Made by a program: the position numbers and the translations under genes. Source: Perna viridis (Eukaryota). Taken from it: a DNA stretch of 64,000 bases. The stretch spans positions 16,409,488-16,473,487 of the forward strand of contig CM074520.1 of assembly GCA_037379345.1 (NCBI GenBank). Reading direction: 5' to 3'. Of the stretch, positions 1-64,000 are shown one piece after another. The stretch's first letter is position 1. Each line of letters opens with the position of its first letter. The notes beneath the pieces were generated by a model. It was not told the DNA's origin. It made no database searches and saw nothing but the letters and a program-made list of their open reading frames with translations.

Positions 1-859
1 AATGCAAGCCAGACCTGAACACATCCAAATGTGTCCCAACATCGGCCATTATGCGCTGTAGAAGATCATACATGTATGTAAGCTATGTCTATGATCGAAA
101 CTATCAATTAAAAACATCATTCAAAAAAATTATTCATAGCCTCCTAAAATCAGTCAGAGACTTGTCAAATTTTGTTATTCACTAATTCAGAGATTATTAT
201 AGATCTCAATTTATGATACCAAATACTCTTAATCTATCGACCTCTTTTTTATATCAATTAAATATATTAAAAATGTGTCCCAACTTAAGCCATGGATGTA
301 TCAACAATTTTGAATGCTAGTATTTGTATTGGCCCAAATCAATGCATTTTTCTTAACTGTTTTCATACTGAATTCTCCTTCCACAATGTAAAATTAAATT
401 GCTACTCTGACATCAAAAGGTTATTCAGAGACAAATCTGGGTACATTTAGGTCAAAATAACAAGTCAGAATTCATGCACTGTCATGGCTCATGTGTTTCA
501 AAGGTCTAAACTAAAGACATTAAGTTACATGTATGCATTGCAAGTATGTCTACGATTAAGAACATCAATCAAAAATGTCAATCGAAGTGATTATTATTTA
601 GCTCCCTGTTTCTTGCCATGCTATGATTTTGAAATAAATATTAATATATGAAATGCTAAAGCCTGGGGTAAAGAAACAATCGAAATACTCAGTCATGTCA
701 GTGCTTTACCCACGCTAAACCTATTCCTCGTCATTCATTACAGAAAAATTGACGATTGAATACGGAATTACTATTGATGGGAGATATGAAAAGTCACAAA
801 CCTAGTTTCTAAACAAATGCCGCCTGAGTAATGCAATTGTAAACTTTTCTAAGACCGAT

Positions 860-965
860 TTTCGACCGCCATCTAATCAAGCTTGTGTTGTTGCTAAGGA
901 CGTCTAAAATTTTGTGTAAATCGTGACGTAGAACACACAAGAACCTGTATGACAGATGGCGGGAA
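860..965. promoter_or_regulatory. Candidate CpG-retaining promoter region
   Basis: CpG-rich patch with inverted YY1-type motifs CCGCCATCT (866-874) and AGATGGCGG (954-962), an RFX X-box-like half site GTTGCTAAGG (890-899) and CRE-like TGACGTA (924-930). Motif matching only. Confidence 0.4.
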
Positions 966-1297
966 AGGGCTTCTTCTTGATTGTATCACGAACAATGACT
1001 GACAACACACATATTGTAACCTGCACCTTTAGAAAAGAGAGGATTTTGTTTTTTCGATATAGAGAACATTATTTAAACATATCAACTCGCGTTGTTAGAT
1101 TATATTGTAAGGGCCCTGTTATGGCATATGGTCGTCCCATTAACTTTTCGTCCCTTTATCCCTTTATGATTCAGGGCTCCTTAGGGGCATATAAGCAAAA
1201 TAAACATAATGTGAGTGTATAAAGTAGAGATAATTAATGAGGATATTTAATAGACCCTTTTGTGCTAATGTTGGGGTAGTCGATGAACATTTTTTGA

Positions 1298-1762
1298 GGT
1301 CTCAGTATCGTATTAATTTTCCCATAGACTTCTATAGTGAAGTGCATATTTTTAGGATTTTTTAAAAAATATGTAAATTGATTCAATAAAACTTTCACTT
1401 ATGTAGCATTTCTAAGTACATGTGAAAAAATAATTTCCTGCAAAGAAAATAGGGTGAGTCCACGAAGATCGGACAGAAAAGTAGTCGAACTATAAATAGC
1501 CATTTTCCCTACTTTCACTTTCGTTTTGCACTCACCAAACCAACCTTTTCAGTGGAACATTTTTATGATATTATGTTAGATTTTCTCTTAAAAAAGTTCT
1601 TCATCTTCCAGTGTGATGTTTGCTCTATTTTATAAGTCACTGTTCATATCTTTTGACAAAACATTAGTTTGTAGAGAGGCAAAAGGAAAATGCACTATAT
1701 TTTTATAGCATCCATGTTTTGACGAACACCCGCTCAGGGATATGCAATACGATACTGGTACC
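1298..1762. repeat. Left long terminal direct repeat (465 bp)
   Basis: Aligns by eye to 3016-3482 with about 4 substitutions and one 2-bp indel (GTCGAAC vs GTCTTGAAC). Confidence 0.95.
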
Positions 1763-3015
1763 TATTACTAATAAACATTTCAATATAATCATAAAAGTTG
1801 TTGTTTGTCTGCTAGAGTATTCATTTTGATACTGAAAATTCAGAATATCATTGCCCTGCTGCAAACATGAGTTTTCTATTAAAATTTTTATATAGGTACC
1901 CTATTCCAGGCATAAGACTAATATCTCAATGTTAGCCAGAAAATATTACTTTTGATAAAAAGCTGCTGCATTAGTCAAACTAAGCAAATTTGTGGTTTAT
2001 TCTGACATGGTAGATACATGAGCTGTACTATGAGTTCCAAATCATTATTCAATCCCCACTTGTGAGTTCCATATATGGAAATATTAATATCCGAACCTCC
2101 TTTTTTGTCTGTAACTCAAGGGAGCCTCTTGTTTAAAGTAAGTATATGTACCGGTACAACCAACTGTTTTAAACTATAGATATGGTCATTTCGATTGTAA
2201 TAAATCCAGAAAAAATTATACCAATATCATAGTTTTAAAAAAATATAGCTTTTCATATGCAGAAAATACAGATTTTAAGCCATTTTGGTACCCCAGGCAG
2301 ATACAAATGGACCTCAATATAACAGGAAAAGGATTTTTTCTTTAAAACAGATAGTTATGATGCAAGAAAAATAGTTTACTGGTGTAAATATTATAATAAC
2401 AATTGTCTGCTTTAGATACTTTTTGAAAAAATTCAGTTTTTATATGAAAAAACACCATTATTTTTCTTGCCGCATTAGAATCTGTCCTTTTGAACCACTA
2501 AAAAAAGTCCACTAAAAAATTGGCTGTTGACTTTTGTGACATTTCTGTGTTTAAATCAACCACACAGTTATATGGCAACTCATTTTAGCTATTTATTTGG
2601 AAGAAAAACAAAAAATTAAAAAAATATTCATTTTTTCATACATAAGAGGCAATGTATGGAAAATGACTATTTTCAAGTCTTAACCACATACTTAAAATGT
2701 GTTGTAACTTGAAAAGTATCCTTTATGCAGGAGTATTACTTGCTTTAGGTTACCTGAATATAGATATGCTCATCATAAATAGTAAAGATAATAATTTTAT
2801 TGAACTGATATCCTACAAATTCATGAAAACAAAATGCATTTCCAAATTTGGTAAAGATTAACCATAAATGCAAAAAACCAGACCTACCATAAAAAATCAG
2901 GTTCAAAATTTGACTAATTCATCTTAAAAGTGTTACCTGCATTGGGGTACTACTTTTTCAGCTGGTAAAGACCACTTGCTGAATATCAAACTTTACTTGA
3001 AAAACTGGCTTACTA

Positions 3016-3482
3016 GGTCTCAGTATCGTATTAATTTTCCCATAGACTTCTATAGTGAAGTGCATATTTTTAGGATTTTTAAAAAAATATGTAAATTGAT
3101 TCAATAAAACTTTCACTTATGTAGCATTTCTAAGGACATGTGAAAAAATAATTTCCCGCAAAGAAAATAGGGTGAGTCCACGAAGATCGGACAGAAAAGT
3201 AGTCTTGAACTATAAATAGCCATTTTCCCTACTTTCACTTTCGTTTTGCACTCACCAAACCAACCTTTTCAGTGGAACATTTTTATGATATTATGTTAGA
3301 TTTTCTCTTAAAAAAGTTCTTCATCTTCCAGTGTGATGTTTGCTCTATTTTATAAGTCATTGTTCATATCTTTTGACAAAACATTAGTTTGTAGAGAGGC
3401 AAAAGGAAAATGCACTATATTTTTATAGCATCCATGTTTTGACGAACACCCGCTCAGGGATATGCAATACGATACTGGTACC
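3016..3482. repeat. Right long terminal direct repeat (467 bp)
   Basis: Direct copy of 1298-1762 with the same TIRs. Confidence 0.95.
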
Positions 3483-5276
3483 TTGAGCATCCTCAATATA
3501 CACTTCCGTGAGGAAAATTCTTTTGTTCTACCTAAGCCCTACCTCGCAGATGTGTATATTGAGCGTGCTCACCAACTTACCACAAAAGGGTCTATAGCAA
3601 TACAAAAATATAATATTATAACCCATTCAAGTATGTTTTTGTAATGGTTTTCTTAAATTATTAATAGAAAAGTTACCATTTTTTTTCTATATATTTATAT
3701 GAGAATGAGCGTCATACAGTGTAAATACATGCTTTAAAAAAAGACCATTGGTTATTGTAACTTTTAGATGACTCGCATTCATTTCTGTTCTGGAAAAGTT
3801 CTTTAATTATATTTAGGTCAACAGGCATAAGATCCAGTGTCATTTCAATGGAGTAGAGGGAACAGAAACTTGATTTTACTACTGCCAGGAATTTATAAAT
3901 GATACACGTGTTATAAAAACATTTCAGATATTTTAACTTTCGGAGACATATTTCCACGTAACTGTTATTGTTCTTGCAGCCTTTAAATCTGATATCCTTT
4001 CTTTATCTATATAAAACCGTAAACTAATTTCTACCAGATTCACTGTAAATGGCAAATATGAAAGTCGTCTGTTGTAGAAAAATATTTTTACTTATTTGTA
4101 AGTGCTTATTGGACATATACATTTCCGATCGTTTGGTTTTCAATGCTAATGAGAGGATATGATTTCTTATTGTAAGTTTAATAAGGGACTTTATTATATA
4201 TGTGCACTCCCCACAGGCACTTGCCTCCAAAAAAAAAAAGAGTCAATCAATCCGTATACCATGTCATAAGCTGTGGTAAGGTATAGATTAAATTTGTTTT
4301 AGAGAGAAGTGCCTGTGACACTCCCTGGTTTAATTTATATTTGAGAAGTAATGGATATTTTTTTATGAAGCCATTGATGAAAGATATGTTGACTGTTAAA
4401 GAAAAAAATGTCATTGATTTACATATACTTCACCATTTAGTACTGTTTTGATTTCATTGTGTAATGAATATTTATATATATAGTACTGTGACCTGCAAAA
4501 GGGGTGCAAAAGAAAAAATACTGATAATTTAAAATGCTTTTTTTCTGTTTCAAGAAGTAGAGAAGTAGGATTTATTGGGTTAATAGTTGAAAAGCCCTGA
4601 TAATAACATTGGAATTTGCTGAGTTGTTTTTCTTCAAATCTGGTGTTCAGAAATTGAAAGAATAGGCCCCCCTCCCCGGGTTGTGCCAAAACCTACGCGA
4701 CAGTCCCGATCTCGTATTAGTAGTCAAACAAAATTATCTTGGTAATTTATGAAATGTTACCTTGCAAATTAGTTGTTTATTGTCAAAATAAAATTGAACA
4801 AGAAGCAAATGATCAACATTTTCTTGTTTCATGATGATGAATCTGTTGAAATATAATTTTATTTTTAAAATATGAGTTCAGAGATGGAGTACTTTAAATA
4901 CTTGAAAAACTTCAATGGGAGGGAATATTCGAAAATGGAAAAGTTTTTGATGAATTTAAAAACAAATGAAAAGATAGTTGAAGAAAGAAAAAGAAAGGCA
5001 GAAGATAGTCGAATCCTAGAGAAAACATGATAGTACAGACAAAAAACAAAAAAAAATTTTTCTAGTTGAATTTTTATTTGGCTAGCAAGATCAATATTCT
5101 ATTAGCCAGTATGGCAAGTTGTGAAAAAAATGGTTTCCCACAATGACTAAAAACTGATTAGATGACATTTCAACTACATTTATACCTTGAAATTTTAGAC
5201 TAATTTGAAAATTTTACAATTTCAGTACAGTAGGTAATTAACTGCCGATATACATTTCTTAAGTTTTTTTTTTCAG

Positions 5277-5330
5277 ATTTTAAGTCGATGCTCATCAGTG
5301 TAGCTGTTTGAAGATCACTATCAAACACAG
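5277..5330 (+). other. Candidate non-coding 5'UTR exon
   Basis: Long poly-T tract + CAG acceptor; CAG|GTGTGC donor; stops in all three frames. Confidence 0.45.
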
Positions 5331-7386
5331 GTGTGCTAATTTATTTGTAGCATGACAGGTGATGATTTAAGGCACTACCCATTCCAGAAGGTTGATTTTA
5401 CAGACAGCCAGAATTTATTTTGGTGTTTTTAATTGTTTATCACAATTACCATCATTCATATTTAACAAGTTTTTTTAGGATATAAAACTCAATATTGACA
5501 TATTTACTGTTTGAAACTCAAGAATTTGATAAAGTACATGAAGTTCTAAAAGCTGTCCTTGGGAATATGACTGCTCCATTACTCCTGAGTCATTTGACAT
5601 ACTTTTTTTGGTTTTTGGAGAATTCACATAGGGCTTATTTTTGGTCCTCCGAACACTTTTGTTGTGGGATTTGTTTATGCAAAATACCCAGCTTTACAAT
5701 TATAAAACATTTCATTCTTTTATTTTGGCTTATCCCTAGAGTAAAAAAATATTTCTCCAATGTTGATTAGGCTTTTTACAGTCTTCACTATCGTTTTCAG
5801 GTCTTGCACAACTTAATTCTCCAGGGGAATTCTACTAGTTCCTGTGACTTTTATTAGATGTCTAAAAGTTGTTGGTGGTTGAGTCCTGTCTTTGGGATGC
5901 CTCTCTGGGATTCAATTTAAGAAATATTTCAACTATCTAATTTTAGCAGGTACCAAAATATTCCACTTGCTAAATCTCGGTTCCTTCATTTATTTCTTTA
6001 CTACACTTGTAAAATTTGCAGCATCCCACAAGCAAATTTTAGCAAGTGGAAATAATTTCTACACTTTTACTTTGGTGACTCACTCTATGCAAAATGACAG
6101 CTGTGCTAAATGACCCCGGAGTGAAAGAGGAGTTTACAACAGAGCTTGGTCCAAGTATGGCTCAAAGCAATTTTTTTTAATGAAATAGTCACAGTATACT
6201 GTACAGACATTTCTTTGATACATATTTGTTTTAAATTGGATATTATTAATTTAGGGTTTGCATATAAAAATCTCCTACTCATTTTTGGTGTTAGTCAGGG
6301 AGATCAGATTGATATATTTTTTTAAGACAAAATGTCCCTCATCTCTCAGCAAGATATAACATTGTTACCAGGATGTCAATGTCCATTGTAGAGTAACAGG
6401 TTTAACTGATAACCAAAGGAAACAAAGCAAAAAAGATGGACACAACATAAAACTGAGAAGAAAGAATTTGAATGAAATGGTAACTATGAATATAATAACT
6501 GATAGTCGTCAATTTATTTCATGTAAAAGAGTGGAAGACCCAGACGGAAAATTTCATTAATATGGGACTACAAATTCATGTATTATAAAGAAAAACAATG
6601 AATACTGGTTTGTAATTTACTAAAATGACCAGAATGAAATGAATTACATAGAAAGCACTAGAATCTTAAAAATAAAGGGAAATTACTCTGGAATATTTTA
6701 ACATTTGATTGATATTTATGGGAACTTAGAACATATATTCTGAGTCATCTACTCTGACATCACAAGTTCAACATTACATTGGAATAAAAAAAAATTGGGA
6801 TAAAACTTACTCTGTACCATCCATATCATTTGGGCTGTCTGGTTTCTGCATGGATAGTCACTTAACACTTATATAAGTATTTTATTTGGGCAAAGCTGAT
6901 GAAAATTTGCTTTATCAAAATTGTTCTCTTGAATTTTCAAAATATATTTATACATCTAGCAAGTGATTTCAAAAGCCCTATTTCACATGTGATGATAAAT
7001 GGGGAGATGATACTAACAAGGAAGTAAATATATATTTTTAAATTAATTTCATGGATCCAAGTCTAGATGAGATCAAACTATACCATTTTGTAAAAGTATT
7101 GCCTAATCCATTTGTTGTAAGCGTGGTTTATTTTTAAACATGAAAAAATGTGAAAGTTACAAAATTCTACAATTATGTAATCAATGTTCTAAAAGCAATA
7201 CATGCCAATGATACTTTGGAATGGTTAGTGCCAGATTTAGATAGAATACACATTGTATACTTGGTTGATAGAGGAAACACCTGTTATTATCAGGTGAAGA
7301 CACTGAAATTAATCAGATACTTCTTGCTTCTAATGATCAGACAGATTATCCATTAAAGAGTTCAAGAGGTTGTGTTTTCTTTGCAG

Positions 7387-7470
7387 TAGATCCAAGAAAA
7401 ACACTGCTGCTATGCACAGTGTATCAAAGAGGAAGACTTAGAAGCTGTTTTTGTATGATCCAAATGTATG
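7387..7470 (+). other. Candidate 5'UTR exon
   Basis: TTTTCTTTGCAG acceptor (CAGTAG tandem acceptor) and ATG|GTAATT donor. Confidence 0.4.
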
Positions 7471-7946
7471 GTAATTTAAGTAATGTAATCAAAATTCTTT
7501 GAAATGTATCTTCTGAAATTGATTTTGAATGCTGTAAATCAACTTGTTTCCACAAGCATAAAGAAACCTTGAAAATAAATCACAGTGAACAAGCCTCTTT
7601 CTTGGGGAAAGTGTCCAATGGAAAATGGAATAGCCACAATTGGGTTGATCTTAATTGCCTAAATAAGTGTCTGTGAAAAAATTGATTTATACATGTAGTA
7701 ATATCTGTATTAATGCTTTTTTTTTGCATTGTGTAATGTGATCTTTACATATATTTTACAAAATTATTTATAACTTTGCTTTTTATAAGATAATGATCAA
7801 ATCTATGATAAAAATAAAACATTCTTCTTGACAGTGACTTAAATATCCATTGGCTCGGATGTATATAATAGTCATTAGTGTTTACGTTTTTGCATTATGT
7901 ATTTGTAATTACACATGTCACTTTAATAAATAATTTACTTACTTAA

Positions 7947-8158
7947 GGAGGTAGACCTAGGGTAAGGGACCTAACTTTTGAAATCAGTGATATGTTTGTA
8001 TTATATTCAATTTCACCAAAGCCTATTAAGCTTCCATTTGAAATAGAATGAAATTATTCCAAGTTACTTACATGCTTACTTGAGATTGATGTAAAATGTT
8101 TAACACAAATGTTCCAATGATTTGTAAGAGTTATGTCCCATAACCCAAGTCTACCTCC
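7947..8158. mobile_element. Kolobok-like MITE (212 bp, TTAA TSD)
   Basis: TTAA at 7943-7946 and 8159-8162; ~30-bp imperfect TIRs GGAGGTAGACCTAGGGTAAGGGACCTAACT vs GGAGGTAGACTTGGGTTATGGGACATAACT. Confidence 0.85.
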
Positions 8159-8979
8159 TTAAATGCAAAAAAGTCTTTCTCAAGCAAATTGGAAGTAGGG
8201 AAATGAAGTATTGTTCTGTAAAGTGATATTGAAGGTAACAATTAGATCTAACTTCCTCCAGGGTATTAAGTGTTTGCACCAGTTTTGTGTGTTTTTGTAC
8301 CACAACTTATTTACAAAAATGTGAATTCATTTTCACAAATAGTAATCATATTTCATATGGTAAAATCAAACACAAATGATAAAATGGATAAAATAATATT
8401 TTGGTATTTTGTACATTATTTAATGCACTAGTCTTTTTTCAACTGCACATTCTAAACTGAGAGTTAAAAAGTAAAAAAAAAAAGGTCAAGTTGAAGGTCA
8501 TGGCTTGACCACACTTTATCTTTACTATTGCTCTGGAAAGTTGTGGGATCTTGATAACATTGTAATCAATGTCGGATAGGTTAAATGGATTTCTGCTGTT
8601 CACTTAATGCAATATGCAAATTTAAATAACTGGATTAAATATGATGTAACTTTGGCAAGAGAGATAACTCCGTTCAATCATGTAGTCAAGATAAGAAAAA
8701 AAGATAGGTGATCTGTTGATTTAATCATTCCTATTTCCTGCTGATCAGTTTCTTGCCAGATATCAATAATTTTCATAGATTTAGCCATTCACAAGAAGTA
8801 TGTGCTCTGAAAGAACTATCAGGAATATTATATTGTTGTCAATGAGCCAGAAATTGGAGCACCTGTTCTCAAGTTTTATATGTATATGTTTTTGGATTAA
8901 GTTTTGCCAAAAATCTGTGTTTTGAAATTGGAATAAGAATATTAACAGCAGATTTTTATGTCTCTTTATTTCGTCAAAG

Positions 8980-9060
8980 TGAGAGGTCATATGAAGAGCA
9001 GTGAAGAGAAAGGAGTTAAAAGGGGATTTAACAAGGCAGCTTTGTAAGCTCTGTTCATAG
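8980..9060 (+). other. Candidate 5'UTR exon
   Basis: Pyrimidine tract + AAG acceptor, purine-rich body, strong TAG|GTAAGA donor; stops in all frames. Confidence 0.4.
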
Positions 9061-12000
9061 GTAAGACATTAAAAACTATTTTTGTACTATAATAGAAATC
9101 TATCCAAAAATTATGGAAGAATATTTGTTGACAGAAAAAAAAGTTTTGAAATGATTACAGGGGTGGATCTAGAAATAAAAAAAAAAAAAGAGGAGGGATG
9201 GGGTTCTAGAGGGGTTCAACCTTTGGAACAACTTGAACTGCCACACTTAATTAATATGCGAGCACAGTTCTTTCAAAAAATAGATGATATTTCGTGTAAT
9301 AGAAATTTATATGAACTTTTACATTTTTTTACAAATACGCTGTAAACTGTTGAAACCAAACCTGTTCTAAGATGAAGAATTCACTTGGTTCAATTTTATA
9401 CTGTCAACTTTTTTCTTAGGAAGACCACACTTACAATATATATCTGTAACTAGTAGTTGCTCTTTCTTCTCCATGACTATTTTTTTCATACCCTATCTTA
9501 CATTTGTACACATTTGGAACAATTAGTAGGTCTAATTTTAATTAGATTGAGCTTCAAGTTTAAGCATTTTTTTGCCATATTATGATTATGAAGTTAGATA
9601 GGCTTATCTTGTTGTGTCTATTGCATGGATTAGTATTGCCCATTACCTTTGGTTGACCACACTTCCTAATGAACCATAGACCAGTTTGTCTGAACCTACC
9701 ACAATAACAGTGTAGGTGTTCTATCTCTAAGTAATTTGGATAATTACATTAGTTAGGCCTATTAGTTTTGGTTGACCAACAAACCTTTAGCTGCAATATT
9801 ACCATCCCTGCAGCTGCTAACACAGCTGAGGAGTATATAGGAATCACCTTGTTGGTCTGCTTGTCTGTCTGTCTTTGGGATTTTTTATTCTAGGTTGTTG
9901 GACAAAAGTTATATGAAATGGATCAAATTCAGTCAAAAAGGAATTCATAAATAACTGCTGATGAAATTAGCACCGATCTCCATAAGTTTATGACTGGTCT
10001 TGAAGTAACTGATTCAGTGGAAAACTTTTTATTGCTGAAATATGTTCAGTGCTTATTAAAATTAATCTTTTATACAACCAGGATTGTGAAGAAATATTTG
10101 ATCATTTAAAAAATGATTTGAATTGCACTGAAACATTTTCTGCCATATACACATATACTATATACACCATATTGTCAGTCAAAAGATCTCACTTCACCAT
10201 GCTGTTGTAGTAATGTTATTAAAATGTCAACAGTGTGTTAAAAAAAGTACTATAATTGGGAAAAAGATGACATGATTGTTTTGCTTTCATGGTATTCATT
10301 AAAAATCTCTATAATAATTTTCTTCCAGCCAGAGATACATGGCTTCATGCTGCATACTCTTATTCATAGATAAGTTGTAATAAATTGTATATTATTTCTG
10401 TCTGACATTTTGTCAGATGACCTGACAGCTCCTGTCTGACCGGAACAAGAAATTCTGGCTTCCTGAAGACAGATTGCATTCAGGTGACTGCACTGGGCTA
10501 AATATCTTTCTTTGATGTACATTGCTTATTCAGATATTTTTACCGGTATATACTCTTGCAAATATGTAGGGTTTTCAGTGTTCTAGGATTCCCATCACCG
10601 AGGGCATGTGAAAGTTTAGTATGGGAATGTTAGTTTCCACTTTCCTTTTTGTAAGTAGAAAACTTGAAATTTGTTAAGTTTAGAAAGCTAACTTTACATG
10701 TTGGAAAGTTAATCTTCATTTAGAATTTCCCCATTGAAACCTAAAATTTGGAAAAAATCCTAGAGTACTGGTTTTACTCATGATAAGGATGTGAAATCCG
10801 CTTGCTGTTCATGAGTCAGTCTCATTAATGAGAAAAAATAATAGCATTTGTTGTTTTGGTGGTACCAATTTTTAGTTGGGAGGCAAAAGCATATGACAAA
10901 ATTGTGAAGATATCTCACAGACTAATGATATATTTTTAGTGGAACAAAAAGACTATTTGAAGAAACATTGACATGTTGGTCAGACAAAGTTGCAAAAAAA
11001 CTATGTCAGCACATATATGTTCATCCTAGATTACCTGCTTAGCATGTTTTTCTCACCTCATTTACCTCCAATAAGGGTGAATAAGTACAGGAGGTAAGCT
11101 CATTTGCTTAGAGATCAACCTTTATAATGAAACACATGCTTTCGTCTGGTTTTAACACATAAAAATAACATGAAATTGGCACTTCTTAGGTAATGGAAGG
11201 TGAACCATTAGTTAATCCCCATTACCTATGGTTGACCACCAGTTGTAATGAATGACATGCTTCCTGTCTGCATCAACAACCATAGAAGCTGTTAAATGTA
11301 TGTTTTTCTCACCTATGGCAATTGAAGACAGGATTTATTTAATTACCAACACTGCAGCCAAACAAAATAGATCAATCTAAAAAAATGATACCAGGTCCAG
11401 ATCAGGAAGACATTATCACCACTCTCAGTGGAAGCTTCCTGCAAAAATCATTTAGATTTATTACAATCAATTATTTGCTAAAAACTGCAACAGGTCTGGA
11501 GTGCATTTGCAGGTTGTTACCTTGAAATTTTCTGTTTCCTCTCATTATAATGATGATGTGCATGATTTGCTGCCATGAAATGACTCTTTTTGCTTTATCA
11601 TATATATAAAATGAATTATTTTTTATATTTTACATCTGGCTGTAATGACATTTTTCATGAATACCAGAAATGGAGGGGGACAAATTTATTGCCCCCATAA
11701 ACATAATGAGGGTGCTTCTACATGGTTTATAGTCGTGCAGAAAAAATTTGTAGGTGTGTTTTGGTTTTTTTTATTGATATGACAATAAAAACTGTAATAA
11801 TGTACCATCAAAAGTGACAAGGTGGTCCTTAGATAGATAAACATTTCTAGCTGGTCCAATGAGGACTTAAACATCTTGAATTTTTGTCCCCCTCCCCCAT
11901 CCATGTTGTGATTTTTCTTCTTTAACTTTTGTACTAACTATGATAATTGATTTTCTGTATCTTTTATATTGATTTAACATAATTCTTTTCTGGTACCCTA

Positions 12001-12507
12001 GTTGATTTGATGAGAGTTGGAGAATGAAGAAAGTCTTGTGTTCCAAAACAAAAAAAAATCATCTTCTCTATTGATCACAATTTAAGGTAATGAAATACTA
12101 CCCTACCAGTAAAGACTTTTATCAACTTTGAAAAGATGGAAATTTCCTAAACCATTTGGAGCCTAATGTACATGTACTGTATCCTTTTAATAGACAGAAT
12201 TCTTATAAAAATGTTACGCATTACAATTACACTGTAGCCAGCAATTTCTTCATACTGTCAAAACAGAACTGGACATAAGGTGGGGGGGGGGGGAATTTGG
12301 TATTGAAAAGTAGAGTTATCTCCCTTCAACAGTATTAATTGAATTGCAGACAGTCATAACTTTGTCGCCTTTCAGTAGGATTGATGACAGTAGATCAAAG
12401 TAACTCCACTCTGATATTTCACAATATAAGTAATTTGTCAAACCATGAAAATATATGTCATTGTCTTCTGAAGGACAAAAGACAAACCAAAGTTAATTGG
12501 GTGTTAA

Positions 12508-12904
12508 GTAGCTGTCTTTGTAAGAATCATGCAAAATCTGATAAATGTGATACATCCCAAAAAATGCCACATATGGTTATTTTTTGTAATTAAGTTGTTT
12601 TATGGGTATATACTATGAAATGTGTAATAAATCATTCACATCTGTCTGGTCTAAGGTGATAATCCACATTGAAAATCCAGGAGATTCTATTGTATTTGAG
12701 CGCCATTTACAGAGTTATCTCCCTTAATTTTGAAAGCTACAGTGCATTCTATATAATTTTTATCTCCTAAGAGCACAGTTTATATGAAAAACCACATGTT
12801 TATTTCTGTTTACTATGACATTTCAAACAAAATATCAAAAATAAAAATATGTAAGCTTTTTATCCATGAATCACATTTTGCATGATTCTTAGCTGGAGTG
12901 CTAC
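12508..12904 (+). mobile_element. ~397-bp TTAA-flanked TIR element (Kolobok-like), copy A
   Basis: TTAA|GTAGC..TAAGAATCATGCAAAAT at left and ATTTTGCATGATTCTTA..GCTAC|TTGA at right; aligns end to end with the reverse complement of 13555-13943. Confidence 0.75.
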
Positions 12905-13554
12905 TTGAATTGAAAGGATGGATCTCTTTTGAAATGTTTGGTTGGAAGTTCTTAACAAAGGTCAGTTTTTTTGACAGTTTATGAGATTTTTTTATACTAA
13001 TTGAACTTGAATATATTTATATCTATACTTGTAACATTGGAAGATTTTTATTGCTTATGTTAGGATCAGTTTAACTCCAAATTTAAGTCCTGGTATGAAA
13101 AAGATAGCCATGTAGAAGGAAGTAACTAAATGAACTATATTATGCATTAGAAAAATAATTAATTGAATACTGATCTTTTTAAGGCATAGATTTTCACAAG
13201 GGAGATGTTGACTGCATAAAATTCCTTTCAATATATGCTGGTCAAAGTTATACATGTATACATGTACAATTCATTTTTTCGTACTGAGCTGTAATTTAAA
13301 GGTGAACTGATTTATAAGTATCAATTTTTTGTTAGATTTTTGATTTTTTAATTGTTCAATTTCAGTTGAGCATAACTACTTAAAAAAAAATTATATTAGG
13401 AAGTTTAAATCAGTGATTTGTTTAAACCCCAAAAGCTATGCAAATAGGTTCATGTGGAGTAAACTTTTTTCCACAATATTTAAAAAAAAAACATTTGTAA
13501 GAAAGCAAGAAATATTAGAAATATTATACAGAAATGTTTACCTTGGCCTTTTAA

Positions 13555-13943
13555 GTAGTACTCCAGCTAAGGATCATGCAAAATGTGATTCATGGTTAGA
13601 AAGCCTACATATTTTTATTTTTGATGTTTTGTTTAAAATGTTATAGTGAACAGAAATTAAAAAGTGGCTTCTCATAACCCTGGTGGTGGGAGATAAAAAT
13701 TATGTACAATGTACTGTAGAATTCAAAATTAAGGGAGATAACTCTGTAAATGACACTAAAATACAATAGAACCTGTTGGATTTTCAATGTTCATTATCTC
13801 CTTAGACCAGACAGCTTGAAATGAATAATTACACATTTCATTATATAAACCAGTCAAGCAACTTAATAACAAAAAAATGTGGAACCATTTTTTGGGTGTG
13901 TCACATATTACAGCATTTCAATGATTCTTACAAAGACCACTAC
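13555..13943 (-). mobile_element. ~390-bp TTAA-flanked TIR element, copy B (inverted relative to A)
   Basis: For example CAAAATTAAGGGAGATAACTCTGTAAATG here is the reverse complement of CATTTACAGAGTTATCTCCCTTAATTTTG in copy A; diverged but colinear. Confidence 0.75.
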
Positions 13944-16900
13944 TTACATTGTAAGTACAGTACGTCAGTAGTAAGTACCTTTGATGATAGGTAATGTTCT
14001 CAAAAATCAATAAATGGTCCACTGTCCAGTGGTGTTAATATTAATGTAATGGACATCCCTGCCCTAATTATAAACTAATTACCTTTGTAAATTATCCTAT
14101 TGACTGGACATACTCCATAATTACCTTAGGACAAATAGCATGTAAACTCATTACCCATGTGTATAGGGTTTCTGTAATGATGGGCCATCTGTTAACAAAC
14201 ATCATTGATTTATGATTTTTATAGCCAAAGCTCTGATTTCTGGACTATTGGTTCACCCCTAATAGCTACAAGCTGATCATTGCTGATGGTGATCATTAGC
14301 TTCCTTTATTGCCATATAGTTTTTGTCTGACAAACAGAACCCCTTTGTCTGATGTTACCTATGGCTATCCATTATTGTTTGAACTCCTCCCAAACTGTTA
14401 CGGAGGTGTGTGGTTTATACAGGACCAAACATATTGTATTTGAAGATGTCTGTTTTAGACAGGTGGTTAATTAGGATTTGGTTTAGATTAGCTAATGATA
14501 CCATTAGTAATAACTGATAAAATGGACTCTATGGAAGTCCAAGCCACTTATTGTAAATCATTTGCATTAACCTGATTCAAAGCACTTATAATCACATAGC
14601 TGAAGTAGAGATTTCTTTCAAAGTATTTAGTAAGTAGTGTTATTAGAAGTTAGGCAAATTTTATTTCAGTCAATTAAATGGGAACTTTTAATTGCTTATT
14701 GCTTATCATTTTAAACAGGAGGTCTGTTTCTTTTAATAAGTTTCATTGTAGCTTTAGAACGGGAAGTTGCAGTATCAAGTCATCTTTGTTTTGTGTCTTG
14801 CTGCTCAATAGACCAGTTTTAAATTTTGTTTCTGAAACTTTCACTCATCTGTTGAACTTCTGAAGTAAGACCTGTTATTGTCTGGTTTTGTCTGGTGTCC
14901 TTGGCTAATCACTAGCCATATTATTAACCAGGTTTAACTTAAATTGTCTGGAAACAATTTATGAAATATACATATGACAGAACAGATGGTGGGGTGATGG
15001 GTTGTCTCCCCTCTCATGAAGTTTCTTTCATGTTTCTCATGTATTTTTCATTCAGAATAAGTTCCCAGAAGTCTTCATTTACAAGTGTTATGTAATTTGT
15101 AATTAAGAACAAATGACACCCATCCCTGCAAGTGGTTTTCTCTTCAAGAAGAAGTAATTATGAATTCACGGAGTCAAAATGCATCTTCTGTTTTATTTTT
15201 CTCCACTGTTTATACCAATTTAAACGAGGACTTGTGCCCACATATTTTCTTTTCTGTGCATGGACAACTTGAGTATGCCAAATGACATGTTTTCATGAAT
15301 ATAACAAGAAACCAAAATACAGATGCATGTATATTTTTTTAAATTTTGTTACCATGGATTTGAATTTTAGATACCTTGTATTTTGTACCCACTGACAACA
15401 TAGGTTGTTTGAATAATAGGATATTGACAATTCGCAATGTTAGTGCAAATACATGGTGTATGTACCCTCAAAGTGCTTGTGTTGGTCATCATTTGTATCT
15501 TTACTACCAGAATGTCAATGTCAATTATTATGAAAATGTTTCTATAATTATGCTGGTAAACAATGAACAAGAGGAAATATTCATTGAAATACAGATACAT
15601 GTATTGTTTTTTTTTTGTTTTTTGTTTTAAAAAAAAAAAAAAATCAGCTTATTTTTATGATAACTTGTTACTTCATATTGTTGAGTTAGGTCCTTCTCAG
15701 TTTTATCTTTATTTTCATTTTAGACCTGTAAAATTATGCTTATTGAAATGTTTGCATGTCTTTCAAAATCTGATGTCAAATTATAAGTCATTGGGTACTT
15801 GGGATATGTAAAATTCAGAATTTCATGTACAGAAGTATGTTGATTTGTATCAGTATATTATTGAATAAAATCTGTCCACAAGGGGTCTTACACAGTTAAA
15901 TATGCAAATGCTTTATGAATACATTTTATGTAATAGGGTTCTACTGCTAAAAAGCTTCTTTGCCAAGCATTTATTTCTAAGGCCAAGAGACACGAGTCTT
16001 TGCAAAAGAATTGGCTTTGTTTGGCCTAATCAGAAATCAGTTAATAATAAGATGTCTATTAAAGGGTGATTTAATTTGGAGTCTTCTGTCAAATTACATT
16101 GCCTAACTTGTACTGATAATGATCAGAACATACCTATGGTAGATATGTAAACATTGGGATATTTACGTTTTTCCTAATGTGAATTTTTATGTAGTGTCAG
16201 TACATTATTAGGCCTAATTTGGTTTTAATTTGAACAAGTAGACGATAGAATTCCTATTTATTTTCGGACTACTATTTGTCTAGTTCTGTGCGTAGCAGTG
16301 TAAATTGGTGTGAATTAGGATAATTTTAAATTCAGGTCAGTACTAAAATTGTTTGAATTAAGATATATGACTCTTAAGAATTTGCACAATCATTTTCGAA
16401 GTACGGTCTTGAGTAACAGATGATATATGATGTGATCTATAATCAGATAGAAATGATACATGTATTGAAGATTTCGTTATTGGAGTCTTGAGATATAATG
16501 ATAATTTTGGTTTAAAATCATTTCATAATTGTATCTTTTTCATACTTTCATATTATGTTTTGCACATTTTTAATTGACCAAAAAAATAAAATTGTCTTGT
16601 GCAAGTGTTGATTTCAGTTATTGAATGAAAAAAATTCAGTCATTGTCCTATTTAATTTTATACATGTGCACTTAGAAATGTAAGCATATTATTACCTTAG
16701 CTATGGAGTCAAAATATTTATGCACTAAATATGGATAAAACCAAAGATACTTCGAGAAGTTACAAAGATTTTCCTTTTAAAAGATATTGGTCAAGGATAC
16801 TTACATGTACAGGTATAACAATTGATCAACCATAAATTTTTACTTTGGTTAAAGTAGAAGTTTAATGTGCCTATGTCGATCTTTCTTATGAAACAATGCT

Positions 16901-17219
16901 ATTTGCCGTATTGAAAAACAGAAGTGATTTATTTATGTATTCTGCTATTGTCAGAATAGCTGCTTTTGCTTTATCCCCCTTGACACAACAATACATAGGG
17001 ACTCTGTAATGAAGTACCTTTGTCAGTCTGTCCCAGGCACTTTTTGGGTACAACACCTAACTCTGATAGGAGATAAGACTTATGATTACATATTTAGGGT
17101 GATTTGATGTCATATAGACTTAGAATTTCAACAAGTGCAAGGGAAGCATAGATGCTTGTGGCAATCATGTTTGATGCAAACAATATTTTAGTCCTTGATC
17201 CTAGCACTATAATTTTGAT

Positions 17220-17422
17220 TACTTTGAAAGTACTATTGTTTGTGGGGTACCAAATTTTCGTGGTTTTCTTGGGTAGGCCAAACCACGAAATTTGGTTTCC
17301 AATGAAAAGAAGATTTCCATTGATGTGTATACTGAAAACCTCAAAACCACAAATTTCAAGAATCCATGAACTTGTGTTACTTCCCTAATCCACAAAAATT
17401 GGTATCCATGAATTTAAGTACC
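17220..17422. repeat. Degenerate TA-flanked MITE family with AATTTTCGTGG/CCACGAAAT subterminal motifs
   Basis: Internal inverted motifs GGTACCAAATTTTCGTGG...CCACAAAAATTGGTATCC; related decayed copies near 24711-24870, 29285-29446 (inverted) and 52863-53014. Confidence 0.6.
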
Positions 17423-17559
17423 TTGGAAAGAGTTAGGATTTAAGTTTATACACTTTTAATTATGAAAAGTGTTATAATGTAATTAAATCAGAATTATTCT
17501 TCAGCTGTCTGTACAAAAAGGTGAATGCCATTAATTTGAAAAATTGAAGCAAAAGTTGG

Positions 17560-17800
17560 GTTAGATAACGAGAATGGATGTGGTTAGTATGTCCAAGAGA
17601 CAACAACCCATCCAGGATGAAAGATGTCCACCCATGGGTCTTCAATGAATAATGAGTAAACCTTCACACCACAGGGCAGGCTGCAGCTGATCCAAAAACA
17701 ACATTAACTGAAAGTGAAAATGAAACAAGATCAAACAGAGGCCAGAAATTCCTAAGTACAGGCACTGTCACTGGGTTAAAGTACTTTTGGTTGATCACAA
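17560..17800 (+). repeat. Dispersed repeat (GAGACAAC...GGTCTTCAA...GCTGCAGCTG family)
   Basis: Colinear similarity with 39345-39710 and weaker similarity with 46150-46315. Confidence 0.6.
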
Positions 17801-19652
17801 CCCTCCCCCCTTTTTTGATGGGGGTTAACATTCTACTGTCTGTAAAGCTTTTAGTAGCCTTTTCTATAATTCAGATATGTTTTCTTTTACATATTCTCCT
17901 AGTTTCTATGAATTATGACTGGAAAATATGCTCTATAAATTGTTAGCATTTCGGTCATACATATTTTAAAATCGCACAAAGTTCAAGATTTTACAATAAT
18001 AATGTTCATGAAATATGATAAAAAAAATAGATTGTCATTAAGTAGCATAAATGGGTCTGGTAATTAATTAGCTGTTAGCTAAAGTGGTTTTCTGTTGGAT
18101 ATCATTTGATATTAACGGCAAAAAAAAAGCTGAATATGATAAATATTTCCTGCAATAATTATTTCTCAATATGTTTTAGCCCTTTTTGAAAAAAAAAAAC
18201 TTTTGTGGATGTACAATTTTCCTATAAAACAGACCAGCAGGTGTTTATTGTTTTGGAGTTTCAATATTTTGATGGTCACAAGAAATAATTGATCAAAGAT
18301 CAAATTTTCTAGACCACCTGCAGTAAAATACCTTCCTTAGGGATGCATAATGTTGTTATATAAAACATAATTTTGTCCACAGACGGCTCCATTCTTCTTA
18401 TGAACTTACATATCTTGTACCATTTATTTGTTTATTTCTCTTAATCTTCTTTCTCTGAATAGCTCAACATATTTTTTTCTTAAATCTGTAACACTGTTTA
18501 CTTAATTTTTTGTATTTTTGAACTTCCAACATTTTATGTTTTTTCTTCGTATGTTTACAATTGTGATTTTCTGATTTATTTTCTATGTCTTGCCTGTAGC
18601 AAACATACTGTACAGCAAGTAAACAAAAATTCTTTTTTCCAATTTTGATCCTATATTCAAATATATCGCTGAAGGATAAAATTTTTAAATTTTAAATTAC
18701 AACTCATATTTGAAAAGTCATTGTTCGAAAAACAATATTTTAATTTCAAATATGACTTTGCGAATAACTGTTGATGTAATTTCTCACGACTTTGGCTTAA
18801 AACCAAAAAGACTTGATGCAATGGATTTATTTAATGTATTCCATTAGTATGAAATATAGTTATTATTACCTTTGTTCTCAATATGACACAATATATTAAT
18901 TCTGCCATTATCACTTTTCTATATTTGATGAAGGCTTGTTTGTCATTGAATATGTTATAGTTGCTTGAATACTAGCCACATTAAGTGGTGAGGTATTATT
19001 TATGATAACCACTGAAAATTTGCATGTCTGATATGATATCTTAAGAACAGATAAATTTTTTTTAACAACTTTTTACAGTTGCTAAGTATGATGCAATACA
19101 GGTCTAGTCCAAGTTGTTGTTTGTGAGTAAAGCCATTTTATCTTAATGCAATCTCTGTTTTTTCACCACATGGTGGGGGTATTACTTAGTGTCCCATCTA
19201 TATCCTATTTTTATACTCAAGGTTTGTTATGCTGATGGTGATTTTAATATTTATATAATCTGAGGTAAGAGAGAGGTTTGTATATGTATGGACTTAGAAT
19301 TTCTTCCCATGTGGGATGTATAGATTGTAGCACAATAATTCACTAACTTAGAGCAATATCCAACATGCTAGAAATGGTAGCTTAGCTTATATTCTGCCAA
19401 AGTTAATCTGAACTTAAAATGTCCGACTGCAGTATATTGTATTGTATTCTTCTGTGTATTATAAAAAAAATATTTGGGGTGTGATATGCATCCCATTATT
19501 GGCAGTGTTAAATTTTGATAAAACACTGATGTGGGTATTTTATTATGAAGCAGAAAGAAAACTGATATGTCAATACCTTACTTTTTCTAATGTAAGTCTT
19601 GCAATTTTGAACGTGTTAAAACATTGTTTGCAATAAAAGCTATTTGGTCATA

Positions 19653-20126
19653 CAGTCACTGAACCTATCCGTGCATCTATTTGACGGATTGATGACCGCT
19701 GACTGATTGATCGGTGACAGATCGATAAGCAATGATCGGTGACCGATCTGATTGCAGTTGTGTCATAACAAAATGAAGGATGATTGGTTCATGTAAATTT
19801 ACGAATTTCCATTGGAACGAATTCAATATACAACTAAATTGAATTATCTTTAATTTAAGATATTAAATCCGTTGTATTTTGTTATAAATAAACCAAATGT
19901 AGAATAAAAATTATTAAATGATGTTTGAATCTATTGAATTATGTAAATATGTGTAAAATTTTACAAATGAAACAACGGAATCCGTAAAATATATTGACCG
20001 CTCTGTGCTCATGTGATGTGATCACAGGTTTAATAAATCGGTTTGTCGGATCTATGACCGATCGGAAACTGATCGGTCGTCGATGACAGATCACAATTTT
20101 AGTTGAGTGGATCGGTTCAGGTACTG
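19653..20126. mobile_element. Tc1/mariner-type MITE (474 bp, TA TSD) with GATCG-rich subterminal arrays
   Basis: TA|CAGTCACTGAACCTATCC ... GGATCGGTTCAGGTACTG|TA; CpG-rich ends around an AT-rich core. Confidence 0.8.
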
Positions 20127-23100
20127 TAATAATCAATAAACAAAAGACCCCCTGTTGTAATCTATTTTGTCAATCTGTGTTCAGTTTACTTTTCATAATG
20201 GTATGATAATAGGAAAACAATCTTCGGAGTTGTTAAATTGACAACTAGTAAGTCAATACCAAACTGTGTTAAATTTTAGTATTTTTGGACATTCAGGATC
20301 TATTAAATACACCAAGATCAGACTGTTATTGCAGGCCAATGGCTTAAAATACCAATCAGGTCTATAATGTAGCCAAAACAGGTCTTCTTAATTAAAACAC
20401 TTTGATTCAAAAGTCTTTAATCAGAATGTTTTTATTTTTGTTGGGAATGCGTCTTTATACATTTCTATTTATGAATTCAAGTCAGAATCTTAATATGGAG
20501 CAATCTTTGGTATCCATTCTTGAATGAGATTGGTAAGTTATGAAACCATATTCAGTCAATAGATGTATGAAAGATTTCATTTAATGATTAGTAGACAATT
20601 AAGATATAGACCTTGAATTTTTTTTTAAAATTGAAAATTCATGTACTTCTTTTGAAGGCCTTGTGTTCCGACATGGACCATCATTTCTTCATTTGTTGGG
20701 ACTGTATAAAAGCTGGGTAAATGATTTCAAACATTTTTTACTACAATTTATGGATAATATACCAAAAACTAGACCCTGTGTCTAGACAACTGTATTATAT
20801 TTACATGCAGATCATGGTGTTGATGATGGCAAATTAAGTTTACATGATCAATGGAACCAGTAAACTAAATTTGCTACCATCAAATCAAGATTGATCTAGA
20901 CAAATCTGAAATGAAAATTTACCTTATGGTTGAAATATTTTCGCGGTTTCAATCTGAATTTATACCTTTATAGATAGTATATTAAAATATGAAACTGTAA
21001 GTTTAATTTTTAGCATTAGAGGATGTGTCAATTATTAAATATCTATAATATGGAAATATTTGTCTCAAATACATGTATCATTGCTATAATGGGATGAAAC
21101 AAAATTAGAGTTTGTATGTAATAAATTTTTAATAAACTAAAGACAATGGCATTCAGTGAAGGAATGAAAACAGGTAAAAGGTATTTGCTCAGTCATGACA
21201 CCCAATGCAATTTGTTACACTAAAGCATAGTCCAAATGTTTGTAATGCTTGAAAATATCCGCTTTTCTCAGTGCACCTAGCAACATCTGATAGTGACATC
21301 CTAACAAAGTAACCTTTTATGTATCCTTGGATTAAGCTAGGGTATTGTAGGCAGAAAGGGGAGATAATTTGTTGGTTTATCACCAACAGCTATCTTATCT
21401 TACTGACATTTCATGACATATGGTTCTTGGCTACTCTCAACACCCTGGTGGAGATTAAAGTTTTAATCAGTCCACAAATAATAAGGCTAAAATTGGTTCT
21501 AAATGATAAAGGTTGGCCCATATTTCTGATATCTTGCCTTATAGCTTGATAAAGCTTGCTTAGGTTAGGTAGTTGTTTTGGGACTTAATTTCAAAGGACA
21601 AACTATTTTTGGTAAGGACAATGATTTTTAGGTCATTTATAACTACATGTTGTTACACAAAATGTAAACATTCACTTTTACAACCCATTGCATCAGCTAA
21701 AAGAAATGTTTTGTTCTCATATAGTTTAAAAATGTTTTCATTGCAGATGTTCCATTTTTAGTACTATTCACATCATCTATATTAACCCACTTTAGATGTG
21801 CATTCTCTTTCAGTGTTACCTATAAATTTTGAGTTATTTTTTCTTCCACATTAATATATTAGCAAAGTTAAAATTTTTGCATTTCAAGAATTTTTTCTAT
21901 ACTTGTAGAAGAAAAGTATCTACCAAAACAAATCTGTACCAATGGGTCTAAACATTCAACTATATCAGATTACCACAGACTTGAAATTGTTGATTGTTCT
22001 TGTCTTAGATTTTGGAAGTGGATTTTTCCTTTCATTTCCATATGTATCAGTCAGTATATCTTGTATTAATAAGGGGTGATCGAAATGGAGCTGGGTTATT
22101 TAGATGCTAATTATTGCTTTCAGTGTTGGGGATGTCATCATAACTCCTTGGATGATGGCCTAACTTTTTCATGACTAGTTACCTGTTGAAAAATTTCACA
22201 CCATATCTACAGAGATAGGACTGTTTTTGGATTCAGAAATCACAGGCAGGTCCAGGATTACAGGTTAAGTGAAAGGGAAGGGGAGATAAAAACAAGTACC
22301 TTTCAAGTATAGCATTATTACTTATAGGAAAATAAAGATTTCATTAAAAAATAAAACACAAACAAAAAAATACTGCTTTCTAACTTAAGTTAGGGCTTAT
22401 ATCTCAATAGGTATGAAAAGAAAACATCTTAATTTGATAGTAATTGATTAGATTCAAAATTGGAATACTTCTGTAGCTTCTTTTGCTATATCATAACTTC
22501 ATTTTTACTTAATTGAAAAGATAATTAAACCTCTATGAAAAGACTCTCACACTAATTCTAAGTAGACTGTTTTGACACATGCCAAACTTTGGTCTTAAAG
22601 AATATAAAATTCTTACCATCATACTCCATTTTAGCTTCCTTAGAATCCACAGTGAAATGAAAAGATTGAAACTAATTAATAGTGCATTAATTATTCAAAA
22701 TCTATCCAGTGAAAATTGGACTAGAAAAGTTGGATAATTAATTTGATGTTGTTACACTTTAGATTAATATCTTTGTTTGGGTATAGTTTTTCTCTATATT
22801 GGGTTCTTATTGAAAACAATCTCTTGTTTGCTTTGTTAAAAAATATAAAACAGCATAATACTATCTGACTGTTATTCAGTCAGTATTGGGTATTACATTC
22901 CCTTGTATTATTCTCTCCCTCAGACTGACATTAGATTCCCATATGATGCATTCCACAAAGGTTCAAACTTACTTAATAATGGAACGTCCAAATTTGTAGT
23001 AATTGGTCAACTTGCAGAAAAACAAAATTCCACAACAAAGTGTGAATGGGGAGTGATGAAGGCCCAGAACCTTTGTAGAAGTTATTTTAGTGGTCAGATA

Positions 23101-25462
23101 TTGAGGGTCCCAGACCTATGGCCTACACTAATTTGAACCCCTCAGTCCCTGATTCCTTATTCAGAACAAAGATGGCTATTGCTGGTTTTAATTTACCTAT
23201 TTTGTTTTTAAGACTACTTCGACATTTGATAAAACAAATAGTTCTAGTGCAAAAGAACTAGCTCTCTCTCTGTCAGTTGACAAACCTTAGTACATAGATG
23301 TTGATACTACATGTAATTCAACATTGCTTGTGTCCAAGTAGTAATGTTTTCATTTTGAATATTACAAGTAGTAATTTGCAATTTTAAATTATAAAAAAAA
23401 GTGGCAACTAGCTAATGTCATATTTTGTATGGGTGAATCTAACACAGCTGTTATTAACACTGAAAAGCTTTGAAGTAGACGGCACTTTGATCTCCTAGAA
23501 AACATAAAGGTTAAATGGGGTCAGATTTGTATAAGCTAATTACACCTGACTTTTCCAGCACAGTATGTGTTTACATTGCTCTCTAGACCAGCGATAGTAT
23601 TGTTTTGTAGGCTTTGTAAACAGTCATTGTTTTGAACACTAAACTTTTATCTTACTGATCAAGCCAGGAATGTAGGAAGTATGTTTACAGAAGTGAATGG
23701 AAAGAAAACAAAAGGTAGTTTGGTGAAGAACAGCTCTATTGAATGAATTTGTTCTTTGTAACTGTTATACTAGCCCTGACTGACATCTTAAGTCCATGAT
23801 AAAAGACTATCTTCTCTGAATCATTCTTTCTCATTCTGTCTTGCAGACATTATCGCAGTTGGTTCAGGGATGCCAATTAGCACTGGTCCAAGGACCATGA
23901 TCCTTAAGGTCTGATGCAGGACCATTGAGATTTATTATCCTAGCTCCTGGATTTATCTTATTGAGGATCTTTCCCATTCTTCTGGTGAACCCTTCATTTA
24001 TGAGACACAAATTCCAGGACCTTTTACTCTTGAAAATAAATTTTAACTCCTGTGGTTAAACTTTAGTACACATAAAATTTCCATGTAATTGGTCAATATT
24101 TTGAACTTAGAATTTTGAGTAACAGTATTGTATCTTCTTGCAATTGAATAATTATATAGAATTTTTTATGATCAGCTTTTCACCAAAAAGCCAAATGAAA
24201 TTAATTTTGCCATCAAGTACAAAGGTCAATAATACAATTCCTACCACAATGCCGCAAAGAAAGAAAAATAGAAGAATTTTTGACCATTTCAACTTCAATG
24301 TATCATTTAATCCATTAAACTGGTGCCCTGTATACTTTGATGTAAGCATCCTTATTACCAGTCCATTACCAAGATAATCAAGTCTAATCAAGATTCAATC
24401 TTATATATTATAAACCAAGGTTTATGGTGACCCTCATTAACCTGTTCCCCTGTCCAAACTTAAAGTATGATGTAGTTTTAGATAAAAAATATCTTGTCTA
24501 ATGGTAAAACATTGAAGATGGAAGATTAGATTTATGGAAGAGGATGTTCAGATTTATCATAGATAGATTGGTTTATGAGGGCTTTTAAAGATAATTCTTT
24601 GGTATATGATGTTGTCATAATCTGTGCTTTAATGGCAGCAGATGAGATGTAGAAGGTGGTAGTAGGTTGTTCCCACAGAATGGTGAACTCAATTTAGCCA
24701 TAGATATATGTACTGTAAACATATTGATTTTTGTGGATCCTGTAAAGTGGACATATTGGGGAGCTATCAATTTCCACAGTTTCAAAATTGATAAGTGTTA
24801 TATAGCATTAAAAGTCAATTTCTGGGGTACTCATTGTACAAAAATAATGAAAATAATTACTTTTATAGTAACCATACATCTGTGATGTGCAAATGTAGCT
24901 AAATTGCTGAAGATTTATGAATTAATGGATGGACAGAACTATTATTTTATTTGTGTGATATTAGGATTCATCCCTTTTAGGAATTATTGCTGTAAACTTA
25001 GGTTTCATTTAGAAAAAAGGTACAATATTGTATCTTCACAAGGCCACAGTACTGGACCATCATCTGTTTTATCCTATACCTTTCAAAACAAAGTCTAGGA
25101 CTAATTAGATTTCAGTCTGTGTGTCTGTTCTATAATTGGTTACACTCTAGTCCCATATCCAGCTTTGTATTTTTTGTTTGTTTAAGAATACCACAACCTT
25201 GTACTTAATTTACACAGGACCAAGTCCTTAAAACAGTAATCTTTACAATTTTTAAGTACCAAGAGTCTTATTTCAGTCTGACAGGAAATGAATAACAAAA
25301 TATCAAAATGTATGAAAAAGTTTTAAGACCTTTATTGCAAGACTGGTGTTTACATGCATGGCTATGAGCTATATAGAGTATAAAAAATTTAGGTCTTTTT
25401 GGTAACCAAAAAACATGGACCAATATGTGATTCTACCCTCTTTAAATTTGGGAATATAAGTA

Positions 25463-25574
25463 CAGTATCTGAACTGAACCATGCAACAAAAGTTGCAATC
25501 GGTCATCAATCACTGATCAGTTTCCGGTCAGTCATCAATCCGACAAATCATTGCTCGGATCGGTTCAAGGACTG
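25463..25574. mobile_element. 112-bp short member of the 19653-20126 MITE family, opposite orientation
   Basis: TA|CAGTATCTGAACTGAACC ... GGATCGGTTCAAGGACTG|TA; the interior matches the reverse complement of the larger copy's ends. Confidence 0.75.
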
Positions 25575-26879
25575 TATGTACATCTTGTTTGATTTAAGCA
25601 GAAGAAACTAAACAAGGAAAACTTCCCAGGACATTGTTTTTTTTTTCATATTTTAAGAGTATCTGCATGTCCATCCACTATATCTTGCTCATGACTATAT
25701 CCTCTTACATAAAGTAATACCTTCCTTATAGTAAATTTTGGCATTCATTTTTATTATTTAGTGTAGCAATAATTGTATATCTATACTACCTGTGGAAAGA
25801 CATCTGTTTGGTGCAGTGTTATAACAAATGCATAGTATTATACCCTGTCTATCTTCTAAAACACCTTCTGAATAAATGAGAATACAAATACTACGAATAT
25901 GTCCTTTTCACAGTAATCTTCAATGTAAATTCCTACGATCATTATCCATACTGTCAAATCAGGTTATGATTCTATAGCCTTTGATACCTCTGTAACAGCT
26001 ACTTTTATTGGATTATACCCATATCAGTTGTATAAATCTTAAGTAATAATCTCTAATTAAATTGTATATTTTGTAACTTAAGAAGCTTTAACTCTATTTA
26101 AGGACAGTTTATTACCAGAATTTCTGTAACTGTTAGAAGGATTTAAACCCTCTTTGATCTTCATTTGATGTGCTTGTCAATTTGAGGTAGGAAATTTCCT
26201 CCTTTGATGTACTTGTCAGACTGAGGCAAAAAATTTCCTCAAATTTTGTTTAATTTGTGAAAGAAGTTTTTATAATTTCTATGTTTCAAGTGTAAATTAG
26301 TTCTGTAATATATTTCTATTTATGGAACATTGTTGAAGATAAGACTTGGGAATGAAAGATAGTTGGCTGTATTTATTGGATTATCATAGCCAGTAGTATG
26401 TTTCTTGTTTACATTGTTTGACAGTTATCTTTTAGGATTTTTAGGGTTCCTCACTATATACTGGATGCATTCAACTCGAAACAATGCAGACTGGGGCTTC
26501 TTAGTCCCAAAACAAAGTTTAAAAATTATGTTGTATAATCACAGATAGTTTGTCATGAAGTTAAGGACCAAATATTTACAAATTAACATTTTGATATCAT
26601 TACTTATTATATAATTTTATCATGAAATCAACTGCTTAGTCCAACTTATGTGTGTAAAACATGGTGAAAAAAAAAGGAAAAATTGTAGTTTCTACCATTT
26701 CATGTGATAGATTGTGTTTTTCACAATAAAAAAGATGAGATAATTAAGAATTTGTAAATTTTGGAAGATTTTCTTTGTGGTATCAGTCTATAAGCTTGAA
26801 TTTGGATTGCCATCCCCAAATTGTGAATTTTATAGTGTCAGAAACTGAAAACAGATGTACAGGCTCACTTAGTGCTAAC

Positions 26880-27040
26880 ATGAAGGCATATATTTGATGA
26901 GATAAGATCAGATAAGGTACCCATGAAGATACCATCTAACAATTTCTATGAGCATGCTGACATTGTCAAGTGGATTTCCCTTAAAATTTACATTGTATAT
27001 CAACAAGTGACACATCACTTCAAAGGTAATAAGTGGACAG
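26880..27040 (-). pseudogene. Possible decayed reverse-transcriptase fragment (Penelope-like)
   Basis: Minus strand reads LLIYNVNFKG, then after a frameshift DGIFMGTLSDLISSNICL, resembling the RT G-x-x-M-G-[ST]...N-I motif. Confidence 0.3.
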
Positions 27041-28134
27041 GAGCTTCTCTTGCTCTTAAGCTCACAGCAACTGCTTTTTGACTCAAAAGCATTATAAAGA
27101 TATAATCTATTATTTCCAGACAAAATTCCATGGATTCATAACAAGTTGACTAATTCTAAGCACTTGGAATTAGCAGAGATTTTTCATTATTTCTGTGTAG
27201 GAGCATAATTTGAATGTAATTTCAGGATGTTTATTTCTCAGCAATGAGAACCATGTGCTGAGGAGATTTTGAACCAACCACTTGTGAGAAAGTGTTGAAA
27301 GATTGATGAAAAAACAGTTGTTTCTCACTTGTTCTTTGTGCTTGTTTAGATATAATGGTTTTTCAGTATGCTGGGTTGTGTAGGTTATTCATGTGGGATT
27401 TCTGAACTTTTTAGATTTATGACCATGCGGATATGACAGGGATTGTAATTTATTACACAAGTTTTCCTCATTTTCTGCAAGTCTGTATTTTTGATAAGTG
27501 TAGAACTTTTGATCTGTAAATTAGAAAATTTTTCTAAATTTTCTGTAGTGTACTTTCTGACATAAACACAAATTAAGCATAATCAATTAGCATTGTTAGA
27601 AAGAAGTTGGCTTTGATATTGTGGATGTAATATTATTCTTTAAAAGGGTAAGATAATGGTACTGTTGTATGATAATTTACAGAACTCTGCTCTAATTACC
27701 CCAAACATCATTTTTGATTTAACTTGTGGCCAAATAATATAGGCATAGACAAAGGGTTTTAAATTTTTGTGGCTTGGTCAATTTTCATCAATTTCATGCT
27801 TTTCTTGTTGGTTTGAATGGTATTATGAATGGCATTCCTGAAATGCAATTGAATGTTTAATCTTAAGTATTTAGATATGTCTGTGTTTAAAGGTACATGC
27901 AGTAGGAGTTGTTTTGACTAATGCAATCAGCTCATAGTATAAGGTATTTGTATTTTGAGTTTTGGAAACAATTAACTATTTGATATTAAAGAGGAATTGG
28001 GATTATCCACATAAAGTCTTTTGTATTGTAATTTTGAACAATGATGGTGGTTTATTTCCATCTTACATTTTTCTTTTATTTAAAGGTGTCTTTGTAATGA
28101 ACTTTAGAGCTTTATTCTAGTACTGTATTTTATA

Positions 28135-28320
28135 AACTTATAAACCATTGGAATGTTTGTATTCTGCAGTTTACATCAATGTCATATAAACATCAAAGTA
28201 ACTTGGATTGATTTCATTCTGTTTCAAATGGAAGCTTGATAGGCTTTGGTGAAATTGAATATTGAATACAAACATAACACTGATTACATGAGTTATGTAC
28301 CTTACCCTAGGTCTAACTCC
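28135..28320 (-). mobile_element. Truncated inverted copy of the 7947-8158 Kolobok-like MITE
   Basis: Ends ...CCTTACCCTAGGTCTAACTCC|TTAA; body TTTCAAATGGAAGCTTGATAGGCTTTGGTGAAATTGAATA is the reverse complement of the first copy. Confidence 0.8.
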
Positions 28321-31300
28321 TTAAACACTTGTCTAACAAGCAGAAACATATGTATAGATGTTTTATTGCAATGCTCAATACATTTTGCGCAATAATTACT
28401 TCCTTGACTCGATGATATCCTTGTGCTGATGTTCTTCCCAATTTAGTCAAAGAGTGATATGAAGTATAGACAGATGGAGTCATACAATGATTGTTTAATT
28501 CTACAGGGTTTCAGAATTCAGTCATCATGACACAATTATATAAACCCTAACCTTTTTCGAAGATATATTACTTGGCTGAAAATCAAAAACAGCTGACTAA
28601 ATCAGCTTAACTTAAAACCTTATGTAACAATTCATTTGTTTTACAAGCCTCAATGAACTTATGACAGTTGTTGAAAACATTTCATATTTGTGAATAAGGA
28701 TGAGTAAAAATTGGTGACCGCAAGGCTCCCATTGTTGTGCTAAGAACAATAAGACTCCAAACACATCAGATAATAATGTATTGAATTCCTATATCTATTC
28801 TGTCCATAACAGTTTATGCTATGATAGGAACCCATTGTACAAGAAAAACAATTGATTTATACGATATATATCGTATTTCATATCTCACGATTGTTCATTT
28901 ATTGACACAGCAATTGATACCATATTAGTTAAGGTATGATATATATTTCTGTCATAAATCAAATTAATTGGCACCTTCAGTGAATGGGAGATGGCCAGCG
29001 CCTAAATATTGATGTCTGATTGTCACATTGTCGATTTCGAAATGTAGCGTAATGGTAATCAATGTGTAAAACTGCTAATATTGATAGATCCATGAAATGG
29101 TTATAATTTATTTGTTTTGTCTGTAATATCATTTTGTTTTTAAGTCAATAGGGATCAAGTTTTGTTTTTAACGACTATTTTTTTAAATACTGAGGTAGTC
29201 ATCTGGCTTTATTTATGAAATGGACATTTTTTTAAAACTGTGAGTGTAATGTTATTCCTGGATATCTAATTCATTAGTTAAGGGAAAAAAAACACCATTT
29301 AGTAGATTCTTGTTGATTTAAGAACTCTATATCTACAACTGAATGGGAAATTGACATTTTGTTGGGAACCAAATTTTGTGGTTTGCCAATCCAATGAAAA
29401 CCATGAAAATTGGTACCCAATGGACAATTATACTTCATCAATAGTATTTTATTCAGTTTATTTATTATTATTATTATTATTTTTTTTGAAAAACATGTAA
29501 AGGCAAAGTTATTAATTTTTATCAATTCTTCAATTCAGATTTTTGCTATTGTACGCATTGTTTATAAATTAAAGAGTAGGATGATCCCCATTTTATATAT
29601 TATAGTTTAAGTGTGTAATTATTGTTGACTTTTCACTATGGCTGTATTTTATTTTTATATGGCTACAAATTGATGAATTCCTTAATTATACTTCTTCAAC
29701 ATGGACAATAGCCGGGGATGTAAATTAGAAATGAACTTTTTTAGCCATGTCAACTTCTTTACACTGGCTAATTCATTATGTTTTGTATTTTCAGACACTT
29801 TGCCCTCTGAACTGAATAGATTGGTTTGAGGACAAAGCAAATTAACGGATGCCCACTGCGTGTGTCCATTGACATTAATCATGTGAGAGAAAGCCTTCTG
29901 CGGATACTGTGATCTGGTGTGTGTGTGTGTGATACCAGTTTAGTCTAATTACTGTTTCGGAAACTTATAACTGTGTCATGTGTGTCATTATTTAGTAATA
30001 AGGGACAGGTTGTCGGAGGAAATTAGAGAGTGAAAGTTACTAGGAGATATTAGTGACACTGTTCCGTGGATTTAAATGACTTTTTGTTGGGATGATAATT
30101 GATGGTGAGTATCTGTATCTCTTCCTCTTCAAGTATTTAGTCAGCTTTGATTGATAAAACACTATTCTTAAAAAAAATGACAGAATTAAGCTTCTGAAAT
30201 TCACATGATTCAGGTTGCTCTCAACTTCAGATAAAAGAAAAAAAAATTGTTAACATGCCAAACATTTCAAATATATACTTTGATAAATAATGTTTTTACA
30301 GTTGGCATTTATTGTACAACATTTATAGTGGATGTTGTTATATAATGTTTTTTTGATAATTTTGATGAATGAGGTTAAGATTCACATGAAGAAATGGTTG
30401 GATTGACATACACACTTTAAAATAGAAATGATACACATTTTCATCAATTAGTGTTTTAGTATTGTGCAACTGAGAATATTACAGTAAATGTACCAATTTT
30501 GGTATTTTGTGAAGAGTGGCCTCTGGCCGGATTTGCTATTATTCTGCTACTCATTTATAAAACATATTCAAGTTTGCCAGTCCAAGATGCTGCACATATT
30601 TTCCCATTTTGTGTATTTTGAATAAGCAATTCTGCAGAAACTAAAAAAAAAATTCTAAAACCAAAAAGAAAAGAACATAAAGGGACAATATATGAAAAAC
30701 CATTGTACAACACAATAGCACCAGATAAATATGTCTAGTAACAGCATAATCCCCACTAAAATAAAGGGGAAACTTAGATGCTTCTGGTGGTTGAGAAGCT
30801 TGTTTTTATCAGAGGCTGCTGTCATGGCTGTTATAAGGCTCTAGTTTAGTTTGTGCTGAATATCATGCACCTATTTCTGGATATCTTAGGATGTAAATAT
30901 TAAAATGAGATTAATCTTGGTCTGTTTTGTTATGCTGTGAACATTACCACTACTGGTGTGAATCTCAGTTTGACATCCTAATAGATGAACATAATCTTGA
31001 AATCTTCCTGGGAAAAATATTTATCAAATTCATTCATAAAGAGGATTGTTGATGCTTTGATACTTACCATGTTTATTATGTCATATTTTTATGTTTATCT
31101 GCATTGAAGCTGAAAGAAGCTTAATTTGTGACACTAATGGGTCAAAGGTCAAGGCCATCATAACAGGAAGAATCATGAAGGCCCTGAAAAATTAATCTGT
31201 AGGTGTAGGTCAATTTTGATTTTCTGTTTAATTTAAAAGATTTTGCAATGTGTACAATGCAAAACGTAATTTCAGTAAAATAATTTAAAAGTATTAAAAT

Positions 31301-34300
31301 CTTGGATTAATTTTGAGACTGTATTATTTTAGTCCACTTTTAAGGGCAGTTGAAAATTAGCAAATTATGTTCAAACATACTTTGATACCATTTTAATTGA
31401 AAACTACATGTATCAGAAACTTTTTAAAAAATGTAAAACTTAAGACAGCAGTTGTTTATTTAAAAATGGTCAATATACATCTTTTAAATACATGTACCTG
31501 CACAAAAAAGTAATAAAAAAAATGTAGTCATCTTTCCTGCTACCAGCAAGAAAAATATGGGGTAGGTAGGTAGGAAAATTATTTTATTTTTCAAAAGCAT
31601 TTTACATTGAGTTAATGTAGAAGCAGTCTAGACTTTCATAGTTCTTGAGCCACATTGGTCATAAAATGTTTAGGGTAGACACAAAAAACTTGGGTAGGTA
31701 GGGTAGCAGGAAACATACTTATTATTTTGTTTGCCTGATATACTTGTGTATTCGCCCCCATTCCCCCCTCCCCCCCCCAAAAAAAAAACAAAAAAATGAA
31801 TTGAGCTGTATTCTAGTATAAGTAGGTCATGAGAGGCTTTGATTGATTGTCAACCCAGATTAACTTTGCCATCATGACCATCCTAAAGCCAAAGTCTATT
31901 TGTCCTTTGAACTTAGTAATATAAACACTATCGTGACACCTTTCCCTTTGCTAACTATCTCCTTTGGTTAAATTTTATACCATTCACTTCCACTTAACAC
32001 GGTTTTTACACAGTGTGGTTATGATTCTGTATGATAGTTTGATCCCTTTATCTTTAAGGAATATGATACAATAAGCATTTGTTATGAAAAGGGGTGGATC
32101 ATTTTTTTTTCAAATATTTATTCCTATATAAGCCTCTTGTTATTGTTTTTCTAAGCTTTGGACCAGCCTAAAACAAAATAAAATATCTTCATGACAAGCA
32201 TTATGGTAAAGTATTAAATTCATTGACTGTAAGACCTGTAGGTTATTTATCTTAGGACTTTATCTGTTTCTTAAAAGACCTCCAGAACAACTGAATTCTA
32301 GATATTTCTACATGTTGAAGGTCTATGTATTTCAAGGTTAAGTCCAAAGAAGTTAGTAAGTAAATTCTAGACTATTGTATGAAATATTTTTACATGTTGA
32401 ACATCTATGAATGTTAAAAGTCCGAGGTTGAGAAGTAAAGAAATATAGTACATCTAGAAGGTAGGCTGTGAAAAATATAAACAACACCTAAAAAAGATTA
32501 AGTTTTTGTAACTAGATGCATAAGAACATTTACATTTACAAAGAGACATACATACAAGTACTTTGACTGGGCCTATGCTTTTGTTTGATCTTGTGGAAGC
32601 TATAACGATTGAAAAAGGGGTATACTAGATTTAAATAAAATGAAAAGCTGTCTCTTTAGTTTAGAACTTTTGATGATTTATCTGGTATAGAAACTTGATT
32701 TGGAAGTTGAATATGTTCAATCTTTTCTGGATAACACAATCATATACATATAGGTCAAGAAATGTTAATTCTCTATTGGAAATAGTACTTGAAATTTGAT
32801 TTTTTTTTCATGATGATACTGATATAATTACAGTTTTCAGCTCTTGCAAAATGTCTGCTCTGTAACCTGAAAAGAATTTGAAACCCTGCCGACACATTGT
32901 GTATCAAGAACAATAAGTAAATATCCTGTGAAACATTATGGTAGCTACCAACAGCCATGCCAATTGTAATGAAAATCTGATCAATAGAACACCTGGTCTA
33001 ATTTACAATAATGTCAAATGGTCATTCCAAACCAGCTTCCATTGACCAAGGTGATAATAGAGGAAATCAAACAAAATTAAACACTGTACAAATATGAGTG
33101 TTAAATGACCGGCTAATGGGTCTTTGGTTTATGAAAATTGACCATGAAAGTAAACTTTAAAGTAGTTTTTCTGACTGAAGTGGTCAGAATTTACATTTCC
33201 CAAGATTTCAAGTGTTTCCGATAAGTTTTTGGCTTAGGGAGGTACAATCTTCACTATACAAACAAACCCTGTTATAATATTCCCTGCAAAAACTTTCTTG
33301 CCAAAACAATTTTAACTGGATTAATTTATTTTATTTTCCGTCCATTGGAAGTTTTATCGTTGTTGGTCATTATGTCAGAAGAACCTGATTATACATGTAC
33401 TTAGTAGCTTCTTGGTTTGTAGTATAATGTTTTAATACTTGTGCATCATGGGTGCATCATCATATTTATATGATATTACTAGTATTCAGATAATATATAG
33501 CTTTTAAATGGGCAAATAGTAAGTTGAAACTTCCGCAAAATAGTTAGCCTGAAGCTGGTGTTGTTGAATTTACTCCTTTGTATAGTTTCAGGGGTTTCAT
33601 TATTTTTTTTGCAATGCAGGTAACTTTGGTTTTGTAGGGGGTATTTTTCATCATTTTGTTTAATAAAAATGTATGAAATTTTAAAATTCTGGAGGTAGCT
33701 TTCAGTAGTTCTGAAGGGTAAAAGTACCCCTACCCCCTCTTAATGAAAGGCCTTTAGTTTATATTTAACATAGGACATTGATGTTTTGTATTAAAATTTT
33801 TCCGAAAATTGCAAATCCAATCAGAATAATGCTTGACCAATGTAAGTTTCTGAATTTGCAGTAATATAAAAAAGAATCATTGTAAAATCAAAATTATTGA
33901 TAACTTGCTTCATTGCAAATGTTTTTTCATGGGAGTATCCCAATTCAGTATTTTGATTTTTGTCTAGGCATGGGAAAATTGCCAGACAATTACATCAGCT
34001 TAACAAAGTCTTGATTTCTAAACCAGAAATCATTGACAGAGTTCATTAACGCTATGTCAGTTTTGAAAGTTAATTGCAGAGTGCTATTTTCGGATCCATT
34101 ACCACTTATTCTTTGAATCTTGTTAATTCTAGCAATGCATGAAAGGGGAGGACTTGTTTATCCTCTTGTGTGTGCATGACCTATGTTTAATTAGCATATA
34201 ATTGTTAGGTCACAATTGTTCACAGCTGCAATGGAAGCATAGTGTGTAAATTGACTGTTTTGCACTTGTAACAATGAAAATGCATTGTCAAACAAAACAT

Positions 34301-37300
34301 TTTACTGATTGTCTCAGACCCTGAACCTAGACCTTTTTCTCGCACTATAAAAATTAAAAGGGTTTCAGGTCAGTCACAACCTGGAAAAAAAAATTCTCTG
34401 ATGTTTAGCATTTTTAGACAACCTACAGATAGCAGTTTCTTGATACTAATTCAGATACTTTGTATAAAAGTTCCATATCTCAATTTCAAATTTGCAATAT
34501 ATTTTTGTTTGTGGTTGTTCATTTCAGCCTCAAATGGTACTGAGCCAAGCTACTTAGTATTTCTTCCCAAGCTAAGTAAAGATGTCTGAGGTTATAATAT
34601 GGAATGTCATTTCAGACTGATAGGAAACCACTTCCTGCCTTTTGTCTTTGTTTGTTTTTATTTGTTATGTCTCTTTATCTAAACTTTATCACACTTTTTT
34701 CTGAAACTACTTATGACATCCTCATTACAGGCTGTACATGGCGCCTGGTTTTTACTAGAATACCTATGTATTGGCAGTTTGACCTGTATTTTCTTTTGGT
34801 ACTGGAAAATGCTTTTTCTAAATGCTGAGTATGATAGTTGCCAAAAAACAATCAGAAATTGCATTTAGCTGTTTTCATGTAAATAAGCAAAAATTGAAAA
34901 ACATGTTTCCTCGTTATATTATTTATAGATGTCAGGTTCATCCCAGGTTAAAACTTTGATACTTTGAAGTTCATTTTATATATCTTGGATGAATTAGTAA
35001 GATGATCATCAGTGTTTTGATCTTACACGTTATAATATAATATTCTTATGAAGATTCTGTGATAAGTTGTACTACAAAGTACAACTGAACTGTCCTTAGA
35101 AATTGAAAGTTATGGCAAAGTCTTCCAGATTCACTATTATTATTACTTCTGAATTTTGACATTTCTATCAAGGACCCTTATGTTTTATACCTATCTTCTG
35201 TTACAATCACAATAATCAATTTGGAATCTTGGTCTCATGGGTCAATGATCTTCCAGTTTCATCAACAATGGGTGTAACAGAAAATTATATCAAAAAAATC
35301 TTCATGCTGTATTGCAAACTATGGAGTTTAATGAGTCATTCTTGGTATAATTGGCCATCAAATTTATGGTAATATTTAATTTCAAAATTGTGGTCTTCTA
35401 AAATGATCCCTGCAGATTTGCACTTCAGGCTTTTAACTTTGACAATGCTGGCTTATCCAATGTCAAGATCTAGAGAGACATCCTCATTTACAAGGCAGGC
35501 ACTTGCATGATTCATATTGAAGGAGAAGGAGTAATAATAACGGTGCAAACAAAGGGAAATGTTTGGACAATACAACACAGGAAACTCTAAAAGGAAGAGT
35601 AACTCACCAAGAACAGACCATACAACGGGAAAGACTAAAAAAGTACACACAGAAAACAAACAGTGTGAACCACACTAAAACTGAGGTGAAACTCAGGGGC
35701 TTGGATGGATGAACAGTTCCTGTTTTGTGGGAGACACTCAATTTGCTTTTTGTAGCTCAGTCCAGTGAGGAAAATGGACATCAATGATGGTTCAGGTCTT
35801 ATTGCAGTACAGAAATTGTTAATATATTAGCAGCTTTTGAAACACCAATGCAACTGATTGCAGCTGTAAACCAGCAATACCAAATCTCTTGTATGTGCGA
35901 GGTGAAAGGGAAGTCTTTGATTGATATGTTCTGCACCTGGAGGCATAGGTGGATATATAGTGGAGATGGCAATGTGTATCTGCACAAATAGATAAAGCTA
36001 GAAAAAGTGGTAAAATTTATAGGTATTTTTTAAAACTTCAGGTGTACATGCGAAGTGGTTTTTCTATTTTTTTTTATTGTACATAACACTCAAGATATTT
36101 CTATGATGTATTAAAATTACAAATAATGTAGGAGTCGTCATTAGATTATTATGTAAGAAAAATACATCAAAGTACCAAAATAACTGCTCATTCTTAAAAT
36201 TTGCAGGAATTCAAGATGATGACTATCTCTAGAATTACAAATATTAAGTGCAGAATATTATTTTTAGAACTCTTTGATATGAAGATAGGATTCTTCAATT
36301 ATTGCAACCTTTGCCAATTGTTTGAAGATTTATGATAGCAGATTTTGCTTTCAGTTAAGTTGGAAATGGTGCATGATGGTCATAACTCTACTTCCTGTTT
36401 GGCTTTGGTTCAGTATTTCTGTATTGGAGAATTACTAAACAATACTATTAATGACAACGCCTGTTGATTGTCGTAAGAATTTCTCAGAGATTCTTGGTAA
36501 TAGCAGAGAGTTTCAGTTGTTATGTTTGCATAAGTGATTCTGAATTAGATTTAAGTTTTTTGCCTGTATCTGTTTGGATGAAAGGGTCTTTGGCAGTTCA
36601 AGTTACTTGAGTTTGTATAAATTGTGGGCAGTTGACACTTACTGTAACCATGAAAAGTTCAGATCTTCCATATTGAAAGTGATTTTTAAGTGCTGACCTG
36701 TTTATGATTTGAAAGTGATTTGAAATAAATTACCTGCATAAGAATGGAACTACTTATGTCATATCATTACAAAAGTTCAATGGTATTTCCCTTAGTATTT
36801 AGGGTTTGAAATTAGCAGGGATTCACTCACCAATGGTCCCTAAAATTTGGTGTGGGCTACTACATTTTCTATTGTCATTATAAAGAATTATACATATTGG
36901 CTACCATAATTTTATGTTAAAACCCTTGTATTGACAAATGTTTGTGTAACTGCAGGTATGATAAGGATGTACAATGGAGAAAAAAAACTTCATAAAGAGC
37001 TTGGCACATAGCAGTCCTAGTTTGTGTGGTCCTCTTTCTTTTGTTTCATGAATGTGTATCATTTCTTCAAATGGTATTTTGTAATTGTTGTTATAAATCA
37101 AAATTACACAATTGAACAATGTAAACAAAGGAAATCTGGAGGAACATCCATCAACATTAACCTTATAGGGCTAAAGGTGAACATAGAAGATTGATGCCGT
37201 CTTAGAGAATGTCTCCTAAGTTGTGAACATTGTTTTCAGAAATTTCTATGTATTGCTGGAATGTATCACATAAAATGAGGTCTGTTGTGTAGAATTATTT

Positions 37301-38630
37301 TACTGTCTCTGATAATAAAGTCCTTGCTTTGCCCTTTAAATGTTTTGCATGGAAAAGGGATGGAGGGATTTGGTAATGGTATCTGTCCATTTATAAGGTT
37401 TTGTTTGAGTTTTAAAATCTATGATTGTGGAAGCTGTTGTAAATGATTTATATTGGTACATGTATTCCTAATATTCTGCTGTAAAAATGTACTATTCATG
37501 ACTAATAGGACTAAGAGGTTGATCGTGGTGACAGTAAAGTTTGTTTTCTTCCTGAAAATTGCTTGGTTTGCATATTGGTTATAGACATTTATAAAACTTT
37601 ACCCTATAAAACCTGCATATATATTCTGAAAATGAGACGAACAAATTATACCAATGTACCTATTGCTCCTGACTAATGCAATTACAGAACAGATCTTAGG
37701 TGAAAGAAAGGAATAAATTCCAAATGAAGGATTTATGCAATTTTCATGTTAAAAATACTATTTGATGTAAAAAGGTGTATAACTTAGGATGCTACAAGAT
37801 AAGATTTTACAGAGCTGGAATCACAAATGCTTGCGTGGATAAAGGCATATACAGTTTCTTGTCAAAAGTGATTTTGACAAATCTGGATACATTAGTCATT
37901 ACTATTGAAAATGATACTTTTACTTAAATCCAACATTAAAAAAAGAAAAATGAACATGATCATTCTAATTTGTATTTTTTTTGAAAAGATGAAAAATAGT
38001 TGTGTCCTTTTTTCCCTTGACATGAAATTTATCAATGACAGCTTGTAACGGAAATAGCCCTGTCAACTAACGACATTCTATGTCCCAGGACCAACCTTGT
38101 ACATAGGCTTTGTGTTATAGGTTAAAAGAGGACTTTGTAGTAATATGATTTTAGGGTTTGGTTATATAATCTTCAGTTTTACTGTAATTTTGAGAAGGTA
38201 CTGATATCAGTGGTTTGTATGACTAAGAAAGAATAGGATATCTAATTTGGCTATTTAAAATTTTTTCCCCCTGTAATATCTCAAAATCTAAAATCTATGC
38301 TACCTCTTTAAGAACAGGTGCTCAAGTCAGATGGTAGCTCATTATTTCAAATTAATTGAGAGTAAGCTAGAGGGCAGACATTTGAAGAGCATTTGAATTT
38401 GATAGTTATTGTGCATCCTGAACATAATTTTTTCTATCCAACTCTCTCTTTATTTCTTTGGGTCAGGTTTATGTTGAAGATTTTCATATATGGAGATGGG
38501 ATTCCTATCATCATGAAAGTAGATATTCTCTTTGTCGTATGAATTTCTATAAAATATGAGCTTTTCTATATTACTAATTGGAAAGTGCTAATTAATACAT
38601 TTTTCCAGATCAAAACCTGCCTTTTCATAG

Positions 38631-38806
38631 AAGCATGCTCACCTTGTTGGATAGGAGGGGTTGTGGGATGGATCCTTTGACTAAGTCATACCTTAATTGA
38701 TGAAAAAAATTAGTAGTCATTGCTGCTCCACCATACATGCAACGTATTAGCTATAGGGGCACACTGGTTGACTTGGAGTAGAATTGTGTCTTATTGAGTT
38801 GACATA
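38631..38806 (+). mobile_element. Decayed tRNA-headed V-domain-type SINE remnant
   Basis: AGCATGCTCACCTTG..GTTGTGGGATGGATCC (decayed head and B-box region), then ATTAGTAGTCATTGCTGCTCC...ACTGGTTGACTTGGAGTAGAATTGTGTC, resembling the mollusc V-SINE consensus as I recall it. Confidence 0.5.
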
Positions 38807-38822
38807 TAAAGATAACAGTTAT

Positions 38823-39330
38823 TCCCTGTGCAGGTCCGGGTGTTAAAAGAATAGGCCTGCAGCAGTGCTAAGCTTGTTGTATAAGGCGACTAAATAGTGC
38901 TCAGAAAGCTAGCCAGGGGCTAGGCACTCTGCCCACAGAGCAACTGGGATGTGTGCCCCAGGTGGTGGAATTGGGTACCCCTGGCGTGTTACATGCTGCG
39001 GTTGTCAGGCTATAATACAGAAAACCTGACCGCAACCATAGTGATGCACCGTGTTGGGAAAGATGCCACGTTCCTCGCACGTTAAAGAACCCTGCTGTGG
39101 TATTCGATAGGAGTAGGAACCTTTGTGCTCCGCCACAGGAGGCTAAATTGCCCGACGTTACCCATCCCCCCTTTTTCCAGTGGCAATCAAAATTTGTCAA
39201 CCCTATTATCCTTGTGACCCATCCTTTTCTTTTTCATTTCATGTTCATTTTATCATCCATTTCATGTTCATTGTCTGAATATAGCTGAAATATTGCTGCT
39301 CGGACGTTAAACCCTAACAAACAAACAAAC
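38823..39330 (+). mobile_element. Intact 508-bp SINE-like non-autonomous retroposon
   Basis: Perfect 14-bp TSD AAGATAACAGTTAT (38809-38822 and 39331-39344); (AAAC)n tail after GGACGTTAAACCC; GC- and CpG-rich relative to flanks; Meta-domain-like GCACGTTAAAGAACCC at ~39077-39092. Confidence 0.9.
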
Positions 39331-39388
39331 AAGATAACAGTTATAGTGAATATGTCAAAGAGACAACAGCCTCATCAGGATGAAAATG

Positions 39389-39518
39389 CAGTTTTCACGG
39401 TTAAGGAGTAGTTCAAGGCCCAATGATTGTCAAAATGGAGGTGGGCCTGTAAAATTAACTATTACAGGCCAAAAGTCACTGTATAAAAATTTCTGAAAAA
39501 ATGTATTTGTGAAGACTG
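39389..39518. mobile_element. 130-bp TIR insertion (hAT-like CAG...CTG ends)
   Basis: CAGTTTTCAC ... GTGAAGACTG; interrupts a repeat that is uninterrupted at ~17615. TSD is only imperfect (GAAAATG/GAAATG). Confidence 0.5.
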
Positions 39519-40940
39519 GAAATGTCAGCCCAAGTCTACCTATTGGTCTTCATTGAATGACAAGGAAACCCTCACACCACAAAAAGGCTGCAGCTGGCCC
39601 CAAAACATCATTACACACAGGTACAGGAAAAGAGTTGTCCCTGTACATGTATACTCAAGTAACATAAAAACAAACTAAACGTGAAAAGGAACAAGACTTA
39701 CAGAGTCCCTGGAATCATATGCCTGCTTGTGGGCTATCCGCCTCAGTGAGCTAGCTTGCAATTAAATCTTCTGGCTTAGCATGTCTTACTAACACAAAGC
39801 TAGATATTTCTAAGTGATCAAACATTTTTTCATGAAATATCTGCCATAGAACATCAAACTACAATCAATCATTCAATCAAGTCTTCTTGTAAACTAAAAT
39901 CTAATCTTAACAAGTCTTTCTGTGTTAATATTTTACAATCTTTATTGTTAATTATTCACTATCCACATGCTGTGATTGATTGTGAATGGATATTTGATAG
40001 TAATTATATTAATTTAAAAGAATACATATACTTATGTATTACAGAGATACAAATCTTAATGCTATATCTTTCTACTGAAATAAAATATTTTTGCATTATC
40101 ATTGGTAGCTGTTTATTTTGTGGGAAATGACCACTAAATCAAGATATATAGTGATAAGATAAGTTTATTACTACTTTATGGTCATTTAGGATATAAAACA
40201 ATGATTAACTAGATAATATAGACGTATTAGTGGTTGTTTCAGTCATTAAGCTGTGCTTTTATTGAGATAACTACTGGACACTGTGGGATTCTGGTATTTT
40301 CATAGGTGTTTCACTGGCAATTGAAACAATTTTCATTCATTGAACTATAATGGTGATAGTATTTTGCCACTGAATTAAATTTTTGTCCATTTTGTTTGGT
40401 AATTGCCTTCTTTGTATTTATCAGTCTTTGATTTTGTCTTATTTTGAATGGAAAAATTAATGGAATCAAAAATGATCAAATGAATTCCAATAATGACAAT
40501 GACAAGGAGGAAAGTGACTAGATTCATAGAGTGTACAGCTATCACATCTCTGATTTTTTTTTCAGCAACTGCTTAACATAAAATAACAGCTTTAATACAC
40601 CTTATTATATTAGTTTTTTTAGCAGGCTCTTTAGGTACTTCTGTGAAGTAGGTACAATACTTTCCTGTAAACATTGGTTGAAAACCACAGTTTTTATGAG
40701 AGTGTAGCATCTACCATGTAGAAGTACTAACTGTGCCTGCTCAGAAAATTATCGTAAAAGTATCTGTTGCTACGTTTATAATGCTTCTTTGTTGGACTCT
40801 ATTGTAGAGTTATTTACTCATTAATAAATTTATTACTTTAAGAGTGTCTAGTGACTTGGCAGTTAAATGCAGTGTCTTATTTTTAAGAATTTTCCCCTTT
40901 TTTTCAGAATTTTCTTAAGAGGATGTGAAGTGAAAATGAA

Positions 40941-41000
40941 ATGGACATCCAGGCCACAGATGAATATAAAGCTCTGGAAATCTACCTACGAAAGGCACAG
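40941..41000 (+). CDS. First coding exon of an unidentified large gene (exon 40908-41000; MDIQATDEYKALEIYLRKAQ)
   Basis: Acceptor TTTCCCCTTTTTTTCAG ends at 40907; in-frame upstream TGA; GAAATGG start context; CAG|GTATCT donor in phase 0, joining in frame to 41733. Confidence 0.75.
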
Positions 41001-41732
41001 GTATCTGTGGTTACCAACATTACTTTGGGAATGCCAGGGAGCAGACTTGTGAAAATTTTTGGGGGTCTATATAATGGGGTAACATTTTGAAATGAAAAAT
41101 GACCATGTTATTGTAGTAGCAATAAAGCCTGAATGGCCCTGAAAGTATTTAAGATTCATTTAAAGTAGTTAAATAAAACATGATATATGGAACTTGTGAA
41201 TTTACTGAACAACTCAAGGTTTTATTTGGCCCTTAACTCTCTGTTGTGTATTTGAAAGTCATTTGATCTGCTTCACAACTATAATCAATATGCAAAACTG
41301 GTGAAAAATACAATAACTTTATCTGCGCTAAATTTCATTTGTCAATTTTGTCAATGTTCACAGGAAGTAGAATTCCAGAGCCCTGATTTTATTGTTAATA
41401 AACTTGTATGCCTAAATATCTAAAGGTCCTGATTTTCTTCTACTTCATATCTTAATTATACTGTTATGAAAATTTTTTCGCTTCATTTACTTTTTAAATC
41501 ACACTTCTTCACTATGTTTACCTTGTAAAATTCCTCACTGTAAAACGGTACACATGAAAAAAAAATTGGAGCATCAAGTAGTTTTCTCATAGTCTTCCAT
41601 ACATAACTTATAAGGTGTATGTTACAACCATGTTAATTTGAAAGTCCACGAACAAGCAATCTGAAGTACTAGTATGTAGCTATTTAATGCATATTATAAG
41701 CATTTGAGTTTTTTTGACAATTATTTTTATAG

Positions 41733-42077
41733 GAAGAAATAAGTCGTACTTTATCAGCTAATCGTGTGACAGAACCAGTACCTAATGGTTGCGTAAAACG
41801 TCACCACAGTTTGACCAATGAGTCTGACCTCTTCAACGCCCACAGCTACTGGCAACATATTGGGTCTAGCAAATTCAGTGGCAAAAGACGCAGCTTTTCA
41901 TCTATTTATGATAAACCAGAAAGAAATTGTACTTTGGGTCCTAAACAGTGCAGCCCCAAAAGACACAGTGATCCTTCAAGGTCCAACACTAATGGACATT
42001 ACCAGTGTATTTTGGTCAAACCGGGGAAGAAATCTGGTGATGTTCTGGTCCCCTGTTCTACTGAATCAGTCAAAGAG
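41733..42077 (+). CDS. Coding exon, 115 codons, phase 0/0 (EEISRTLSANRV...STESVKE)
   Basis: TTATTTTTATAG acceptor, GAG|GTAGGG donor, fully open frame, raised GC content. Confidence 0.85.
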
Positions 42078-43173
42078 GTAGGGTTGCTATAATATTGGTA
42101 TCAAAACTGTATTATAAAATAAACCAAAGAGTAATTTACTGAAGAAATTGAACAATGGGGTGTTTAGGTAATGTGTTTATATACAAGTCACCTATGTATG
42201 CATGTTCTTTAATACATTATTATATATGGCTTCTATTAACAGCAATAAAAATTATACCCTGAAAAAAAAAAACAACTAATTTATAGTCACATTTAATGCC
42301 ATTATTGCTTGGTATGCAGGCCATTTTTCATGAAAATCAATATTTTTTATTACCCCCCCCCCCCACCCCCAAAGGTGATTAGGATTTTTTTGTGTGTCTT
42401 TGTTTTTCTTTCCTCTTTTGTCTATCCAGGACTTTATGAGCAACTCTAGGTTTTCCTTGAAAAGCAGAGGATGTTTTTCCTATCTGGTCTTTGTCCCTGA
42501 ATTCCATTCTTATGATTTCCACTAGAATCTTGGTTCCCTTGATTACTCACTTACATTTTTTCAATTATTCTTTTATAATGTTCATAGCCAGAAAAAAATT
42601 ATGAAGGAGATTTTTTTTTTTATTTTATTTTACTGATATAGTAATGCAGATTATATGTGTAAAGAGGCACCCTCAGAAAGATGAAAAAGCCAAGTAATTA
42701 TCTTTGAATGGCCTAACCAAAGGCTGTCAGCAATTTGAAAGTGAAGATTTAAAGTTATTGACATGTTATGATGGTCTATAGCTTACAATGACTCGACAGA
42801 ATGTCAAAACATATCAAATTAGGTACTGGAGAAATGTGACATGTGTGAGGGTTTAATACTATCTATTCTTAGTAGGATACTATTGATGTACTCAAATATT
42901 TCCTTGATCAAAGGTTGACATTTTTGTGAACAGATGTTTTGAAAAGGCCCTGGAATGTTCTGTGTATATCAATATAAGCAAGAATTATGCTGACCACAGG
43001 ACAGTGGTTATGTAGTGGATTTATCAATAAAAAAGGGGGGCTAAAATTGGGAATTTGATATAGATTAACTCACATTTCTTATTTTGCTTTGAACCTTGTG
43101 TTTTTTAATTCATGTAACTTCACTTTAATTTTTTTTTCTAAACTAAACCAATCTTGTCACACTCTTTCTCTAG

Positions 43174-43284
43174 ATTACAAATGCTAAAGTAAGGATAACT
43201 GAGAATCTCTTACGGAAAGACAGTGTTCGAATCCCACCAAATTACAGAAATGGCATAAATTTATACACTTACATTTTCCTTTAA
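43174..43284 (+). CDS. Candidate exon: 15-nt microexon (43174-43188, ITNAK) or 36-codon terminal exon
   Basis: CTCTTTCTCTAG acceptor; phase-0 frame ITNAKVRITENLLRKDSVRIPPNYRNGINLYTYIFL*; internal AAA|GTAAGG donor. Confidence 0.4.
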   Translation: MTNAKVRITENLLRKDSVRIPPNYRNGINLYTYIFL

Positions 43285-43721
43285 GCTAATTTTAAGTTTT
43301 TTTAAATTTTTATTCACAGACCTAGCATCTGTGTTTTTGGTTTAACAAGAATGTCAAACTGTAAATTCCTCAAATTCTCCTGTTTTCCTCAAATTGAGAA
43401 TTTCTGATTTGTCAGAATTTGAGATGAGGAAAAGTTTTAAGAAAATCACCCTATATCTGGGTTCATAATCTTACTATACCATCAAAACTTTAAGAAAAGA
43501 ATTCTTCAATGTAAAAAAGCTGCCCATGGTTAATGTTCTAATGTAAATCCTAACTTTAATACATATTGTATCTTTCTTCTAATACATTATTATTCAGAAT
43601 GGCTACATATTTATGTAGCTAAAAACTTACATGGCCGGGTTAATGGTTAAAAAAGCTAAGTTAATGTTAAATGAAATGCATTAGCTTGCAACTTACAACT
43701 AGCTACTGTTTCATACAAGTA

Positions 43722-43777
43722 TTTACTTTGTCTATAAACTGTTTAAATTTTTACTTTGTCTATAAACTGTTTAAATT
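43722..43777. repeat. Perfect 28-bp tandem duplication
   Basis: TTTACTTTGTCTATAAACTGTTTAAATT occurs twice. Confidence 0.9.
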
Positions 43778-45729
43778 TTAAGAGATTCAGTTTGATGAAT
43801 TTCTAGCATCCCTACTAACTAAGATAAACAAAAAATGTACTGTTTAACTTCATCATATTTTATCAATGAACTTTTACTGTAGCTAGGTCATTTTATCAGC
43901 TGTTTTTGCTTTGTCACTTCACTCCAAAATAAGCTTAAAATCAGTGGAACAAAGTCAAACATTGGATCAAAAGAAGAAGTTGATAAAGAAGTCATCTATA
44001 AAAAGCCTGCTAAAGCGTAGAATTTTCCCATCTTTATCATTTAAGGCGACTTTAAGTCAATCCATTTGTATATTTGTTAAAGTGTTGATGAAAGATATCT
44101 CTATATTTTGGTATAAATGGCATTTATCATAACTGATTTACTCTCTAATGTGCATTATATCCGCTCTTTTATGTTTCCGGCCTTGAGGTAACTCTCGATT
44201 TCAATTACCGTGTATATATTTGTACAAAGCGGTGTAGTGAACATCCCCCTTAATGTTTGTTTATACATTTCTATTCAAATAAGGTAATGATATGAGTCTA
44301 TTATAGGTACTATGAAGTCATGGTTCATTTCAAGTATTTTTATCATAATCTTTCTACCTTGAATGTTAATGATTATGAGTGTTTGATTAAAATTCACAAT
44401 TGAACCGGCTGGAGTTGCCCTCTTAGTCTTCATTTAATGGAAACTGAATTAATGTATCAATCAATGAATAACCGTTTGGGGGGTTATTTTGGTTGGTGTA
44501 AAATTTTGTGATTTTTAGGCAAAGATGTATACAAAAAATTTTGTGTTTCTTCATTTGGGAGATGCTAAGTGGCGCTTATAAGTAGTTATATCCAAAGTGA
44601 ATATTTTGTGCAACTTATTTTAGCATGTTTAAATAATCCAAAATTAGTAAATCACAAAAATTTTCTGCTGTACTGTAATGTCAATTTAGACATTTGTTGT
44701 TTTGCCTGGTCTTGTGAAAGTTTGTGTTGACCTGTTTACCTTGACCAAATAGCCAGTGAGATGTAAATAGCTCTACTTAAAGGATAAATTGACCAAGAAA
44801 TGTGGTCTTATGTTAAACAGGGTTTAGTAAAGTGTTCCAAGGAAAAAAATATTCCATGAGGCTGTAGAATAAGTTACATATTTTTTCTGTATGCTTTTAA
44901 AATATAAAAAAAAATCAATCTAAATGACTTTTTTATCATATGAAATTGCAATATATTTGTCGTGAATCTGAACTGAAAAAAAAAATAGATTTGATTAAGC
45001 TTAGAATAAGTAATTCATTTGACCTTGCATGGTTGTCAGTACTTCTTATAATGGCCACAATAACCAGTCAAAGCAACTTAAATAAGGCCAAGCAAAGTAA
45101 TAGTCTTGTTTTCTACAACAACAAATAAACAATAGTTATTTATTTTATTTCTCAAAAACATTTTACTTTGAGTTAATGGGAAAACATTCTAGAATTTAAC
45201 AGTGCTTAAGCCAAGATGGCCATGAAATAGGGTAGATAAAGTAGTGTATAGCAGGTATATTTTTTTTTTGGCCTTAGTCATCCTTATAAACCCTTCATTG
45301 TATAAGCTTATTAATTTTATAACCTTAGGGTAATGGTATTTCAAGAGGAATTTTAATTTAAAGAGGATTTTACACCTATCTGGATGAGAAGTTTAGTCAG
45401 GTCAATTAAACAGCTTAACTTTTTAACCTTAGGTTTGAAAATGACAATAGAAAAATCGTGTTCAGAATGGAAAATGTAAGAATATAAGGAAGAGACTCAG
45501 AAAACACTGAGGTTTCAGGGAAATGCCATTTGTTGATACTGAAACAAGTGGAGTACCAATATAATTATCATGTGAGAGGAGTACACATACACTGACCAGT
45601 ACTTAAGACTTTTCTTTGAATATATTAAGGAGCAATAATTGACAGTACAAGACTTTTTTCAACTGAGTTTTAGAAAATATTATAACCAGCAGCCATATTG
45701 TTTTTGTTTGATTGAATATATTTTAACTA

Positions 45730-46051
45730 CAGTGTTACCTGTCTAAATCAGGCCTCTTTTTTACTTCAAAATTGGTACAGGTTTGACTGTTAAATTTACC
45801 GAAGGTCAAAATACATTTGAATAGATATTATGTGATTTTAAAAAGTGTCTGGTTTAGACAGAGTTAATTTTAGACAGGTTTTCAGATTATTCAGGGTTCA
45901 GTTTAGACAGGTTTTCAGATTATTCAGGGTTCATTTTAGACATGTTTTCAGATTATTCAGGGTTCATTTCAGACAGGTTTTCAGATTATTCAGGGTTAAT
46001 TTCAGACAGGTTTTCAGATTATTCAGGGTTCAGTTTAGACATGTTTCACTG
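45730..46051. mobile_element. Tc1/mariner-type MITE carrying an internal minisatellite
   Basis: TA|CAGTGTTACCTGTCTAAA ... TTTAGACATGTTTCACTG|TA. Confidence 0.8.
45863..46048. repeat. 33-bp tandem repeat, about 5.5 copies
   Basis: AGACA recurs at 45872, 45905, 45938, 45971, 46004 and 46037; unit approximately TTTAGACAGGTTTTCAGATTATTCAGGGTTCAN. Confidence 0.95.
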
Positions 46052-47179
46052 TATGAACAGTTACTTCAACACAACAAACTGGCTGGTATCACAAAGCACA
46101 AACCTGTGAACTGGACTCATTGAGTTACTGATAGTGTGTGACCTAAGATACTGAAATATGATTGCCAATGAGACAGTCTGAGCAACAAACAGTTAAACTT
46201 TATAGGTTACCACACAGTTCTTCAATGATGGGCAAAACCCATACCATAAAGCTGCAAAAGGCCTAAAAATAAATGAAGTGAACCTTATGTTCTTGATAAA
46301 TAACAAACAACACTATAAACCAACTTATTTTCATGAACAATTAAAATAAACATTATAGAATACATTTGTGAGAAAGTGTTAGAAGCGAAATGTAATAGAT
46401 GCTAAATTGAATTGACATCCTAAATCACATAAATAACATCCAAAATAAACTTGTTTATAGTAGAACTGTGTGTTTTAAACATTTCTAATGCTCTATACAT
46501 GTACTTCTTGCACTTGGGAAATTATTTTCTAAATTTGAATTTTGCATTTATTGCAAAAAAATATTCTGTAAGAAATCTTGTTTTCTGTTAAGAACTTTCT
46601 AACAACAAATACTCATAAATGTTTATTTATATCTTAATACAGGCATAACCATAATATATGGTTAGTAAATTGAAGCAGTTTTTTGGTTGTTTTCTCCAGA
46701 TTTAAAGGATGTGATATATTTGTAAGACATTAACACTGTTTTCCTGTTGAACATCTCTCAAGTGAAAATATGGTTATTCCAGTAAATGTCAGTTTTTATA
46801 TTTTTTGCAGATTTAAAATTTCATCATTTAGGCTTTATTGTTGTGTTTACTAGCAACGAGTTATATGACGCTTGGTCAAATGACATTGACAAATATCAAA
46901 ACATACAACTTTTGGCATTATGAATTAGTACAAATGACATTTGATACAAACCATTTCAAATGGTAGCAGTATGGTATTCATGAATATTGTAGTTGTGGAG
47001 TAAGTGTCAAATTTAAATTTTTTATGAGTTTCATACTTTTGGAATATGATTGTAATTGAAAGGATTGTCTGTTGAGGTAGGCGTTAATGTACTAACAATT
47101 AGAAAAAAGTAGAATGTTTGAATTTTTTGCATCTTTTGTTAAAAAATGTTGTATGATGGTCAGTATTTCGCCAATTTTT

Positions 47180-48255
47180 TATTAGCTCTTCTGGCAAAAG
47201 GACAAGTGAGTTCATGCCATCTCTTGGTGTCCCTTGTCATCGTAGTGGACAAATTTTTGAAAATTTTCTCCTCTGAAACTGCTAGACCGACAGGATGTAA
47301 ACTTGGCATGATTGTTCCTTAGAGTATTTTGCACAAAATGTGTGATGGGATTTATGATCTGTGAAAAGACATGGCCGCTGTTACTAAAAATATGGGTCTG
47401 AAGGCATTTTTTTTTGCGAATAACTCAAAAACTGTTGCCTGAAGCAAAATTCTGGCAGAGGACAATATTGTTCAGCATCAAGAGGCGGACCTATGCTGAA
47501 ATTTAATTTCAAAACAATTTGTCGTCTGATGTAGGAGTTAGGGCCCCAGAAACAGCTTCTTTTGGCATTTGTCCAATGTACAACTTAGAAAACCTTCTTC
47601 TCAAAAATCATTTTACAGAATTCAATTAACGTTGGCATATTTGTTCCTTAGGGTATCCTACAAACAAAACAACCATTTGGATTTTCGATCCATGAGAAAA
47701 CATGGCCGGCATTATTAGAAATAGAAAAATAGGGGTCAGAAGTCAGTATTTGCAAATCACTCCAAAAACCATTGCCTTTAGAAATATTTGTGTTAAGCAT
47801 CATTTGAATAACCAATGCTGAAATTTTCAAAATGATTTATTTACTGATGTAGGAGTTACCACTTCTGAAACAATCCTTAAAAATTTGTTTTTTTTCCATG
47901 TATACAACTTTGAAAATCTTCTTCCCTAAAACCATTTAAGATCATTTAATGACAATAAGCATATTGGTTCCTTAATGTATTATGCCCAAAATGATTTGTG
48001 AATTTTAATTTGTGAATAGATATGGCTGCCTATAATAAAAACAGAACATAGGGGTCAGAGGCAGTTTTTTTAAAAATAATTCAATAACTGTTGCTTTTAG
48101 CATAATTCTGGTTCAGTCTTAAAAATGCTATTAAAAGCATTTCCTCCATTTGACAAGTCAGTTAATATGAGCTTAGCCTGCCTCTTTCCTCAAGTTTTTC
48201 AAATATGCAAATGCTTAAGCAGGTGAGCGATTCAGGCTCTCTTAAGCCTCTAGTT
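47180..48255 (+). mobile_element. Helentron-associated non-autonomous element (HINE-like) with internal ~325-bp tandem units
   Basis: Starts after a T-run with TTAGCTCTTCTGG..CAAGTGAG; ends CAGGTGAGCG + hairpin AGGCT(CTCTTA)AGCCT + CTAGTT; unit starts near 47261, 47589 and 47913. Confidence 0.8.
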
Positions 48256-48948
48256 GTCTACCTAAGCATGTAGGGTATTAACCATGTTTCAATTTTCTAG
48301 TGGTTGGAATCCCTCTTTTGTCAATTTTTTCATGCATTTGTGGAGAAAAAAAAGATAACCAATAATAGCTTTGACCTCCCTGTCTTTATGTCATAATTTT
48401 AGTATCTGCATGTTTCAGCTAAAAAAAGAATATCAGTAGAAAAGCCTGTTTTGCTAGAACAAGAGTTAATTTAATTGGAAAAATTTTGAGTAAGGGGACA
48501 GTTGTATTTGATTCCAATATTTTTTTATAATGATTTTACCGTTATTTAATGTACATATGTACAAAGTAGACACCTTTGAAAGAAAAATAGCTAGGGAGGC
48601 TTTGTTGAGAACTTGAATTTGTGATACAAGTAAGCTGATACATGTTGTTTGTATACCCTAAGATGTTCAATATACCACTATTCCTGGATGCAAACTCATT
48701 TTATGTGATTCAGTTTCACTGCTATTTATTTTCTTGATTTAATTTTGTCATACTTCTATGCCATACTGAAGGGGCTTGTTGGCAGTGATTTATTTTTGTG
48801 ATTTTTTTGTTGCTCGTGGAATAGGCAAAAAATATATCGTCTGCAAAAATATGTTAGTTAACAGTGTAAATGCCCTCAAAAGTCAAAGGATTCCCCCCCC
48901 CACCCCCAGTGTGCACCTTTGGTATTAATACCTCATCTCAGGATTCTA

Positions 48949-49158
48949 CAGTTAAACCTGTCTAATATTGAACCCTAGATAAACATTTTTGGGTATAGAC
49001 AGGTTTTTACCTATCTGCAACCATACACTTTTTAAAGTCCCTTCACATGTTCATGTCAGCTTAAATGTATATATTTGAATCTGGGTAATCAAAAAACCTG
49101 TCTATATCAAACAAAATTTACAGTCGCTAAGCGGTTTTGGTTTAGACAGGTTTCACAG
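48949..49158. mobile_element. Tc1/mariner-type MITE related to 45730-46051, without the array
   Basis: TA|CAGTTAAACCTGTCTAA ... TTAGACAGGTTTCACAG|TA. Confidence 0.75.
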
Positions 49159-52100
49159 TAACGTATAGTGAAGATTTTTATGCTATGATCATTCTTGTTA
49201 TTTGTGAAATTAAGTATTTGCCACATTATTGTTAAGTGCTTTATGAAATATATTTGTGTACATCACTCTAAATAACGATAAAATTCTACAAATGAACTCT
49301 TTTAAATTTATACCATAATCTTGCCTAAAATAACATTACCTTTTAAATATTTATGAAATATTATGTTCATGGCATTTTTATGGACTTAAAATGTAAATAT
49401 AGTGAACAGTCTGGTATTCTGAGGGTCTAAAAAATTTGGAACTATCGTATAACATGTGTAGTATTACGCCCAGTTTTAATTGTGTAACTGAACAAAGTAA
49501 ATAATCTTTGAAGTTTATTTGGGGAACATCTCTAATTTCATGTTATTCAAGAGTTCTTTATACAATGGAGATATCTATCTCTGTAGTGTCTTTATTCCAC
49601 TATGGTGTTATTTAATTCTAAATTTTGTTTAAACTTCTTCTCTCTTGTACTAATATGTCAGCCTTTGGAGAGTGTGTAAGTTATGTTTTGTTGTTATTCA
49701 AGAATCGAGTTAATTACAGTAATACCTGCCTCACAATCCCTGAAAAATCATGAAAATTAAATCAAACTTTTTTACAAAATCGACAAGTTTGTAATAATTT
49801 ATGACCTAACAGAATTCTTGAGAGAACATTTTTTTGGTTAACACTAACTGTCTTTTAAATGCACTTCATTTGGCATAAATGACTAATACATAGGTACATG
49901 TATAGTAAACAGATAAAGGACCTATTTTTTATGGTGTAATTATCTTATTAGTGGTTAATTGATTGGTAGTTGAATCAATTACACTACTATTTTAGACACG
50001 AGAAATGTTCCCTATAATAGGTATTAACTTAGTTCTATGGGATAGTAACATATTGATATAATATCATACATTTCTCATTGGTGTTGTTTACTGTAAACAG
50101 GAAGGTATGATTTAATATGATATAATTGACTTAAATCATTTCATAACTGACTTCATTTTAATTTCAGAATGCTTGGGTTATAAGTACAATTTACTGGTGT
50201 TTATTCGGTTGGTGATTGAAAATATGTCAAAGACTGTGCACTCAAATTTATCAGTGCTGGATTTGGCTTCCTATTTCAATATTTTGCAGTATGAATTATT
50301 TTCTGATCTTGAACTTTCTTTGTACTTGGTTATAATGCTATTGATGGCTGGTTGCTCCTTGAAATACGATATTTATGTAATTGGTACTCTTGTATTTACA
50401 TGAGAGAGTACACAGTAACATTTACAATGGAAGACTTTTTGGATGGATGAACTAGTTGCCAGTATACTGTATTTTGTTGTCTATCTTTATACACTTCTAT
50501 TCACCTCATCATATTTTATGTTTTAACTACCAGCATCACACTGAATTATAATGACCCAACAATACAGATGGACATTATTTTAATTATATTAATGTCAAAC
50601 TTCACATGTAATTAGGCAATGCAATGTTAATTTCTTGGTTATCAGTTCATTGTTTTCATGGAAACCAATGAGAGGACCACATTTCTGATCATTTTTATTA
50701 CCCAAGAAAAAAGTGATGACATGGTATTTTTTAAAATGTTATGATGAGGGAGGTAGTTCATTGTTTTTTATTTTTAAATCATAAATATGACAGACAAAAT
50801 CAGTGATGCTGCATTGCCAAAAGGGAGGATCTTAGAACCAGGAAATCAGTTTAGTTAGCCTTATAGATGTGTATGTGCATTTCTTTTCCTTTATCCATAG
50901 TATCAGCTAATTTAAGGTGACATTCAAAAGCTATAGTTATTTAGTACCTAAATCGGAATTTTAAACTGGCATAAAAAAATTCCAGAGAAATTTGGTGCAA
51001 CATTAAATTGATGGATTAAATTTCATCCTAAACTTTTTTTGAATTGTTAAGAGACAAATTTAAATGTATAAAATGGTTTCACTGAAGCTTGACTGACTTT
51101 ATTAGGGACAAGTGTAAAGAGTAGATGATTCACACAAAAGGTGAAGAATTCCGATACATTGATGATGAGCATGGATAATAGTTTGGATTTATTTTGACGG
51201 GTCTCACCTTCTAATTTGTTGGGCTATTGCGTACTAAAATAGTTAGAAATATTACTAGGTCAAATATTATTTTTTTCGAAGGAATAATAAACATTTCTGA
51301 CACAACCAAGATCAAGAAGGATTCCTAACACACCTGGGGTGAAGATACATATGGCCTAGGCCTTAGTATACCTGGTCTTTCTCAAACTCACCTGGATTTT
51401 TATTTTGGCACATGTTATAATTGGATGATAATCATATTTGTTTTCTAACTGTAGTGTTTATCTAACCTGACTGTAAATTAGTTTACATTCGTCAAACAAT
51501 TGAATAGTGACCATCAAATTTAATTTCAGTGATTCCAGGATGTTTATTGCCAACTTCCAGTTGGCACCAATGTTGAATTTTCTGATTATGGAAGTCTTTG
51601 ACATACACTGTGAATTGGTTCTCTATGAGGAAGGCCATTTGGATGTTTCTGTAAAAAATAGCTCAGCTTGTATGTTGTTGATGGACATTGAAACACTAGG
51701 TTGTAGCTAAACTTTGGAGTAATGTACATTGTGTCTGTCTTATAAAAGATTACTTGGTCATTAACAGCTTAATATTAGTATTTTTAGACTAAGTAGTTAT
51801 AAAACAAGAAATTGGTAGCTTAGATTTATGATTTTAAACCATCATAATGTGTGCTAGAAAGAGGCTCTGTGTTGCAGGAACATGAAATCATTGGTTTTGA
51901 TCCTCCAAGAAAATCAATTTTTCTAGGAAATTCCATGGATTTATTCTACCTGGTTTCTAGGATAAATTTTATTAAGAAAGTAATTAAGAGCAGGTGATAG
52001 GTGGCTGATATTATTTTACACAGAATATTACCTTAGTGGTGTAATTTATCACAGTTTGCTCAAGTAATGTATACCTTACCTTAAGTGGATAAAAATGCAG

Positions 52101-52378
52101 TCATAAACTCTGGACGCAATGTGGTCATGCATATTTTATTCATCATTAGTAGATTAAATAGTGGTACTATAAAATTCAAATTTCTCTTGATTCATAAATA
52201 CGGGATCTGCATATAGATGCTGCGGTTTATTTTTGATGTATACTATTTTCAAATTTGTTTGGTGACATCTGAAAACTATCCTAAAGTGTATTCTATAAAG
52301 GGAGCTGTTTTATTTAAAGTGTGTTTAAAATTTTTCATAAAACTGCAGTGAATTTTAAACAGGGATTCGTGAACTAAT

Positions 52379-52450
52379 ATGGCAGTGTCGTACAGTGATG
52401 TTTTAAGGCGATACAAAGACACATCGTTGCTTATTTTTCATGAGTATCAG
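52379..52450 (+). CDS. Probable alternative first coding exon (MAVSYSDVLRRYKDTSLLIFHEYQ)
   Basis: AATATGG start context, in-frame TGA 9 nt upstream, 24 open codons, CAG|GTAAAT donor in phase 0 (compatible with 61233), local CpG retention, TATAAA at 52294-52299. Confidence 0.6.
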
Positions 52451-55400
52451 GTAAATAATTATCATATTATGTAATTTTTATGTAAGGGCGAGCGAGTGTG
52501 AAATTTTCAATTTAAGGGGTGCATGCTAACTAACACAAGAAATGTTATCTGTGTAATAACATGTTGTATATAAAGATTGGAGATGAGGGTGGTCCATACT
52601 GAGGTCACGGTCATCAACTGTTAAATTTTACATTTGTATAACAATGTCAGCTGTAGGTGAAACTGTCATAGGACTTGTATTGAGTTACTAATACATTGCT
52701 TGAAATATTATCTTAGAAAATTTGTCTATGGTTTTTGACACTTTTATTGGTGACCTCAATTATGAGCTTTTTAGGATAGCATTGCAGTGCATCATTCTTT
52801 CTTGTGTAAGGTCTATATAATGTTTGCATTTAGTCACTCCTCTGTAAAACCTCCACAGAAAATACTGTAAATGGATTCATTTTTGTGGCTTCAAATTTTT
52901 GTGGATATCAATTATTGTGGTTTTGAAAATGATTACCATTATATTGTGTGAAAATCATTTTTGCGGGTACTATTTCATTTGTTGATTTGTCCACCACAAA
53001 AAATGTATGCAGTATGTTTCGTCCTATCACCTATCTTTTAAGGTTCTACAATGTTATTTTCATTTCAAGTTGAAATTTCTATATTCATCTCAATAGAAAT
53101 AAATAGGAAAGAAAGAACATGCATAGAGGAAAATACAAATCCATTCATTCAAATAAATTAATGTTTCCAAACTTAAGGTCATGTCTATTCCGGTATTTTA
53201 CATTATCAATCAAGGGGGTCTCTTTATTGCTTTACAACTTAACAATCTTATATTACAAACAACTGTAGCAATCCTTTCGACTTAAGTCTCGGTCTTTTAG
53301 TCTTTGTTGCTTGTTAGAAAGCCAGTCTGACTAAGTGGAGAGGATAGGACCAATGTTACTGACATATTGTGGTAAAGGGGTCAGCTAGGTGGAAATCCAC
53401 GTCAATAAAAGTGAATGAAGTACCCTAAAATACTTTACGGAGATTTAAATGTATAATTAATCTTGATCAATCTTATTGTTAAGGGTTGGAAAGGCAATTT
53501 CAGTTTTACATGCATGATGAGGTATATGCTGTATGAAAGGGTAAATTTAGAATTGACACAGATTTAAACTTGCTGATGCATTAAAAGTGTCTGAGTTATG
53601 GTTAGTTAACCTCTTAGTTTTAGTGGAGTCAGAATTTCTTGTTCATAATTTTTTTTATATTTTTGCTCTCTGACTGATTGATGAATTAGTAAAATCAGGA
53701 TTTTTTTTTTTTTTTTTTATGCCCCCACAACGGTTAGTTAAAGTTTCGTTCCGCTATCTGAGTTTTACCATAATTTTGGGCCCTGGACTTAAAAAATTCC
53801 ATGGAAATAACAGTTTTCCGCAGTTTTTTTGTAAACCCATGAAGATATTGAACTGCTTTTTGGTATGTGAGTCTGTCATGATCATTTACAAATCATTCTT
53901 TGCTGTTCATTTCCTCAATTTGTTTTCAAATTTGCAGCAGATAGTCAGCAAATAGAATTTGTTAGTTTTCTGAATATATCACAAATAAATTGTATACCCT
54001 TGAGCTATGATTTTACTCTTATTGTTCCCCGTTTTGTATGTAAATGATTACTATTTGTACCTTATATGGTGTTATCTGATTCATTTAGAAAGTTTTTTTT
54101 CTTGTTGAGTTATTAACTTGTAGACATAAGCAAAGTCAATTTCAAAATAAAAAAAAGAGAGAACCTCTCTTCATTTCTTTCTATGCATTCCCTCAGCTAA
54201 CAGACATAAACAATTTTTCAATTTTAATGGATACTTGGAAAAACATTTTAGACTTGCAATAAATATCCAGTATTGCTTAATGAAAAATATGTGTGATAAG
54301 TTATCAAAAGTTGTAAGTTTTTTCTATACCTATCTCTCCCTTTATAAATACCTGTTATTAGATTTATAATAATTTCTATCATATCTGGTATATTTCAGGA
54401 TATTTCAAGGTGTGAAATGACAACCTTTGACACAAAATAATCTTAAATAAATAGGTGTATTACAATGAATAGATAATTTGTACCAATTTTTCTTCCTACT
54501 TTGTTGACAAAATTTGATTAAGTGGCAAATCATCTTTGGTTAACACTAGGGGGTCTGATGCAAACTTGGTTCACCCCAAATTATCCTTATATTTACATGT
54601 CCTCAGAGCTGTAATACCTAATTCAATGAAAAACAACAAACCTGGGGGTATTTTAGTGTTCTTTGAATAAATAACTATACTAGCGAAGGTGTCGAAAGTA
54701 CAATTTTAATAGCGATTGAAACAACTTCAATTTATCTTGGCTTATAATAAAATGAAATCAATTAAGAGGGAAGATTTGATATAAAGACAAATTTGACATG
54801 ATGAAGCACTCAAGCTTGACCGAGTACTACCTATAGCTAGACAAGTTTATATTAAAAATAATATTTCTATCTTTTATGTTAAATGTATTAACTGTTAGTG
54901 ACCTGGATATTTACCCTGTTTTTAAAACATATTAAGACAGATCGTCATGAGTTTTATGTTCTTTGATCACTAACAAAACAAGGAAAAAGATGTTTCATTG
55001 TAGAAGGTAAATTTTGTTTGCTTTCAGTTATTTTTTCCAAATATTTGTAATGATATGGCATATTTTCTTTGTGTTAAAAAAAGTCCAAGAATGTTTTAGA
55101 CCTTGTAAATTTCAAATGGTTTGAACATTTTTAAGGATGAGTTTTGGGTTTGAGAATTGTTTTTTTACAAAATAATTTCCTCCTATATAAATATATTGAT
55201 TCAGCATACGATTATTAGGCAAAGACAAAAATATGTCTGTTTAAGGTTACCCTATCCACTCTATTTTTCATGCTTACTTAGGACATCTTATTTGTAGTTT
55301 TTTTTTTAAATGTCACTTAACAATCAATTTGTAATCTCAGCACTATTAAAGACATCAAATCCTCCCATAACTTTCTATATAAAATAATTTTGAAAAATAA

Positions 55401-56052
55401 AATGATTTTACCAACCCTATTTTTTTCATCCAATATAAGCTTAAAAAGAACTTGTTTTAAAGCAAATTGTAATTAATTTTCAAGGAAATCTTAAAATGAT
55501 TTATTTGTAAAAGAGAAATCATGAAATGGATGGATCATCAATGATATAAAAAAAAAACATCGACTGAACACATACTACATACTAGGTATATCCATATAAT
55601 GGTCTTCAGCATTGGGATCAGGTTTTCAGGCTTGGTGGGATATGTAACAAAATTTAATTGCCACGGAGAATGATGCAATACTTTTTTTTCTTCAGTATAA
55701 TGAATGGACAATTAGGATTTAAGGCATTTTTTTTTCCAATTTTGATGAAGAATGTATAATTGTTTCACCTTCTCTGAATATTTACCTCTGATGTAACATA
55801 CAGGCACAATTTACTGGTTTCATGGATAAATGCTAAATTGGGAAAGTTAAAAGTTTAAGGTGATTTTAAGACTATGGTAGATTTATTACCAATATTTTTT
55901 TTATATTTATTTAGAACATTTAATTCTTATTTAAGCTGATTATATTATACTAAAAACTTTGGTATGTCTTTAACCATCAGTTGTATGACCCTAAACTGCT
56001 CACTGAAGCATTAGTGCCACTTTGTAAATGTGTTTGTATTATTATTATTTAA

Positions 56053-56655
56053 TTATACCCCCCCCTCCCGCTCCAAGGACAGGGGTAAACTCTTTTACCC
56101 TTGTCTCTGTTTCTTTTCCGTCACACTTTTCTCAACAACTACTCATCACAGCAGCTTGAAATTTTAACACATTCTTCCTGTAGGAATGCTGTATGATGGG
56201 ATTCATTTTTGGAAAAATTTGCTGTTTAATGAGAACTTTATATTAATTTATATTATCCTTTAACTTTATATTTTTGGAAGCTGAAATTTTCATCACATTT
56301 TTCCCATCAACTACTGGTCACAGCAACTCTAAATTTAACATATTCTTCCTGTAGGGATGCCATATGGTGGGATTCATTTTCGGAAAAAACTTCCTTTTTA
56401 ATGGGAACTTAGTTTATTCTTTAACTTTATATTTTTTGAAAGCTGAAATTTTCATTACACATTTCTCAACAACTATTCATCAGAGTGGATTAAAATTTTC
56501 TTACATTCTTCCTGTAGGTATGCCATATGGTGGGATTCATTTTCAGAAATCTTTGACAACAACTTCCTGTTTACTTAGGACTTGTTTATTTCCCTTATAT
56601 CATGATTGAAAATAAGAGTATCGGTTACAGTTAGCAATCACTCAAAGATTTTTTT
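56053..56655 (+). mobile_element. HINE-like element of the TTATACCCCC type with three ~160-170-bp internal units
   Basis: The motif CAACTACT..CA..ATTCTTCCTGTAGG..ATGGTGGGATTCATTTT repeats from ~56131, ~56303 and ~56465; a single-unit relative is at 58788-59040. Confidence 0.7.
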
Positions 56656-58787
56656 TTCTCCAAAACTGGAGAAAAAGGATTGTTTTTATGATTTTCATGT
56701 CAACTTTATTATCAATTGACAACTTGAATGTTGTTAATTGTTCTTCCTGCCTGATATCTGCTATTTCAAACAACTACCATGATACTAAAAAAGATTGTTA
56801 CATCGAAAAAAACGGAATAATGTCGCATCTCAACATCACATCATGCTGTTTTTTTTTTTTTTTTTACTTCAAAACTTCTGTTATTCTGTATGATCTTTCC
56901 CTGAAAAAAGTGATTTTGTAGACATCTTTTATTAATGTGAGCCCATTTACTAAGGGGGCATTGATGATAGCTGCTAACACACTTTTCATTTTGGAAAGTT
57001 TTCTCTACTTTTTAGCTGTGATAAGTTGAATATTTAAAAAAGTAATAAGTCACATATTAGCAAACACCCCTCCCATTTTTCGAAAAATTGAGGTATGACC
57101 CTTGCAATCATGACAACAAATCAACTTATATGCTCATACATGCTAACTTTTGTTTGTGATTTTGTATTTTATTTTATTTTTGTTTGCTTGGCCTAGAATT
57201 GAAAAATTGCAAAGTCATACATGGCATAGATTCACCCATTCTTTCTGCCTATATCATGCAAGATGAAATTTGATGCTGACAATTTTTTTCAATATTTAAT
57301 TTTATTGTATCATTTTACAAGTGTTTTTTGTGTTGAAAAGTTCAGAATTTTTTAAACGTCTAGAATTGACAGTTATTAAAGAAAAAAATATATATAACTT
57401 TGCACCTATGTGAATAATTTAACACCAACCAAATATCTTCTACCAATCAATCCAGTTTTGTTCATCAGGGTTCAAATTGAATTTAGGGAACAAAACTTTC
57501 ATTATAATGAAAATGTTATAACCCTTTAATGTATTTTTAATAAGAGCTGACACTTTGAAGACTGTTTTTCAAGAAAAGGACACAAAGTAAAATTTTTGGA
57601 ACTTTTTTTGACATTAAGTATTTACCTCCCGCTATTTATGACCCTTCATGAAACCATTAATTTCCAACACCCTTATTTGTCAATGAGAAAATCCTCATAA
57701 TAGTTTAATGGATATTTTCACATCAAGTTGAAACGAGTATCTTTGTTCCTACCTATTATTACACAGAACCCATCATTTTTGAAGGCCTATTGATCTTCAA
57801 AGGGCTTCTGTTCCCCATGTAATAGACACCTGTGCTTGAACACCTGACTTGGTAATTAATTAAAGGTATTATTTTCCTCATTAAAGTTTGTCCTTAGGTA
57901 AAGTCAGTTTGACATTCGCATTAGTCTAATGATAAGTTTGTCAAGGAAATATATTCTATGTGACAGAGAACACATCAAGATTTCCTAAAAGAGCTCATAT
58001 ATACTGCATATGACCATATTATATGCTCTAGACAAATAATGTCAAAACTGAAAAATTGACCTTAGACTTTGGCATAATGAATTTAATGAGTGACTGGTTT
58101 ACATGAAAAAAAATGTCGGTTTTTTTTTTTTATGTCATATAATTTTTTATTTTGTGAATGCTAAGCAATGTGTTTGCCATTACTAAATATTACTTTTTAA
58201 ACTTCAAAAATGGCTTATTAAGTTAACCTTAACCACGTTCATGATGAAAGGTGAGCTTTCTTATGGAGACAAATCTTCCATAATTTATTACAGAGACACT
58301 ATAATTACCTATTACTCCTCCAACAAATTGATAACAAATCCAAATTTTGATTATTTATCTATATATTGTAATTTAGTAAATATTTAACTTTCAATTTCAT
58401 GGCTCATTGACCAGCACATGTCTACATATTGTTTGTTGTGACCTTTTCCATGTTTATATACAATACCTGTAGGACTAACCAGGTGTATACCTATATTACT
58501 CCTTTGATCTTGCTGTTTGATCTTTTGTTCTGAACTTTGAACCAAAGTTTGCCTGAATAATATTATAATATTTATTTGATAAGAGTATATTGACAACATA
58601 GACATCCAATTCTCCTTGTGTACTGTCAAGTCCACCGGGTAAAGTACAGCCTGAATGTTTAATGATATTGTCATTATGTTCACATTAGAATCAAAGGAAA
58701 AAAATTCTGAACAGGTCTCTACGAATTGGATTTGTTTAGACTTAAAAGACTGAAAAATAAGGGGACCAGCATTCTTTAGTCTGTTTA

Positions 58788-59040
58788 TTATACCCTTGCT
58801 CTACAGGAGATGGATATACTGTTTTACCTTTGTCTGTCATTCTGTTATTCCCTTACACATTTTTTTTGTAACAAAATTCTCAATTTCTTTAAATCATAGG
58901 CTTTTGATATTTTATACAAAGCTTCATATGGGTATACTGATTTGTAGAATCATTTTCTTACTCATATGATATCTACTTCCCATTTCCCAAGAAAGCGGGG
59001 TATCACTATAAAATTAGCCATCTCTCGTAGATTTCTTATA
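58788..59040 (+). mobile_element. Short HINE-like element
   Basis: TTATACCCTTGCT...ATATACTGTTTTACC start, inverted AGCGGGGTAT near the 3' end, one unit similar to those at 56053-56655. Confidence 0.6.
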
Positions 59041-61232
59041 TTTTTAGTGTTGGTTTCATTGTGGAGAAATCCTAGCATCTCAAATGATACAATATCCCAT
59101 TAGTGTAATACCCATATTTCTAAAATTAAATTTAAATTAATAATTATTGTGTGCATGTATTATTGTGATTTAGTCATTTTTAGCGAAATACAATTTCAAC
59201 AAGATATATCCTAGATTTTGACTTTAGTGGAACTTTAATACAGGTTTAATCAAATATAATCAGAACCCATTTGCATGATTTTTTTTTCCATCCTATGCTA
59301 GTTTCTGAATGGACAGTAATGAACAGATGTTACTTTCTGACAATGTGGATATGATTTACACAGAGTAGATAACAAATTTATACTACACATAGAAATGACA
59401 GATAATTAGCAACAGAATTAACTGTTATCCATTTCACCTGTCAATCTTATCCAAGTAGTGTTTGATTGATGGTGAAAGTGACAACTTTGTGCATCTGGTT
59501 GATTGGGGTTTGGTGTCAATAATAACAACTCTGTGGTGATGAAAAATGAATGTTGTTATATATTTGCTTTGTTTGGTATGGGAGTTATGTCCCTTTGAAT
59601 TCCAGTGTAAAGTACAAATATACATGTAAAAGTGTCAATTAACAATAAAATAATTGTTGTTGTTGGAAACCTTTCCTTTTGATAATACTTAGAGAGTCAC
59701 CACAGTTTTGACAGTATATTTACCTATTTACAAAAATGAAGCAAACTGTCAATTTTTGACTTTGTAAAACTTAGTTGCATTGTTATCACCTAGTGTAATG
59801 TTTAGTAATGCTTTCTGAAGCCTTATTCTTTCAAAACCCAGCAGTATTTTAGCTATAGTAGAAAGGACCAAAAGGGTTACAAAAATATTAAAACAGAAGA
59901 CTTCCTTAAAGGAAAGGAGCCTTTAGGCTTTTAAGAAGAACTTATTTCCCTCCTTGACCCCATGTCAGAAAAATTGAATTCACTATTGTAATAAACATTA
60001 CATCAGGATATCCTTTCTAATGACATGCATACTAAGTTTCATAACTGTATTATTTTTTGTTTCTTCATTATCTTGGATGACTGCCACAGTTTTAATACTG
60101 TCTTATAACTATATGAAAGTAGTTTGAATTGATGTTTTTGTTAGTGCATTTTCTGGTCCATATGTTATACTAAGTATATTGATTAAAATTGAACAAAGTA
60201 GCGTTCATTTCACCATGACAGGCAAAAAATATAACAGATCTATACAAACTTCTTAAAATGTTCATGAAGAAGGAGACATGATTTAGATGTCCTTGCTTGA
60301 AATATCGATGGTGTTCCTTGGGTACAGGTCTTTGTAAGAATAAGACAAAATGTACCAGATCTGAAACCCACTTATCTGACAATATACTTTCACTCAAGGA
60401 GTCTTTTTCTATTCAAGATGTGACTTTTATGACCACTATTTGATCTTTGCCTCACTGGAGATGTTGGAAAATTTCCATAAGAACATTACAGATTGAAGTT
60501 TTAGCAAAGAGTTATCTTCCCCTGAGATGTTCGTTTTAAGTGCATTTCAATGAAATTATAACTCACTTTACCAAAAATTATATGAAATATCTTTTCTTTA
60601 TTCATTGATTCTGATTGTACAAATTGTCAAATTATTTCACTTTCAAAGTGGTGGGTTATTTAATGAATGTACTGTATTTCACCCACTGCCTGATTCTTAC
60701 GGAGACTGGCACTCAGTAGACCAGGAATCCATGCATGAAGTTAAATTATGTATAGAAACCTTATGCAATCTCAGAATTACATTTAGTCTACCAGAATTTC
60801 ATTTCACGCTTGTATTGTCATTTACACAAAATTATCTCATGTCTGTTATGCTTCAATTTAAATTCAAAATTTTCTGCCCAAAATAGATTGATAGCATATA
60901 TTATTGAAGTTACATACTGCTGAGTTGATTGCAAATGGATTACTTCCTGCAGTTTTAACTCGCATCAAGTCAATTAAATCTGCATTCATTTTATTAATGA
61001 TCAGATGAATCCAACTGTACTACAAGTATTGCCTCCTGCCAATTTTAATTTGCATTAAAATCAATTGAATCTGCATTCATTTTATACACATAATCATTTT
61101 GGGATTTAATATCGGTTTAAGCTTAAACTGCAGGTAATTGATAACTAGTTTATCAAAAGTATTTTCTTGTATTTAAATTTGAGTTATCCCCCTTACTACA
61201 TTAATTCACAAGCTGTTTTTTCTCCTTTGCAG

Positions 61233-62885
61233 AATTTGATGCCATTTAGAAATGGAAATGATAGATCAATTCTACTTCCTTCCTTCAGTCAAGACTATGA
61301 GGACATAGATAATGATGACCCCTGGGAGAGAAGGTCAGGAACTATTGACCCCCCACCTGTGGAAAAAATAGAAAAAATCATTAGCTCAACATTAAAAAAT
61401 AACAAAGGACTGCAAAGGTCTCTTACCTCTCCAAATTTTTCATCAAGTAAAAATGGTGTTGACAGAAAAAAATACCAAAGGAGTAAATGTTCTTTGAATA
61501 GTATGGATGATGTTAATTGCAATGAAAGTATTGGTTCTAGCAGTACTTTAGAAAATGTGAATGATGAAATATTTTCTAATGGAAATCATATTTATCAATC
61601 TGTGTGTCGACCAAAACGTGCTAGGAGTCATTCGACAACAGGGATTCAATCTTCGTTAGATGAAAATTTTAACTTTTTAACACAGGATGATAAGCATTCT
61701 AGTTGTCAGTCAATACCATTGTATGCTACCATTGGTACTAATACTTCTGATTCTTTGAAGAGACCGAAAAAGAAGGGAAAAACTAAAGAAAAGGAAACAG
61801 ACAATTGTGTGCAATGTGAAAATAGATTGGAAAATAGACTATCTGCAGTGAAACCAACAAGTTTTCCTGAAAAACTCCACAATATTCATCTTTCGAATTT
61901 TCTCCATGATGAATCACCTGAGATGCAGGTTGTCGTTAATGCCACTAGTCCAGTTATAAGTCGTAGGAGTCGGAGAAACTTCACACGACAACAGAGTGAA
62001 AATAGCACAACCAGTAGTTGTAATGATGAACCTGTTTACGCAGTGCCTGAAATAAAAAGTGTTCACAAAGACATTGTTAAAATAGAAACTGAAACTAAGT
62101 CAGAAATTCTGTTGAATACTGACAAAAAGTCGGATACAATAATGAAACATTCCAATGACTCTTCAGTGAAGGAGGAGAAAAAAGATAAACAAGGGAAAGG
62201 ATTATTAAGGTCAAAATCAAAAAAGAAAAGTAAAGAATCAGAAGATAAAGTAGCGAGTTTATCTTCATCTAAGAAAAACAAAAATAGTGATATTAATTCT
62301 AAGGATAATGCAATGAATGATATTAATTCAAAAGAGTGTAAACTCATGAAAAAGGAACTTTCTAAAACATGGCATGGCATAAGTAGCAGACGATGGAAGA
62401 AATTTTATTCTCCTGTTGCTCAGGCTGTCTGGAATGATATAGAGGGCAAAGGTCAAGATGGCAGCAAAACAGATGGTGAGAGAGAGGAGGAAAATTTGAA
62501 ACTTGGATCAAGTACCATGCCTGGTAAAACTTTACTTGATGAAATGCATAAAAAATATTGTGCATATCAATACAAGGATAGATTAGGATTACCAGATGAC
62601 CTTGAGTTGCCATTGAAATTAAAATCTAGCCCTCCTCCTCCAGATCGTATGAAATCAAAAGCCTGGATCATGAAACATTATGTTATCCCACCAGGTAAAG
62701 GTGCAATTTCCACCCCTTCTAGTCCTGAACAGGCCAAGAAAATTTGGATAAATGATAATAATCAAAGAGAGATAACTCCAGTAGAAACTGTTGACCAGAA
62801 AACTTCCATTTCACAGGAAGGGGCTGTTTCAACTACTAAAGATGAGAGTCAAGGCAGTAGCCCAGATTGTCAAGCAGAGAAAGAG
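61233..62885 (+). CDS. Large internal coding exon, 551 codons, phase 0/0; Ser/Lys/Asp/Glu-rich, probably disordered
   Basis: Within the only long ORF of the window; TTTTTTCTCCTTTGCAG acceptor ends at 61232; GAG|GTTAGT donor at 62886; no folded domain recognised. Confidence 0.9.
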
Positions 62886-63973
62886 GTTAGTATGTAGATT
62901 AATTAAATGATATAATTTCCTCCTTCCTTTCCCTGTTCATTTTATCAAACCAAAACTGTTTTGCTGTACATTATCACAATCGTGTATAGACACACTTGGA
63001 ATGGAATCATTGTGGTACATGTGAAAATGGTATTAAAACTGGTCAATAATGGAAACTTATTTGAAAGGGAAATTTTTAGTGGTTCCATGAAATGGCATTC
63101 TGATTATTATTTTAGATTTAATACAGTGTTCATGTTGGAAAAAGTTCTTTTTATTGTACAGCTTTCTTGATAAATGGTTATTTGTCAAAACCCTGCAGAT
63201 CTGCCAACCAGTACCACATATGTTACTAGTACTACAATTTTAATCACAAAACATGGTTTCTGAAATTGGTTCAATTGAGAATGCAGTATGGTTTTGAGTT
63301 TTTAATTCATATTTTTTTTAAGAATAGCAGTGATTTGCTTAAAACAAGTTGCTAATTGAAGTATATTCAACAAATGGGTAATGCATATCTCTAGCAAGTT
63401 TCTTCTTCAAGTACCAGTTGAAGCAAAGTGATAGTTAAGGTACTAGAATAAAAAATTTTTCTTCCAACCAAAGCATCCTTTCAGGTGGTGAACATTTGGC
63501 ATTGAGTAGAAATTCTATGACATTGTATATGAATTTAGATATAGAATATTATTGTAAACAAGTATACATTTTGTCACATATGGTAACAAGATTATGAAGT
63601 TATTTTTGACTTCAAAAAGTACATTTCATTTGATTTACTATTGCACAAAAAATGCCTTTGGAAAATGAAAATAAACAAGTCTTAAACAGATCCTGTGATC
63701 AAAAGAAATAGTAAATGTCTCCAAGCTGCTACTGTATCAAAATGAATTGAGTACTGATCTATATAGATATCAGGCAGGCAATGTTACATCAAATCATTGT
63801 ACAGAATGTTTGTTGCTGACAATGAACCCTGAACAGATCCTTGCAGCTATTTAACAGTGTGATGACTGATTAAAGTCTGATTGTTGAGAAATCAGTTGCT
63901 GGTGATAGGTGATGTATCTGTTCATGGTTCTGTTACTGAAGATTATATGTGATCAATTCATCTTAATTTTCAG

Positions 63974-64000
63974 AATTTTCATTGGAATGAGTCTAAAATA
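63974..64000 (+). CDS. Start of the next coding exon (NFHWNESKI...), truncated by the window edge
   Basis: TCTTAATTTTCAG acceptor; open in phase 0 as required by the 62885 donor; only 27 nt visible. Confidence 0.55.

Follow-up and report, generated by a model that had tools for sequence, protein, structure and literature searches.

LP-SINEs are known from snails, abalone and oysters, and to these are added SINEs of scallops (Matetovici 2016, PMC4758252). In these elements the opening ~70 bp correspond to the 5' ends of Nimb-17_LMi, I-3_DR and RTE-9_CPB, and this head was proposed to be a promoter, a proposal called untested in that paper, which brings in the Pr77 promoter/ribozyme only as a parallel; the word 'pseudoknot' has 0 occurrences in its main text (PMC4758252). 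The head is not treated in the available text of Martelossi 2024, Nishihara 2016 or Kojima 2018. The 5' slot of LINEs is also a site of ribozymes: R2, L1Tc, RTE, baggins and Perere-3 carry HDV-like or twister ribozymes there (PMC6765202, PMC5786205, PMC8501958), and the cleavage site of HDV-like ribozymes is the first base of P1 (PMC4908430). The head and the SINE type were thus known before at the level of sequence; what is new here is a conserved RNA fold and its occurrence in viruses.

The window is the whole stretch of DNA analysed, 64,000 nt of Perna viridis (assembly GCA_037379345.1, contig CM074520.1, positions 16,409,488 to 16,473,487). It holds an element that, judged by its sequence, belongs to the LP-SINE type and adds to the members of that type. 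The parts of the element and its flanks, in window coordinates, are:

38809..38822, + strand: left TSD, 14 bp
38823..39330, + strand: full-length copy of an LP-type SINE, 508 bp; the best family matches are ~96% identical
38823..38901, + strand: structured head, a pseudoknot plus a stem with internal loop and hairpin; covariance model (CM) score 63.9 bits
38825..38840, + strand: stem S1, 38825-28 paired with 38837-40; its 8-nt loop is the S2 5' strand
38841..38853, + strand: linker L3; AGAATA at 38848-53 is conserved, and inserts lie in the 5' part elsewhere
38854..38861, + strand: S2 3' strand of the pseudoknot, partner 38829-36; covaries across families
38865..38900, + strand: stem P3, 38865-70 paired with 38895-900; holds an internal loop and the near-invariant core hairpin 38876-38893
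39001..39035, + strand: short likeness, by eye, to the MESC/Meta central domain
39077..39092, + strand: core word of the Nin/Deu central domain, by comparison with Lottia_Nin and Lsa_Nin
39279..39312, + strand: Nimb-type 3' tail, resembling the Tgra_SINE-7_Meta / T.granosa_0 I/Nimb pair
39316..39330, + strand: (AAAC)n terminal repeat
39331..39344, + strand: right TSD, 14 bp

The element shares with LP-SINEs variable TSDs, a 3' tandem-repeat tail, a partial Nin domain and a LINE-type tail, but the Perna family is longer (508 bp vs ~255) and very abundant. Its head was matched by eye to 16 scallop copies labelled 'Nimb-17 homology' among the LP-SINEs and pectinoid MESC SINEs, and the LINEs were compared via these copies, which keep S1, S2 and P3 with other bases. 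Pan_3 has the head sequence as well.

A preliminary description of this locus had proposed a TSD-bounded, (AAAC)n-tailed retroposon that lacks a tRNA head and whose 5' end folds into a pseudoknot plus hairpin. The 14-bp duplication and the tail at 39316-30 bear out the retroposon, ARAGORN found 0 tRNA genes within 37000-41000, and all of the proposed head pairings (S1, S2, P3 and the hairpin 38876-80/38886-90) are present. Several G-U pairs had been put down to CpG decay. At the three U-G pairs of the window copy (38827, 38866 and 38878), 94, 91 and 102 of 105 family copies, respectively, have C-G, hence the window pairs are CpG-decayed. Of the further pairs drawn in the body, the one at 38999 failed, as it is found in this copy alone, with G opposite G in 90 of the 105 family copies. 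We infer that the element lies in sense orientation in a host intron, from a strand skew in 40 of 49 tiles together with a few candidate + strand exons; none of the candidate + strand exons around the element gave a Pfam match over the cut-off. The tail word at 39304-39312 is reminiscent of the coremin xrRNA motif of plant viruses, a likeness that may be due to chance. By read and contig depth a second repeat of lower copy number lies just downstream at 39390-39690.

The core word of the head occurs at least 10,817 times in the genome (0 for the reversed-word control). A DNA search gave 7,166 candidates, and the 40 that were scored were full length and 96-97% identical. Copies picked by the core word alone had the same start in 30 of 30 cases and, by eye, in 27 of 30 of a further set; the flanks before base 1 were unrelated among the former (30/30), and no tRNA head lay upstream of base 1 in 30 further core-selected copies. 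A tail was present for 82 of 106 heads, and 72 of these 82 copies also had a TSD of at least 7 bp (mode 12). That family 5' ends should stack at a single base was a prediction of the preliminary description, and 47 of the 72 TSD-resolved copies begin exactly at base 1, with nine more starting one base in. Of the 106 heads, 78 have G as base 1 and only 20 have G just before it, which argues that no extra cap-derived G was added at the 5' end. Heads of the family carry changes at 3-6% per copy, and many of them may be dead. Four SINE copies stand head-to-tail at 504-bp spacing (L408-L411, C1 near 9.836 Mb), and at L275 the 3.4 kb surrounding an RNase H match hold seven nested pieces of the SINE, some in each orientation.

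Five families begin with purine-CCCCG, and the sequence upstream is without conservation. In these families base 1 can pair with the pyrimidine that closes S1 (as G-U, A-U or G-C), although by eye three of the five need a one-base bulge. The genomic 5' ends are flush with S1; RNA reads show no pile-up there. The RNA data come from one raw run, of which 19% was read and 6,026 reads were placed, and strandedness was inferred from the ~2:1 ratio of the strands. Depth at 38827 was 102 + 216, and the ~2:1 ratio held from the head into the body. From 38824 (depth 318) 271 reads continue upstream into other flanks, so most element RNA in that library was uncut read-through. In this fraction of the run there was no pile-up of read starts at any place along the element, and no reads fell on the flank of the window copy itself.

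The window head alone folds no better than its shuffles (z 0.11, in folding that excludes pseudoknots), so support for the fold beyond chance comes from covariation across families. Outside relatives were collected by a metagenome scan, which gave at least 122 loci belonging to many families with differing bodies, and a CM search gave 86 matches across 78 loci searched. A free pseudoknot parser run on all matches scored at least 11 for 74 of the 99 own matches and for 39 of the 134 others, and was noisy on decayed copies; anchored tests on representatives were used for this reason. The 25 representatives were hand-picked from 129 unique outside matches plus later additions, leave out decayed and long-L3 copies, and cover SINEs, a LINE and viruses. 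With the register of S2 fixed by the S1 hairpin and an AGAAU anchor, S2 was 77% paired, compared with 57.9 +/- 2.9% for row-permuted strands (0 of 5000 as high; n=25). Partners slid out of register paired to only 37-51%, and the 25 heads had 22 different 5' strands. In a MAFFT alignment of the representatives the covariation score was 0.299 vs 0.139 for shuffles that ignore relatedness (0/500), and changes on both sides were seen in seven of the eight S2 pairs and two of the four S1 pairs, in which two C-G pairs are nearly invariant. The mean pseudoknot score was 12.0 for 29 real heads and 7.1 for 174 shuffles.

The covariation of S2 across families shows that the pseudoknot-plus-hairpin module of the preliminary description is real: the head is an H-type pseudoknot of S1 and S2, its linker carrying the conserved AGAAUA, and after it come a stem, an internal loop and a near-invariant hairpin. 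S1 is 3-6 bp long in the various copies, 0-2 nt separate S2 from the S1 3' strand, and in other families L3 is lengthened by inserts of ~70 to >130 nt while S1 and S2 are retained. P3 aligns poorly (49% of MAFFT alignment cells paired), and pairing in the core hairpin is without covariation support because the core hairpin was the search word and hence is invariant. Sequence 3' of P3 is not conserved. The RNA fold of the head is apparently undescribed, the element itself being of an ordinary SINE type; no paper on the fold was found in the open PubMed Central and bioRxiv text, figures aside.

A LINE sharing the head and tail had also been anticipated. None was found in this genome: the variant-pattern matches that were inspected (30 of 66, and the 100 listed of 315) were SINE copies, and no LINE with a matching tail turned up among 30 loci each for RNase H and RT or among 20 LINE regions. 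The tail of the young Nimb LINE was rejected as a partner of the SINE tail, as 148 of 500 shuffles scored as well. In the locus L321 the head precedes a Nimb-like ORF1: 355 nt separate the module from a downstream 521-aa frame, which gave no Pfam match and by eye resembles ORF1 of the Nimb LINE of this genome, and L321 and that LINE have downstream 5' UTR words in common. The Nimb LINE of this genome encodes an ORF2 with endonuclease, RT and RNase H, and its copies are 99% identical; it starts with a different head that by eye has HDV-like strand order, and Rfam was blank for it. These Nimb heads (L356:1944-2015 and L357:1953-2025, on C15 and C12; ~250 candidates, 99% identical) are a candidate HDV-like ribozyme in their own right.

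Several of the outside loci have features of their own. The animal Nimb-like LINE 5' end of L321 (1980-3946) follows bacterial genes on a gill-symbiont scaffold, either as host contamination or as a real insertion. Soil samples gave SINEs of ~200 bp with the module as head (L318:90-290, L173 and L320), two of them in bacterial MAG contigs and likely contamination. In another SINE family (L169, L183 and L188) a tRNA-like head follows the module in direct fusion, an arrangement shared with scallop MESC SINEs, and in the largest metagenome family (L142 and L176) the module runs into a short basic reading frame.

The viral collection gave nine matches, seven with the whole fold. Six of these seven are small contigs that encode RdRp or RNA-virus capsid domains and represent five lineages; in all six the module is on the sense strand, separated by 7-102 nt from the last stop codon upstream and by 27-119 nt from the end of the contig. 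In one of the six it is in tandem. Two of the contigs, L228 and L221, may be truncated, and thus not all six sites need be true 3' UTRs; the 1217-aa ORF of L221 had no Pfam or PDB match. The seventh is a 212-kb DNA virus contig, in which the module is intergenic, ~130 nt before the ATG of an ORF. The remaining two matches are phage-like contigs with the core hairpin only. Broader viral patterns gave 22 more matches, none with the fold, and two further patterns added nothing; the module was unmatched in the phage collection. A prokaryote scan of 185,579 genomes gave five matches, all of which look like animal DNA in the assemblies.

The preliminary description had held that the strand order is neither that of HDV nor that of hammerhead ribozymes, and comparison of strand orders agrees with the Rfam search in this. 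Rfam searches of the window, 19 loci and the Nimb head returned weak matches to unrelated families, all of them outside the module; with E cut-offs of 10 or 5, the window and the 19 loci gave no match to hammerhead, twister, twister sister, hatchet or hairpin ribozymes. HDV-like ribozymes, which Ruminski reportedly described in RTE and others in 2011, resemble the module in several respects: those of R2, L1Tc/ingi, RTE and baggins occupy the same slot, have a 5' end flush with the first helix and a purine as first base, and tolerate inserts. However, the module lacks P3/L3 nested inside P1, P1.1 and the J4/2 cytosine before P2, and its conserved core is 3' of the pseudoknot. The nested double pseudoknot was rejected, as only the 0-2 nt between S2 and the S1 3' strand are at hand and Rfam gave no match, and fits by eye that treated S2 as an insert in J1/2, or P3 as P2, failed because the P1 partner is absent.

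The pistol ribozyme (PMC4604425) is similar in its short P1 with a loop-formed pseudoknot and in its A-rich linker, and in the module too a G often follows the knot (15 of the 25 representatives). It was rejected, as the module has neither a P2 enclosing the pseudoknot strand nor the conserved GU at the P3-P2 junction and Rfam was blank. The class 3 xrRNAs of Tombusviridae and Solemoviridae are alike in having a single pseudoknot of up to 8-9 bp and a UTR site in tombus-/sobemo-like viruses (PMC11702639). Assignment to that class failed on an S1 of 3-6 bp, the lack of the P1/P2 bulge and L2B, and an 8-9 nt S1 loop fully used by S2. The module further differs from class 3 in its extra conserved hairpin domain, its long L3 inserts and its occurrence in cellular retroposons.

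We consider it probable that the module is an undescribed autonomous element that makes RNA ends, either a new ribozyme class or the first xrRNA of cellular genomes, traded among LINE clades and SINEs from several groups of animals as well as positive-strand RNA viruses and a large DNA virus. Between the two we favor self-cleavage because of the flush and uncapped-looking 5' ends, the indifference to upstream sequence, the invariant loop core, the long inserts and a slot typical of ribozymes. The LP-SINE head would be a ribozyme that belongs to no catalogued class and cleaves itself slowly just before base 1, at the foot of S1, a reading to which we give a probability of roughly 0.45; this figure and the odds that we express for the other functions are judgement and were not computed. 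The potential pairing of base 1 at the foot of S1, which is the geometry of HDV-like ribozymes, argues for the ribozyme, and the slot is supported by the position of the module before the Nimb-like ORF1 in L321 and by the head of HDV-like order that the young Nimb LINE has there. The DNA virus site also counts for a ribozyme, as the module lies ~130 nt before an ORF and an insect DNA virus is reported to carry an HDV-like ribozyme (PMC8256844).

On this ribozyme reading the SINE would be transcribed within host read-through RNA, and the hairpin domain would fold back on the foot of S1 and cleave there. The product would be an uncapped RNA with its 5' end flush with S1 and the knot as a shield; a Nimb-clade LINE protein would then bind the tail and copy the RNA by target-primed reverse transcription. 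The module would have moved in one piece from one LINE clade to another, onto SINEs and into the UTRs of viruses, and in viruses slow cleavage might give rise to a stable 3' subgenomic RNA or release a downstream mRNA. Several observations stand against a ribozyme. Element RNA in the one library is mostly uncut, though many copies, with their 3-6% of changes in the head, may be dead, and the module has no catalytic motif of a known class. The RNA-virus assemblies continue through the 5' boundary of the module, where cleavage would sever the 3' end of the genome. In linear RNA viruses the reported ribozymes lie ahead of ORFs (PMC13725137), whereas in the virus contigs the module follows the last ORF. 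Finally, flank skew, a weak proxy, showed no loss of sense copies (61 of 104 sense-oriented), and no LINE with this head was found among the loci of this genome that were inspected.

The virus sites favor the main alternative, which we regard as unlikely: that the fold is an xrRNA of a new class at which XRN1/XRN2 stalls while trimming host read-through RNA or viral genomes, so setting the 5' end of the retroposon and making viral subgenomic RNAs. In all six RNA-virus contigs the module follows the last stop by 7-102 nt in sense, once in tandem, a 3' position like that of flavivirus and tombus/sobemo xrRNAs (PMC8374639, PMC11702639), and the intact junctions and sense excess of the RNA reads also count for it. 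The 5' fold of R2 has likewise been proposed to protect the template RNA regardless of catalysis (PMC11331408). However, frameshift pseudoknots of the plain type fail to stall Xrn1 (PMC10321173), and L3 inserts of 70 to >130 nt are hard to fit to the tight ring of an xrRNA. There is no single-stranded leader before S1, the features of class 3 are absent and, L228 and L221 being possibly truncated, some of the sites may not be 3' UTRs.

A 3' UTR site in tombus-like viruses is also compatible with a translation enhancer. The fold may bind a protein or the ribosome, as a cap-independent enhancer of this kind or as a handle by which SINE RNA reaches nascent ORF2p, with the 5' end given by an overlapping internal promoter as in the dual Pr77 element. 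The 17-nt invariant core is compatible with recognition by a protein, the junctions are intact in RNA reads, and ribozyme folds have been reported to promote translation (PMC13725137, PMC6765202). We think this improbable, since it leaves unexplained the S1-flush 5' ends of five families and the missing extra G, and the whole fold is kept by non-coding SINEs. A head that acts only as a LINE promoter at the DNA level, with incidental pairing, would suit the 5'-terminal position and the LP-SINE proposal (PMC4758252) but is very improbable given the compensatory changes in S2 and S1 and the presence of the module in viruses with RdRp and capsid genes that lack a DNA stage, and RNA starts without a pile-up at the head and, indirectly, the 5'-end data likewise disfavor it.

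Self-cleaving ribozymes fall into about a dozen known classes (PMC10761166), and cellular xrRNAs were still being sought according to a 2021 review (PMC8374639), so that the self-cleaving ribozyme that we favor, or an xrRNA in its place, would if true add a structural class. It would also account for the precise 5' end of a very large SINE family that lacks a Pol III head, reinterpret the 'LINE promoter' domain and show that a functional RNA has been exchanged between viruses and the retroposons of animals. Retrotransposon-based gene insertion would also benefit from a 5' module able to cleave or protect (PMC11331408). Tandem modules with differing stem sequences were seen at L135:1371-1521 and L221:1-154, at spacings of 74 and ~107 nt, respectively.
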